From Eutreptiella sp. 'Long Island Sound 2002' (taxonomy: Eukaryota > Protista > Euglenida), in contig OZ038378.1 in assembly GCA_964036045.1 (NCBI GenBank), forward strand, positions 3,410,001 to 3,474,000: DNA of 64,000 bases, in the 5' to 3' direction. Positions 1-64,000 of this stretch are shown one piece after another. Under the pieces are notes generated by a model that ran no database searches, had not been told where the DNA came from, and saw nothing but the letters and a program-made list of their open reading frames with translations. Positions within the stretch are counted from its first letter, which is position 1. Each line of letters opens with the position of its first letter. Made by a program: the position numbers and the translations under genes.

Positions 1-283
1 CCGCCACTTTCTTGGCAACGTCGTCGTAGTTGATGGATCAGATCTGTCCTCGCTCCTTGGTCTTGTCAATCTGCAAATCAGTAATCTTTACCTTCACTGC
101 TTTACCATTCTCCTTCCGCAGCCACTGTTGAACGTCGATTGTGAGCTTCATCTCCGGTATTGGCTTCTTCTCACCCTTCTTCTTGCGTCCTTTCTTCGGC
201 GTTTCCCCTTGGTCGGTCCCTGGTGACGACTCCATGGCCTCTACGTCTGTTGCTGAACGTTCTGGCGACCCTGGTTGACTCAT
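1..283 (-). pseudogene. Second ORF of the transposase-bearing region; unknown function; one in-frame TGA; runs off the window edge
   Basis: ORF 283..38 (MSQPGSPER...KERGQI) continues in frame past TGA as SINYDDVAKKVA to the window edge. It is Lys-rich, intronless and on the same strand as the upstream transposase-like ORF. Confidence 0.4.
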
Positions 284-442
284 GATGCCAAGAAATGCCT
301 GAAAAGGGCAAATGGCATGACATGAAACACGGTCATTTGAACTCCGAAATCAGTCGAAACGGTATTTTGCAGGTCGTTTTCGCAAATCTGTTGCACAACC
401 GTCTTTGCTGTGACCAATTCCACCGGACTTAGCGACCTACTC

Positions 443-521
443 AGTGCGCGAGGCCTCGCGCACTCACATCGCATTACGGACCTGTTTTTCGTATCGTTTA
501 GTGCGCGAGGCCTCGCGCACT
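443..521. repeat. Two perfect 22-bp palindromes AGTGCGCGAGGCCTCGCGCACT
   Basis: Exact copies at 443-464 and 500-521, between the two minus-strand ORFs. Confidence 0.95.
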
Positions 522-656
522 GCGGGTGTCAGTTACCGCAAGCGTTGCCGCACGTTGCGTGTTGCTGCTTCCTGTCTGTCGGCATCCATATCTGTTCTCC
601 GCCCCACAACAGCATCCAGTTTCCGTTTCAGTTGGTTGGTGGGATTTGTTTTCTGG

Positions 657-2519
657 TCAATGAGGGCATCCAGTACGTTGTGACCAAGTAGCCGGTAGTG
701 GTCGTAACCAAGGGGTTGTGTTGGTGAGGGTGGAAATCTCGGTAACCTCCGCGGCCACGAAGTTGCAACGGTGCTGACTCGGTCGGACTCCCATTCCACA
801 TAGGCCATGCAAATCCGGCAAAAATCTTGTCAGTCGTTGTCGCATCCTGTGTACCAGGTTGTGGGGAACGTTTTGCACACCCACGCGCTTGCCACCAGGA
901 CCAACTTTTAGTAACAAGTAATGGTTTTCCACCTCCTCAACAGTAAAAGAACCGGTGTTTTTCGCCTTGTCCCGCACGAGCTTGCTCAACATCCCTTCTC
1001 CAAACTCCTCTGAGTGTGCCTGACCGGGCAGGTCCTGGTGCCACTTGCTGTTGTACAGCAATGTGCACATGATTGTGCGTTCATACTTCAGTACGGTGTC
1101 ACACGGTCCTCGACGCAGCCTCCGCAACAGACACAAACTCAACTGCAACACCTCCTGAGCTCGTGACCCTGTACCGTTGTTTTCCCCCGACCAGTTGCAT
1201 TCCCGTACTAGGTGACCCAAGTACAACAACAATGGGCACCATTCCAACAACAAATGCAAGACTGCGTTTGCCACAGCTGCCCTGTTGGCATGCGCCGTGT
1301 CACGACCACTGATTGCAGTTGCAGCTTGTGCCTTGCGACGATACGGGCGTAGTATTCTGGGTGTGGCAAGCATCAGCGCAGCAATAGTTTTTTCCATAAC
1401 TATTAGTTTGGGGTATGATAGTATGGTTGAACCAGGGCGTAGCAGACCTTTCCGTAGGTAGTTTAGAATAGGCCAGAACACCCGAAAAGTGTGAGTAACA
1501 ACAAACTTGTAGGCATGCCAAACACCGTAAACTACAGGTACATAACGCAGGTAAGCACGCATGTTCCATCGTTGGTTCTTGGCACCGTACAAAAACTTTA
1601 GTATCCTGTAGTGTATGTTTTCGTCAACCAACAGCGGTAGAACTCTGTTTGTCTGTTGTGCTGTGTCCTTTGCAAAGTGCAACAAGTTTAACAGACCAAC
1701 ACCACCAGTTACCTTTTCTTTTGACAGGGCAAACGGGCGCCACACCGGTGCCTGCACAGTCCTTGCATCCCTCCTCACATCCAACGGTGCTCTCACGTTT
1801 CCGGTGTCTGGTACACAACCATCCGCATACCCCATGTCACGCAGAGTCTGGGGGATTCTCCGTTCACGCTGTTGCACAGCCCTTGCAACTGTCGTTATCC
1901 GTGCTGCCAGGTCCTCAATGGCTGGATGTCCTCAGTACATGGGCCTCTGTTTCAGTTGAAGTACTGCCATTGCGGTACAGTTTTGCGACCGGTCACTTTC
2001 ATCTGGGTGTGTCGTGTATTGTGCCCGGTACCAGTTGTCCATCCACAGCACGCAACACGATGCAAGCACCAGTGACCACGTTGCTATAAGTGTTGCTGCT
2101 GCCTGTTCGTCCACTGTATCTGCGGCGGCGTCTGCTTGTCCAAGTCGTACTTTTGTTCGTCTTTCTGTTTGCGTTAGGTACCCTGTTGTGTTTCCCGGTT
2201 TTTTCCTGTTTGGTACTGCCCGTTGACGCATCAACAGGTACAGGTTCCAGCCCTCCTGTCGCAAAATGCGCACCCAGCGCTTGTCCTCTTGCCTTTTAGC
2301 TGCTGGTAAACTGTGGCGCGTTCTTTTGTTGAACCTGAGTCGCTGTGCAAATGTTAACACCAGTTGCGCCGCCACGTCGTTCCGTTTCAGTCCTTTCCAC
2401 AAGTCGTCTGCTGTTTGGTATGCTGGTTCTGCCGCGCATGCCTCTCTTAATGCTGCTGCTCCTTTGCTTCCTTCTGCAATCATTCGATGCGTTACGGATT
2501 TTCTGGCTCGAAGTGGCAT
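657..2519 (-). pseudogene. Unclassified DDE-type transposase-like ORF (~620 codons) split by one in-frame TGA
   Basis: ORFs 2519..1932 and 1877..657 share a frame and join as ...QRPMY*GHPAIEDLAARITTVARAVQQRERR. Motifs in RNase H-fold order: VLWMDN (D1), LPLLVDEN (D2), VYGVWHAYK (GxWH), a helical insertion, then HSEEFGEGMLSKL (E). Superfamily not assignable by eye. Confidence 0.6.
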
Positions 2520-2984
2520 TTTGCGTCTTTCTCTGTTAAATCAAATTTGCGCACATATTTTAATTATCGTTTCGCACAGCGATCTTTAAAAAAAGTGTCT
2601 TTGAAAACATCTGGCTTTTTCCCGTCGTCATTTCTGGTGCGCGTGCTGCCGCCGCAATTTGTATTTGGTGTCTGCGTGCGCTCCGTTCCTAGTAACCGAA
2701 AACCGTTTTTGCAACCACAATTTCCTGTTCTGTTTCCGTCTTTAAACCCAGTTGGAAAAAAAAACCCTATCTATCGGGCAGCGAAGGCTACGGCCGCTAT
2801 TAGAACTGGACACGTCTGCCATTGAGTGGCTGTTGGAAAAAAGCAAATCATTCCCCTGATCCCCTGAAAAATATGACGAAGGTTACCGATGTATAATCGA
2901 CTGTCACAGGTGGTAGCCGTGAAAGGGAATGTAAATACCGGCGTAGCCTGACCTGCCTGCTTTTTCATTTTCTTGCGTGGTTTA

Positions 2985-3418
2985 AGTGCGCGAGGCCTCG
3001 CGCACTGATTGTTTCCGTGGGACAATGTTCTATACCGTGTTATATCTGACCAACACGGTGTCTACACACACATACACCGGAAAAATCAAATGTGTTTGTC
3101 CGTCTGGTACTGTACCTGCAATTGTACGCGTCACATCCATTCTGCAAAATCAATACATAACGTGACCTGAGTGCGCGAGGCCTTGCGCACTCCGGATGCC
3201 GAAATTTATATTTTATTTTTACTTTAGAGTATATGTGTTTCCCCTAACGTGGGAAGTCCGACAGTCATACACTTCCAATGCTCCTTGGTCAACACAATCC
3301 TAGTTTTAATAACGTGTGGGAGCTGTGTATTTCCGCAAACGCCAGTCCTTATGGGTTTTTAGGTTTCTTAATAAACTCTACTTTGAATATCTTGAGTGCG
3401 CGAGGCCTCGCGCACTCA
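2985..3418. repeat. Three more copies of the 22-bp palindrome
   Basis: 2985-3006 perfect; 3170-3191 one mismatch; 3395-3416 perfect and extendable to 26 bp (3393-3418). They sit in AT-richer DNA upstream of the transposase-like ORF. Confidence 0.95.
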
Positions 3419-3618
3419 GAAGGCCAGAGAAATATAAAAAAACGTCACATTGAGGAACACGGAGTTGCACAATACTAAAAAAGCAATTTATTTCACTACG
3501 CCCAAAATCACGTTCATCAAACATCCAAAAAAATAGTTTTTTTGCCCTGTTGCGAACCGGTCTTTTTCTGCGCGTTCGGCGCGCAAAACAGGGTGCAGTT
3601 TGCGTGGGCTAAGTAAGT

Positions 3619-4411
3619 GCTGCCCTACCCCAGGCCTGCCCGGGTTGTTCACCCGGGTGGCGGTGCTACTGTCCACGTAAGTGGGGGTGGGGGGGGGGGG
3701 GGGGGCAGAGGGCACACTACCTGAGTGACCGCTCCCTTAGGGGAAGGGGGGGGGGGTAGGTACACGGAGTCGGCGCCCTTAGGGCCTGAAAAGTGGAGGC
3801 TGTGAAGGGCTCACCGCTTGACTACTGTGGGAATCCCTCAAGCGGCTTGCCCAGGGAACCTCTAGGTGTGCGCGCGCCCCTCCAACTTTATCGCAAACGC
3901 CTCGGTCAGCACAGCCCCGTGCACTCTAGTGGAGTTGTGGGTGACCTCTTGAGGCTAGACAGCCACCAGCTAACCCCACCCGACGGGGGTGCGGGCAGGG
4001 GGGGGGGGGGTTGCGCCTCCTCCCCATGGTGGAAGTCTACCTGTCCCTTCATTGGCTTGTTGTGCTCACTTGTTTGGGAGAGGAGGACCACCTGCTGGGT
4101 TACCATGCGGGTCCCACATCCCAACGTACTCGTCGTTTGGCGTCCTCCCGCTTTCCGCGAGGGGAGGGACCTCGATCACTATGTGTTGGCCTGCATTGAG
4201 GGTGCGAGGGGCATGCTGGGGTGGGGGGGGGGGGGCGTGTGCCGGGCCTGTCTCCGGTCTGGCCCCATTTCTTTTGGGGGGGGAAGGGGCAGCAAAAGGT
4301 CTGCTCCGCTGTTGCCTAGTCTCCATGGGGAACCAGCCCACGGCCTGCACCCTTGCTTTGTGGTGGCTGAAATTTGGGCCGACTGAGTTTATTTGGGGGG
4401 GGGGGGGGGCT
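3619..4411 (+). repeat. 5'-truncated copy of a G/C-tract-rich dispersed repeat
   Basis: Aligns by eye with ~10939-11703, e.g. GCCTGCCCGGG...GGTGGCGGTGCTACTG and GGTGGCTGAAATTTGGGCCGAC followed by poly-G. Confidence 0.85.
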
Positions 4412-5127
4412 GCAGTTGCTTTCAGTGACGTTCGGTTAAGAATTACGCTCATAGATCTTTGTAAACTGCCATGGCTTTTGCTGCGCCCACTCAAGGAACA
4501 CACGGATGCCCATAAGGCTGGGTGTACAGTTACTTGTTGCGCGTTGTGGAGTGCATGCAACTGGGTTTGCTCAAGTTCATATCTAAACCGAATTTCCTGG
4601 CCTCAACATCAACGAGGTCGAAAATGATACAAAGATTGCCGGGGAAGCACTGCAAAAGAAAGCATCATCAATGCAGGAATGAAGGAAGGATGCACAACTG
4701 CACTCTCCGTTTGTGTTTCCGTTACGTTGGTATCTATTCTGTTCAGGCTTCAGGATTTTTTTCAGCAGCAAAGTTGTGCCTCTGAAATACACCCGCCCTT
4801 TTTCTTTTTTCTTTTCATTCAAAAGATCTCCAAAATAGATGTTTGGGATATTGAGCCCTTCGGCTGTTTGCAGCAGCAGCAAACTGAATCCAAGGCTAGC
4901 ATCATTTTGGACTGTGGGTTGGCTATTGGACCCTTTGTAGCAGTTGTGCTTCCAGCAATCTGCCGTAATGTCATCCCATGCCCCAACCATTCTACAGGCT
5001 GCTGCTGCCGATGCCCCTTGCTCGCAGTTCCAATCAACCGTGTCAGTATCATCCGGAATTTAGTCTGTGCCCTCAGAATCCTGCCGACTCCTTGGGGATT
5101 TTTTGACTGCGCATACTACACTTTCCT

Positions 5128-5205
5128 CCACCATCCCACAGTTGTTGTGAGTACAGCACTGTCACCCACCATCCCACCGTTGTTGTGAGTACAACACTGT
5201 CACCC
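5128..5205 (+). repeat. Tandem duplication of a ~38-bp unit
   Basis: CCACCATCCCAC(A/C)GTTGTTGTGAGTACA(G/A)CACTGTCAC present twice. Confidence 0.85.
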
Positions 5206-5949
5206 TCTCAGTGCACCCCCGGATTCCCCATCCTAGTCAAGCTTGCCCTCATCTGCTCCCCCTTCCCCGTCCCTCTGCGATGTCAGCCAAGGCTATGACC
5301 TTTCTGACCCGTGTGCCATCCCTGACCCATGCATCTTGAGCACCATCGCTAACCCAAACCTAGACTCTACCCGTAGATCGAGGCTTTGCGCAAACCATAG
5401 CCTCAGCCCTGGCCCTAATTTTGTTGAGAGCAGCAGTGACAAATTGCAACACGAATGCCAAATGAGGTCTTGTGAGGGGAGGGGGGTCTGCACTTGGTGG
5501 GCCCAGCGCGTTATGGGGGTGGCTTTACTAGAACCGACCTCAAAACCACCCAACCACTTAAAAATCCAGCAGAAGCAAGTCAAAAGCTATGCTCACTCAT
5601 GACATCTTGGTATCCATGAATATAACCCCATACACTTTTGAGCAAGCGGTCAAGCTGTGGGCATCCCACTGGATTACCAAGGACATAGCTGGTATCCGGC
5701 CACAGTACTGCGATCAGAAGGCGACCACCAGCCCGCTGCCTAACCGCGCAAACTACTGAGAGGCCGCAGGGCAGTGTACTCTACTGCTTGTGCATGTAGC
5801 CCTGTCGTGTCTCGGCAAATGGTGCTCAGCAGGCGAGTGTGGAGACAAACCAATGATATGCTGCAAATCGGTTGGACGCTGCAGTTTAGCATTGGGCCCC
5901 CTCGCTGCAGTTATGTCTCTTGTTCAAGATCTTTGTTTCGATCTGTGCC

Positions 5950-6243
5950 ATGCCGGCGGATGCCTCTAAACTGCAAGACAACCCACCCTCCGTCTGCATC
6001 GACGCCTGTCAGCTCCTCACCAAAATCCTGACCAACATCATCGAGAAGCCGCTTGAGGACAAGTTCCGCCGTCTCCGCAAGAGCGGGGCCGCCTTTGGGG
6101 AAAAAGTATGGAAGGTGCCGGGGGGGCGGCATTTCCTGTTCTCCGTGGGCTGGACAGAGGCCGGGGATTTTGTCCAGTTTGAGGCTACACTCCCGGTCTC
6201 GATCCTCCAGGATGGGCTCAGTGCGCTGTGGATTGAGCAACAG
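5950..6243 (+). CDS. Tandem PUB (PUG)-domain protein, exon 1 (PUB domain 1)
   Basis: MPADASKLQ...LLTKILTNIIEKPLEDKFRRLRK...GGRHFLFSVGW matches the PUB pattern (L..il.NI...P.e.KfR.l....l...Gf/w). Ends CAG|gtgcct, phase 0. Confidence 0.85.
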
Positions 6244-7960
6244 GTGCCTTTGCTGCGTCGGGGTACCGTGCTGTGGTGCAACACCGTGACCCCACACAGA
6301 ATCGGGACTCAGCCCAAACCCCTCGGCAAAAGGTGGTGCAACGTAAAAGGGTCGGCAGTGCACGCACGCCGCGCGGATGTACCGCAGCTGTTGCGAATCT
6401 GCAGCTTCGATTTTCGGCTCGAAATTTCCGACTTCATTCAGTTTTGTGAGGTCATGTGTCACTAGGTCAGCACCTACGGGCACTGCACATGCCGTGCACA
6501 CTCTCCTCTGACGAACGCCCTTTGTCCAATGAACGGCATGGACAACAACTTGATACATCAATCAAAATCGATGTATCATGTGCTGCACCACTCCCTCGGG
6601 AGCCAAAAAACGCAGCATTTAGGGCAACTCTGAGTGCTTTCAACGCACCAAGAAGTGATATGTATCTCAGCCTACAGTGAATTGCACGCAAGAAGGAAAC
6701 GTCCGTCTTGTGCTGTGCCTGCTTCATGGTTTGGCGCGGTGTATGCTGCAGGCTCTGGTGTTGTGCGGGCTGCATGGTCTGAGTTTCTACGGAAAGCTTT
6801 TGTGCCTGCTGTGGGGTTCTAGAATTGCAGAACACGCTGCGGTTGAAAGTGCTTGCACAGTGAAAGCACTTGCTCAAAGTATGAGGGAGTTCACACGCCG
6901 TGTCAGGTATTTGAACAACTTCTCCAGGAAATGGTCTACCTTCCCGCCCCTGTATATACTCCCTGTAGATACCCCCCCTGTGTCCAAGACACGTGAAAAG
7001 TAGTGCCATTCATCTGGTATTAAATGCAATGGCTTAGGCAGTATGGGTATGTTTGTGGGTGTAGTGGTGGGCGGTTGGGGGACACGTGGGTTTCTGGTGT
7101 CACTGGTGCGGGTGGGGCCTCGGGCGGTGTGCCTGTGGCGCCTTCGCGGTTTCCGCATGGCATTCCCGTCTGACGATTGCTTTTCTGACCGCGGTTTTGG
7201 TGGTCGAGCATGTGCGATGACACGGATGTGAGCCCCGTGCAGTGGCAGGGGCGTGTCCGAATGGTTTCCGCTCAGGACAACGCTCTGCCAGTGGGGCCCA
7301 TTTGTGCATCGCAGTGGAGCGACTTGGGAACGGATGTGCGCCCCAGAAGACCCACATGTGGCGCGCAAGGACGGTCTGAGCACGGGGGGGGGGGGCACCT
7401 GATGCGGCACGTGTGCAGCGCGGAGATTTAGGCGGCTGACCCGACCAAGCAGCTGTACAGTACCTGGGGGCTGGGCTGGAAGAGCTGTAGTGTCCCTCCG
7501 CTGTTGGGACAAGGGGAGGAAAGATCGACACTCCAGCAGGGTTGACCCCAAACCAAAGGGTGGTGGTTGCTCCCAAGGGGCCATCTTATGTATTTCCACC
7601 TTCAGAGGCATGGATGGGGCAGGACGCAGGGATGTCCGCATAGGTCTTGTACCCAAGGGTTTGCTCTCCTTCAGGGGCATTTGGGGGGCAAAACCAATGT
7701 TTTGCCAAAAACATATGTTTTGCATTCCGGTTCAGGTCTGTTTATATTTTCTTTGGGTAGAGCAGTACATGGACTGACCGGAGACATTACAGATCAGTGA
7801 CAGCAGTGCTGGCAGTTTTGGCTTTGCAGGGAGGAGGTTGGAGAGGCAAAACCCAACCAATGCCGGGTAAACCCGCCGTAAAAGTAGCGCGCGGCGCAGA
7901 TGCTCCCCCCGGGATCCCTGTTTTCTGTAGGTCCCTCTGCCTGTCTCTCTCTGTGCGCAG

Positions 7961-8326
7961 GTAGCGACCCGCCGGCAGGAAGAAGAGTGGCTGGACAGCA
8001 TGGAGCAGAAGGTGCGGCAGGAGGGCCTGGACGCGGTGGGCCCCCGGGAGGCGGACATCCCCAAGGCGGCGGTGGCGGACTTCCCCCCGGCGGCGCGGGC
8101 CTTCTTCGCTGGCGGGGACGACGCGGTGCTGCCGGCCGCGCGGCTCCTGCGGGAAATCTTGGGCCGCATTGTCCGGGAGCCGGACATAGACAAGTTCCGG
8201 CGCTTCAACGCGGGGGCGTACCGGTTCCAGTCCACCGTGGCCTCCCTCCCGGGCAGCGCGGAGCTGCTGCAGGGGCTCGGGTTTGCGAAGGAGTGCGGGG
8301 CCGCGGCGCCACCGAGCGCAGCGCAG
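7961..8326 (+). CDS. Tandem PUB-domain protein, exon 2 (PUB domain 2)
   Basis: Acceptor ctctctctgtgcgcag|GTA, phase 0. Contains LLREILGRIVREPDIDKFRRFN...GSAELLQGLGF. Donor CAG|gtgtgc; high coding-like GC. Confidence 0.85.
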
Positions 8327-8461
8327 GTGTGCGTCCCGTGTAGGGGATTTCGGGGGGTGAGGGCAGGGACACATTAGAATAAGAAGAATGTAAGGAGGAC
8401 CCCCCCCCCCCACACCGGGTCCAAACCCCCCCCTCCGCTTTCCAAGTCACCTGAAAAAAAA

Positions 8462-9979
8462 TCACCTCGAAGAGAGGTTGTTAGATCAAGCGCAGGCGCG
8501 AGCGTCGTATACCCCCCTTTTTTGGGGTCGTTCACGTAGCATACCCCAATGTATGGTTTCTAACGTCTAACCCCCTGTAAAATCATCATTTTAGGACCAA
8601 AAATGATCCCCCAATGATTTTTTGGATTTTGACCCCCGTACCCCCCCCCGCACCGGGGTACCCTTTTTGGGGGGGGGTGGGGGGGGGGGGCAAAACTTCT
8701 TTGTGTATTGTGGCCGCTGTGTGTGTATTTGGACCTGGGTCCTGAAGAACTTTTTTCTTGTATATGGACCCTCTAACCCATGGCGGGGGTCCCGGGTCCC
8801 AACTCCAGGTACCCCCAGTCACCCCCCAATATATGGCCCCTCGCCAATGAGGACTTAGCCGTTTTCACGCTGGATAGGCCGTTTTCACGCTGGATAGGCT
8901 GTTTAGTGGCACGTGAAAGTTTTTTGAAATTCGCTTTTTCATGACTACCCTCCGTTGCCCCTAGGATTGGTTTGGGTGATCATTTGGTGACAATACGGGT
9001 ACTTGAGCACCCATGGGGACCCACGTAGTGGCTGCCATGCCTATGTAGCCCGTGCCATGGGCCCTCCGAAAGCTTCAAAATTGCTGTTGCGTAGGCTGTT
9101 TAGTGACACTTGAAAGTTTTTCACATTTCAACTTTTTCGGAACCCCTTCTGTTGCCCCTAGGATGGGTTTGGGTGATCATTTGGTGACAATACGGGTGCT
9201 TGAGCACCCATGGGGGCCCACGTAGTGGCCACTGGGCCCATCTAGCCCGAGCCATGGGCCTCCCAAAAGCTTCAAAATTGCTGTTTGTAGGTGGTTCAAT
9301 GGCATTTGGGGTGTGCACAAACTGCTCAAGCAGTTTTCCACCCTCTACAGGTCAAAAATGGAAAATTTTTGCAAAATTTTTTTTTGATATTGTGACCACC
9401 TACAATGATGAAATATGCTATGTAGGGCATGTTTTAGACCCCCTTTGCGTGTTTTTCACCCTATTTGGGTGTGGGGGGGGGGTACCAAGGAGTCTAGGGC
9501 ACAACCTGCTTATGTAGTTTTCCCGCCTCAGCAGCTCAAAAATGGAAATTTCCGAAACTGATTTTTTTGATAGTTTGACCATCCAAAATGATCAAATGTC
9601 CTATGTGAAGCGTGTTTTAGCCCCTCTTTATGTGTTCTTCACCCTATTTGGGTGTTGGGTGTGGGGGGGGGGGGGGGGGCTCCCAAGGGGTCTAGGGTAC
9701 AACCTGCTCATGCAGTTTTCCCGCCTCAGCAGCTCAAAAATGGAAATTTCCGAAACTGATTTTTTTCATACTTCGACCATCCAAAATGATCAAATATCCC
9801 ATGTGAAGCATGTTTTAGCCCCTCTTTATGTGTTTTTCACCCAATTTCGGTGTTGGGGGTGGGGTGGCTCCCAAGGGGCCTAGGGCACAACCTGCTCATG
9901 CAATTTTCCTACCTCAGCAGCTCAAGAGTGGTTGTCCCTCTCCCCTCTTCGAGGTGCCTTGCCGAAGGCAATAGAATTT
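8462..9979 (+). mobile_element. Helitron2/Helentron-like non-autonomous element with internal tandem repeats (in intron 2)
   Basis: 5' T then CACCTCGAAGAG (8463-8474). Its reverse complement CTCTTCGAGGTG at 9945-9956 is followed by hairpin TTGCC-GAA-GGCAA and TAGAATTT. Interior has two ~185-bp units (~8900-9290) and about three ~190-bp units (~9350-9925). No TSD seen. Confidence 0.7.
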
Positions 9980-10242
9980 CTTCCGCGCCTTCGGCGCCAA
10001 TGTACAGTGTGTTCTTCAGGGTCATGTTCAGGGTGTGAGTCAGCTGGTCACATCGAACAGCATCCCTGTGAAAATGGACTGCCATGAACTGATACTGTGT
10101 GATTGCGGACACAGATTTTGCCACAAATCTATTGCTTTGAGTTTACCTTGCACTGTGACGTTTGTTGACAAGGAGGAGGCCAAGTATGGGGTTTTGTCAT
10201 GGCAAAACTTCAGAACATATTTGGGAGTCCTGTTGGCAAGGA

Positions 10243-11703
10243 GGAGCCCCCCCCCCCCCCCCCCCCGGGTCCAAGCCCCCCCACCCCCCACCCCTCCTCC
10301 ACTCCAGTGCGTGCCCCACGGGGGGGGTTTGGTTTGGTTTGGGTCAAGGCCTGTGCCGGACACCCAGGCCCACGGTCAGCACTCGCCTTTGTGCCGGCAC
10401 GACTGGGCTAGGCGAATCGCGGTTGTCCGGTCCCAAGGCCTGCCGGACTGTTGACCGCCCCCGTACCCCGTGGTGGCACACATGGGAGGGAGATGCCGCC
10501 GTGCCTCTGTGTGGCGCGCGCGGGGCGGGTCACACGGCTGTGCCGCGCCTGGCCCTGTGAGGTCGTCGGGTGTGTACCAGGGTCTGCCACCACCGGGCCC
10601 TGGCTGCTCGAGGTGGAGGCGCGGGGGGGGGGGGGCGGGACGCATGTGGGGGGTACTGTGTTGCCTGGTGCTCCAGGCCCCGGTAGGGAGGCCATGGGAG
10701 CCTGACGCTGAGCCGGCTGGGGGAGTATTCGGTCTGGACACGCCGCCTCCTGGCCACTGACATGCTGCCAGCGGCTCCACGACTGCATGAGGCACGGGGG
10801 CGCGCTCCCTGGGCGCACGACTGGGGGGGTCCACACCCCATGACTGCTCGAGGCACAGGTGGTGCTGTCTTGGACTGGACCATCCGCCCAAGGCGCTAAG
10901 GGACGGCAGGAGGAGGGGCTCCAGGGCACGCTGAGCGCTGCCCTGCCCTGGAGCCTGCCCGGGCTCGGGGCCCGGGTGGCGGTGCTACTGCCCGCGTAAA
11001 CGGGGGGCCCAGAGGGCACACCACCCGAGTGACCGCTCCTGTCAGGAAGGGGGGGGGGGGGGCAGGGGTCGGCAGGTGGCTGTCTGGCCTCCAGGGGTCG
11101 CCCGCAACTGAACTGGAGTGCACGGGGCTGTGGAGTGCACGGGGCTGTGCCGGCCTGGGTGTCTGTGATGAAGTTGGCGGGGCACGCGCACACCTGGAGG
11201 TTCCCTGGGCAGGCCGCTCAAGGGATACCCACAACGGTCAAGCTGTGAGCCCTTCACAGCCTCCACTTTTTAGGCCCTGAGGGCACCGACTCCGTGCACC
11301 CCTCCGGTCGGGGGCGCAGGCTGGGGGGGGGGGGGGGTAGTGGTGGATGGGTCTACCTGCTTACTTGTTTGGGAGAGGAGGACCACCTGCTGGGTTACCA
11401 TGCGGGTCCCAGATCCCAACATACTCGTCGTTCGGCGCCTGCTCCCTGTCCGTGTGGGGAGGTACCTTGATCACGTGACGGCCTACAGTGAGGATGCGAG
11501 GGTGCGAGGGCATGCTGGGGGGGGGTGTGCTGGGCCTGCTTTCGGTCCGGCCCCATTTCTGTAGGGGGGGGGTAGGGGCAGCAAAAGCTCTGCTCCCCTG
11601 TTTCCTGGTCCCCAAGGGGAACCAGCCCACGGCCTGCACCCTCGCTTTGTGGTGGCTGAAATTTGGGCCGACAGAGCCCCAGGGGGGGGGGGGGGGGGGC
11701 TCC
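10243..11703 (+). mobile_element. G/C-tract-rich dispersed element with poly-C/poly-G inverted ends
   Basis: Begins GGAGCCCCCC... and ends ...GGGGGGCTCC. The 3' ~770 bp is homologous to 3619-4411. No clean TSD. Confidence 0.6.
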
Positions 11704-12083
11704 TTTGCTCTTTTGCACCTCGCAACTACCGTCTGAGGCCTGCACGTTGGCGCTTGTCTCCCACATGGCCTTGGCGGTTGCCTTGACTGTTTGGAGGGTC
11801 CTCCTCGCATTCCCCCCGCCCGAACACCGCAAAAACCCCCCGCCAACCCCCCTGGTTCTCCGCCACACTTAGTTGCCCAAGGCACCCGGGCTTGCTCGGC
11901 GTGACCATTGGGGCCAAAGGACAATTATGTCTCTAGCGGCCCACCACAAAATCGCTTTTGACATGGCTTAGCTGACCCAACACAGCATTTTCGTTGCGTC
12001 AGTCTATCAATGCAGTTGGTGCGTCGAGGGGATGAAGGGAGGAGTGGAGGGCGGGGTCACCCTTGTCTGTTTTTTTTCAAAAG

Positions 12084-12428
12084 GCAAGTTCCAGCTCCAG
12101 CTCAAGTTCCGGTTCCACGCACTCGGAGCAACTGGCAGAGTATTGGGTGCTGCCTAAATCCGCAGAGCTGCGTGCCCTGCAAAGCACAGTGCTGCTGCTG
12201 GACGACCTCATTTCAGACATAGAGATCCGGGCTTTCCAGCAGCAACAGGAAGACGCAGTGGCGCTGCGCAATAAATTAAAGGCACAGCCGAAGCAGGCAC
12301 CAACGCGTGTCTCAACGGAGGAGGGGCGCATGGCGTGGCAAAGCAAGAACGAGAAGGCGCTGACAGCGTCACTGCTGATCTCTGAGATCGCAGCAATGAT
12401 GCATTTGGTCTGGAGCATCGAGGGGGAG
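12084..12428 (+). CDS. Tandem PUB-domain protein, exon 3
   Basis: Acceptor ttttttttcaaaag|GCA, phase 0. Reads ASSSSSSSSGSTHSEQLAEYWVLPKSAELRALQSTVLLLDDLI...VWSIEGE, completing PUB2. Donor GAG|gtaggg. Confidence 0.8.
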
Positions 12429-12679
12429 GTAGGGTACGTGGCGCATTACCGCAAGGTGTGTGGAGAGGGTTGCCTGTTGTGCTGTGGTGTTGTGGTTGTG
12501 TGCGTAATGCTGTGCTCTAGTGTGATTTGCTGTCACAGATTGAAGCGTGGCATGTTGTGTTGTCTAGTGTTGTGTTGTGGAGCCGAGGCGTGTCGTGTTG
12601 TGCTGTGGTGTGCCGAAGGCGCTGTTACCAAAGGGCAAAGGCCGGGATGTCTACCCACGGGTACAGGGAAACGGTTGTA

Positions 12680-12988
12680 CTGTGGTGTGGTGTACTGTGG
12701 CGTGGTGTGGCGTGCGGTGGTGTGGTGTGGTGTGGTGTGGTGTGGTGTGGTGTGGTGTGGTGTGGTGTGGTGTGGTGTGGTGTGGTGTGGTGTGGTGTGG
12801 TGTGGTGTGGTGTGGTGTGGTGTGGTGTGGTGTGGTGTGGTGTGGTGTGGTGTGGTGTGGTGTGGTGTGGTGTGGTGTGGTGTGGTGTGGTGTGGTGTGG
12901 TGTGGTGTGGTGTGGTGTGGTGTGGTGTGGTGTGGTGTGGTGTGGTGTGGTGTGGTGTGGTGTGGTGTGGTGTGGTGTGGTGTGGTGT
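12680..12988. repeat. (TGTGG)n pentanucleotide microsatellite
   Basis: Long near-perfect run flanked by ~38-bp direct repeats CGAAGGCGCTGTTACCAAA.GGCAA.GGCCGGGATG (~12611 and ~12989). Confidence 0.95.
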
Positions 12989-13089
12989 GTCGAAGGCGCT
13001 GTTACCAAATGGCAATGGCCGGGATGCCTTTAATACGGGCAATGCAAAACGGGAGGGCTGTGTGTCTGAACGTGTGCTGTGTGTGGTGT

Positions 13090-15450
13090 GTTGCGTCCCC
13101 ACGTACGGCGGCCTGAGTTCAGGGCCGCCCTTGCGACTCCCTACCGCTCCGCCTGCTGGTGCAGTTGAAGTTGAAGTTCTCGCAACGCCAACGCCATGGC
13201 GCCCTCTAGCCCCAAGCGGGCCTTGATGAGGCCCTCTCGGGCTCTAGCGTGGGTTAGTCAGACCTTTTGTGACTCTGATAACACCTGTCGGATGAACTCC
13301 GTCCCCGTAGCCCATAGGGACGGGGTTGCGATGGCCCACAACCACTACTCGAGGACCGCAGAGTCCCATAGTTGGCTTTGCAGAGTCCCATAGTTGGCTT
13401 TGCAGAGTCCCATATTGGCTTTGCACCTGCAATGCTTGTGGCCATACGTAGGTGCTGAGCTACGTGTGCAGGCGCTGCCGGACTGGGCGCCATGCATGGG
13501 ATTGCACAGGGCATTGCCACATGTGATGGGCCATTTCTGGGCCGTTGTCGCACAGAAGGCACTGCGTGCACGGCCGCACATTCCGGTGTCCGGAGCGCCC
13601 CGCTAGCACCGTCATGGTGCAGAGGTTGTGCATCCAATGGGCCACCAAGTGCCGTTGTTGGTCACTGGTGAAACAGTCCAAAGATAGGCCAAGGCCCGGC
13701 TTGTAGTTAGGTCTGCCTCAGTGCTCGTAATGCGCCCGAGCGGGGATCGCCGCCTGCTCCTACAACGACTCTTGCACGTCCGTGTGGGCCGGTTGGCAGT
13801 GGTCCCGGAACTTCAGGGGCGGCACAGCATTCAGGTGAGATACGCCTAGAGCTCCTCCTAGGTTGCTGCGTCGACCCACACATTGACGGTGGTGATCCAA
13901 TGTGAGGGTGTGACCACTATATTGATCGTCAGGCACTTAGCCCTCAACGTATACGCATTTTGGTGGTGCATGCCGTCCCCACTATGCCCGTCCTCGTGGT
14001 AAGTGCGCAAGGCACCTACAACAAACTCAGAATCCAGCACCACCCGGTATACGCCTTCATGTGGTGCCCTTGCTGGGTGCACAGCAACAGGGACATGGCC
14101 TTGTCCTCATGAGAGGTCCCCACTCCGGAGTCTACCTTGGTCCTGCACCGTACCAGCGCATGCTCATACGCAAGAGTCATGGCCATTCCTGCCGGGGTGG
14201 TTCTGGTGTCGGTCACTATAGCGGATCTGCTAATCGTGGCCAGTGGCGGCAGGTCATGGAACTAGATTCCCGGTTCCATACGGGGCTGCAAAGTACTCGG
14301 TTGCTGCTGTGGCAGCTCGGATGGGGTGTAGCGTTGCATGGACCCCAAAATATTCGTGCAGGTATGTCCTCGGGGCGGGGTCCAACTCCGACGTCAACGC
14401 ACTTGGGGCGTGGACGGCTATGTAAGGGAGCCCTTGTTGGGGTGCCCCATGCATTTGTGGGTCAAGCCCCAGGCTGAGTACTTGAAGCGTGCCACCGCCT
14501 TGGTCCGGGGCTCTATCCATGGCTGCGGCGGTTGGGCAGGTGTGACAGTAAGCACCGCATGCCACGCTTGGGACACCCACCCACAATAGTGGAGCCCCGG
14601 CAGAGCGCAATGCCACACAATTGCTAGGCCTTCCGTGCACGTAGCTTGGAGTCGTGGGAGCATGGCCACCTACGGGTGCTCCTATAAGCACGCATGCGGG
14701 GGGGGCTCCACCTGCACCTGGATGTCTCAGAGGCCCACCAACAAACGGCGCAAGCATGCTAGGGAGGTCATTGATGGGATGCTTGCACACCGGAAGCACT
14801 ACCGCCCATCCCAGTGCGGCCATCACGTCCTCCATGGCCGTGGTCAGCTAGATCGTGCGGCCCCGTTGGTAGACCATCCGCTCCCGGATGGTTTTCGCCT
14901 CACGGCATCCGATGGCTGCCGTGGACCTGCAGGGGCGTATTGGGCCCAGCGCCCAGTCCTTGGGGGCTAGTTGCCTGCGGGGGATTGGTGCCTCCAGCAC
15001 GGGCTACAGGGCTCCGCGGTGTCGGTGGAGCCAATCTTCGGTTGTGCGCACCGTGCGCCCCCGAGGTACACGTTTGCAGGTGCTACGTAGAACCCTAGCT
15101 GGCGCATAGAAGTCCCCGAGAAGGTGGTACCCTAGTGTGAGGGCCGCGAAGTAGATTGCCGGGGGGAGCTAGATGTGGGTCATGTCGCGGTACGCGGTGT
15201 GGTGCGTGGTCACCACTGGGGGGATGTTTGGCTGCGCCTGCCCTGTTTTTTTTTTTTTGGAGGGCGAGCACGAGGACAGGGGCCATGCCTAGCGGGCCGG
15301 GGGCCACATCGGCGGGCCCACTTGGTCCACTACGTGTGTTTAGCACGATACTTGTGGTCATTGTAGCGTCCCCGCTGACTGCCATTGTCGCCAGATCCTG
15401 TAGGTCCCATCGACAGCCAAAGTGTTCAGCATCAGTTCTTCTGGCCAGAT
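13090..15450 (-). mobile_element. Decayed 3' part of a non-LTR retrotransposon (RNase H + CCHC zinc finger)
   Basis: Interrupted minus-strand frames: VVLDSEFVVGAL...VTPSHW...NVWVDAA (RNase H-like), then CTQCLLCDNGPEMAHHMWQC (C-terminal zinc knuckle), then ...EFIRQVLSESQKV...ALRELQLQLHQQAER*. Many stops and frameshifts. Confidence 0.7.
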
Positions 15451-15459
15451 TGTGGCCAA

Positions 15460-16010
15460 CATGTCTCCCAACCCCCCCCCCCTGGTTATTTTTTTGGGGG
15501 GTGTTCACCTATTACATTCGGGAAGCTCCCGCACAGCAGAAAACCCCTTTAAAATCCCCCTCCCAACCCCCCCCCGGGGGGGTTTAAGCATGGTATTCAA
15601 TTTTTGAGAAACGCCCCCCCCCCCCCCGGCCTATTGCCCCCCCCTTGTAGCTGGGTGCCCCATTTGGGGGGGGGGGGGGTTCAAAAATTTCTTTGCATAT
15701 TGTGGCCACCATGTGTGGAGTTGGACCTGAAGGACCTGTACATGGAGCCTGTAACAAATAGCGGGGTCCCAGGTCCGAACTCCAGGTACCCCAGGTCACC
15801 CCCCCCCCCCCCCTACCACCCCCATATGGGCGCTTGCAGGGGGACTTCACAGTTTTCAGGTTGGCATGCGGCGGCTGAACATTTCGAAAATTCGATTTTT
15901 TCTGAAAGCCTTCTGTCACCCCTGGGATGGGTTTTGGTGATCACTTGGTGACAATCGGGTACTTGAGCACCCATGGGGACCCACATCAAGCCACTGTTTG
16001 AATTATAACC
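15460..16010 (+). mobile_element. Internal fragment of the Helentron-like family
   Basis: Matches 8600-9030, e.g. AACTCCAGGTACCCC and GGTGATCA.TTGGTGACAAT..GGTACTTGAGCACCCATGGGGACCCAC. Confidence 0.75.
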
Positions 16011-16105
16011 TCCGTTGGACGTGACACACCCTAATTTTCCCAAATACGAATCGAAAATTTTCTGTGCTCCCTACTCCAACTTGGGGTATTTGTGTGCCAT
16101 TGTCC

Positions 16106-16240
16106 AAATTCTATTGCCTTTGGCAAAGCACCTCGAAGAGAGAAGGGAAAATTGCCCCGGGATACATGGGCGTAGCGGCCACTATGCTTGAGCACCTGTA
16201 TTGTTACCAAGTGACCACCCAGACCCAAACGTCTCACCCA
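16106..16240 (-). mobile_element. 3' end of a minus-strand Helentron-like copy
   Basis: AAATTCTATTGCCTTTGGCAAAG-CACCTCGAAGAG is the reverse complement of the 3' repeat, hairpin and AGAATTT terminus. Adjacent sequence matches the family interior in reverse. Confidence 0.7.
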
Positions 16241-16386
16241 AACGTAATTTATCGTAATCCGCACAGTAGGCTTAATGGTGACCACGATTGGATGATAGCA
16301 GGTCGCCATGGTAGTCCAAAGTGATGACATGAAATTTTGGATATCAAAACCTAATGCAGTGCAAAGTATCTGGTGGGTGTGTACAG

Positions 16387-16584
16387 GAGCAGAAGAAGCT
16401 GCTACAGAAGTTTGAGGCGGAAAACGATTTCGAGGCGCTGCATCGGATGAAGGAGGAATGGGAGGCCAAGCTGGAGCACACCAAACTGAAGACAGGCAAG
16501 TCCCTGGTCACGACCATTCAACAGTCGCGTTATGCAATTGACGTTGACGTGGAGCCACCAGAGGGCCCCAACGCCATGTCTTAA
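16387..16584 (+). CDS. Tandem PUB-domain protein, exon 4 (C-terminal helical region, stop)
   Basis: Acceptor gtgtacag|GAG, phase 0. Reads EQKKLLQKFEAENDFEALHRMKEEWEAKL...PNAMS*. The joined CDS is 1203 nt (400 aa) with no internal stop. Confidence 0.75.
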   Translation, partial: EQKKLLQKFEAENDFEALHRMKEEWEAKLEHTKLKTGKSLVTTIQQSRYAIDVDVEPPEGPNAMS

Positions 16585-18854
16585 GCACATGATTCGACGT
16601 CCCCCTTTTCCTTTCAGCTTCCGCCATTCACCCGTCTCTCGCTCGTTGCCATCCTGTCTCTCTTTCCGTTCCCAAGCAAGGCTGGTGTTCCTCGGGGCTG
16701 CTAACCCAAATGGCGTTGCAATTGATGGATAACGGACGCCTGTCCCGTCCCCATGGCTCGCAGAGCGGCACTTGCAAGCATCGGAAAGAGAGGGATCCAC
16801 TGTGGCAGTCGTGGGGGTTGGAACCAATGGAAGCCCCCGGTTGAGTTTCCGTGTCTCAGGGCTGCCATGTACAGAGGAGAGTGACGGTCAGCAAGGGGAG
16901 GGTGGCTCTCGGACTTAGAATGTGGTCTCGGAGGTTTTTGGGAGGGTTTAGTAGGAACTCAGTGGGTACGGGCTGTGGCCTAGGATGAGCTCTGCGGCTC
17001 TGGTCTTCTTTGGATCAGGTTCGGATTTTGGCACAGATTTGAGAGACATGAGGCAGCGCAGGAGGCACAGGAGGTGGAGGAAATGCAGGGCGACAGAGGG
17101 CGCCTTTGGGGATGTCTAATAGTGTCTGGGGCAAACACCAATCCTTATTCATGTCCACGCTGTCCAATGGCAGGGGTGACTCTACTTCTTGAGGGCTGCC
17201 AGCCTGTCTCCATAGGAGGTAGGCTCAGATTCCTCTCGTTCCTTAGCACGTACGTGGTCTGGGCCAGCCCCAACCTTCTGTCCCCTGCTAATGTGGTTCC
17301 CCACATTGCCCTCTGCTGACCTGATTTGCTTTGAGCATCATTTTACAGGGGGATCCATGGTCCTAATGCCTGATCCCCGGTGTGGCAACAAGACGTACAT
17401 TGAGCCAAAGGACAAGCAACCTTGAGTACAGGGGAGAGGATCAAACACGCTGTTGTTTTGCATGGACAAAGGCAAGACTTGCGACTTTTCAGCTCTAAAC
17501 AATGTATCTCCTCTGCACCGCCCCACTCGACAATGGTTCTGGGACGCTGCAAACTTCAAGGGTCTTCCACTGCTCAAGCCGTGACACCACCTCCCAAACA
17601 AAACAAACAGGGTCTGAAAATTCCGCGACTGGGTCTGGTCTGCACGGTGGTGGGGGACGTGTCACAGGAGCACGAGGAGAAGCCCAGGGCTGCAAGCTTG
17701 GACACTGTACTTCATTTGGACGTTGCTGATTCTGCCCCCCCCCCCCCCCCCTTGGGGTCTCAAAGTCTAGTGGCCATGACACATGGCATGCTACGTGTTG
17801 CTGAGGAACTTCTCGTCTGATGGCAGGGAACACCCCGTAGATTCCATGTATCACCACTCACCCACCACCTGCACCCCACGTTGATCGTACTACTCCAAGT
17901 AGCTGTGCTCCTTTGCGGGATTTGCAACCCCAAGGCTTGGACGTTCGAGGGAGTGCAGAAAACATATCCGTGGTGTGTATGGGGAGAGGGTTTCAGAATG
18001 AAGTGACAGAGAACATTTAGCAAAATGGCAACCAAACACCCCTAGAAACCTACTCCCATAGCATCAGCACATTCTCATTGAATGTACCGCAGCGCACTTC
18101 TGGTGGCCTATGCTCACAACAGTAGTTGGGCGGTCCACAACGGCTGAATTTGTGCAAAGCGCTCCCTTGCCTTGCCTCCAAGACACCCCAAGAAACCGAG
18201 TGTTCTGCCATTTGGGGGGCAATGGTGTGGGGTCCCAAGGGAAACATGGTTCGCAATGTTCCCAATTTGCCACAAGTCCTCCCTTTTTGGCTCTGGATTG
18301 TTTTCTGGCAACGGCATCAGAAAGCATCCTGCCGTGTACATTACGCCTCCACTCTGCCCCACCTGCACTAGTCTGCGATAGTAAAACCCCACATGTCACC
18401 TGCACGCCGCACACTGCACCCATAACCTTAACCACACCGCCCTAAGCCTTTGCATTTAATACCCGATGAGCATGGTATGAACACCAGTTATTCATTTGAC
18501 AAGGGGCGTTCGACGGAGGCCATTGTGCTCATCCATTTTATTGTCCCTGCTTTACTTTTTGTCCTCTGGACAGCCTCATTTCTGCAGCGATCAGTACATT
18601 TATCTTTTGCGTTGATTGACCGCTCATCAGGCAGCATGGGTGGACGCACAGATTTGGAGGAAGGGTTTCAGCATGTGTCGGACCCAGGCGGCATTCACAG
18701 GAGCCTTGTGAGTGCTTGCCAAGCTGTTTCACTCTCTCATTGGAATTGCACAGTCCATTGTCGTTCTTTTGCAGTGCCAATGTGTGCCATGCTCCCTTCA
18801 ACAGTCATCGTCATCACTATGAATTTCAATGATCTCCTCAACACGGGGCACTTA

Positions 18855-19591
18855 GGGGGCGCACTTAGTGCAGTGCGCACGCACTACGGGCGCAGTGCAA
18901 CTATTTGGGCGTGTGGCCGTACTGGAGACCGATACTTTGTGAGACTAGGGGGGCATCATTGTTGTTTGCGAGTAGGTTTTGATACTTCTTCCACATTGGG
19001 GATGGCATTTTTGGATTTTCACCTAGTTTCACCCATTTCCACCTTTTTTCACACTTTTTTGCTCATCTCCACCACATCCACTCTTTCCTAGGTTGATTTC
19101 TTCTCACCATGGGACCTTGAGAAGGCAGAGGCGATGTATCCATGTTGTTTTCCCCTCATCATGGGGACCCCGAGCAGGCGCGGCTGATGTCGGACCTCAT
19201 CATGATCAAGGCCGAGGGACAATGCAACATCCTCTCCAAGTGTTGTATCACGTCCAAGTACCATGATCGAAGGTGACCTCAGGGGCTTGATCAACGCCAA
19301 GGATCCTTTGTGCTAGCCAAGACGTACCAGGCCGTCATCCTGAGACAGTCGGCAGCGGGGCTATGCTAGACGGCGATACCTAGCAACCCCGGGTCCATCG
19401 TACCACCCCATTCGTGGAAGATGGACCACCTCCCGCCCCTAGTGAAGGAGGTCTCCCAAGATCTACAGTGGGACATGCTCTTGAGCAAGGGTGATATGAG
19501 GGCCTTTGGAAGGGTTGTGCTTGGGGACTCTTCAGGGGGAACTTGGTCTAAACAGTAGCGCGCAGTGCACGCGCAGTGCAAGGGCGCCCCC
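18855..19591 (+). mobile_element. PIF/Harbinger-like non-autonomous element (737 bp)
   Basis: TTA|GGGGGCGC ... GCGCCCCC|TTA: 3-bp TTA TSD and GGGGG-initiated inverted ends. Both subtermini are shared with 45183-45926. Confidence 0.85.
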
Positions 19592-22372
19592 TTACACCTT
19601 GTGCTCCGTGGATACCACGGTCATATTCACACGGTTGGTAAGGGGGTCTTTGGGAACACATCTATGGCTTGTTTCCAACATTTTGTTATGCTGATGGGTC
19701 CCGAAAAACTTCTTGTCACCAGAGGTGTGCTGCAACACAATGACACAGTTGGACGTGGCGCTGTTCCGTGAGGTGAGGTGCAACACACCCACACTTGCGG
19801 TTGGGATACGGAAGGATGAGGGAGGAAAAGGCAAAAAAAAGATTTTGGAATTCAAATGGGCATTTGTGGGCCGTTCCGTATAAGCTGGTTGATTGCTGTG
19901 CCATAAAACCACTGCCCAGTGCTGTGTCTTTTCGGCGTGGCTGTGCTGGTGTAGAAAATTTGGGGAACTCCGGTTCTCTGTCGTTCCGGACAGCACTGCG
20001 ATCCTTGATCCTCCTTACACTCCAGTCGGCTGCATCTTCAAGCGAGGTTCAAGAGAAGGAGACCTTTAAGGGCAGGGTTCGGTTGGGATGAGCATTCGAT
20101 GATGGCCACTTATCTTGCAATGCCAGAATGTGCAATGCATGTGAGCGCTTTGCGTGAATCACCTCCAAGTGGTTGACAGGTCACAGATAAGCACACTATT
20201 TGCCCCGGGGTGTTCTTATCTGCACAGGCCTAGGAGGCGTTGTCACATGATGCACACATATTGTGCACACAGTATAATGCTTTATGTATGCATCTGATTC
20301 CCAGGTTGTTCCCAAATACTGTCCAACTTCAGCGATGCTCCAAACAAATCGCAGTGATTTCGGACCTCAGGTGAAAAAAAATCTTTGACCTACACAAACT
20401 GTGGCCATGGCTCAGGAAGAGTCTCTGATGGGACGCTATAGAGGCAAGGAGGGGTGATGGCAGGGACAGCGATACTCTGGGAAAGTACTCTGTATGAGTA
20501 CTCGAAGCAAGGCACCTTGGGGCACTTGCTCAAATGGTGCCCACACAGCTGCACGTGAGGGAAGGGAACAAACAGAATTTTGAGAAGGAAGGAAAACTGC
20601 TAAAGCCCCCCTCATGCCCAAAGAAAAAGGGGAGTTCTCACGTCCATAGATCCCTTGTTGGCTTGTTTCTGTTTGCAAAATGCGGTAGCCCACTCCTTTT
20701 TTTTTTTGGCAGCCTTTGTATGTAACCATGTACGTATGCGTTTCTTCAGATCCCCCTCCTCTGATTGTCTGACTATGCATGTGTGATTGTGTAGTTGTCC
20801 GTCGGAAGTGAAGATGAAGACGGAAGATAATACGAAACACCACGGCGACGAAGCAGCACCACCACACCAAACCCACGACGCCTCCAAGGCGGTGGTTCCA
20901 CGGGCAAGGAAGAATAGGGATGTAGATCAACTAGATCTAAGTCTTGGTGACTTTGTAGCGGTTTACAGCATTCCAACAAAGCAGACCATGGTACCCCTGG
21001 GGAGCAGACCCGGAAAGGGTAAAATACGGCAATAGACTGTGCATATATACACTCAGGTGGTACAAAGATTTCGCGATGTATCAGCGAGTTTCAGCAGCAT
21101 CTTTTTTTTCCCTCTTGATAGCAGTGTGCATAGTACCAAGACACATCTAGAGAATAATCATCGATGGTTTGGTCCATATTTGCGGGTGCGGACAACATGG
21201 GCCAAAACATGTCACCACGGGCTCAAAAGAGGTTAAAAACACTGGTTTAAGCATCCCAGGTGGTCTAGGAACAACTTTGGTAAAAGTCTTTTTTTTTCCA
21301 CCTTGGGGACCCTGTTGGACCCACCGTTGGCCCCCCATCATGCGCAACCCGGGCTGCCCACCAAGTGACTGCTTGTACAGGGTCTAGGCGTCTCGTTGGG
21401 CAATTCTGAGGGTTGGAAACCATGAAAAGTGGCGGGTTGCGGGTGGACTAGGTGCCTTCGGAATTTGGTTTTGAGCCACATAGCCCAAGATACAGCCCGT
21501 TCTCGGTTTTGGGGCTTGTTGACACAAGTTGCGCGCAATCTGGGCCATTTTTAGCCATTTTTGGGCTGTTTCTTGGACATATCCTGGAGTTAGAGGGCAA
21601 CAAAGGGCTGTTTGTCATGGGGTAATCAAGGCGCATGTGGAGTGTAGCAACCATTTCCCTTTGTTTGTCCATTTTGACTAGGTATGAGGGCCGTTTTGGG
21701 CCAAAAAAGGCTGTTTTCGGGCACAAAATGCGCAGTTTGGGGAGGGCACCTCCCGACGTGGCGCCCCCGCCCCGGGGTGCCAGCGGTGAGTTTTTGGCTC
21801 AAATTTTGGATTTGGCAAGGCCACCACCTAGGCTCTAGGATGGCTAGATTAGGGAAGGATGCGAGGCGCTGCGACAGAGTAACGGCCAAAACGGAAAGGT
21901 GACGTGCTTGTTGCTTGTTTGTTGTTGCTTGTTGTTGGTAGCTAAATTTAAGGGGAGAGGGGTGTAGTAATATATATACAGAGGCGTGCAAATCACCCTG
22001 GGGAACACAATTCACACCTACATGAGAGGATACTCGTTGCAATGACAGCGACACAATATGCAGATTTGCTGCACTGAACGTAGCTTTTGAGTTTCCTTCT
22101 TCTGCACTGTTGGCCCAGACGACGCCATCACCTGTGCTCGCTTTTGAGCTGGGGGCAGACCACCTACAGTTCAAGAATGCGGAATGCCCTTGTTTTGGTG
22201 CCGCTGTTCCACACTTTGTTGGCTCCTTGACATTCCAAGACAAGATGTTCCCTTTCTATTGCACTGATCTCACGAGCTTGAGCGCCCGCACTTCGAGAAC
22301 GCCTTTGCCCTCGGTTCCTCCTGCGTTGTGTTGCATTGCACGCCTGATTCATGCCCCCCTATCTTTCTTCAG

Positions 22373-22798
22373 CAAATGCACGCCATGCTATCCTCTGCTC
22401 ATGGGACAACGGACATGCACCAGAGCAACATCTGCCACGAGTTCTCTCGGCGGTCATCTTCCAAGAATCTCGGGGACAGTCGTCTTCAAATGAAAGAAGA
22501 CGCCTTCCCGGCGACTTTGGGGCAGCAGCAGAAGCGCCGGCGATGCAAACGCAGGAATGCGGCGGCCACACAGGGGCAGAACACCGAGCACTCCCTGGCG
22601 CTGGAGGCCCAGCGCCTCGTTGAGGCCAACCAGCAGCTGGAGCAAGACATTGCTATGATGCGGCTGCAGATGAGGTCGTTGAGGCAGCAGCACCGACGCG
22701 AGCTCCAGCGCTGCCAGTTCGAATGTTTCGACGAACGTGAAGTTGACGAATTGGTGGATCAACTGGCAAAGGTGCTGGAGGCACCGCGAAGGGCCTGA
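22373..22798 (+). CDS. bZIP-like basic/leucine-zipper protein (single exon or terminal exon)
   Basis: Acceptor ctatctttcttcag|CAA ATG. Basic patch KRRRCKRRNAAA is followed by heptads L-ALEAQR-L-VEANQQ-L-EQDIAM-M-RLQMRS-L. Codon usage resembles the other exons. Confidence 0.6.
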   Translation, partial: QMHAMLSSAHGTTDMHQSNICHEFSRRSSSKNLGDSRLQMKEDAFPATLGQQQKRRRCKRRNAAATQGQNTEHSLALEAQRLVEANQQLEQDIAMMRLQMRSLRQQHRRELQRCQFECFDEREVDELVDQLAKVLEAPRRA

Positions 22799-25700
22799 TA
22801 GAGTGTGGCCCAATGCACAGGCGTGCCTCAGCACCCCGCACCCGCTGCTGCTGCTGCTGCTTCGGGGTAGCACTGCTGGTGGCGTTGTATATGCCCGTGC
22901 CTCGGTGCCGCTGTGTATCCCCTCGCGCCGTCCCGGGGGGGATGCGCACACCGCCACTGGCCCAGCGAATCCATGGCGCTGCCGAAGGGATTCCGTACAA
23001 TGTAGTCGTCCTTGGAAGGTCAGGTTTGGGCTGAGGTGTTTGATCAACAACATTTCGTTTAACAAATAATTCAAAGGCCAACAGTGCTACCATGACCATC
23101 GAGGCATTTGGCCTGCGCCCACATGAGCATGGTACGTTCCTGCAAGACCCTTAGAACATACATCCCCCCACGGCCATCCCCCCCGAATCAAGAGGCAGGG
23201 GGTTCCAACCCCCTTTGGCCATCGTTTAAAATTGCAATGTCCCGTCCAAAATCAATTTACTTTGCTCGCCACAATCTGCTAAACAATCATTGAAGGGCAA
23301 TTCTGCCATTTACTGAGGGCTTTACTCACAACAGTCGCCTTTACAGTCGCCTGCTCCCCAGAGTCCCCCTCCATCCCCTCCCCAGTGAGAACTGCAGCTA
23401 CCACGGGGGATCAACTGTTATCTTGAGGTGGAATGAGAGACGCCTTCCGCAATGCAACAAAATTCCACCACACCCATCCCTCCCGTACTCCCCCTTGATT
23501 GCGTGGTGGAATGCTCGGCACCTTCAACAGTCTCAATGTGTTGTTCGGCCTCATTCGTCATTACTGGCGCTGCCGGTCGTCACCGACTGGTTCCTCCTTC
23601 GGGTCGTCCATTGTGGTCGCAGCTCGCACCGCCCCACGGACGTCCTGGGCGATGCGATGGTCCACCGGCCGTCCTTTGAGATTTCTTTCACCGAGGACAG
23701 GCTCGGGTCCACATTCATTTCCAGCATTTCCTTTTGTTTGTGTATATCTCGTGTCGTTTCGGGTGTGGGGCCCATGGCGCATACTCATGAATGCAGTGGA
23801 CATGCGACCCACGTCAGCGTGCTTTTTCGGTTTCTGCGCTGTTGGAGGCCTCCGGAGTTGCCCTGCAGTTGCTTGGAATGGGACTGCAAAGAACCAAAGA
23901 ACGCAATGAAGTGCGTCAGCCCCACATGCGTTGCATGCCAAAGGGACCTGCAGTGGCATGCCTGGCAGTCAGCCAGATGAAGCGCATGCCTGTTAAAACA
24001 AAAACCCCAATCGTATGTCAACCCGGCGCCTGCCGGAATACGGCCTCTGAAGGCAGCCGGTGGACGGCTCGGTCAGCCACAGCTCAGGTCGTCAAAAATG
24101 CTCCCACAGCAAAACTGGGTAAAACTGCGTACACTGCATAAGCGCTCATCCCCGTCCGCCCACACAAACCCTATGGAGTCGGGACCCGAAAACCATTTGC
24201 CGCCGACAGTCGACAAAAAGTAAACGAATCAAAAACATAAACATAACAACGTGGCATGAACATACCATAAACATTGCGGTTGGCGCACGGCGCCCAGTGT
24301 CCGCAACCCGTTTCCTAAGGTCAGGACGGTCCCCCCTACGATCAGGACGGTCCCCACCATTGCCTGGTACCATGGATTGTTCTGGGTATTGTGTGGTGTC
24401 GTTGGCAACACCTCGGGGCCAATGTGGTGCGGCAGCGGCACCCTTCTCTGTCAAGCAGCCCCGTGACGAGGATGCCCAGGTGCAGTGTGTTTGTGAGAGA
24501 GATGGCCCCCAAGGGCCCGCGGCCTTAAGAGGAAGCCTGCCAGCTCTTTCACATGGGGACACCAACCCTGAGGAAAGCTTCATACTGCATGACTCTCACT
24601 CCCCAACCCCCTCTTCAAAGTGGCGGGATAGTGGCGTGGATGAGTGAGCGCCACATCTGTACATACCAAGGGGTCGTTGCTTGTTGCACGGGCGAGGTCT
24701 TGGAGTTGAGGGTATGGGCTAGGGCCTTGATATGGTGTTCTGTAACCGCAAAGCCCACATCCCCAGCTCTGGGGCCTGCTTGCCTGCCCTGCCTTTGGTG
24801 CCCACGTCTCCGTCCGGTGGGTACATGCGCATAGGTATGTACAGACAGACACATATGTATCGAGCACGTGGAAGTGACTGGGCGCACTCTTGGTTCATCG
24901 ATTGAACCGCCAGGTATTCCACCGTGACGACAAGGTATCCGTGGATGCATTCAATACGGATGCCCACACATCAGACACATCGATGGGATACGCCCCTGGT
25001 CACGCCACAGATGGCCATGTAGCCCACGATAGGCTGTGGTCTGTGCAAGCATCTACGTTACAGATGCGGATGCTGCTGAAAGCCCGCCAGTGTGGAGGTG
25101 CTGTGTCGTTTCGGGCCGAAAATAGGTCGTTTCTGGTGGGTGCCCCCTACGAAGCGACCGGTGCCCAAGGCCGCCAGTGCCGAGCTTTGGCTCATGCCAC
25201 AAAAAGAATATCTTATCGCATCTTAGATTCCAGGACTTTTAGTTTTTTTTGGTTTCTACTTTTTTTTGTATGTGTTGTGTGGTTGGCCATGAGGTCAGGG
25301 AAAGGAGGCAATATGTGGTACGGCCTCTTGAGTCCAATGGACGCTTTTGTCCAACGCACAACAGTTCTTCGAGCCGTATTAATACGGTATCCGATTAATT
25401 CCGATTCAAGGCAAGCATGCAGCGGCAGGGTGACAGATTCTGGCAGCAACACTAGTATAACAAGATAGGTATTTGGCACTGGTAAGGGTGTGGAAGTCAG
25501 AAGTTGCCTGGACCACAGGGCAGTGTGGTATGCCTGTCACAATCGAGTAGAGACTCAGGCCTCATGCCCCAGATGTTGGTCAGCTAGTGAGTTTACCCAG
25601 GCATAGAGGCTGATGGCATAATGCTGGGCCTGGTGGGGCTCTAACATTGCACGTGGTGGCCCGGGGGGGGGAGGGAGGGGTTCAGCACACAGTGCCCCCA

Positions 25701-26757
25701 AACAAAAATTCCACCAGCACCACTTGTTTCTACGGGGACAGCCCCTTGAGAAAGTGCATGGCTTTCACCACAGCCAACCTCCTGCCCCCACTGCCGTGTT
25801 GTCAGTCCTGAGTGTGTGTAGCTTCCAGGGTTACGTGTGCACGACAGCCACAGAAAGTACGCCCACACGGCGACGCTTTTCACCGTAGCTCTTATCACCA
25901 CAAGTTGTTCCTGCCTTGGCAGATGCACCTCTTATGCATAGAACGGCCTTGTGAGAGAGGAGTGATTGTGGCAGCAATACCAATAGCTACCTGTGTCGAC
26001 AACTGGTTTGGGTTTTGGGAAGTTGGATCTTTCGGCTTTGGGCCATTGGTTGCGCGGCCTTCGGCTTTTTGAGGTTGATCGCACAGAGCCTTTAGCCTGG
26101 AGGTCCTTTGGTCCCGATTGATTTCCAGTTTCACACTAACGGTACAGCCTTTGGCTTGTAGTTGTTGGTGCAACGAACAGTCACAGGTGCATACATTGAT
26201 ATTGCCGTGCAGACTGTGCTGGCAGTTGCAAGGCTACTTTGTTCGCTGGCTCTTGCTGTCTCAAAGCATCAAACGACACTAATCTTTGTTCCAGTATACG
26301 GACACTTTATAAAGTATCGCCATGCCAGAAAGGCTTTGGGCCCACCTGCACCAAGTTGGGCATGAGCCTGGAGCGTTGGGAAAGCTTATGTTGCGTTGTT
26401 CGATGTTTGGTGTTGAGGACTTGGTATTTCTGGAATGTCCCGACTTCCCGTTTTTGGAAGCCCAACGGTAGCAGTCCTGCAGTGCCAGGGAGCACACAGC
26501 CGATGTTCGCGGCCAGCACCCGCATGCGTGTCTTATTCCGTTGCTGCAGCCTCCGGAACCGCTTTTTGCCCAACATGATGGTTGCTGCTTGACGGCCAGA
26601 GGCGTGACGGTTGGCATATGTGACGGTGCCTACAACCGTGTGCTGGGTTGGCAGCCCTAGAGTCAGAGCTAGTGCCCCTCTGGCTGAGCCCAACCATCTG
26701 CAATGCCCCCCTGCTCCCGGCTGTTGGGCTGCACACCACTCTGTTACTTCATCCGTA

Positions 26758-27143
26758 CCCCCCCCCCCCCGTGTCCAAGAACCACCTTGCGCAAGAACCA
26801 ACCCCTGGTTCCGCGGTCAAATTCTCGCATCACTTTTTTTACCAGGGTAGTGGGTTTTTCATGTTTCTGGTGGATGTAGGACAGCTATTCAGGTGTGCAG
26901 GACATCATTTCATGTGTGTTACTATGGGTCCCCCCATCAGGGGGGACCCTATCAGTCACTCACAGGCGCATTCATTCGTCAACGTGGTTAACTGTGGGAA
27001 AGGAGAGGACACGCATGTCCTGGTGCAACGCGCCGGAAATTTTTTTTTTTCCGCGGTACGGGGTGGCCCACGGCTGTGCGCAAGAACCAACCCCTGGTTC
27101 CGCGGTCAAACATTGCTGGTTCTTGGACACGGGGGGGGGGGGG
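26758..27143. mobile_element. MITE with TA TSD (Tc1/mariner-type)
   Basis: TA|C13-GTGTCCAAGAACCA ... TGGTTCTTGGACAC-G13|TA. Contains an internal direct repeat GCGCAAGAACCAACCCCTGGTTCCGCGGTCAAA (twice). Confidence 0.85.
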
Positions 27144-27358
27144 TACACTGGATTCAACCCGACCTATACATCATTCCTGCTGACCTGGGGATGATTCTGT
27201 GTGCCCAGGCCTTTGTGCCGACCAGCGGGATGATACAGTAGGGCACGGCGGACATTGGTCTGCGGCTGTTCTCGTGTACAGTACAGATATTGCTGCGCGT
27301 ATAAAACAAATGAAACCAACCCCAAATTTTGGGGACGAATTGTGGGATGCCCAACAAA

Positions 27359-27513
27359 CAACTACGTGTCAGATCCGCTACCACAGTCATTTGTGGGATC
27401 ATCGTAGCACTGGACAGCTCTGAACCTTGATCCCGAGGGGTCACCTCGAGTACTGTGAAGTGAGCAGGCTACGCCAGCTCATCTTGGTCTGAGCCAAAAA
27501 AAAAAGGGAAAAA
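27359..27513 (+). mobile_element. Short poly(A)-tailed retroposon, family 1
   Basis: Flanked by the 21-bp TSD AATTGTGGGATGCCCAACAAA (27338-27358, 27514-27534) and ends in an A-rich tail. Confidence 0.75.
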
Positions 27514-28056
27514 AATTGTGGGATGCCCAACAAAACAAGAAAAAGCAGTCAGGAAATTCTGACACACTGCAAAAGACAGCAGATTCTGAGAGAATTCTCT
27601 CCTCCCTTCTTTGGGGTGTTTCCCATGTGCAGCTGTTCTTCGGCGTCTGGCAGAAGTAGGTCTTGGATGTAAACGCTGCTTTTGATGAAGCTGCACTGCA
27701 TGAGCAAGCATTGGGGCTTGATGAAGCGGAGGGGCAGGGGGACATGCATCCAGACACACATGTCTAAGACTTGACTTGTTTGCCTTGGCTATAAACGCTT
27801 GTATGGGAGTGATCCCCTGCAGGCCTGCAGCGCGTCTTTGGAAGAAGCAGGCCATGTCCCCTGTGGCACGCCGCTGTCTTTCCACCAGATCTATGTTCAC
27901 TGTCCCCCCTGTCTTTGTACTTCATGCTCACTCACCTGTGTTTACACTCCGGTGTCTTTTTTCAGCCTACAGCCTTTGTGCCTCACGCACCCTGGGAAGC
28001 CTACGGGCGTGGTAGTCTCCCACTGCATACCCGGGTTTCAGACTCAGCTAATCCTC

Positions 28057-28200
28057 ACTACTTGTCAGATCCGCTACCACAGTCATGTGTGGGATCATCG
28101 TAGCACTGAAAAGCTCTGAACCTTGATTCCGAGGGGTTGTCTCGAGCACCATACGGTGAGCAGGGTACGCCAGCTCATCCTGGTCTGGACCAGAAAAAAC
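28057..28200 (+). mobile_element. Second copy of retroposon family 1
   Basis: TGTCAGATCCGCTACCACAGTCAT.TGTGGGATCATCGTAGCACTG... is near-identical to 27361-27500. TSD not clear. Confidence 0.7.
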
Positions 28201-29143
28201 AGGTGACAGACCACATTCCCAGCTCGATTTACAAAGCGTGGCACATCCATTCTACTGATCTGTGCATTACAAAGACTCATCTTTAATTTGTGGTGTGCAG
28301 GACGTTTGTGTTGGATTCGCTCTGGGCATGCAGCGCGCACTGTGGCGATCAAAACTAGCCCCCATGGCCATGTGTATGTGGATGGAATTGCACGTCAAAT
28401 GAAATGGATGCATTTTTTTCGTGACCGTTTTGTCCACAGCACCTCCAGGGACGCCCCCTGCCGTGTGGCTGATCAGATGGCATCGTTTCGCCTCTCTACG
28501 CAGTGTCTATGTGGTTTCGTTCTGCTGCAGTCTGATGCCCATGGTGGCCCGGTGTGTTGTCGGTGTGTTCGTCTGCCTTGGACAAGGCACAAGTATGAAG
28601 GGCCATGCGTAGACATGGACGTCTGCGTGAGAGGAAGAGCACTTGGTCGAGGGTGGGCCGGGGCCTACGTTCTTGGGTTTTGTGTGTGGCCTGCCAGCAC
28701 CGCCAGGACGTCCCGCACTTCGTTCTGACAGCCGCCCTTGAATTCACCACAAGACACATCGGTCTTCCCTAGAACACTTCACCCCATCGTCCAGTCCGAA
28801 CAGTACCCTTTGGGGTTTTCTGTAGAAACGCTGTGTATCGCAGGTTGCCCCAGTTTTTCTTCCGGAACATTCCCTTGGGCCCTGTGGACTGTGCAGACTG
28901 GGTGGGGGTCCCTGTGTCCGGTCCTTGGCTCTCTTCACCAGCCCTTCCTTGGGCACCAACTGCGCGGGTCATGCCCTAAGCCGCCCGCCCCTCCCCCTGT
29001 GAGAACAGTGCCCTTGTCACAAGGACACGAGGTGCTGTTCCCGCAGCTGTTGGATCCGTCTGTTTGCCTGTGAAGATCACGTTTTTCCTGTGCTTTGGGG
29101 CTGGGGATGGCATTTCAGGGATGCTGATTACTGTCCTGCCACT

Positions 29144-29493
29144 AACCCGGTACATGGAATGCCATACCGCTTGCTTGAAGTTACAGCTAGAGGACAATAG
29201 ACATGTTTGTGTATAACCGTCACATATGAAAATACGAAAGTAAGAACTTCAATGCATACCTGTTGAATCCATGAACCCCCGAACTTTTGGGTTGCTTCGG
29301 CGTGGCAGTACCCACTGCACTACCATGCATTAGTATTCTCTGCAGGCACAGATCCAGGTTTGCCTTTCGGCCACACGATGTATCGGGTGACTGTACTGCG
29401 CCCTGCAGCACTGATGCAGAGACCGGGTTGTGAACCCGAGAGCCTTATCGCTACTCAGCGCAGGCCTGTTGCAAAAAAATAGAAGAAAAAAAA
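29144..29493 (+). mobile_element. Poly(A)-tailed retroposon, family 2, long copy
   Basis: 25-bp TSD GGATGCTGATTACTGTCCTGCCACT (29119-29143, 29494-29518); A-rich 3' end. Confidence 0.75.
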
Positions 29494-31996
29494 GGATGCT
29501 GATTACTGTCCTGCCACTCTGTGCCCGCTCTACACGGCTTTGATGCACCTCCACAGACAAGGCCGTCCGGGCCTAAAGGATAGATTGCTTTGCTGCTTGT
29601 GTCCTTTCACAACGCGCGCAAGCGACAGGTGTGTCAAACAGAGGTGCTGTTTCCGTCATTTTCTGTGCTTGTACAATTGTTCTCTCAGGCGCGGGGGGGA
29701 CACCTGCCCTTATTCCGGTGCACCTCGTTTACTTAGATCAGTTTTATAACAATGGAATTTGCAGTATGAGTGTTCCTCCGTACGCCTGTTTTGGTTTTCG
29801 TTTGGGATGTTGCCTGCACGCCTGTCCGCGTTCTGAGATAAATTGCGCAGCCTTTACCCTTGGGGGAGCCCGAGGTCTGGATTCGTCCCCATCCCCACCT
29901 GACAGCCCAGCCTTGTCCTTGGAGACTGCTCCCTGGCCTTGATGTTGCCTGGCCCTGTCAGATTCTTGTTGGAGAGTGGGCTTTCAGTCGGTCTGGCGGA
30001 CACAGCACTCGACTCCCATTCATCATGTGTGTAGCCCCCCCCCCCCCCCCTTGTCCAGCCGCGCCCATGTCTAGTAAGCGCGGGGGGGGGGGGGACCGTC
30101 ACCTTCCATTTTCCAAATTTTCTTAGAAGGTTGGATATTGCGGTTCTCCTGTGTGTTTGCTGGACGAGGTGCTGATGTTGGTGCATTGCTGTGTACTTCA
30201 AATTTCTTGCATGGAAGGCACTGCACTGCACCCTGTGTCATGCAGAACACTTAGTTTTTCGCAATTTCAGCAGTTTCCGGGTCATTTTGTGGTTCACATG
30301 CCCTCGTGTTCGCTCGGGGGTGCGAGGGAACCCTCACGCGCAGCCCCCCTCAGAGTCAGAGTTGTGGTGGCAGCGTTACCAGGCCCATGGCGGACAACGA
30401 CCTTTTCCACCACAGTGTTGGCTTCCTTCTTCGCTAATTCTCTGTGCAGCCCGGCATGCATGGCTCCGCTTTGAAAATAAGAGACATGCGCCCTCTTGTC
30501 TCCCTTTCCCTTCAGAGGTTGCCTCCGTGTCACATTCAAACAGTAAATTGCAAAAGCAACACCACGGAAGTGTCTATGGCCACCACAACAGTGGTACAGT
30601 AGTGTGCCCTGCGACCGATTGGTTACTCGGAACCCTGCACAGCCGTATGGCCCAGTGCCTTGCGAGTCCTACCAGGACGCCGAATCTGCTTTGCTCAGCA
30701 CCACTACCCCCCCTTGAAACCCCCCCCTTGCAATCCCCCCCCGCCCCGGGGAGACCGTCACTTCACTGTTTTGCTAGGCAATATCCATTGCGGTGGTTTG
30801 TGTTGCCCATCTGTCACACACACGTCCTTGCATTGCTTTCCCATCACTTCAAATCAGTCAGTGTGTGTGTATTCTGTGATATTCTCTCTCCCAATTTGCT
30901 GCGAACTGCTTGCAGCCCGCATTGGATGCCTTTGTGAAGCCCAACCGTTCCTTTGGGTCCCCAGTAACATTTGTGTTGCATGAATCACATTTGCAGGGCA
31001 TCAATGCAAAAGTTGCTTCACCTGTGTGCTGTTTGCTTGCATCGGTGGAGGGTACCACAGTTTGCCTTGAAATATCCTTGCGACCCCCCCCCCGCGGGAG
31101 ACCATCACTTGGCGACCCCCCCCCAATGGGAGACCGTCGCGCGCTACGGTGGGAGATTTCAAGGGGCACCTACTGTATCTTGGGAGATTTTGGTCATGCT
31201 TGGAAAAGCAAATTGTTTCGAGAGCGAGAGAGGGAGAAAGAGAGGGCAGGGGGGTCGCGATGGCAGCGTCCCACTGGGAAGTCACTTCTGTGGTGAGGAC
31301 AAGGGTGATAGAGTTGGCCAAGACCGGCAATCTTCGACTTTTGTTGTTGAATGAGGTTGCTGTAGAGGGAGTATTGTACGCGGTGTGCACGCGGTGCACG
31401 CACGGTGCATGTATTGGGGTTCTTCCATAGACCTACCCACCTATTCGACAGGGAAGTACAAGGTATGACCATTGCACATACTACACCGTGTGCCCTCACA
31501 ATATCAACCATGTCCCTTCCATGGCTTCCTACGGGCATTGTTGTCACCTACACTCGATCAAATGATGACAGGGTGCGTGCCTCCATCATCTCTGCGTGGG
31601 CGTCTGGGCAGTACATGAGCATTGAGCATGACGCTGAAGGTCAACGTGTGTCTCACCCCACAGCGCCTGCTCACCGAATCGAAGATTGCGCACGTAGTCA
31701 TCAGTCTTTATTTTTCAGGAATGAATACGTAAGGGCGGGGGGGGGGGGTGTCTGGGTAGACCCACATAGGGCCGCTTATTCAAACTGGATTTTCCCTCAG
31801 CCAAATTTTGGGTCAAGATTTTTTGGGTGGGTGGGTCTCAGAGCCAAAGGACCTCCCGCCCTCTTATAAACAAAGCTTAGTAGCCGTCCCTCTCCCCAGA
31901 TGGAGATTTTCTGGGTGTCTATTTTAGACGACAATTTCTCCATGTAAATGCGACTCCCAGGCAGGCTCTTGCCGTGAGATTTGTCCCCACAATGTC

Positions 31997-32106
31997 CACA
32001 CGATATGTCAGTTGACTGTACTGCGCCCTGCAGCACTGATGCAGAGACCGGGTTGTGAACCCGAGAGCCTTATCGCTACTCAGCGCAGGCCTGTTGCAAA
32101 AAAAAA
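31997..32106 (+). mobile_element. 5'-truncated copy of retroposon family 2
   Basis: The 3' ~95 bp match 29388-29478 and end in poly(A). Flanked by the 15-bp repeat TGTCCCCACAATGTC (31982-31996, 32111-32125). Confidence 0.75.
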
Positions 32107-34868
32107 TTTCTGTCCCCACAATGTCTATGGTTGCACCGCTGCCGGCTCACTCAGGCCAGCCTCACCCATGAACACCCCTCAAGAGTGAAAGGGGGTAAAA
32201 CTGTCATCGCAGCCACGCTACGTGAACAAAAACCAGCATCTGAGACAATGAGCGGACTGTTTTTGGATACAGCTGTTCATAGTATGCATCTTAATGATAG
32301 GTCCAGGAGAAGGAGTAGGAGGAGGAAGCAAGAACAGAGGAGTCATAAAAACCTCCTCATTCGGCTAGATGGAGACCCAAAGGAACCTCAAGACCTTGAT
32401 GTCGAAGAAGATCCGGTTGACAATGTGCAAGTAGAGTCATGGTCTACAAGGCAAGGCAAGCAATTACCAGCAACGGTGCAAAGACCAACAGGACTGCCCA
32501 GATATCATGCAGAAGCCACCAAAAAAAAAAGGAGTTCGCAGCAACCATCCAGAAGCCACCACGAATTAATTCGCACCATCCAGAAGCAAGCAGGAATTAC
32601 TAGCAACCATTGGGAAGCCACCAGGGTTTGACAGCAGCCATCCACGTCAAGCACAGGAATGAGCATTAGCCACCCAAAAGCCACCAAAACAACCAAGTAG
32701 CAAATTTGAAGTGTTTTCAAGAATGAAAAGCAAGCATTCAAGAGCCTCCAGCATTTTCAACAAGCATCCACAACTTTGTAGAACACCTGCGCAAACGGTG
32801 CAGGTAGTCCCTCATACAGTAAAATGAGAAATCAGAGTTCCATATTTCAGAAAGGCCCTAGTGCTATGAATTACTATATCCTTTTTTTTTCCTGCTACTC
32901 TGCCATGGCATGACTGCTCTCATGGACATGATGTGGCGTGGTCATAGTGTGCATTGCACCTGAACACACATAGAGCAACAGGCCTTTCGAGCGCTGTTGC
33001 GTGATGCCAGTACAGTGTGTATCCTTCCTGGGCCCTTTTCAGCCTCACACTCCAGCCCACACCATTTGTGTACCGTTTGTGTTTACATCATGCAGTGGTG
33101 ATCTTCAGATAAAGCTACTTGTGCACGATTTGCGAATATTCTTTGCATCTGCACTGTTGAAGTGCGTTGTTTTCAGCTTGCACAGGAGGATCCAAAGTGT
33201 TGCATTCAGGGCTTGGGAACACCCCCATCCTCAGCACAACAGCCCCGTCGTACCATTGTTTTGGGGGGCTTTTTTGGCTACATGGATGTAAAGCCCACCC
33301 ACCCACACCCCTTATGCAGGTCGATTTCAGGCAAAACGACAGTCCGAGACCAGGGATCGTGTGCAAGAAGGCACACACTCCGTGCACGCCATGCCAGTGC
33401 TTTACAAGAGACCTGTACTGTATGAGACAGGGGGGATTGTTATTGTTTAGTACCCCCCATTTAGGCAGTTACCCCTTGTGGGGTTATGAGCCAGTTGTTT
33501 TTGGACACATTTTCGCAATTTTCATTCCTGGGTGCCCTTTGTTCTGGGGATGTGATGATGACGATGGGGGATCACTCAACGACTTGTACATTCATGACAC
33601 AACAAGGCCTTATGGCTTTCCATTACATGAGATCATCCACATTGGGTGTGATGCAGTTAGTGTGAAGGAATGAAGTCCCCCTTTGGGATGCATGGACCAG
33701 GGGACAAGGTGCACTACATCAACGCGTCTAACAGGGACACAGTAGACGCAGATGGGAAATGGTTGCTCTTATTTGGAACCAACGGGATATTCACTGAAGT
33801 GCTGTCGTAATAGATCTGTCCGTAGGAGGAAGTCAGAGTTTCGGTCACGAAGTTGGGTCAATAGTGCGCCAAGGGGTGGTGCGTAATAAAAGCATGGGTG
33901 TGATGTACTGGGAATGCCGCGCACGTAGTGCACACGCAGTGCAAAGTTTTGTATGCTGGCAACCACCTGAAACCTAGTTTTGGCCCTTCACAAGTTCATT
34001 GTTCCATAACAGGTTTTTTTACGCTTCCTGTGCATTGAGGATGTGGCACATTTGAATTGCCACCCATTTTCACCCATTTTCACCCATTTTAGCCCATTTT
34101 CACCCGGTTTTGCCGCATATTCTTTGTTATAGGTGGATGGTGGTTATAATGATGGAGAATCACCGGACGTCGTGTATTTTCATAATGCAACAAATCGGCA
34201 GCTACGTTGCGACACACTTCTAGGCAGATTCCAACCTTCATGGCCGTTGCTTTGCTATGTCTAGGAAACAATGTCCTTTCTGCATTCTCTTTATGAGCTA
34301 GCACTTGAACCCTGCATCTGCACTCTCGAATCATCGCAAATCAATAGCATGGCTTATTCGTAACGGCCCACATAGTGCTGCATATTGCTATAAGTTGGCA
34401 CCAATCGAGTCAAGGCAAACTGCCTAGTTCCCAGAAGGCTCTTCCAACACACTCATGCAACAGCAAATTGCGCTTGGCCACGGCCACCAACCACCAAGAA
34501 TATGAAGACCCTTGTGACGCCTGCATAAATGCAGGGTAATTTCCTCCCTTCCTCCCTCATGAAGTACAAAAGAATCACCTCGAAGAGAGGTTGTTAGATC
34601 AAGCGCAGGCGCGGGCGTCGTATACCCCCCCTTTTGGGGGGTCATTCGCGTAGCATACCCCAAGGCATGATATTTGATGTCCAACCCCTTGTAAAATCAT
34701 TATTTTGACCAATAAGACCATCCCCCAATGGATTTTTTTATTCTGAGGCCTCTATCCCCTAAAACTGGATATCACTTTTTTGAGAGGGGGTGGGGGGGGT
34801 GGGGGGGGGGGGTCAAAAGTTTTTGATCAGAAGGCTCCGAGCAGTGGGGAGGCACGGTGTTGTCACAT

Positions 34869-34940
34869 CCAACCCCGGTCGAATGGTAATGCAACCGGCG
34901 GCAGAGTTTTAGGTCGGCGGTTCGAATCCTGGTGGGTTGA
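34869..34940 (+). pseudogene. Degenerate tRNA-like sequence
   Basis: D-loop-like AATGGTAA and B-box GGTTCGAATCC; acceptor-like CCAACCC/GGGTTGA. T-stem and anticodon stem do not pair, so it is not a functional tRNA. Confidence 0.5.
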
Positions 34941-34971
34941 CTACTATTGGCGGCAGCACCGCCGCCCTCTT

Positions 34972-35039
34972 CGCCCAACCGGGGTTCAAACCGCCGACCA
35001 AAAAGTCTGCGGCCGCCTGCATTACCATTGGGCCACTGC
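34972..35039 (-). pseudogene. Second degenerate tRNA-like sequence, inverted relative to the first
   Basis: Minus strand reads GCAGTGGCCCAATGGTAATGCAGGCGGCCGCAGACTTTTGGTCGGCGGTTTGAACCCCGG: A-box TGGCCCAATGG plus a variant B-box. Confidence 0.5.
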
Positions 35040-35627
35040 TTGTCCTGAGACCAATGGGTTTCCCCACTGCTTGGACACGTGTCTGCCACTGACAAAAAAC
35101 CCAAACTGTGTGTTTCTGTCTGACTGACTGCTGGCCTGTTTAACAGACTGATTGGCTGACTGTCAGCCTCTCTTCGAGGTGCACTGCCAAAGGCAATAGA
35201 ATTTTGCGGGCTTGTTTGAATTTGGTGGTGAAGGAGATGCCCTATCATTTGTGGGATGCACTAGTTCATGGATGTGCGAGAATATCCATAAAAGTCCTCT
35301 ATTTTCGTAAATTTCCCTGATTTATCATAGAAAGCACGTGCTATGCACAACCATCCCCCCTCTATACCATGCCTACGCACTAAGATCCCTCTACGGTTGG
35401 AGGCCAGGGAGCGATGGTGCACATTGGGATAGAATGTGTATGGGAATTAGTCTAATGGACGTCATGCACAATCTCATGCCCATTTCACATGTGCGCAAAA
35501 AAAGATTTTCGCGCAAGCACATGCTCACCGCTGAACGAGGTGTATGCACCCCTCACCTCCCTTGGTGCAAGCACAGTATTGTCAAATGGGTTGCCCCGAG
35601 CATAGCGAGAAAATTGCTATTTTTTGA

Positions 35628-35710
35628 GAGAAAAAAAAAAAGAAAAGAAAAGAAAAAAAAAAGAAAAGAAAAAAAAGAAAAAAAGAAAAGAAAAGAAAAA
35701 GAAAAAAAAA
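35628..35710. repeat. A-rich (AAAAG-like) low-complexity tract
   Basis: Purine run visible directly. Confidence 0.9.
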
Positions 35711-35849
35711 GGCTACAGTTTACTGCCCTGGCATTTCTGAATGACCATTTGTTTATCTGTTGTCAGTACTTAGTGCCTGGGGACACAAACCTCCCGCTTG
35801 CCCACCCTTGCCCCAGAAGGCACCAATTCTGTAGCATCTCGACTCGAAC

Positions 35850-36203
35850 GAGGAGTGTTAGTGCGCCAGGCGCGCGCCGGGCATCTTTTTTTTTTACCAT
35901 TCCCCACCCGTGCCTGTTTTTGCCCCCGCTCACCAAACAACCAGGCCAATTTTCGTGAGCCTGCTGTGGCAGCTTTGTCATATGATGCGGGTGTGGTAGG
36001 CAATGATGTGTGCTTGTGCAACTGTGCTTGGTCTCACATTTGCGAAATGGACTCCCTAGTCCCAGTATGTGGGGATACAACTCCAGGGTGTCAGCTGCGG
36101 TCTACTTGGGGGACTTACCTAGGTGGGGATAAATTTGGGGCTAGGACCAGGATACTTAATACAAAGGTCGCGCGCCGGGCACGAGCGGGGCAAACATTGC
36201 CCC
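35850..36203 (+). mobile_element. Probable Harbinger-like family 2 derivative
   Basis: The right ~110 bp are homologous to 53255-53380 (…AAAGGT.GCGCGCCGGG…GGGCAAACATT.CCCC). Left end and TSD are uncertain. Confidence 0.4.
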
Positions 36204-36832
36204 AAAGCAGTCTCAAACTACACCTCAAACATGCATGACTGAAAACCAGAGTGTGCATATTGCATTGACGAGTTGTCATGTGTCGTCACTTGATTAAACC
36301 ACTGGTTAGTCCGTTAGCCAGCGGCATGGTGGCAGCGTACTGCCTACACTCCGTGGGGATGTGCAAGCACGAAAGGCTATACGTAGCATAGGACTGAGGG
36401 AAACATGGTTTTGCACACAGCACACTAGGCCACAATGCATATCATGTGCAACCATGCGCAGCAGTAGGCTGGGGGGTGGGGCACGGCTAACCACTGGGGC
36501 ACGCTGGGCACCAAAGGGCGACCACCGGGGGCGCAAACAGTTGGCGGACAGTTGCAAGGTGCAAGCCACACGCCAACAGCCAAATGAAGGAGGTGCCTCA
36601 CCACACGAATCCTAAAGCAGATCAACTAGCACCGCAGGCCCCAATGCCCACGCAAACAGCAAGCCCTGATGTGCTAAGTGAAACGGCGACCTTGCTTGTT
36701 TCATGAAGTGGAGGATGACAGCATCCCCCCCCGGTGGTCTGTTTGCAACACCAGAGAAGTATGATGACTCTGATTCTCCGGAGGACACTAATCGTGTCTC
36801 AACACGTATGTCAGTCGTGGGCACCCTGCATC

Positions 36833-36868
36833 ACTTTCTGAGTTTTTTTCGTATCTATTTTTTTTCCG
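36833..36868 (+). other. Genomic spliced-leader copy plus truncated SL relic
   Basis: ACTTTCTGAG-TTTTTTTCG followed by TATCTATTTTTTTTCCG, 3 nt before the ATG. Compare the Euglena SL ACTTTCTGAG|TGTCTATTTTTTTTCG. Confidence 0.8.
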
Positions 36869-36871
36869 GTC

Positions 36872-38353
36872 ATGCGCTTTCCCTGGATGCTCATCTTATG
36901 GTTGGCTTGCTTTCATGCAGTTGACTCCGAATCAACAAACACGATTGGCCCTGGTCCCTTCTACCACAACGTCAACGTTGACCACTTTGATGGTTCCAAC
37001 CCAAAAACATGGCCTCAAGCCTACTACATCAATGCTTCCTTTTGGAATCCTGGGAGTAGCGCTCCGGTCTTCCTCTGTGTTGGAGGAGAAGGCCCTCCCT
37101 TGGGTCCCTCGGTGGTCGTGTCGTCTGTACACTGCAATCTGGCTGTCGAACTCCTCAAAGACACCAAGGCGCTACTATTTGCAGTGGAACACCGTTACTA
37201 TGGCTGCCACAATTTGTCCGCATGCCCCGTCCCAGACCCCGCGGCCCCTGGGGCCCTTCGTTACCTTAGTAGCCGCCAGGCCCTCGCCGATTTGGTGGCA
37301 TTTCACGCACATGCCACCCACACCTATGGGCTGACTCCAGCGAACAAGTGGGTCTCATTCGGTGGCTCATACCCAGGGATGCTTGCCGGATGGTCCCGCA
37401 TCAAGTTTCCGCACTTGGTCCATGCCGCTGTGGCCTCCTCTGCCCCCGTGCAGGCGCAGGTGGAAATGCGTGGCTACAACGACCTTGTGGCCCAGGCGTA
37501 CGAAGTACAGGACAATGGGGTCGGGGGCTCTGCAGCGTGCCGCAGGAATATTGCTCTCGGGCATGCCCTGATTGGACAAAACCTGAGCACTGCGGAAGGC
37601 AGGCGATTCCTGGCATCGTTGTTCAAACTCCCGTCTGCGGAGTGGCTAGAGAACCCCGACAACCAGGCGTCATTCGCGGGCAACGGTGTTGCATATTTCC
37701 CCGCCCAGGGCAACGACCCTGCCTGCACGCAGCCCGTGTGCAATATTCGAAAGATTTGTGAAGTGATGACCGGAAGTGACACGGAAGTGGTCGACCTCCT
37801 GGCCAAGGTACGGCAAATGCAGGCTGCTTGGTCACCGGCATTGCTACACAATGACCGCCTCCGTTCATTGCATCGCCTCTTCATTTCACAGCCTTTGTTA
37901 CAAATGCGCAACCCAGTCTGGATCAGAGGGGCCGGTCCTGATCTTTGGGGATACCAGACATGCACTGAGTTTGGGTTTTACCAGACATGCGACGTGGGCT
38001 CCCAGTGTTTCTTTACTCAAGGACTGCAAACCCTAAAGCAGTCCTTGGACTATTGCAAGCAGGCGTTTGGCATCGATGCCATGCAGGTTGCGAACAACGT
38101 ACACTTCTCCAACCTCTACTATGGAGGGCTGCACCCCTCAGGATCCCGTGTGCTGTACGTCAATGGGGAGGTGGACCCATGGCGGGCCTTAAGCATCACC
38201 AATCCGCCTGCGTCCCAAATGCCTGTGCTGTATGTCCCAGGGGCATCGCACCACGCCTGGACTCACCCCAGCGCACCTGGGGACCAGGTATCAGTGGTAC
38301 GGGCCAGAGCAAAGATAAGGCGGCAGGTTGAGCAATGGCTTGTGGAGCAGTAG
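36872..38353 (+). CDS. Secreted serine carboxypeptidase, family S28 (PRCP/PRSS16-like), intronless, 493 aa
   Basis: Signal peptide MRFPWMLILWLACFHAVDS. S28 motifs GGEGP, EHRYYG, LSSRQALADL, nucleophile GGSYPG, YQTCTEFGF, acid NGEVDPW and His motif GASHH. Uninterrupted ORF. Confidence 0.95.
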   Translation: MRFPWMLILWLACFHAVDSESTNTIGPGPFYHNVNVDHFDGSNPKTWPQAYYINASFWNPGSSAPVFLCVGGEGPPLGPSVVVSSVHCNLAVELLKDTKALLFAVEHRYYGCHNLSACPVPDPAAPGALRYLSSRQALADLVAFHAHATHTYGLTPANKWVSFGGSYPGMLAGWSRIKFPHLVHAAVASSAPVQAQVEMRGYNDLVAQAYEVQDNGVGGSAACRRNIALGHALIGQNLSTAEGRRFLASLFKLPSAEWLENPDNQASFAGNGVAYFPAQGNDPACTQPVCNIRKICEVMTGSDTEVVDLLAKVRQMQAAWSPALLHNDRLRSLHRLFISQPLLQMRNPVWIRGAGPDLWGYQTCTEFGFYQTCDVGSQCFFTQGLQTLKQSLDYCKQAFGIDAMQVANNVHFSNLYYGGLHPSGSRVLYVNGEVDPWRALSITNPPASQMPVLYVPGASHHAWTHPSAPGDQVSVVRARAKIRRQVEQWLVEQ

Positions 38354-38435
38354 CACATGCCTGCAGCCCGCGTCTTGAACTCAGTTTTGCCCCACGTGTG
38401 CTTTGCTCAAGGCATGTTCAGCAGAATGGGAGGGT

Positions 38436-38580
38436 GAGAGACAGCTCCCCAGGTAAAGCTGGAACACATGCCAAATGTGGAGCCCTCGTTTGTACTATAT
38501 GCCCTACTTCTTGAACCAGGCGGTTGCCTGAGAGCTCACATTACACTCTTTGAACTTGTTGAGCCTGAGGAAAAAAAAAA
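38436..38580 (+). mobile_element. Short poly(A)-tailed insertion downstream of the S28 gene
   Basis: 13-bp TSD AGAATGGGAGGGT (38423-38435, 38581-38593) around ~145 bp ending in A10. Confidence 0.65.
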
Positions 38581-39646
38581 AGAATGGGAGGGTCTCTTTC
38601 GCCTGTCCCCGGAGGGATGGGGGGGTGATTGATTTGGCTGTCAGGCGAAAATGCCTTCTTTCTCCTCAAGGTCGACGCAGCTTTGACTACGTGTTGTCTG
38701 TCGGCCTCCCTGTGGGTATTGGTCGTGGACAATTGCAATGTGTTGCAGTTTCTGGCCTTTCTCAGTCAAGGGGACTGGCCGACTCATTGGGCAGACTCAT
38801 GTGGCTGTCGTTGCCGTTGCGTGTTCGGCCGGTCAACTCGGTGTGTCGCCTTCCCGCCTTCCCATGTGCCGTCACTCGGGTGTCCAAAAGTCCCATTCAT
38901 TGGTGTTCTGGTGGATCAACTGCCCCTTTGGTGCAGGTTGGGTTGCTCAGGTTTCAACTTGGGGACGGGAACAATTCATTTGCACAGTTGGGGGGCGGTC
39001 GTCTGAGCATATTTTCCGGACCCCCCCCCCAGGTCCAGGAGGGGGGTCAGGGGAGGATCTGGGGTACCCCAACATACACTCAAAAGGATTCCCACGACAT
39101 GCTGATCATTTTGAGGAGACATCATCAAAGTTTTGGAAAGGTGATTTCGGATCGGAGTATTCTTAGATGGCAGTTAGGCGACCCAATGCTGCTGTAGATG
39201 AGAACACTAGCGGGGTCACCAAAGAAGAAAGATGATCCTTGATGCCACAAATTGACAAGGAGGTACCGGAAGATACACGCAATCTAGACTAATCTTGAAG
39301 TCTCGATGACCTCCATCAGTGGCGGAGAAAACCCCCCAAGCTAGCGAGAGCCGATGCAAAACACTGCCCCGGTGTAGCCACTGTGTCCGGTGCCTTTGGT
39401 GTTTGCGATGTACAGCGTCACAGAGCCCACTGCTGGATACTTCATGCACACGGTTTCGGTCCTTCCTGAAGGAGGTGTCTCAACTGCTGGATACCCTGTG
39501 GTGATGCGTTAAAGTTGAGTGTGACGTCCTCATTGACTGGCGAGCCCATGTACAAGGTTAAAGTTACCGCTGAGTACCAGGGAGTACCGGTCGAAATTTT
39601 TGGTGGGGCTGGGGGGGGGGGACCGGGTCTGGCTATCTGTCACTCG

Positions 39647-39688
39647 GTGACAGATGGAGAGTGACAGATGGAGAGTGACAAATGGAGC
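39647..39688 (+). repeat. 14-bp minisatellite GTGACAGATGGAGA, about three copies
   Basis: Visible directly; degenerate GTGACA units continue to ~39790. Confidence 0.8.
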
Positions 39689-39999
39689 TGATGCCCAGTG
39701 TTGCAGTGCAGCGCATGTTTGTAATGGACAGTGACACATGGAGATGGCACTGACGGTGACAGTGACAGTTCCAGGTGCAGTGACAATGGCTATGTGTTGC
39801 AAACTGTGTTGCCTGTTTCAATGGTGTTGTCTGCTGCTCTCCTGCTGCAGGCCTCCCTTTCTTTCCTGGTTGTACACAATGCCTGTCAAGGGTAGTTGGC
39901 AAATGTGTTCACCGGCGCTCAGTGTGTTACTTTCTTGTGCAGCTTTTGTGTCACTCTTATCATCTGCCACTCGTCACACGAGACACGCATACCGTTGTC

Positions 40000-42900
40000 C
40001 GTAGCGGGGATGAAATCAAAATGACTCCGTAAAATCTGCCGTCTCGGGGGCTAACATATGGGTAAAACAACAATATACCGCTGGGAACCTCAAAGACAGT
40101 GGGGTTTGTGTAGCCGTTTTGCCCACATGAGAGCCCCCAAGATGGCGGGAGTTTGGTAGCGACTTTATTTCTGTCCCCGCTTTGGGGACCCCAAGACGAC
40201 ATGTGTGATGCAGCCATTTAGGTTTTGCCACGGCTTTGGGGATCTGCTAAACGGCAAGGGTTAGAGCCCGCGTGTGGCCCAAACTAGCAAGAGTTTATGT
40301 AGCCATTTTCATTTCCTCCCCACTTTGGGGTTCCCAAAGACGGCAAAGGGTTATTATGTAGCCGTCTCGCCCAAATGCGGGCCATGAAGACAAGGAGACT
40401 TAATGTGGGCACTTTGATTGCACTCTTGCCTCTGCCACTCCAAAGACTCAACGGGTGATGCAGCCAATTGGCCCACAACTACGCTTGCAACATGGCAGAG
40501 GATACGGAGTCACTTTGATTTTCTCCTCTCATTGGTGACCTCTCAAATTGCATGGCTCAAATAGGCAGTTTGCTCACATGTGTGCCCCCATGACGGTGGG
40601 GTTTATGTAGCCACTTGGATTTTGTGCCGGCATCGGGAACCGCCGTAACAGGAAGGGCCATGTAGCCACTTTCTTCTCCCGCTTGGTTTAGGTTTTGTCC
40701 CTTCAACACATAGCATGCAAATCACTCAAATGGGTACTTTTGTTACTTCCAATAGGGAACAGGATCCATGCTCCTACCGAACACGGCAGGTGGTACATAG
40801 GCAGCCTAATTTTGTCCCCGCTTTTGGGGGGGGGGCGAGACGGCAAGGGTTATGTAGTCGTTTAGCCCCCATGTGGGCCCTCAAGACGGTAGGGGACATG
40901 TAGGCACTTTGGTTCCGCCCCCACTTTCGAGACCGCATGACGGCACGGGTGATGTAGCCCATTGGCCCACTTTTGGGCGACCAAGATGGCAAAGCGTACA
41001 AACTCAATTTGATGTTGCCCCCTTCTTTTATGACCGCCAAGACAGCAAGGATTATGTAGCCAACTTGATTTTGTGCCCTGTTTGGAGACCGCTCAGAAGT
41101 TAGGCCACGTGTAGGCCTGCAAGTTGACTTTGAATCTGTCCACACTTTGCAGATGAAATCAAAGGGGTTGCGGAATACGTGCGGTCATGGGGGCCCGCAT
41201 TTGGGCAAAAGGGCCAAATAATTCGTGCCGTCTTGGGGGTCCCCAAAGGACCGAGAAAATCAAAAGTGGGTACACAACCCCTACCATATTGGCGGGCCAA
41301 ATGGGGGCAAAAGGGTGACATAACCCGTGCTATCTTGGGGGCCCCCAACGGGAGGACGGCCTCCTAGATGGCAAGTGTGACGTAACCACTTTGGTTTTTT
41401 CCTTGCCTTGGGGACCCGCAAGATAGCAAGGGTAATGTAGCGGTTTTCGCCACATGTGGGCCCCAAGGCACATACCTAGGCGTCCAAAAGCGTAGAGGTT
41501 GCATAGTCAATTTTCTTTGTCCCTGCTTTGCACACACCCGAGACCACAAGTCCCTCTCCCCCTCCCGAGTGACGAGTGACAAGTGATGGATGATAAGAGT
41601 TTTTTTTTCTTTCAGTAAACATAGTCCGGAAGCTGCGAAGGTGAGTTCACTGGTTACTATGTCACATTACGGGTGCTCTACCCGGATCATATAGCATCTG
41701 TAAAACAGGCATACCCCTCACAAATAGGGGGGACACTATTTTCTCCTTATGATGCCACACAGGAAGCTGCCTGGCAGCGGCCACACCTTCAAAGAGAAGA
41801 CTAAAAGCCAGGGGAAACCATGCAAGGGGACCCCCAAGGCGCAAGGGGTGATGTAGCTCGTTTGTCCGCACAAGGGCCCTCAAGTCGGCAAGGGTTGTGT
41901 AGGCACTTTGGCTGGTATGTGGCCGCTTTGGGGACTCCTAAGATGGCAAGGGTGCTCAGCCAATTGGCCCACACCTAGGCGTCCAAGACAGCAGCGGCTA
42001 CAAAGTCAGTCTTACTACATTTGCCTTTTCGACCCGCACCTTGGCGTCCAAGACGGCAAGGGTTACGTAGCCATGTTGTGTACCCATGGGCCGCTAGGTC
42101 AACAGGGGTTTTGCAGCCTGCTGGATTACGTGGCCTCCAAGGGGACCCTCAAAACCGGCAAGAGGTTTGCAAACACATGACCACATATAGGCCCTGGCGA
42201 AACCTTTAATTTCGTTCGTGCTTTGGGGATCCCCAAGATGGAAGGGTTTATGTAGCCACTTTAATTTCTTACCTACTTTCGGGACCCCCAAAATGGCAAT
42301 GGTTTTGTACTCTATTTGCCCACTTGTAGGCCGCTACGACAACAGGGTTGGTGTAGCCATTGTGATTTTGTGCCTTGTTTGGGGAGCAACAAGAGGTATG
42401 CAGCCCTTTGGCCACATGTAGGCCCGGAAAGCTACTTTGATTTTATTTTTCCGGCATTTGGGACTCCCAAGATGGCAAGGGCGATGTTCGAACGATGTCC
42501 ACATGTGGGCCCCCGACACAACAAGAGGTATATAGCCACTTTACTTTTGTCCCCCTTGCCTTTGGGACCCTTGAGATTGTAGGGGGTATGCAGCCATGAT
42601 GCCCACATGTGGCCCCCCAAAGATAGCAAGGGTTTTGTAGCTACTTTGATATAACCCTTCTTCTTTGGGATCCCCGAGACGGTAGGGGTTATGTACCCAT
42701 TATGCCCACATGTGGGCCCCAAGACGGCAAGGGTTTTGTAGCTACTTTCATTTTGTGTTGTCTTTGGACACCCACAACACGGTACGAGTTATGTAGCCAT
42801 GTTCGGCACAAGTAGGCACCCAAGAGAGCATTAGTTTTGTCCCCTCGTTGCGGACGAGCAAGATGGCCAAGATGGCATGGGTTATATAGCCAATTTGATA

Positions 42901-45900
42901 TCGTGCCGGATTTGGGGACCCCGAGAGAGCAAGCGTTATATCGCCATTTTCGCCACATGTGGGCCCCCCAAGACGGCATTGGTCACTTGGCTAATTTGCT
43001 TTCGTGCCCCATTTGGGGACCCTGAAAACGGTAAGAGAAATTTAGCATAGCCACTTGGCCACATGTATGCCCCGAACACGACTTGTTTTTGTCTCGGCAA
43101 TCAGACTACCCAAGACAGCCGGGGTAATGAGGCCGATATCCGCACATGTGGGCCCCTAAGATGGCAGGGGTTATGTGGCCACATTTTTTTCGTCCCCGCC
43201 TTGGGGACCTCTAACATGGCAAGGGTGATGTAGTCATTTTGCCCACATGTGGGCCCCCAAGAGGGCTAGGGTTTCTTAGCTCGTTTTATTTCGTGTTGTC
43301 TTTGGACACCCACAACTTGGCAAGAGGTATGCGGCCATGTTCGCTAGAGTTAGGCGCCCAAAAGAGCTTTGCTTTGGTCCCCGCATTGGAGACCAACAAG
43401 ACGGCCAAGATGGCATGGGTTATGTAACCATTTTGTCCCCATGTGGACCCCCAACCCCTCAAGGGTTGTGTAACCACTTTGATTTCATGCCCCCTTTAGG
43501 GAATCCCAAGAGGCCATGGTCGATGTAGCCAATTGGCCCACACTTGGGCTTCGCACTTGGTAGATGGTAGGTTGTACATTCGCTTTTGTGCTTGCTTTGG
43601 GAACCCCCAAGAAGGCAAAGGTTATGTAGCCTTTTTGCCCACATTTCGGCCCCCAAGAGGGCAGGGTTTACGTAGCCACTTTGATTTTGTCGCTGCTTTG
43701 GTTGCCCGCAACATGGCAAGGGTGATGTAGCCGTCTTGCCCACATGTGGCGCATTAAGACGGCAAGAGTGATGTTGCCAATTTGGTAACATGCTAGCCCT
43801 AACAGTGGTATGGTTGCCCGCAACATGGCAAGGGTGATGTAGCCGTCTTGCCCACATGTGGCGCATTAAGACAGCAAGAGTGATGTTTCCAATTTGGTGA
43901 CATGCTAGCCCCAACAATGGTAGGAGTTATGCGGCCACTTTGGTTTGCTCCCTGCTTTCGGGAGCCCAAGATGACAATGGTGATCTAGCCATTTTGTCCA
44001 CGTAGGAGCACTTAGGACGGCAAGGGTTATGTAGCTAGTTGGATTTTGCCCCCGCTCTGGTGAGCTAAGAGATCGCATGCCTTTAGCCAGTTTCACCCCC
44101 CCCCCCCCGCTTTCGGATTCCCAAAGACGGCAAGGTTTATGTAGCCGTGTTGCCCACATGTGGACCATTAGGAAGAGTACGGTTTATGTAGCGACTTTGA
44201 TTTTGCTCTTGCCTTTGCCACACCCAAGAGTGCAAGCGTGATGCAGCCCTTGCAAGATGGCAGAGGATATATAGTCATTTTGATTTGCTCCTCTCATTGG
44301 TTACCTTTGAAATGGCATGACTTATGTATGCAGTGTGCTCACGTGCGTGCCCCCATGATAGTGGGATTTATGTAGCCATTTGGATTTTGTGCCGGCACCG
44401 GGAACCGCCGTAACGGGAAGGGCTATGTAGCCACTTTCTTCTCCCGCTTGTTTTGAACACTGCCAACATGGCAGGTGGTACATAGGCAGCCTAATTTTGT
44501 CCCCGCTTTTGGGGGGGGGGGCGAGACGGCAAGGGTAGTCGTTTAGCCCCCATGTGGGCCCTCAAGACGGTAGGGGACATGTAGGCACTTTGGTTCCGCC
44601 CCCACTTTCGAGACCGCATGACGGCACGGGTGATGTAGCCCATTGGCCCACTTTTGGGCGACCAGGATGGCAAAGCGTACAAACTCAATTTGATGTTGTC
44701 CCCTTCTTTTCTGGCCGCCAAGACAGCAAGAATTATGTAGCCAACTTGATTTTGTGCAGTGTTTGGAGACCCTCAAGAAGGTAGGTGGCATTTAGCTAGT
44801 TGCGCCACGTGTCGGCCCGCAAGCTCACTTTCAAATTGTCCTCACGTTGGGGGCCCCCAAGACAGCACGGGTTGTGTCACCCTTTTGCCCCCATTTGGCC
44901 CGCCAAGATGGTAGGGGTTATGTACCCACTTTGATTTCACCCCTCTTTTTGGGGCGTCCAAGATGGCACCGGTTATTCGGCTCTTTTGCCTATATGCAGG
45001 CCCCAAGACTGCACATGTTCTGTAGCCCCATTGATTTCATCTATAACTGGTGGACCTCCTAGACGGCAAGTGTGACGTAACCACTTTGGTGTTTTACTTG
45101 CCTTGGGGACCCGCAAGACAGCAAGGGTTCTGTAGCTATTTTCGCCACATGTGGGCCCCAAGACCTATACCTGGGCATCCAAGGGGGCGCCTCAAGCGCA
45201 GTGTGCGCGCAGTGCGCGCGCAGTGCAACTATTTGGGCGTCTAGCCGTACTAGAGACCCATACTTTGAGATACTAGGGGCCCCTAGGGGCATCTTGGTGA
45301 CCCCTAGCGGAGGTTTTGACTTCTGATTTTGTCCCCCGTTGTTTGGGGACCCCTGAGAATGCAGGGGTGACCCGATGAACCTTGAACATTCACCAAGGAG
45401 GAGGTGGCAAAAATGAACAAACAAACGGAAGACAAGATCCCAGAGATGTTGCTCCATGTACATGAGAAAAGCACCGGAGCTCACCCTCTTGACTTGCAAA
45501 AAGATGGTGTTGAGTGGTGGATTAAGCGTTGTGGCGGAACTCGGTCCTTAAGGATGCAAATCAATTATATGGGTATTGATGCCCACTCTGCCGAGGAGTT
45601 TTGGCTAAAGTATGGGCATGATGATTTACTTCCACGCGAACATTTGTTCCGCTTCTTTTTCTTCCTCAAGCACACTCCACCTCATAGGTGTGCTCATCTC
45701 CTCTCTGGAGCAACAAGGTGCTCTGAGGAGGCTTGGTGGGCAAGTGTGCATGGTGTTCGTTCTTGCTTGAATGGTGTTGTCGCTGAAATTCGATGGGCGG
45801 AAAGAGCTGGGGCAGTTTGGGTCACTTATTTCTAAGGGTGTTTCCAAGGGGTGTGCTTGGGGGCTCTTTGGGGGGAACATAGTCTAAAAGTAGCGCGTAG

Positions 45901-48780
45901 TGCGCGCGCAGTGCAAAGACTCCCCCCAAGACCGTAGAGGTTGCATAGTCAATTTTCTTTGTCCCTACTTTGCGGACACCCAAGACAACGAGGGTTAACT
46001 GGCCTTTTTGCCCAGCTATGGGCCACTAAGACAATAGGGGTTGTCGAGCCACTCTGATTTCTTGCACTCTTTCTGGATCCTCAAAACAGCAAGACATGTT
46101 GCCCACTTGTAGGTTCCGAAGACAGCCGTGACCTTGACCTACCGTGGGCCCCAAAGATAGCAAGGGTTTGGTAGCCACTTAGTTCGCGTCCCCGCTTTGG
46201 GGACCCCCAAGACGACAGATGTTACATAGCCACTTAGAGTTTGCCCCTACCTCGGGGATCTACTTTACGGCAAGGGTTATGTTGCTGTTGTGTCAAAATG
46301 TTGGCCCCGGAGACGGCAAAAGTTATGGAGTCATTTCATCCCCACTTTGGGGACCCCCGAGATGGCAGGGGTTATGTAGCCAGTTTGCCCGCGTGTGGGC
46401 CCCAGAGATAGCAGGGTTTATGCAACCAATTTGATTTCATCCCCGCTTTGGGGATCCCCAAGACGGCAGGGGTGATGTAGCCAATTTGCCCACATGTGGG
46501 CCCTCAAGTCAACAAGGGCTGTGTAGGCACTTTGGTTGGTATGTGGCCGCTTTGGGGACTCCACAAATGGCAAATGGTGTTGTGGCTCATTGGCCCACAC
46601 CTAGGTGTCCAAAGCGGCAGCGGCTACAGAGTCAGTTTATTACGTTCCTCTCTGCGGGGATCCCGAAGACGGCATTGTTCGCGTGCATACCCGTTTCGCC
46701 CACAATTGTCCCACAAAGACGGCAATCATTATGTAGCCACATTACTTTCATGCCCTCTTTGGGCACCCACAAGACGCCAAGATGTTTCTGTGCCCCCAAG
46801 ATAGAATGTGTTATGCAACCAATTTGGAGACCCATAACACGGTGGGAGTTATTTAGCCAGGTTTGGCCACATGTAGGGATGTAGGCATTCATAGTTTGTG
46901 GACTACATGGTCAGTTTCATTTTGTCCCTGCTTTTTGGACCTCCCACACGCCAGGGGTTACGTAGCCGTTCATGTGGGCCCTCAAGATGGCAAGAGTTAT
47001 GTGGCCACTTGGATATCTTCCCCGCTTTGGGACACACAAGACGGCAAGCGTCATGAAGTGTTCTTACCACAATTGCGCCCCCACGACCCACACCTTGGCG
47101 TCCAAGACGGCAAGGGTTACGTAGCCATGTTGTGTACCCATGGGCCGCTAGGTCAACAGGGGTTTTGCAGCCTGCTGGATTACGTGGCCTCCAAGGGGAC
47201 CCTCAAAACCGGCAAGAGGTGTGCAAACACACGACCACATATAGGCCCTGGCGACACCTTTAATTTCGTTGGTGCTTTGAGGATCCCCAAGATGAAAGGG
47301 TTTATGTAGCCACTTTAATTTCTTACCTACTTTCGGGACCTCCAAAACGGCAATGGTTTTGTACTCCACGTGTAGCCCGCTACGACAACAAGGTTGGTGT
47401 AGACATTATGACTTTGTGCCTTGTTTGGGGAGCAACAAGAGGTATGCAGCCCTTTGGCCACATGTAGGCCCGGAAAGCTACTTTGATTTTATTTTTCCGG
47501 CATTGGAACTCCCAAGACGGCAAGGGCGATGTTCGAATGATGCCCACATGTGGGCCCCCGAGATAGCAAGCGTCTTGTAGCTACTCTTATTTCATCCCTT
47601 CTTTGGGATCCCCGAGACGGTAGGGGTTATGTAGCCATTATGCCCACATGTGGGCCCCCAAGACGGCAAGGGTTTTGTAGCTACTTTCATTTTGTGTTGT
47701 CTTTGGACAGCCGCAACAAGGTACGAGGTATGTAGTCATTTTTGCCAGAGTTAGGCATTTAGGAGATCGTAGAATTTGCCCCCTCGTTGCAGACGAGCAA
47801 GACGGGCAAGATTGCATGGGTTATGCAGCCAATTCGATTTCGTGCCGGCTTTGGGGACCCTGAAGACAGCAGGCGTTGTGCAGCCATTTTCGCCACATTT
47901 GGGCCTACAAAACGGCATTGGTCATGTGGCTAACTGGCTTCTGTCCTCCTCCAACGGCAAGAAGAATTTAGCATGCCCACTTGGCCACTTGTAGGTGCCA
48001 AACACCACTTTGATTCTGTTCCCGCCTTGGGGACCCCCAAGATAGCCGGAGTAAGGTGGCCGTTTTGCCCACATATGGGCCTCCAAGACAGCGGGGTTAC
48101 GTGACAACTCAGATTTGGTCCGTGCCTTGGGTGCCTCTGAGATGGCATGGGTTATGTACCCATTTTTCCCACGTGTAGGCTTCCAAACGGCAGGGTTGTA
48201 TGGCGACAGTATTTTGTCCCTACTTTAGTGACCCCGAAGACGGCATGGGTGATGTAGCCATTTTGCCCACATGTGGGCCCCCAAGAGGGCAACGGTTTGG
48301 TAGCTCGTTTTATTTTCTGTTGTCTTTGGACAACCACACCACAAGCACGAGGTATGCGGCAATATTTGCCGCGGTTAATCACCCAAGAAAGCTTTGCTTT
48401 TGTCTCTGCGCTGGGGACCAACAAAACGGCGAAGATGGCATGGGTCATTTAGCCAGTTTGATGTTGTGCCCGCTTTGGGGACCTGCAAGATAGCATGCGT
48501 TAGGCAGCCATTTTCCCCACATGTGGGCCCCTCAAGACGGCATTGGTCATGAAGCTAATTTGCTTTGGTGCCCTATATGGGACCCTCAAAGCGGCAAGAG
48601 AAATGCAGCTTGGCCACCTGGCCACATGTTGGCCCCGGAGACATCTTTGATTTTGTCCCAGCCCTGGGAACCCCCGAGACACAGCCATTTTGCCCACATG
48701 TGAGCCCCCACCGCAGCCCGGATTATGTGGCCACTTTGATTTTGTCTCCACACGAGCAGAATTTTTTTTTGTTGTGTTAC
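40000..48780 (+). repeat. Degenerate dimeric satellite (~100-bp unit) with kb-scale higher-order duplication
   Basis: Recurrent core CCCCAAGACGGCAAGGGTTATGTAGCC alternates with linker A (ACTTTGATTTTGTCCCCGCTTTGGGG) and linker B (GTTTTGCCCACATGTGGG). Blocks ~40480-43400 recur at ~44250-48440. Confidence 0.9.
45183..45926 (+). mobile_element. PIF/Harbinger-like element (744 bp) carrying a transposase N-terminal fragment
   Basis: CAA|GGGGG ... CCCCC|CAA. ORF 45404-45835 (LLPREHLFRFFFFLKHTP...LNGVVAEIRWAER) resembles the HTH region preceding DDE_Tnp_4 cores. The paralogous empty site is visible at ~41480. Confidence 0.85.
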
Positions 48781-49911
48781 CGCCACAATATGAACGTCCT
48801 TGTTAGGGTGTGCGTGGCAAGTGTCATCAACGTGATATAGTCTCGAGGAACACCAATGCGGGCAGCCCAAAAGATAGACAAGTAGGCAATCCAAAATCGG
48901 CGTGGTGGTAGGTTTGCAGATGGAAAATGAAACGATGCTGCCAAATGGCAAGCACACCGCCATTGATTGGGATACATAGTCATCTCGGTATGGAACAAGG
49001 CTTGTGCACAGGATAGGTACCCGCCTATCCAAAACGCCACCTACAGATATTGGAGGCAGTCTTTGACCTCTAACTTCGTCAATAAGTATTCCTGCTCGGC
49101 AGGTAGCCCGCTAAATCTTAACCTTTCAGGACGTAGCAAATGATTGGGTTCGATTTATTGATTGGTCTGGAGGGCCTACCATCATGTTTATGCATGTTGG
49201 ATACCCCATCCACCTTGGGCATACCAATGGAATCAAAGAAGCTGAAATCAATAGCCTCCAAGACATCATCCGTCGGTGTGGCAAGGCCTTACTCTTTTTT
49301 TTTGCTGGTGGGAGGTTGCCTTACCCGTGGTTGGAGCACAGAACATCTTGGACACGGCAAGGAGGTTGTGTTGTGCTTAAAGGTATCATCGCTGAAAGTA
49401 CCGACGTCCTATACAATGTCCACATTTACCATGCCTGAGAACCGCCTCTTCCCTCCACGGCCCAACGGTACGGCCTTGACTGGCGTCCTTGGTGCTATCG
49501 TCCAAAAGCCTGCAAAGAATTAACAAAAGCCGGTAAGAAATATCTCGAACCATCCAACGACATTCAGAAAATGACAGCATGGATCCAGAAACCCTTTGCA
49601 GAGTTTTTGCAAGTTGTTACCGTTTTTTTACAAGGTTTTTCAGTTTTTTTTGCGGGTTTTTTCGGTTTTTGAAAATTTTTTTACAATTTTCTACAAGGCT
49701 ATGGAAATGGCCTGTGATTTGGCTGCCGGCTGCTCAGGAGGCCTGTGTGTATTTGTTCAGCTGCAGCCACTAGAAAGAATTGCAGTGGTCAAAGCCCGCA
49801 GGTTTTGATCTTCCACAGCCTTGAACAGTCCACGTCTTCCTTCAGGCCCTTCGATGTTGCACAAGGCAACTCAGACTTCGGGTGGCATCAGGGTTTTGCT
49901 TAGTGTCCGTC

Positions 49912-51498
49912 CTACCCTACCCCGGGGGGGGGGGGGGGTCTGGCCGAATTTCAGGGTGGGTGGGTGTGCAAGCACCCCCCCCCCCCCAGGGTGGGGTGGG
50001 ACTTTGTGGGGGCCCTTGGGTCTATCGAGCCAGTGCCACTTCGGTCTCCCGGTCGGTCTCCGCGCTTCTAGTTGCCGAACGCACTACCCAAAGAGATGGT
50101 TTTCCAATTGTCCGCTTCGTCCGGCACACAGCGGTTCAACCCATGGTTGTTCCATTCCCGGCGGTTCCTCCTAACGACCCTCGGTGTCGTGGCGAAGCTC
50201 ATTTTCCTCATCCGTTCGTGTCCGAGGTTATGATCCCGCATTGCAGCTCTCAAAACTTTCATGGCGCCGTCCAATTTGCATCTATGGGTTGTCTTCACCT
50301 TGTTGAACCTTGTTCTCGGTCAATTTGTTCTCGCTTGCATCGGCAACATCATTCTTTTTGAGCCAAATTACTCTCGTTGTGTGTTGCCCCTCGACCACAA
50401 AGTAGGTGCCATCTTCTAGCGGTCTCAACGAATTCCCTTTGTCCGTGCTCTGGGTTCCGTCCACACGGCACGGTTTACGCAGCTTTTTTGCCCACAGGTG
50501 TGCCCCCAAGACGGCACGGGTTTTGTAGCTGCTTTCACTTCGTGGTGTCTTCGGACACTAAAGAGGGCAAGAGGTTAGCCCTCAAGAGGCTCTGGTATGT
50601 AGAGGAAATACCACGCAAGCATCATCATCATCATCCAACATTAGTTATCGCCTTTCCCAGCTTGCTTGCATGTCGGCCGCCAGCTTCATGTCCTCTCTCT
50701 TGATCTACCCTACCCCGGGGGGGGGGGGGGTCTGGCCGAATTTCAGGGTGGGTGGGTGTGCAAGCACCCCCCCCCCCCCCCAGGGTGGGGTGGGACTTTG
50801 TGGGGGCCCTTGGGTCTATCGAGCCAGTGCCACTTCGGTCTCCCGGTCGGTCTCCGCGCTTCTAGTTGCCGAACGCACTACCCAAAGAGATGGTTTTCCA
50901 ATTGTCCGCTTCGTCCGGCACACAGCGGTTCAACCCATGGTTGTTCCATTCCCGGCGGTTCCTCCTAACGACCCTCGGTGTCGTGGCGAAGCTCATTTTC
51001 CTCATCCGTTCGTGTCCGAGGTTATGATCCCGCATTGCAGCTCTCAAAACTTTCATGGCGCCGTCCAATTTGCATCTATGGGTTGTCTTCACCTTGTTGA
51101 ACCTTGTTCTCGGTCAATTTGTTCTCGCTTGCATCGGCAACATCATTCTTTTTGAGCCAAATTACTCTCGTTGTGTGTTGCCCCTCGACCACAAAGTAGG
51201 TGCCATCTTCTAGCGGTCTCAACGAATTCCCTTTGTCCGTGCTCTGGGTTCCGTCCACACGGCACGGTTTACGCAGCTTTTTTGCCCACAGGTGTGCCCC
51301 CAAGACGGCACGGGTTTTGTAGCTGCTTTCACTTCGTGGTGTCTTCGGACACTAAAGAGGGCAAGAGGTTAGCCCTCAAGAGGCTCTGGTATGTAGAGGA
51401 AATACCACGCAAGCATCATCATCATCATCCAACATTAGTTATCGCCTTTCCCAGCTTGCTTGCATGTCAGCCGCCAGCTTCATGTCCTCTCTCTTGAT
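49912..51498 (+). repeat. Near-perfect ~794-bp tandem duplication
   Basis: Copies 49912-50704 and 50705-51498. Duplicated ORFs are offset by 794. I saw only homopolymer-length differences and one substitution. Confidence 0.95.
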
Positions 51499-52001
51499 GG
51501 TAGCACGTCCAGCATGGCTGGCGAGCGTGTTTGCATCTGCAATGACCATACATCACAGGATGTGGCATGGAAGAGGACCATCGGGTATGAGAATATACGC
51601 GTATAAGCACACCTTGGCTTCCCTCGAGTGCATGTGTGGCATCGGACAGAAGTGTTGCACACAATAAGGCTGGGGAACAAGGGGAACAAAACTCACAACA
51701 CTGCGGGGGATACTAGATAGACAACAATCGCCTTCATTCGCTATAGTGTTGCTCCCTAATAGGCAATTGAAGGCCCTACGCGCTGAACAAAACATCCTTA
51801 GGCGGGCGTGATTGTCTCGCAAGGAACGAAAATTGTTACAAGAGGAGCATTTACCCTAAGTGGTTTGAAACGAATCATGAGCTGAGAGATGTCACTCAAT
51901 GACGGCAACACCACCCCTTTGGATGTAAGTGTCCACACCCCGACAATATTCGCAGCATCATGCCACTCCAGAGGTGATAATTGACAAAAATATCACCTTG
52001 G

Positions 52002-52331
52002 TTAAGATACAAAGACACAATACGATGTGCAGTAGAGATATGTGAGGCGAACCATACCCTGGAAGAGGGAAACCGTGTGCGCCTTAGAGGCCTCTTGGAT
52101 GGCTTGCATGGCTCGCTCTGAGAAACGTGCTGCATCTGCCTTCAATTCCATGGCCAACTCTTTCACAAGGCTGCAAAAAGTGCTCCTTGGTATAAGACAG
52201 TTTTCTACCAATTGGCTTGCTTGCAGCTTTTGAATCTCCCGCAAAGCTGTCTCACGCCATGTTCTTCTTGTCCTCTTCTTCTTACTCGGACGCATCGACT
52301 TTCTTGCAGCCTTGCTTCTCAAATATTTGGG
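52002..52331 (-). CDS. Divergent histone H3-like (possibly CenH3-like) histone-fold sequence; may be a pseudogene
   Basis: LRSKAARKS...ETALREIQKLQAS...LIPRSTFCSLVKELAMELKADAARFSERAMQAIQEASKAHTVSLFQG aligns to H3 (LATKAARKS...ALREIRRYQKS...LIRKLPFQRLVREI...RFQSSAVMALQEA...LVGLFE). Possible donor CAG G|gtatgg at 52058/52057. A frameshifted TIT-PKDV-ARR-like tail lies at ~51770-51825. Confidence 0.7.
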   Translation of the reverse strand, partial: PKYLRSKAARKSMRPSKKKRTRRTWRETALREIQKLQASQLVENCLIPRSTFCSLVKELAMELKADAARFSERAMQAIQEASKAHTVSLFQGMVRLTYLYCTSYCVFVS

Positions 52332-52766
52332 CTAGCAAAACGCTACAAACGGCACAGTAAGGATTGCACTCACTCGTTGAGACCAAGATAGCCCCCTGAC
52401 AACATGTGGCCATGTGCGCCGCAAAATATGCGCCTGAGGTACAGATACTACCAGGGTGAGACGTATGCCTGTACGGAGCCAAAAGAGGAGTCAAGTGGCC
52501 AGTGTAGCAAATGGATTGGCTTCGGGGCACCCAAGAGGACCACTGAGGGGTTATCCCCCCCCCCTTTTAAGTTGAATAGGAGGAATCACGGATTATAAGG
52601 GGGAGGGTTGCAACTTGCAACTCCATCCTATTTTGTTGGATTGGGTAACACAATAATTATGAGGCAGGGCGGGACTTGCCCACCCCCCCCCCTTTTTTCC
52701 GTTGGAATGGGAAACTAAATACTTCCGAGGGGGCAATGGGAACTTGCCAACCCCCTCCTTGTTCTG

Positions 52767-53380
52767 TTGCATGGGGCACCCGGGACATCAGCACATGTTT
52801 TGATTTGGGATGGGTATGGACCTTCTCGTACCCAAGGTGATTTCTTTCATTTCGAACTTGGGGGCCATGATGGTGCTTATAAAGGCCGAATTCATGTCAT
52901 TATGCCATTCATTGGAAGAAAGAATGGCACTTTGACAGCCCGCCAACAATGTTATAATGACGTGCACGGGTGGTATAGGGCACGCATTGAGCAGGTGTTT
53001 GCTCGGTTGTGGCACGCAAGATGAGGCAGAGGATGAGGCAGATGTGTGTGTGTTGTGTTGCCAGAAGCGCTCCGCCGTCGCAGTTTGTGATGAGTGTAAG
53101 GAGCACTATTGTACGGAATGTATTGACACCCACACTTGTGGGACCAATGTTGTTTGTTAAGTACAATGCAGAAGACAGATGGAGTTGCAGAATTCACAGG
53201 TATTGCTTTATTTTGCAGCGTGCTTTGCAGGGAAGGTGCGCAGTCCATCATGGTCTATTTGGGGGGCCTTCTCCATCAGAGGGTAAATCTCGGGCTGAAG
53301 TCGGGATAGTTAATAGAAAGGTAGCGCGCCGGGCGCGCGCCGAGTGCACGCCGGGCGCGCGCCGGGCAAACATTCCCCCC
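52767..53380 (+). mobile_element. 3' part of a PIF/Harbinger/ISL2EU-like (DDE_Tnp_4) element with a zinc-finger fragment and right end
   Basis: HDGAYKGRIHVIMP...LTARQQCYNDVHGWYRARIEQVFARLW gives the D and E motifs of DDE_Tnp_4. It is followed in another frame by CVLCC...CDECKEHYCTECIDTH, then the GC-rich right end ...GGGCAAACATTCCCCC. Confidence 0.75.
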
Positions 53381-54856
53381 ATAGCATTCATGACGCCAAG
53401 TAATCAGCAGACAAGAGTGATGCCGTGTGCTACCACGTCAAAGGAATGAGCATGTGTGCTACCACAGCCTTCAACGACTCTCCTCTTTTCGTGTATGCAG
53501 AACCAAATTCCGTGGGATGTTTGACATGTAACCCAAACCAACTTGAGAGGCATTCGGTAGCCACATGGCAAACTCAATGGAATATTTAGTACTCGTTTGA
53601 AAGTGTTGCAGTACAGCAGAACATACATGAGATATGATTGGATGCCTATGGCGCAGGGGCGTTCGGTAGCTAAGTTTCCGTTGCTTGCGTGCCATCCATC
53701 GTTGCAAGCGGCGGACCATGGTCCCTTACTCCCCACCCCCCCTCCAGAAGAGCCCCATTCCACGCCACGAGCTCGGGACATAGGCGGTCCGTTCGGCAAA
53801 CAGCCGCAGGGGCATCAGGTCGTCGTGTATTCGGTGGCACCCGCAAATGTCTTGTGCCCACGAGCAGGACCATGGCACTGAGGCAAGCGGTCCGTCCTTC
53901 GCGCGGTGGGGGACCCTGCCTTCCCCTCTTGCGTCAACATAGGTACATGTTTCAGCAGATGGCAAACTCGACAACCCTAGGAGATGATACGGTGCGAGGG
54001 CCCATGTGAAAGCCTGGGGTCCCTTTGGACCAAGGGGCAAATCCATATAATATTGCCCAACATATCAACGGCAACAATCCACCGGTGGGGCACGGGTCAC
54101 AAAAGATGCCCGGCGCGCGCTGTTGGCGCACCCAACGCACTAACGTTCCCCCATGGGGCTGCCACACACTACTTGGTGCGCTTCCTCCTTGTATCACTGA
54201 TGTCCGTGTTGTGGTCCGACACACCCTCTGATTGTGAATCTGGTAGGCACATTCCCGATGCTCTTGTTGCTGCCCCCCCCCCACCCCCAATTGTTGTCGA
54301 TTTTTGTATCCGTATCCGTGTCCATTTCGCTGAGGCGACTTTGACATAGAGGTTAATGCGCTATATGGCTCTCTTTTGCAGGGATACCATGCGGGCGCAA
54401 CATGAGTGATGTGTTGCCACGACAAAGAGCCATGGGTCGTGTGTTGTATTGACTAAAGGGTGGGCGTGTGTGTTGTCACAGCCTTGCCAATTCTTCCACT
54501 AGCAATGATGGGGCACGAACAGTTGGATCGCTAGAGCCTCATAACGCGGGCTCAGCGGTCGCGTAAGGATATTGAAGCGCTAGAGGGACATGACACAGAT
54601 CATCATGGAGGTGGCAGCGTGGTGTGACCATCAAGTGGTGTGGTGCAACTGTGGAGTGCACAAAACATACTTTCGGCGCTCGGGGCACCAAACCAGGCCG
54701 CCATAGTGCCTTGTGCACCAACCCCCTTTGCGCGCTTGGCTGCTGCATTGATTAACCTGACACAGCTTTCTGGGCTTTCTGGGCTTCGCTTTCTGGGCTA
54801 GTTCTTTGCCTGAACAAAACCATCAGAAACCACCTGATCTACAGCACACTCCACTT

Positions 54857-55030
54857 CTCTTCGAGGTGCACTGCCGAAGGCAATAGAATCACGTCGCAGA
54901 GGTTGTTAGATCAAAGCCAGGCAGGCGGGCGTATATAGGGGAAAACGCCACATACCCCCCCATTTTGGGCCTTTTTGGGCCTATTCGCGTACCCTACCCC
55001 AAGGGGTTGAATTGTTAGTTTAACCCCTTG
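54857..55030 (+). mobile_element. Head-to-tail junction of two Helentron-like copies
   Basis: CTCTTCGAGGTG-CACTGCCGAAGGCAATAGAAT is joined directly to CACGTCGCAGAGGTTGTTAGATC (a degenerate 5' end) at 54889/54890. Confidence 0.7.
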
Positions 55031-57292
55031 TGATTGGCCTTCACGGTGGTGAACCGATGGGGCGAACCGGAAGTGTCGCATAAACAGGAGATATTAATTC
55101 TCCTTGCTGGTACACCTGTCGTGGAGGATCAAGGTGGAGATACAAGAAAATGCTCCCAAAAGCCAACACGGCGCACCCATAAGAGTGGGAGGTGATGGTC
55201 CAGGTGTATTTGCGTGCGGGGGCTCCGGGTATGATAATGGGAGCCATATGGGACGGGCAAGCGCATGTCCTGTGCATCATGGGAACACTGCAAGTGTTAC
55301 CCCATGTGAAGCGAATGTTCTTTCGTGACAATGGGGGTATGGGTGACGTAGTATGGGTGGTGTATGGATACGCGCTGACTGCACCCCATCAAGAGCTCGT
55401 CAAGTCCCGGGAGGGGCAGGGGGGTGTGAACATCAAGTGACAGTAGGGGTAACGACATGTAGCATCGTCCGTACTAGAGTGGTATTCCTCAAGGCAGGTC
55501 GCCTTGCGATAGTCGCTGCCCATGTCATCCTTGGTCCCATCCATCATAAAGTTTTGCAGGACGTTGTGAATGTTCTTGTTGGTTGGCTTGCATGCCTACC
55601 TTAGTGTTGTTGACCCGCAAGTTGTTGAAGAACTTTGTGTAACAGGGTTGGACCTTCACAGTTTTTGTGGATGCTTTTCGCGACGTGGACTATCTACTTA
55701 GGTACGCTAGGGCTGAATTTTCCATTAATTTTTGGTTATTCTACCTCCCCATGATGGTACTTCCCACAAAACTTGTGCAAGCATGACGTACAATACCGCA
55801 AGGCACCAACACGATAGTCAATCCAATCTGAAGCTGCACTGAATGTCCATCAAGGAATTAGGATCCGTCAGTGAAATCGTCACGAAAAGTTCTTGGATCC
55901 TTGCATGGGTCGACGTAACACAAACTGAGTCTATTGGACAAAGAAATGGGAACAATGTGTCAATCATACACCAAAATTGCATTATGAAATACGAATGCAT
56001 GGACGACCTCGATGCCACCAGAAATTCCAGCGCCCCTTGGTCGTCGCCATTTGGATTTGTGGTGGGGGGAAGTCGAATCACTTCATTTGATTGAATTTTG
56101 ATCGAAAAACTGAGAGAAACAATGTTTTTTGGTCAAAAAGCACCAAAAATGTGTGTCTCCCCCCGACGCGTTGTGTCGCCGGCTCGACGCGTTTTGCGCC
56201 CCATCCATATTGTATATGGAGAGCCCCACTATTCTACTACCTTTGGGGCATAAAACCCTTTGAGCGAAGCAATCACAAACATTCAGGGAAAATGAATTGC
56301 CCAACGCATTTTGGGGAAGATTGACCGCCGCAAAACGCCGCAAAAACGGCACCGCATGTGTTTCATACGCTAAAAAATACTATCCCAATGATTAAAACTG
56401 ATTAAATTCTTTAAATGAAAGTCCACATGAACTGAGCAATGCTCCACAACGTCGATTTGTCTGTCGCCCGCATTTTAGACCAAATTTCGGTGAGAAAAAG
56501 TCGTGAAAATCACTGAAACCTATGCCAAAAGAATAGGAAATGAACATGCAAATTGTCTTAATCGACTTTGGCGGCGATTGTAGACACACTCTATGGGCCA
56601 TCAACGGCGACTAGTGGGCCACTAGAGGAGGCCCGAAGGCGGTCGGGGAAGCCCCGGGCCGGCTTCCGACCGGCCCTATAAGTGGTTCAAGTCAGGCCGG
56701 CCGACGACGCCGCCACCCACCCTGGGCGCCCCCCGGGGTCAGCGGTGCAGCCTATGAGGGGCAGACGCACCACTGCCTCACCAAGTGTGCCTCGAGTGCG
56801 CACGTCGACCGTCCAAGGTGAGACCCACCAGTTCCCAGAAAGCCGGGGCCTGTCAGCGGGACTGGTGTTTCTGAGCGTCCGCTTGGCTGCCCGTGATGGA
56901 CCTTGCTTGGTCCAGGCGCCTCTCTTCTTCGCGCCGTGCATGGTTCTCTCGGCCCCCCCTCACCTGGGGCCCGGAGTGCGTGTGTGTGCGACGGCTGGAC
57001 GTTCTGCCGATGGACGCCCGCTGGAGGGCCAGCGGACGATGGCTCTAGCGCTCCATGACATGACATGACTATAAGTGGTGCCCACACTGGGGCCTTTAGT
57101 GCCAACTTGGAACCAGCTAACCCGGCGGCGTCTCATACCCCCCCTGGACCAAAAAGAAATAAAGCACATGCTGCATTGGCGCGGTGCATGTCACTTTTAT
57201 TTTTCATGCTCTTTTATTTTTTTTTTGACATCAAATGTGTGGGTAACACTTACTGTGTTACCGGTTAGACTCTAGGTAGCATTTGCTACACG

Positions 57293-57293
<1 letters not shown>

Positions 57294-57354
<61 letters not shown>

Positions 57355-57915
57355 GCACACACATACAATTTGAGCATGATTCAATGCATTCCCTTGGCAC
57401 ACAAAGACACACACACACACACACACACAGAACAACAGAACAAAAGAACTCATGTTTTGGTCGCATCATTGTTGAACTTCGCAGCTTGAGCATGATTTGA
57501 AAGAATTGGGCGTCACACACACACACACACACACAGACGTGATGTGGTCGTTGAATATCTAGGTATCATCTAGGTTTTTCCACGACTGGCGCCGAGGATA
57601 TGCTTTTTTTTACAGGCAGAGGCAGGCACCAACACGCATACAACATAGCAGCGCCACGTCGGTCACTCCATCGCCGAGCACTTGAGCAGGCTCGCCCCCA
57701 GTGGCCCCTGCGAAGGGACCTGAGCATGCGTATCCGGGCAGCAAGCACGGTGCGGTACGGAGGCACACTCTGTACATAGCCTTGTTGTCATGCAAAAAGG
57801 AAGGAAAGGCCGCACGGAGCGGAGACCAAACATTGCTGCAGTGCGAAGAATGCTGTAGAGTGGGGATGTATGTTCGCGCACGCTATGGAGTTTGTTGAAA
57901 AGATTGGACAGCGCG

Positions 57916-57948
<33 letters not shown>

Positions 57949-57950
57949 TC
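57294..57950. repeat. Cluster of (CA)n microsatellites
   Basis: Runs at ~57294-57350, ~57410-57430, ~57513-57535 and ~57924-57946. Confidence 0.95.
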
Positions 57951-60944
57951 GCCCACGCACATGCACATCCAAATAGACCCAAATACAATGGCACTCAGTG
58001 GCAAGAACATATGTGCAAGCGGGACTTTTTGCCTGTCCAAATGCTTGAAAGCTAGAGAAACGGTCGGCTGGGCCGAAAGCGCTGCTTTGATGTAACAATT
58101 GTCCTACATAACACGCCAAGGGTTAAGCATGAGGTAAACATGACTCCACCTCAGGGAACACAAGGAGCACTTTTTGCTTATTGGGTTGCACCCATGTGCA
58201 CTCTTCTTGTTCTGCCGAAATTCCCATTTGCCCACCATTCGGTGGAGCATCACAACCCGTGGTTTTCATGCCACAGCGCCTCGCAACCAACTTTGTCTCA
58301 AGAGCACTTAGCGCGCACAGTCTGCGATGACACCTCCCGAAGAAGTACGGGAGTATACAAGAAGCCCTGGACAATGTCTTCAAGCCCACCCTCGCGACTT
58401 TAAGTGACCAGCTAAGCAGAAACATTTGCAAAATGTGAATTCCTTCACTCGCAAAGTGCATCTACGTCAGGGTGATTCCGGGGATGTGGCGCGCACATAG
58501 TGTGGTTGATGTTTGGGAACCAACTTCGTATGCCACCACAAGGGGCTTGCATCTCATGGCGAATAGCATTTAGGCGACTCGGCAATTATAATACCAAACT
58601 AATGCCCAAATCGTAATATCGAAAATTTTGCAAATGATGAATTGGTCAACCTAGACCCTAGAAGATGAGCATTTATCGTTGCAAATTAATGAGCTCTGTT
58701 ACAAAATACCAAGGACTCTTGGACCCTCCGAATCAACCTTTTTTCCAGCCGGTGTTATACTGCAATGGTAGTGTATACATACTTGGTGGTCTTAACCTTC
58801 TTAGACCCCAAGGGGTGGTGCCCTTAGCCCGCAGGGGTGGAAAACTTGGACCTCTCCAAGGGGTCTACCCCTGAATGCTAACGCTGATAGGTGAACTATG
58901 CTTACCCTTGAAACCCGCCTAGCACGGCACATTGCAAGACGACTTGGCCCCGGATAGTACAGGGGCAAATCTAAGCCCCAATGGCGCTGCTTGCAGTGCG
59001 GATTCTAATAGTTCAACCGGTGCGGAGACTCCATGGTCTGCTCACCATCGTAGCCACATAATGCATGTCGACGGATAAACCGTATTCCACGGGTTAGATA
59101 GCCGAATACTCCTGGGTGGTGGGTTTAGTGCAAGGCCAACCCAAAGCAAATAAGTGCAAATCACATGCAGCGCGAAGGATCGAGACATTCACAAAGTGCC
59201 TATCTACGGTGAAATTGGTGCTTCCTCCCATTTAGCGGTGAATTGTGCCCCACCTGACGAACACTTGATGCATCTTCGTTGTGCCCTCATTGCAACCTAA
59301 TCGTTCGTGTCATGGTGTACAAACGCAACTACCAAACGGCGTGCAAGGTGCTTATCCGTGCTTGTGCTTGTTGCCTACAACGATGCAATTTGCTCCTCAC
59401 TTTTTCAAACCTTGTTGCAAGCGCACCCCGCAACGCTATTGTTGTCGCCACTTGAATAAGAAGCGTTTAGTGATGGCGGCAGGAACATTTTGTGCACCAA
59501 GTAATCCAATGCTTGCATGGCCAAAATAGGCTGTTTTGGAAATGCCAAAATCAACAAGCCGGCCTTTGTACGCCAACTCATGCACACCAGCAAGTCAGTT
59601 GTAGCTCTCCTCGGCGGCTTTCAATTATCGTTGTACATTCCCCAAGCTTGAGGTTGCTTTCAAATTCGCAACCACAAGACCGCCTCAACCTCCTTTTCAT
59701 GCAACGATTTCTCTTTAGCAAGATCCTCCACAATTCCCTGTTTTGCCTATATCTTTACCCTTCTTCACGACTTGGCAACCAATTGCAGCCCTCTGCTACA
59801 TCAAGCAACCGGTGTTTCATTGCAGTACTGAAACAAGAACAAGTGGTTGGATGTGTAGGAGTGCTTTTGTTTTTTGATGGGCCCTTGGGAGATGGGCATG
59901 GTTCCAAAGCCCTTTTGCCCTTCAAACACATTTTGTTGCCCCAAACCACCGTCCTTTCTTGCCGATTTGATATGGTGCACGCATTGTGTCATCTCACGAG
60001 CCTCTTTCCACTTCTAGTCCTTTTTGTGTACCACACACCAACCAGCGGTCGTCTTCAAAGTGGAAGTTCGTTCGCAATTAGACTTTGTGTTCATGAAATT
60101 GGCGCCGTGGTTCTGATGCTTTGGGGCTGCCTTAATCACTTTTTCGGGTTTTCTTGGTGTTTTCTTGCCAGTACATCGTTTGAAGGTGTGACCCTTTGCC
60201 CATTGGTTGCAAACTTGAAGGTTGAGGTCATCACTCTATTTGTGATCTTGCCATGCCTCGCCCTCAAAGAGTCAATGATGGGGCCCACACAAGAACTCAA
60301 GGAGATCTTTCGAAGCCCATCGATACGCCTTACAAACTCAAACACAGGATCACGGGAGCTGCCTTTGATGTCCCGCTGAGCGGGTTGGGGACATGTGGGG
60401 GGCGGGGGTGCCATACCGGCTGGGCACATGTGCTGGTTGGTATTTCTGGGTAAGAGGCAATCTTTGCCACATCCAACACTCCGCAACCCCAACCCACTCT
60501 ATCCACCACACCTTTCTTGGCTGTCTCCAAAAAACGGTCATCAATTGGTGGATACCCCAGCCATGGAAGGATGGAAGGTGCCCAACACGGCACCACGTAG
60601 GGCTGAGCAATGGACGGTGCTTGTTGAATTTATTTCCAATTAGTGATGCCACCATTGCAAATCGTGCAAGCACCTCATGTTGTGCCAAGGCACTACAATC
60701 ACAGTTTGCCTCGCTTGTGATTTCGAGTTTTGAAGCAACATATAAACAAAAGCTATTGAAAACGTCATCAAATGTGGACACAAACATAATGGCGATTGCA
60801 ATGGATTCAAGTGTGGTATGCGCATTCCCGGGAAAAGAAGATGGGATTCCAAGGTGCAACCCACCCGCGGCAAGACCCGGCACGGGTGCTAGAGATAGCA
60901 AAGGGAGGAGGGCAGGACAAAGACAAATTGAGCGTGAAGGAAAC

Positions 60945-60951
60945 ACATACA

Positions 60952-60989
<38 letters not shown>

Positions 60990-61041
60990 CGGGGAGGGGA
61001 GGCGAAGGAGGGAGACAGGGAGGCAGACAGAGAAAGACACG

Positions 61042-61085
<44 letters not shown>

Positions 61086-61190
61086 AAGAGAGAGACAGAG
61101 AGAGCAAGAGAGAGATAGAGGGGGGGGGGGGCGCAGATAGAGTGTGTGAGAGAGAGAGAGAGAGGGGGAGAGAGAGAAACAGAGCGAAAA
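60945..61190. repeat. Compound (CA)n/(GA)n microsatellite
   Basis: Visible directly; it produces the spurious long low-complexity ORFs here. Confidence 0.95.
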
Positions 61191-62055
61191 AAGGTTAGAC
61201 ACAGACAAAGGTAGGGTGTCGGAAAACAAAGAAGAGTGAAACAAAAATAGGATGTCGGGTAAATAGTACGTACATATAACGTATGCAGTATTGAGAAGGC
61301 CTTGGTAATGAAGAAACGACAAGGACAAAGACAAAGAAAGAGGGTGAGTGACGGTCTGAGGCATATGCATATGACATACGATGAACAGCTTGCGAGGACG
61401 ATACACGGGAAGGACGGTGTGGCGGCAAGATACATGGAGGGGGAACAGAGGTCTCAAAGAAGTCGCTAAAGAATATTGAAACCCACTCGCTGTATGTATC
61501 CTTCCTAGCTGCTACAACTATCTTCCGTACCAACCTTTGTGTGGCCATGACACTTACTAAGCTGCCTCACCACACACATACAAGCAGTCTTTTCGGTTGC
61601 AGCTATGCAATAAAACACAACATATCAATCACCTTCACACCATCGCGTTCCATCCATACATCCAAATTGGCCATGACAATTATCACGTCATAACATCATT
61701 CCCTATCTCAATAACCACGTTCTTTACTCTACATTGCCTCAGCAAAGAAGAGCCAAACCGCAGCGCCGTTTCCGCCGGCTTTGCACATCATCATGGACCC
61801 GTATTTAGCTCTACATCACCGCTTCATAATCACGCCGTAACATAAAAGAGAGGGCCGCCAATAGCTCAATGGCACTATTTAAAAGCTATAAAAGGCTCAA
61901 ATTAGGCCCGGAATGTAGCACAACCAAACAAAAAGGATGCAAAACAATACGAAAAGCATCCTTTTCCAAGTATTTGTGCACAGATTGAGGTGACAACGTC
62001 AATGGCACAATTCGCAACACTATTTTGCCTCAAGAGACGATAGTACATAACACGC

Positions 62056-63295
62056 TCAAACCTCAACGATGCATGACATATGCATAGTATATAAACAACA
62101 TACCAAGCGGCGCACATATAGCAACAAATCGCAGGCATAAATCATCACCAAGGCATCCAAAATGAATGTCGAAGAAAGCAAAGATGGCCAGGAAGCAACA
62201 AAGCACGCATTCCCCAGTATCTTGCGCCATGTCACGTCACACAACTAAATGAAATACGTACACCAATAGTGCCCGACGGCCCCCTCAATTGGAGGAGCAC
62301 ATGGTATGTACAAATGTTGTCATGTTTGGGTCCAGCCAACACTCATGTACCACACCTCGTCATGTAAATGTATACACATAAATGCCTCGATAGCAGCACA
62401 GAGACTTGCTCAATTACCAAGCATTGCGATCCATGACTGCGGACGCGTGGCAAGAACAAAAAGGATGCGCAATCACCCATTCCGTTAGATCGCTAAACAC
62501 AAACCACAGAGACATGCGCCGCGCGACGCAAACCACGGTACTTGCAATACACAACTTGTCACAAGTGCAGTAGGCAATCAAATATGGTACAATATATACG
62601 CAGTGCCAGCTGCCGCGAAACCAAGGTATGTGCAAGACACTCACTGCGACAAATGCAATAGGCAATCTATACACAACGCCACCTGCAGCTAAGAACAAGG
62701 CACCGAACCGGTCTACCGAACAACCTCAATGCCGCAGCTATGGTACAAAGCACGCCAAGTTAAAAACTCTATGCTTTCCATGGCAACGGTCAACAAAACA
62801 AAACAACAACGAAATTTTGGGACACAGAAGAAAAACAACCATTACTTACTACCCAAAATCATACTCCGCCCTTCTGAATGCACCCCCTTACAATCAGATG
62901 GAGCGAAGCAATGCATGTTTTGATACTTCAATAACAACACATTTATGGATCCTCAAATCTGACACACCAAAGCACACCACATGGATCGCTACCTCCATCT
63001 TACTTTGAGGCCTGCCCCATCCTACGACCTAGATGCGCTTATGCTTCCAAGGCGCCATTGCATTGAAAACCTCCTCTTCGGACGGAGCTTTGGCAATACC
63101 AGCATGCTCCCGGCGGATGAAACTGAGGGGTCTCTCCGTGCAATAATGACCCTCAAACAGTGCATCAACTGTGTTACCCTTACCCTTGTCGTCGTCAAGG
63201 ACCATCATTGCTTTCATGAACCAGTTCGCATCTTTTCCTTGACCACAGACGGCAGGGCAAGCTTGTCTCATGTCCGTAAAACTGTTTATCCCCAT
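62056..63295 (-). pseudogene. Highly decayed non-LTR reverse transcriptase remnant
   Basis: APSEEEVFNAMAPWKHKRI*VVGWG resembles the RT N-terminal P.T.EEV..A...K..KA.G.DG motif. Downstream SWPSLLSSTFILDALVMIYACDLLLY resembles SP.LF...LD.L / YADDLLL. Many stops. Confidence 0.4.
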
Positions 63296-64000
63296 GCAAA
63301 ACTAGCTTTTACAGCACGGAACAACCCGTATGCTTGAGTACATGGCCATCTCCACAACACGCAATCCACGACACAAGAGAGGTACAAACATCTCCGTTGT
63401 ATCGGCATTCTCCTCGTGGAAGTGCAACCGGGGCAGAAGCACACGACTCATCCTAATACCATTATCCAAAAAATGACATTGCATCACAGCTTTATCGTAC
63501 TTAGCATGGTCGTCTTCATTGGCTCTGGCTACTCAGGAGAACGGGTCCATAACACTAGAAGGAGCGTTAGAGATGCAGTGAGCCGGTACAGCTACTCCAC
63601 CGTGAGGGCCCTTGAAGTCCATCATTGGGCAATCAAGCCACTCACTACCATGATGGTTTATTGGCATCGTACAAAAGGGTGCGCCAAGCGTGTACAGTCC
63701 ATCCCACGTGCGCTATCGACCAACAGCCGTAGCACCGGCAACAACGATCTTGCTTCCGGTGGCGAACGTCGCAAGCTCACCTGTCGCTCCCTATTCGAGA
63801 GGCATGGCTATGGGCCCAGCCAGATGATGCGTCAAAAATACCATACTAGGACATGTTTTTGTCTCTCCCTCCATCTTTCCAATCCTACGCGACAAAGGAG
63901 ACACCTCCACATAACACATCCGCTGAGCACTCAAACAAAAAGTATGCCTCGATCAGAACAAAGAAACCACACCTAAACTCAGTATCTAAGCAAAGTCCCT

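Follow-up and report, generated by a model that had tools for sequence, protein, structure and literature searches.

A 493-aa S28 peptidase gene in this euglenid genome is preceded by two stacked relics of the organism's own spliced leader (SL), and our best overall reading is that the gene is an SL-tagged retrogene recycled twice through mRNA (probability about 0.68). That it is an old SL-tagged retrogene is highly probable; given a retrogene, two rounds of retroposition are the likely history, and we infer them from the way in which the two leader copies join. The reading builds on the identity of the leader, on an intact intron-free open reading frame (ORF), on a class of leader junction that recurs genome-wide, and on an active SL-headed LINE whose copies carry target-site duplications (TSDs). 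The sequence-only reading had already interpreted the locus as two rounds of retroposition, and its interpretation now stands as the leading inference rather than as a demonstration.

The relics and the gene behind them

The window is the whole 64-kb stretch of DNA that we analyzed (C1:3,410,001-3,474,000). The relic lies 36.8 kb inside it, deep in a 200-Mb contig, and the features of the locus are as follows, with positions in the window.

36832..36851, + strand: outer (younger) SL copy, C + SL nt 1-10 + nt 18-26 (from sequence and alignment)
36841..36842, + strand: AG within the outer copy, after CTTTCT; predicted present-day trans-splice acceptor (from sequence and by analogy with genome-wide junctions)
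36852..36868, + strand: inner (older) relic, SL nt 11-26 (shares its junction with 58 of the 93 exact stacks)
36869..36871, + strand: GTC, what remains (3 nt) of the ancestral 5' UTR between the SL and the ATG (from sequence; a short leader-to-ATG spacing is usual at other relic loci)
36872..38353, + strand: uninterrupted gene for a 493-aa S28 serine peptidase (from ORF, Pfam and PRCP alignment)
38354..38435, + strand: start of the 3' UTR (from sequence; TSD search negative)
38436..38580, + strand: later SINE-like insert of about 145 nt, A-tail to 38581 (from a 13-nt duplication, word depth and contig breaks)

Positions 36832-36871 read C, ACTTTCTGAG, T7CG, TATCTA-T8-CCG and GTC, and the ATG follows at 36872. 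The first block, CACTTTCTGAGTTTTTTTCG at 36832-36851, equals a preceding C plus the canonical 26-nt SL from which TGTCTA and one further T, 7 nt in all, are missing. The second block, TATCTATTTTTTTTCCG at 36852-36868, equals SL nt 11-26 with a G>A substitution at 36853 and one extra C, and it begins directly after the SL-internal AG, at SL nt 11. This is the arrangement originally proposed from the letters, namely stacked SL blocks of which the first is a full SL lacking 7 nt and the second resumes after the internal AG with one substitution and one insertion, and both the text and the alignment bear it out. We scored the locus by local alignment to an ideal stack (C + SL + SL nt 11-26), using 60 first-order shuffles of the window as the control. 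The locus scored 27.0, compared to a shuffled mean of 11.8 (standard deviation 1.2, maximum 15), and the next-best real matches in the window were plain T-runs. A chance resemblance in pyrimidine-rich DNA has in its favor that TTTCTGAG by itself occurs at chance frequency in the window, but the combined alignment lies about 12 standard deviations above the shuffles, and chance resemblance is therefore excluded. Elsewhere in the window, TTTCTGGGTGTCTATTTT at 31908-31925 (+ strand) equals leader nt 4-21 with GAG replaced by GGG, as in other relics, and is probably another decayed leader fragment.

The same 36.8-kb position and 200-Mb contig argue against the companion explanation, that the relic arose from contaminating cDNA or from misassembly, and so do the read contigs of two studies that bridge it. 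A contig from run X1 spans 36000-38466 with 0 differences, and one from run X4, which belongs to another study and carries another organism label, spans 36668-37753, also with 0 differences; the contigs of run X3 leave 36770-36836 uncovered. Reads were examined as contigs only. Three of the runs, of unrecorded kind, look like genomic DNA, as depth does not change between the ORF and its flanks and rises about 2,500-fold on repeats. An exact look-up of the protein led only to an ENA assembly contig, in record ERZ25074135, that shows 7.5 kb of identical sequence; this record could be the same assembly and so is perhaps not independent. The relic is genomic DNA, and the concern raised at the outset, that the contig here had been built from contaminating cDNA, is answered by contigs that continue from the relic into the DNA upstream with 0 differences. 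Chance and artefact together retain a negligible share of the probability.

The ORF behind the relic ends in a TAG at 38353 and matches Pfam Peptidase_S28 with an E-value of 7e-91 over profile positions 3-434 of 434. Its N-terminus is signal-peptide-like, its Ser/Asp/His motifs are intact (GGSY, DPW and HH align with human PRCP, 3n2z), and it is 57-61% identical to homologues from other eukaryotes. By these sequence characteristics it qualifies as a full-length Peptidase S28 (PRCP/DPP7/PRSS16-like), and the description of the gene as an intronless 493-aa S28 peptidase holds, with a single ORF spanning the whole Pfam model. The 37-nt relic has acquired two indels and one substitution, and the 1,479-nt ORF has acquired no frame-breaking indel. 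Because the relic has decayed while the ORF remains open with its catalytic motifs intact, purifying selection on the ORF is implied. The PUB gene that had been called nearby is represented by PUB-domain matches at 6001-6174 and 8123-8293 (+ strand, 2 kb apart, E-values of 4e-12 and 3.5e-4), but these lie about 29-31 kb upstream and are not close.

Expression of the gene is weakly documented: in one estuary metatranscriptome, exact contigs fall only on 37628-38378 and 38682-38876. Two metagenome scans for the locus yielded no contig, and a large protein collection held no protein at least 90% identical among entries 0.55-1.75 times the length of the query, a range that shorter fragments would escape. 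A very high-copy repeat occupies 36000-36233, 600 nt upstream of the relic, where word depth reaches 16,000-44,000 compared to about 20.

Downstream of the gene, we found neither a poly(A) relic of a retrogene nor, when the 40 nt upstream of 36832 were compared with 3 kb downstream, a TSD; the loss of both would be expected of an old insertion. A run of A11 at 38571-38581 was considered as the retrogene's tail and ruled out, since it closes the high-copy SINE-like insert. A 13-nt duplication, AGAATGGGAGGGT, brackets that insert (copies at 38423-38435 and 38581-38593). Word depth within the insert is about 50,000, compared to about 20 in the single-copy flanks (about 2,500 times), and read contigs break at its borders, at 38437 and 38579-38581. 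The insert ends in A10-11 and, judged by the depth ratio, probably exists in a few thousand copies. It has no Rfam or tRNA-like match, and an Rfam search of 35800-39600 gave no match.

The leader, its genomic copies and an SL-headed LINE

We searched the assembly (2.28 Gb in 2,317 contigs) for the 26-nt leader and found 6,449 matches at up to two mismatches, with 0 for the reversed control. Eight of the first 30 loci are SL-RNA genes, with a conserved upstream element, the exact 26-nt exon, and GTAT followed by a conserved intron. The count of SL exon-intron junctions, about 1,296, gives the number of SL-RNA genes, and about 5,000 further SL copies are fused to other bodies. The relic motif is confirmed as the organism's own SL, and the possibility that the organism's SL differs from this motif, which had been named as fatal to the interpretation, has not materialized. 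The SL-RNA genes sit in loose clusters on both strands, kb to tens of kb apart and with no single tight tandem array, at C1:0-0.46 Mb, C3:164.0-164.7 Mb and C9:0-1 Mb.

The 36832 locus is not itself an SL-RNA gene: compared with the SL-RNA genes (L001-L008), in which a conserved upstream element precedes the exon and a GT intron with conserved sequence follows it, the locus lacks the SL-RNA intron signature, and only 3 nt separate its leader from the ATG. The 7-nt-deleted leader was also considered as a variant SL and ruled out, since its one exact match in the genome is the locus at 36832; it is consequently a one-off deletion.

We sampled 22 leader loci that are not SL-RNA genes and found unrelated flanks and diverse bodies. 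An ATG follows within 30 nt of the leader in 21 of the 22, and several of these open long ORFs. Pfam searches of the first ORF at each of ten further relic loci gave a C-type lectin and one FH1 match below the cut-off, and nothing else. The C that leads the relic at 36832 is shared by 19 of the 22 other relics and by position -1 of the SL-RNA genes, indicating that the copied leader is effectively C + 26 nt.

Some of these copies belong to an 8.45-kb LINE family whose full-length members start with C plus the exact SL. Three copies (L045-L047, at C1:10.98, 21.65 and 28.40 Mb; element at about 200-8653) are 99.5% identical, and the identity runs from the leader's C to a short A tail (A5). Two of the three show TSDs, of 16 and 17 bp. 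ORF2 encodes endonuclease (APE), reverse transcriptase (RT) and RNase H domains, and ORF1 an AlkB-like 2OG-Fe(II) oxygenase domain. Near-identical, SL-headed copies with TSDs show that the LINE is active, and that target-primed reverse transcription is copying trans-spliced RNAs into the DNA of this genome. Runs of 8-14 C and a few variable bases precede many leader-headed repeat copies (L054-L092; L011, L012, L025, L026), and could reflect a preference for certain targets or bases added without a template at the 5' junction. In leader-headed copies, the leader often starts with TC, CC, GC, TA or AG in place of AC, a pattern that would follow if RT misread modified nucleotides next to the cap.

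Leader stacks and the number of rounds

We scanned the genome for exact stacks, defined as the 3' end of one leader with the 3' half of another no more than 14 nt further on, and found 93, with 0 in the control. The dominant junction, in 58 of them, is CG/TGTCTA, where the second unit resumes right after the leader-internal AG. About a third (28) show CG/AGTGTC instead, with the AG kept and the second unit resuming after TG (leader nt 7-8). In a further 6 the second leader is full or near-full, and 1-2 flank bases separate the units in some of them; the last stack is a point variant. When up to two mismatches are allowed, the post-AG junction occurs at no fewer than 183 loci, again with 0 in the control. 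The second block at the S28 locus belongs to this class, which is the class that re-trans-splicing at the relic's AG, as first suggested for this gene, would produce. By the same analogy, the AG at 36841-36842 would be the trans-splice acceptor in use today.

The census carries information about how stacks arise. Among the 39 fetched stacks with both units, the bodies are of no fewer than 25 kinds and lie at loci unrelated to one another, and the number of leader units on some bodies varies from one to three. The middle relic of L053, in which GAG is replaced by GGG, has been kept whole, together with one flank base, behind the newest leader; such retention of a whole relic is predicted by splicing from a DNA copy once the internal acceptor has been lost. 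Not one stack junction resumes after G12 (CG/TCTAT, 0 of 76), which argues against a simple one-base microhomology, and an origin of stacks by slippage or template switching at a 1-nt G microhomology is accordingly disfavored. The same bodies are found with either the post-AG or the AG-kept junction, L053-L072 providing examples.

According to the two-round reading, a mature trans-spliced mRNA would have been reverse-transcribed and inserted, making the spliced leader a part of the gene, with the genome's own APE-RT LINE machinery as the most likely source of the enzyme. This first copy would have been transcribed from upstream DNA, yielding a pre-mRNA in which the hard-wired leader's own CTTTCTGAG could serve as the 3' splice site. 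A fresh leader would have been joined right after the AG, leaving leader nt 11-26 in place, and the doubly tagged mRNA would have been retroposed again to give the present locus. Afterwards, the outer copy would have lost 7 nt, the inner copy would have gained its substitution and its extra C, and selection would have kept the ORF open.

The same text would result from a single round of retroposition if the second block had arisen later and in place, by slippage or tandem duplication in the T-rich leader, as a 16-nt tandem copy of SL nt 11-26. The leader is indeed T-rich and prone to indels, of which this locus has two, one deletion of 7 nt and one insertion of 1 nt, and a first-round copy is absent from the assembly. 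However, the duplicated unit would need to start exactly after the AG, and the genome-wide stacks fall into two sharp junction classes with none of 76 after G12. Flank bases between units, seen in L053 and at C8:68142735, are impossible to produce by slippage, and the same bodies carry 1, 2 or 3 units at unrelated loci. We consider an in-place duplication improbable.

A single round could also have copied an RNA that already bore two leaders, or RT could have switched templates onto a free leader exon. The AG-kept class lends weight to this possibility, as it is not explained by canonical AG splicing, and so does the absence of a parent for either intron-free S28 gene. Against an RNA-level double leader, the 10-nt capped leader has no upstream branch site for splicing; against template switching, junctions should scatter, and two sharp ones are seen. 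A variant leader exon ending in AG, a candidate source of CG/AGTGTC, is ruled out because CGAG occurs in 0 of 22 single relics sampled. For analogous dinoflagellate relics, TG has been proposed as a non-canonical acceptor (PMC12014239), and by analogy a TG acceptor may account for the AG-kept class inside the splicing model. We assign this one-round explanation a small probability, similar to that of in-place duplication, and retain two rounds of retroposition as the preferred reading.

The S28 family and what the relics mean

We compared the S28 family by a six-frame search of the 2.28-Gb assembly with the S28 protein as query. Three paralogues, on C27, C87 and C670, each match the query in three separated pieces, with a 1.6-kb gap on C27 and 0.2-0.3-kb gaps on C87 and C670, and are 46-50% identical; a further S28 fragment lies on C24. 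The sequence-only reading had recommended looking for an intron-containing S28 paralogue, and these interrupted loci supply it. None of the three has a leader in the 0.9-1.5 kb upstream that we examined. In contrast, a leader precedes both of the uninterrupted S28 genes (2 of 2, compared to 0 of 3 interrupted paralogues), and the expected link between the SL and intron-free genes therefore holds within this family.

The second uninterrupted gene, L040 (C3:157891597-157895937), encodes a protein 29% identical to the window protein and is a textbook young retrogene with a complete signature. It has a perfect C + leader at 1328-1354, an 11-nt UTR, a 502-aa ORF at 1366-2874, a 780-nt 3' UTR, an A13 at 3655, a 23-bp TSD, and a 16-nt filler at the 5' junction. 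No close parent of L040 is present in the assembly (best matches of 42-60% over short exons). For the window gene, the assembly contains neither a parent nor a first-round copy, the closest paralogue being 48-50% identical, and consequently two losses must be assumed.

An SL-tagged recycling route has so far been published for dinoflagellates, where DinoSL-tagged retrogenes are described as the 'recycling of processed cDNAs' (PMC6050394, PMC12014239, PMC5585692). As in dinoflagellates, the organism's own SL is hard-wired in the DNA at gene 5' ends, relics form stacks in which the inner unit has lost its 5' part up to the leader's internal acceptor, a pattern interpreted as repeated retroposition, and a TG acceptor is suggested. 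Unlike in dinoflagellates, the organism belongs to the Euglenozoa and has an unrelated 26-nt leader, a likely source of the enzyme is visible in the SL-headed APE-RT-RNase H LINEs with TSDs, and the S28 locus pairs decayed relics with a single-copy gene that lacks a parent. A full-text literature search, whose coverage left out the chromosome-scale Euglena genome paper, returned no report on leader relics or SL-tagged retrogenes in euglenids, consistent within that coverage with the original remark that the route was undocumented there.

Like the processed retrogenes of mammalian L1, the euglenid genes are intron-free copies of mRNAs, the young copy (here L040) carries poly(A) and a TSD, and a LINE would be acting in trans. 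Mammalian mRNAs carry no leader tag, so that rounds of retroposition are uncountable there, and mammalian retrogenes need to capture a promoter, whereas here trans-splicing can rescue any read-through transcript. Within the Euglenozoa, the trypanosomatid elements SLACS, CZAR and CRE1 are SL-associated non-LTR retrotransposons that insert site-specifically into SL-RNA genes. In contrast to these elements, the copied RNA here starts with the leader, and the insertions are dispersed among unrelated flanks.

To the known cases, the S28 locus adds a decayed double relic on a single-copy, conserved and parentless enzyme gene, and its analysis adds a genome-wide census of junction classes and a clean within-family contrast. 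Because both intron-free S28 genes, the old one with the double relic and the young L040, are parentless in a 2.28-Gb assembly, we tentatively suggest, as a possibility that we think rather less probable than its opposite, that LINE-driven write-back of trans-spliced mRNAs is a regular gene-turnover route in euglenids that replaces intron-bearing genes outright. If so, the hard-wired leader would be a ready-made trans-splice acceptor, and promoterless copies would be expressed from any read-through transcript. Replacement of this kind would go some way towards accounting for why intron content is patchy and the genome huge and rich in repeats.

As molecular tags, leader relics allow retroposition to be recognized, and its rounds counted, without a parent gene, a property used so far for dinoflagellates. 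If the same is true in euglenids, one could count directly, in a 2.3-Gb genome, how often genes are born, lose introns or are replaced, and this recycling route would have arisen convergently in two unrelated trans-splicing lineages. The conserved lysosomal-type serine peptidase of the cell would then exist only as a second-generation, RNA-derived copy.
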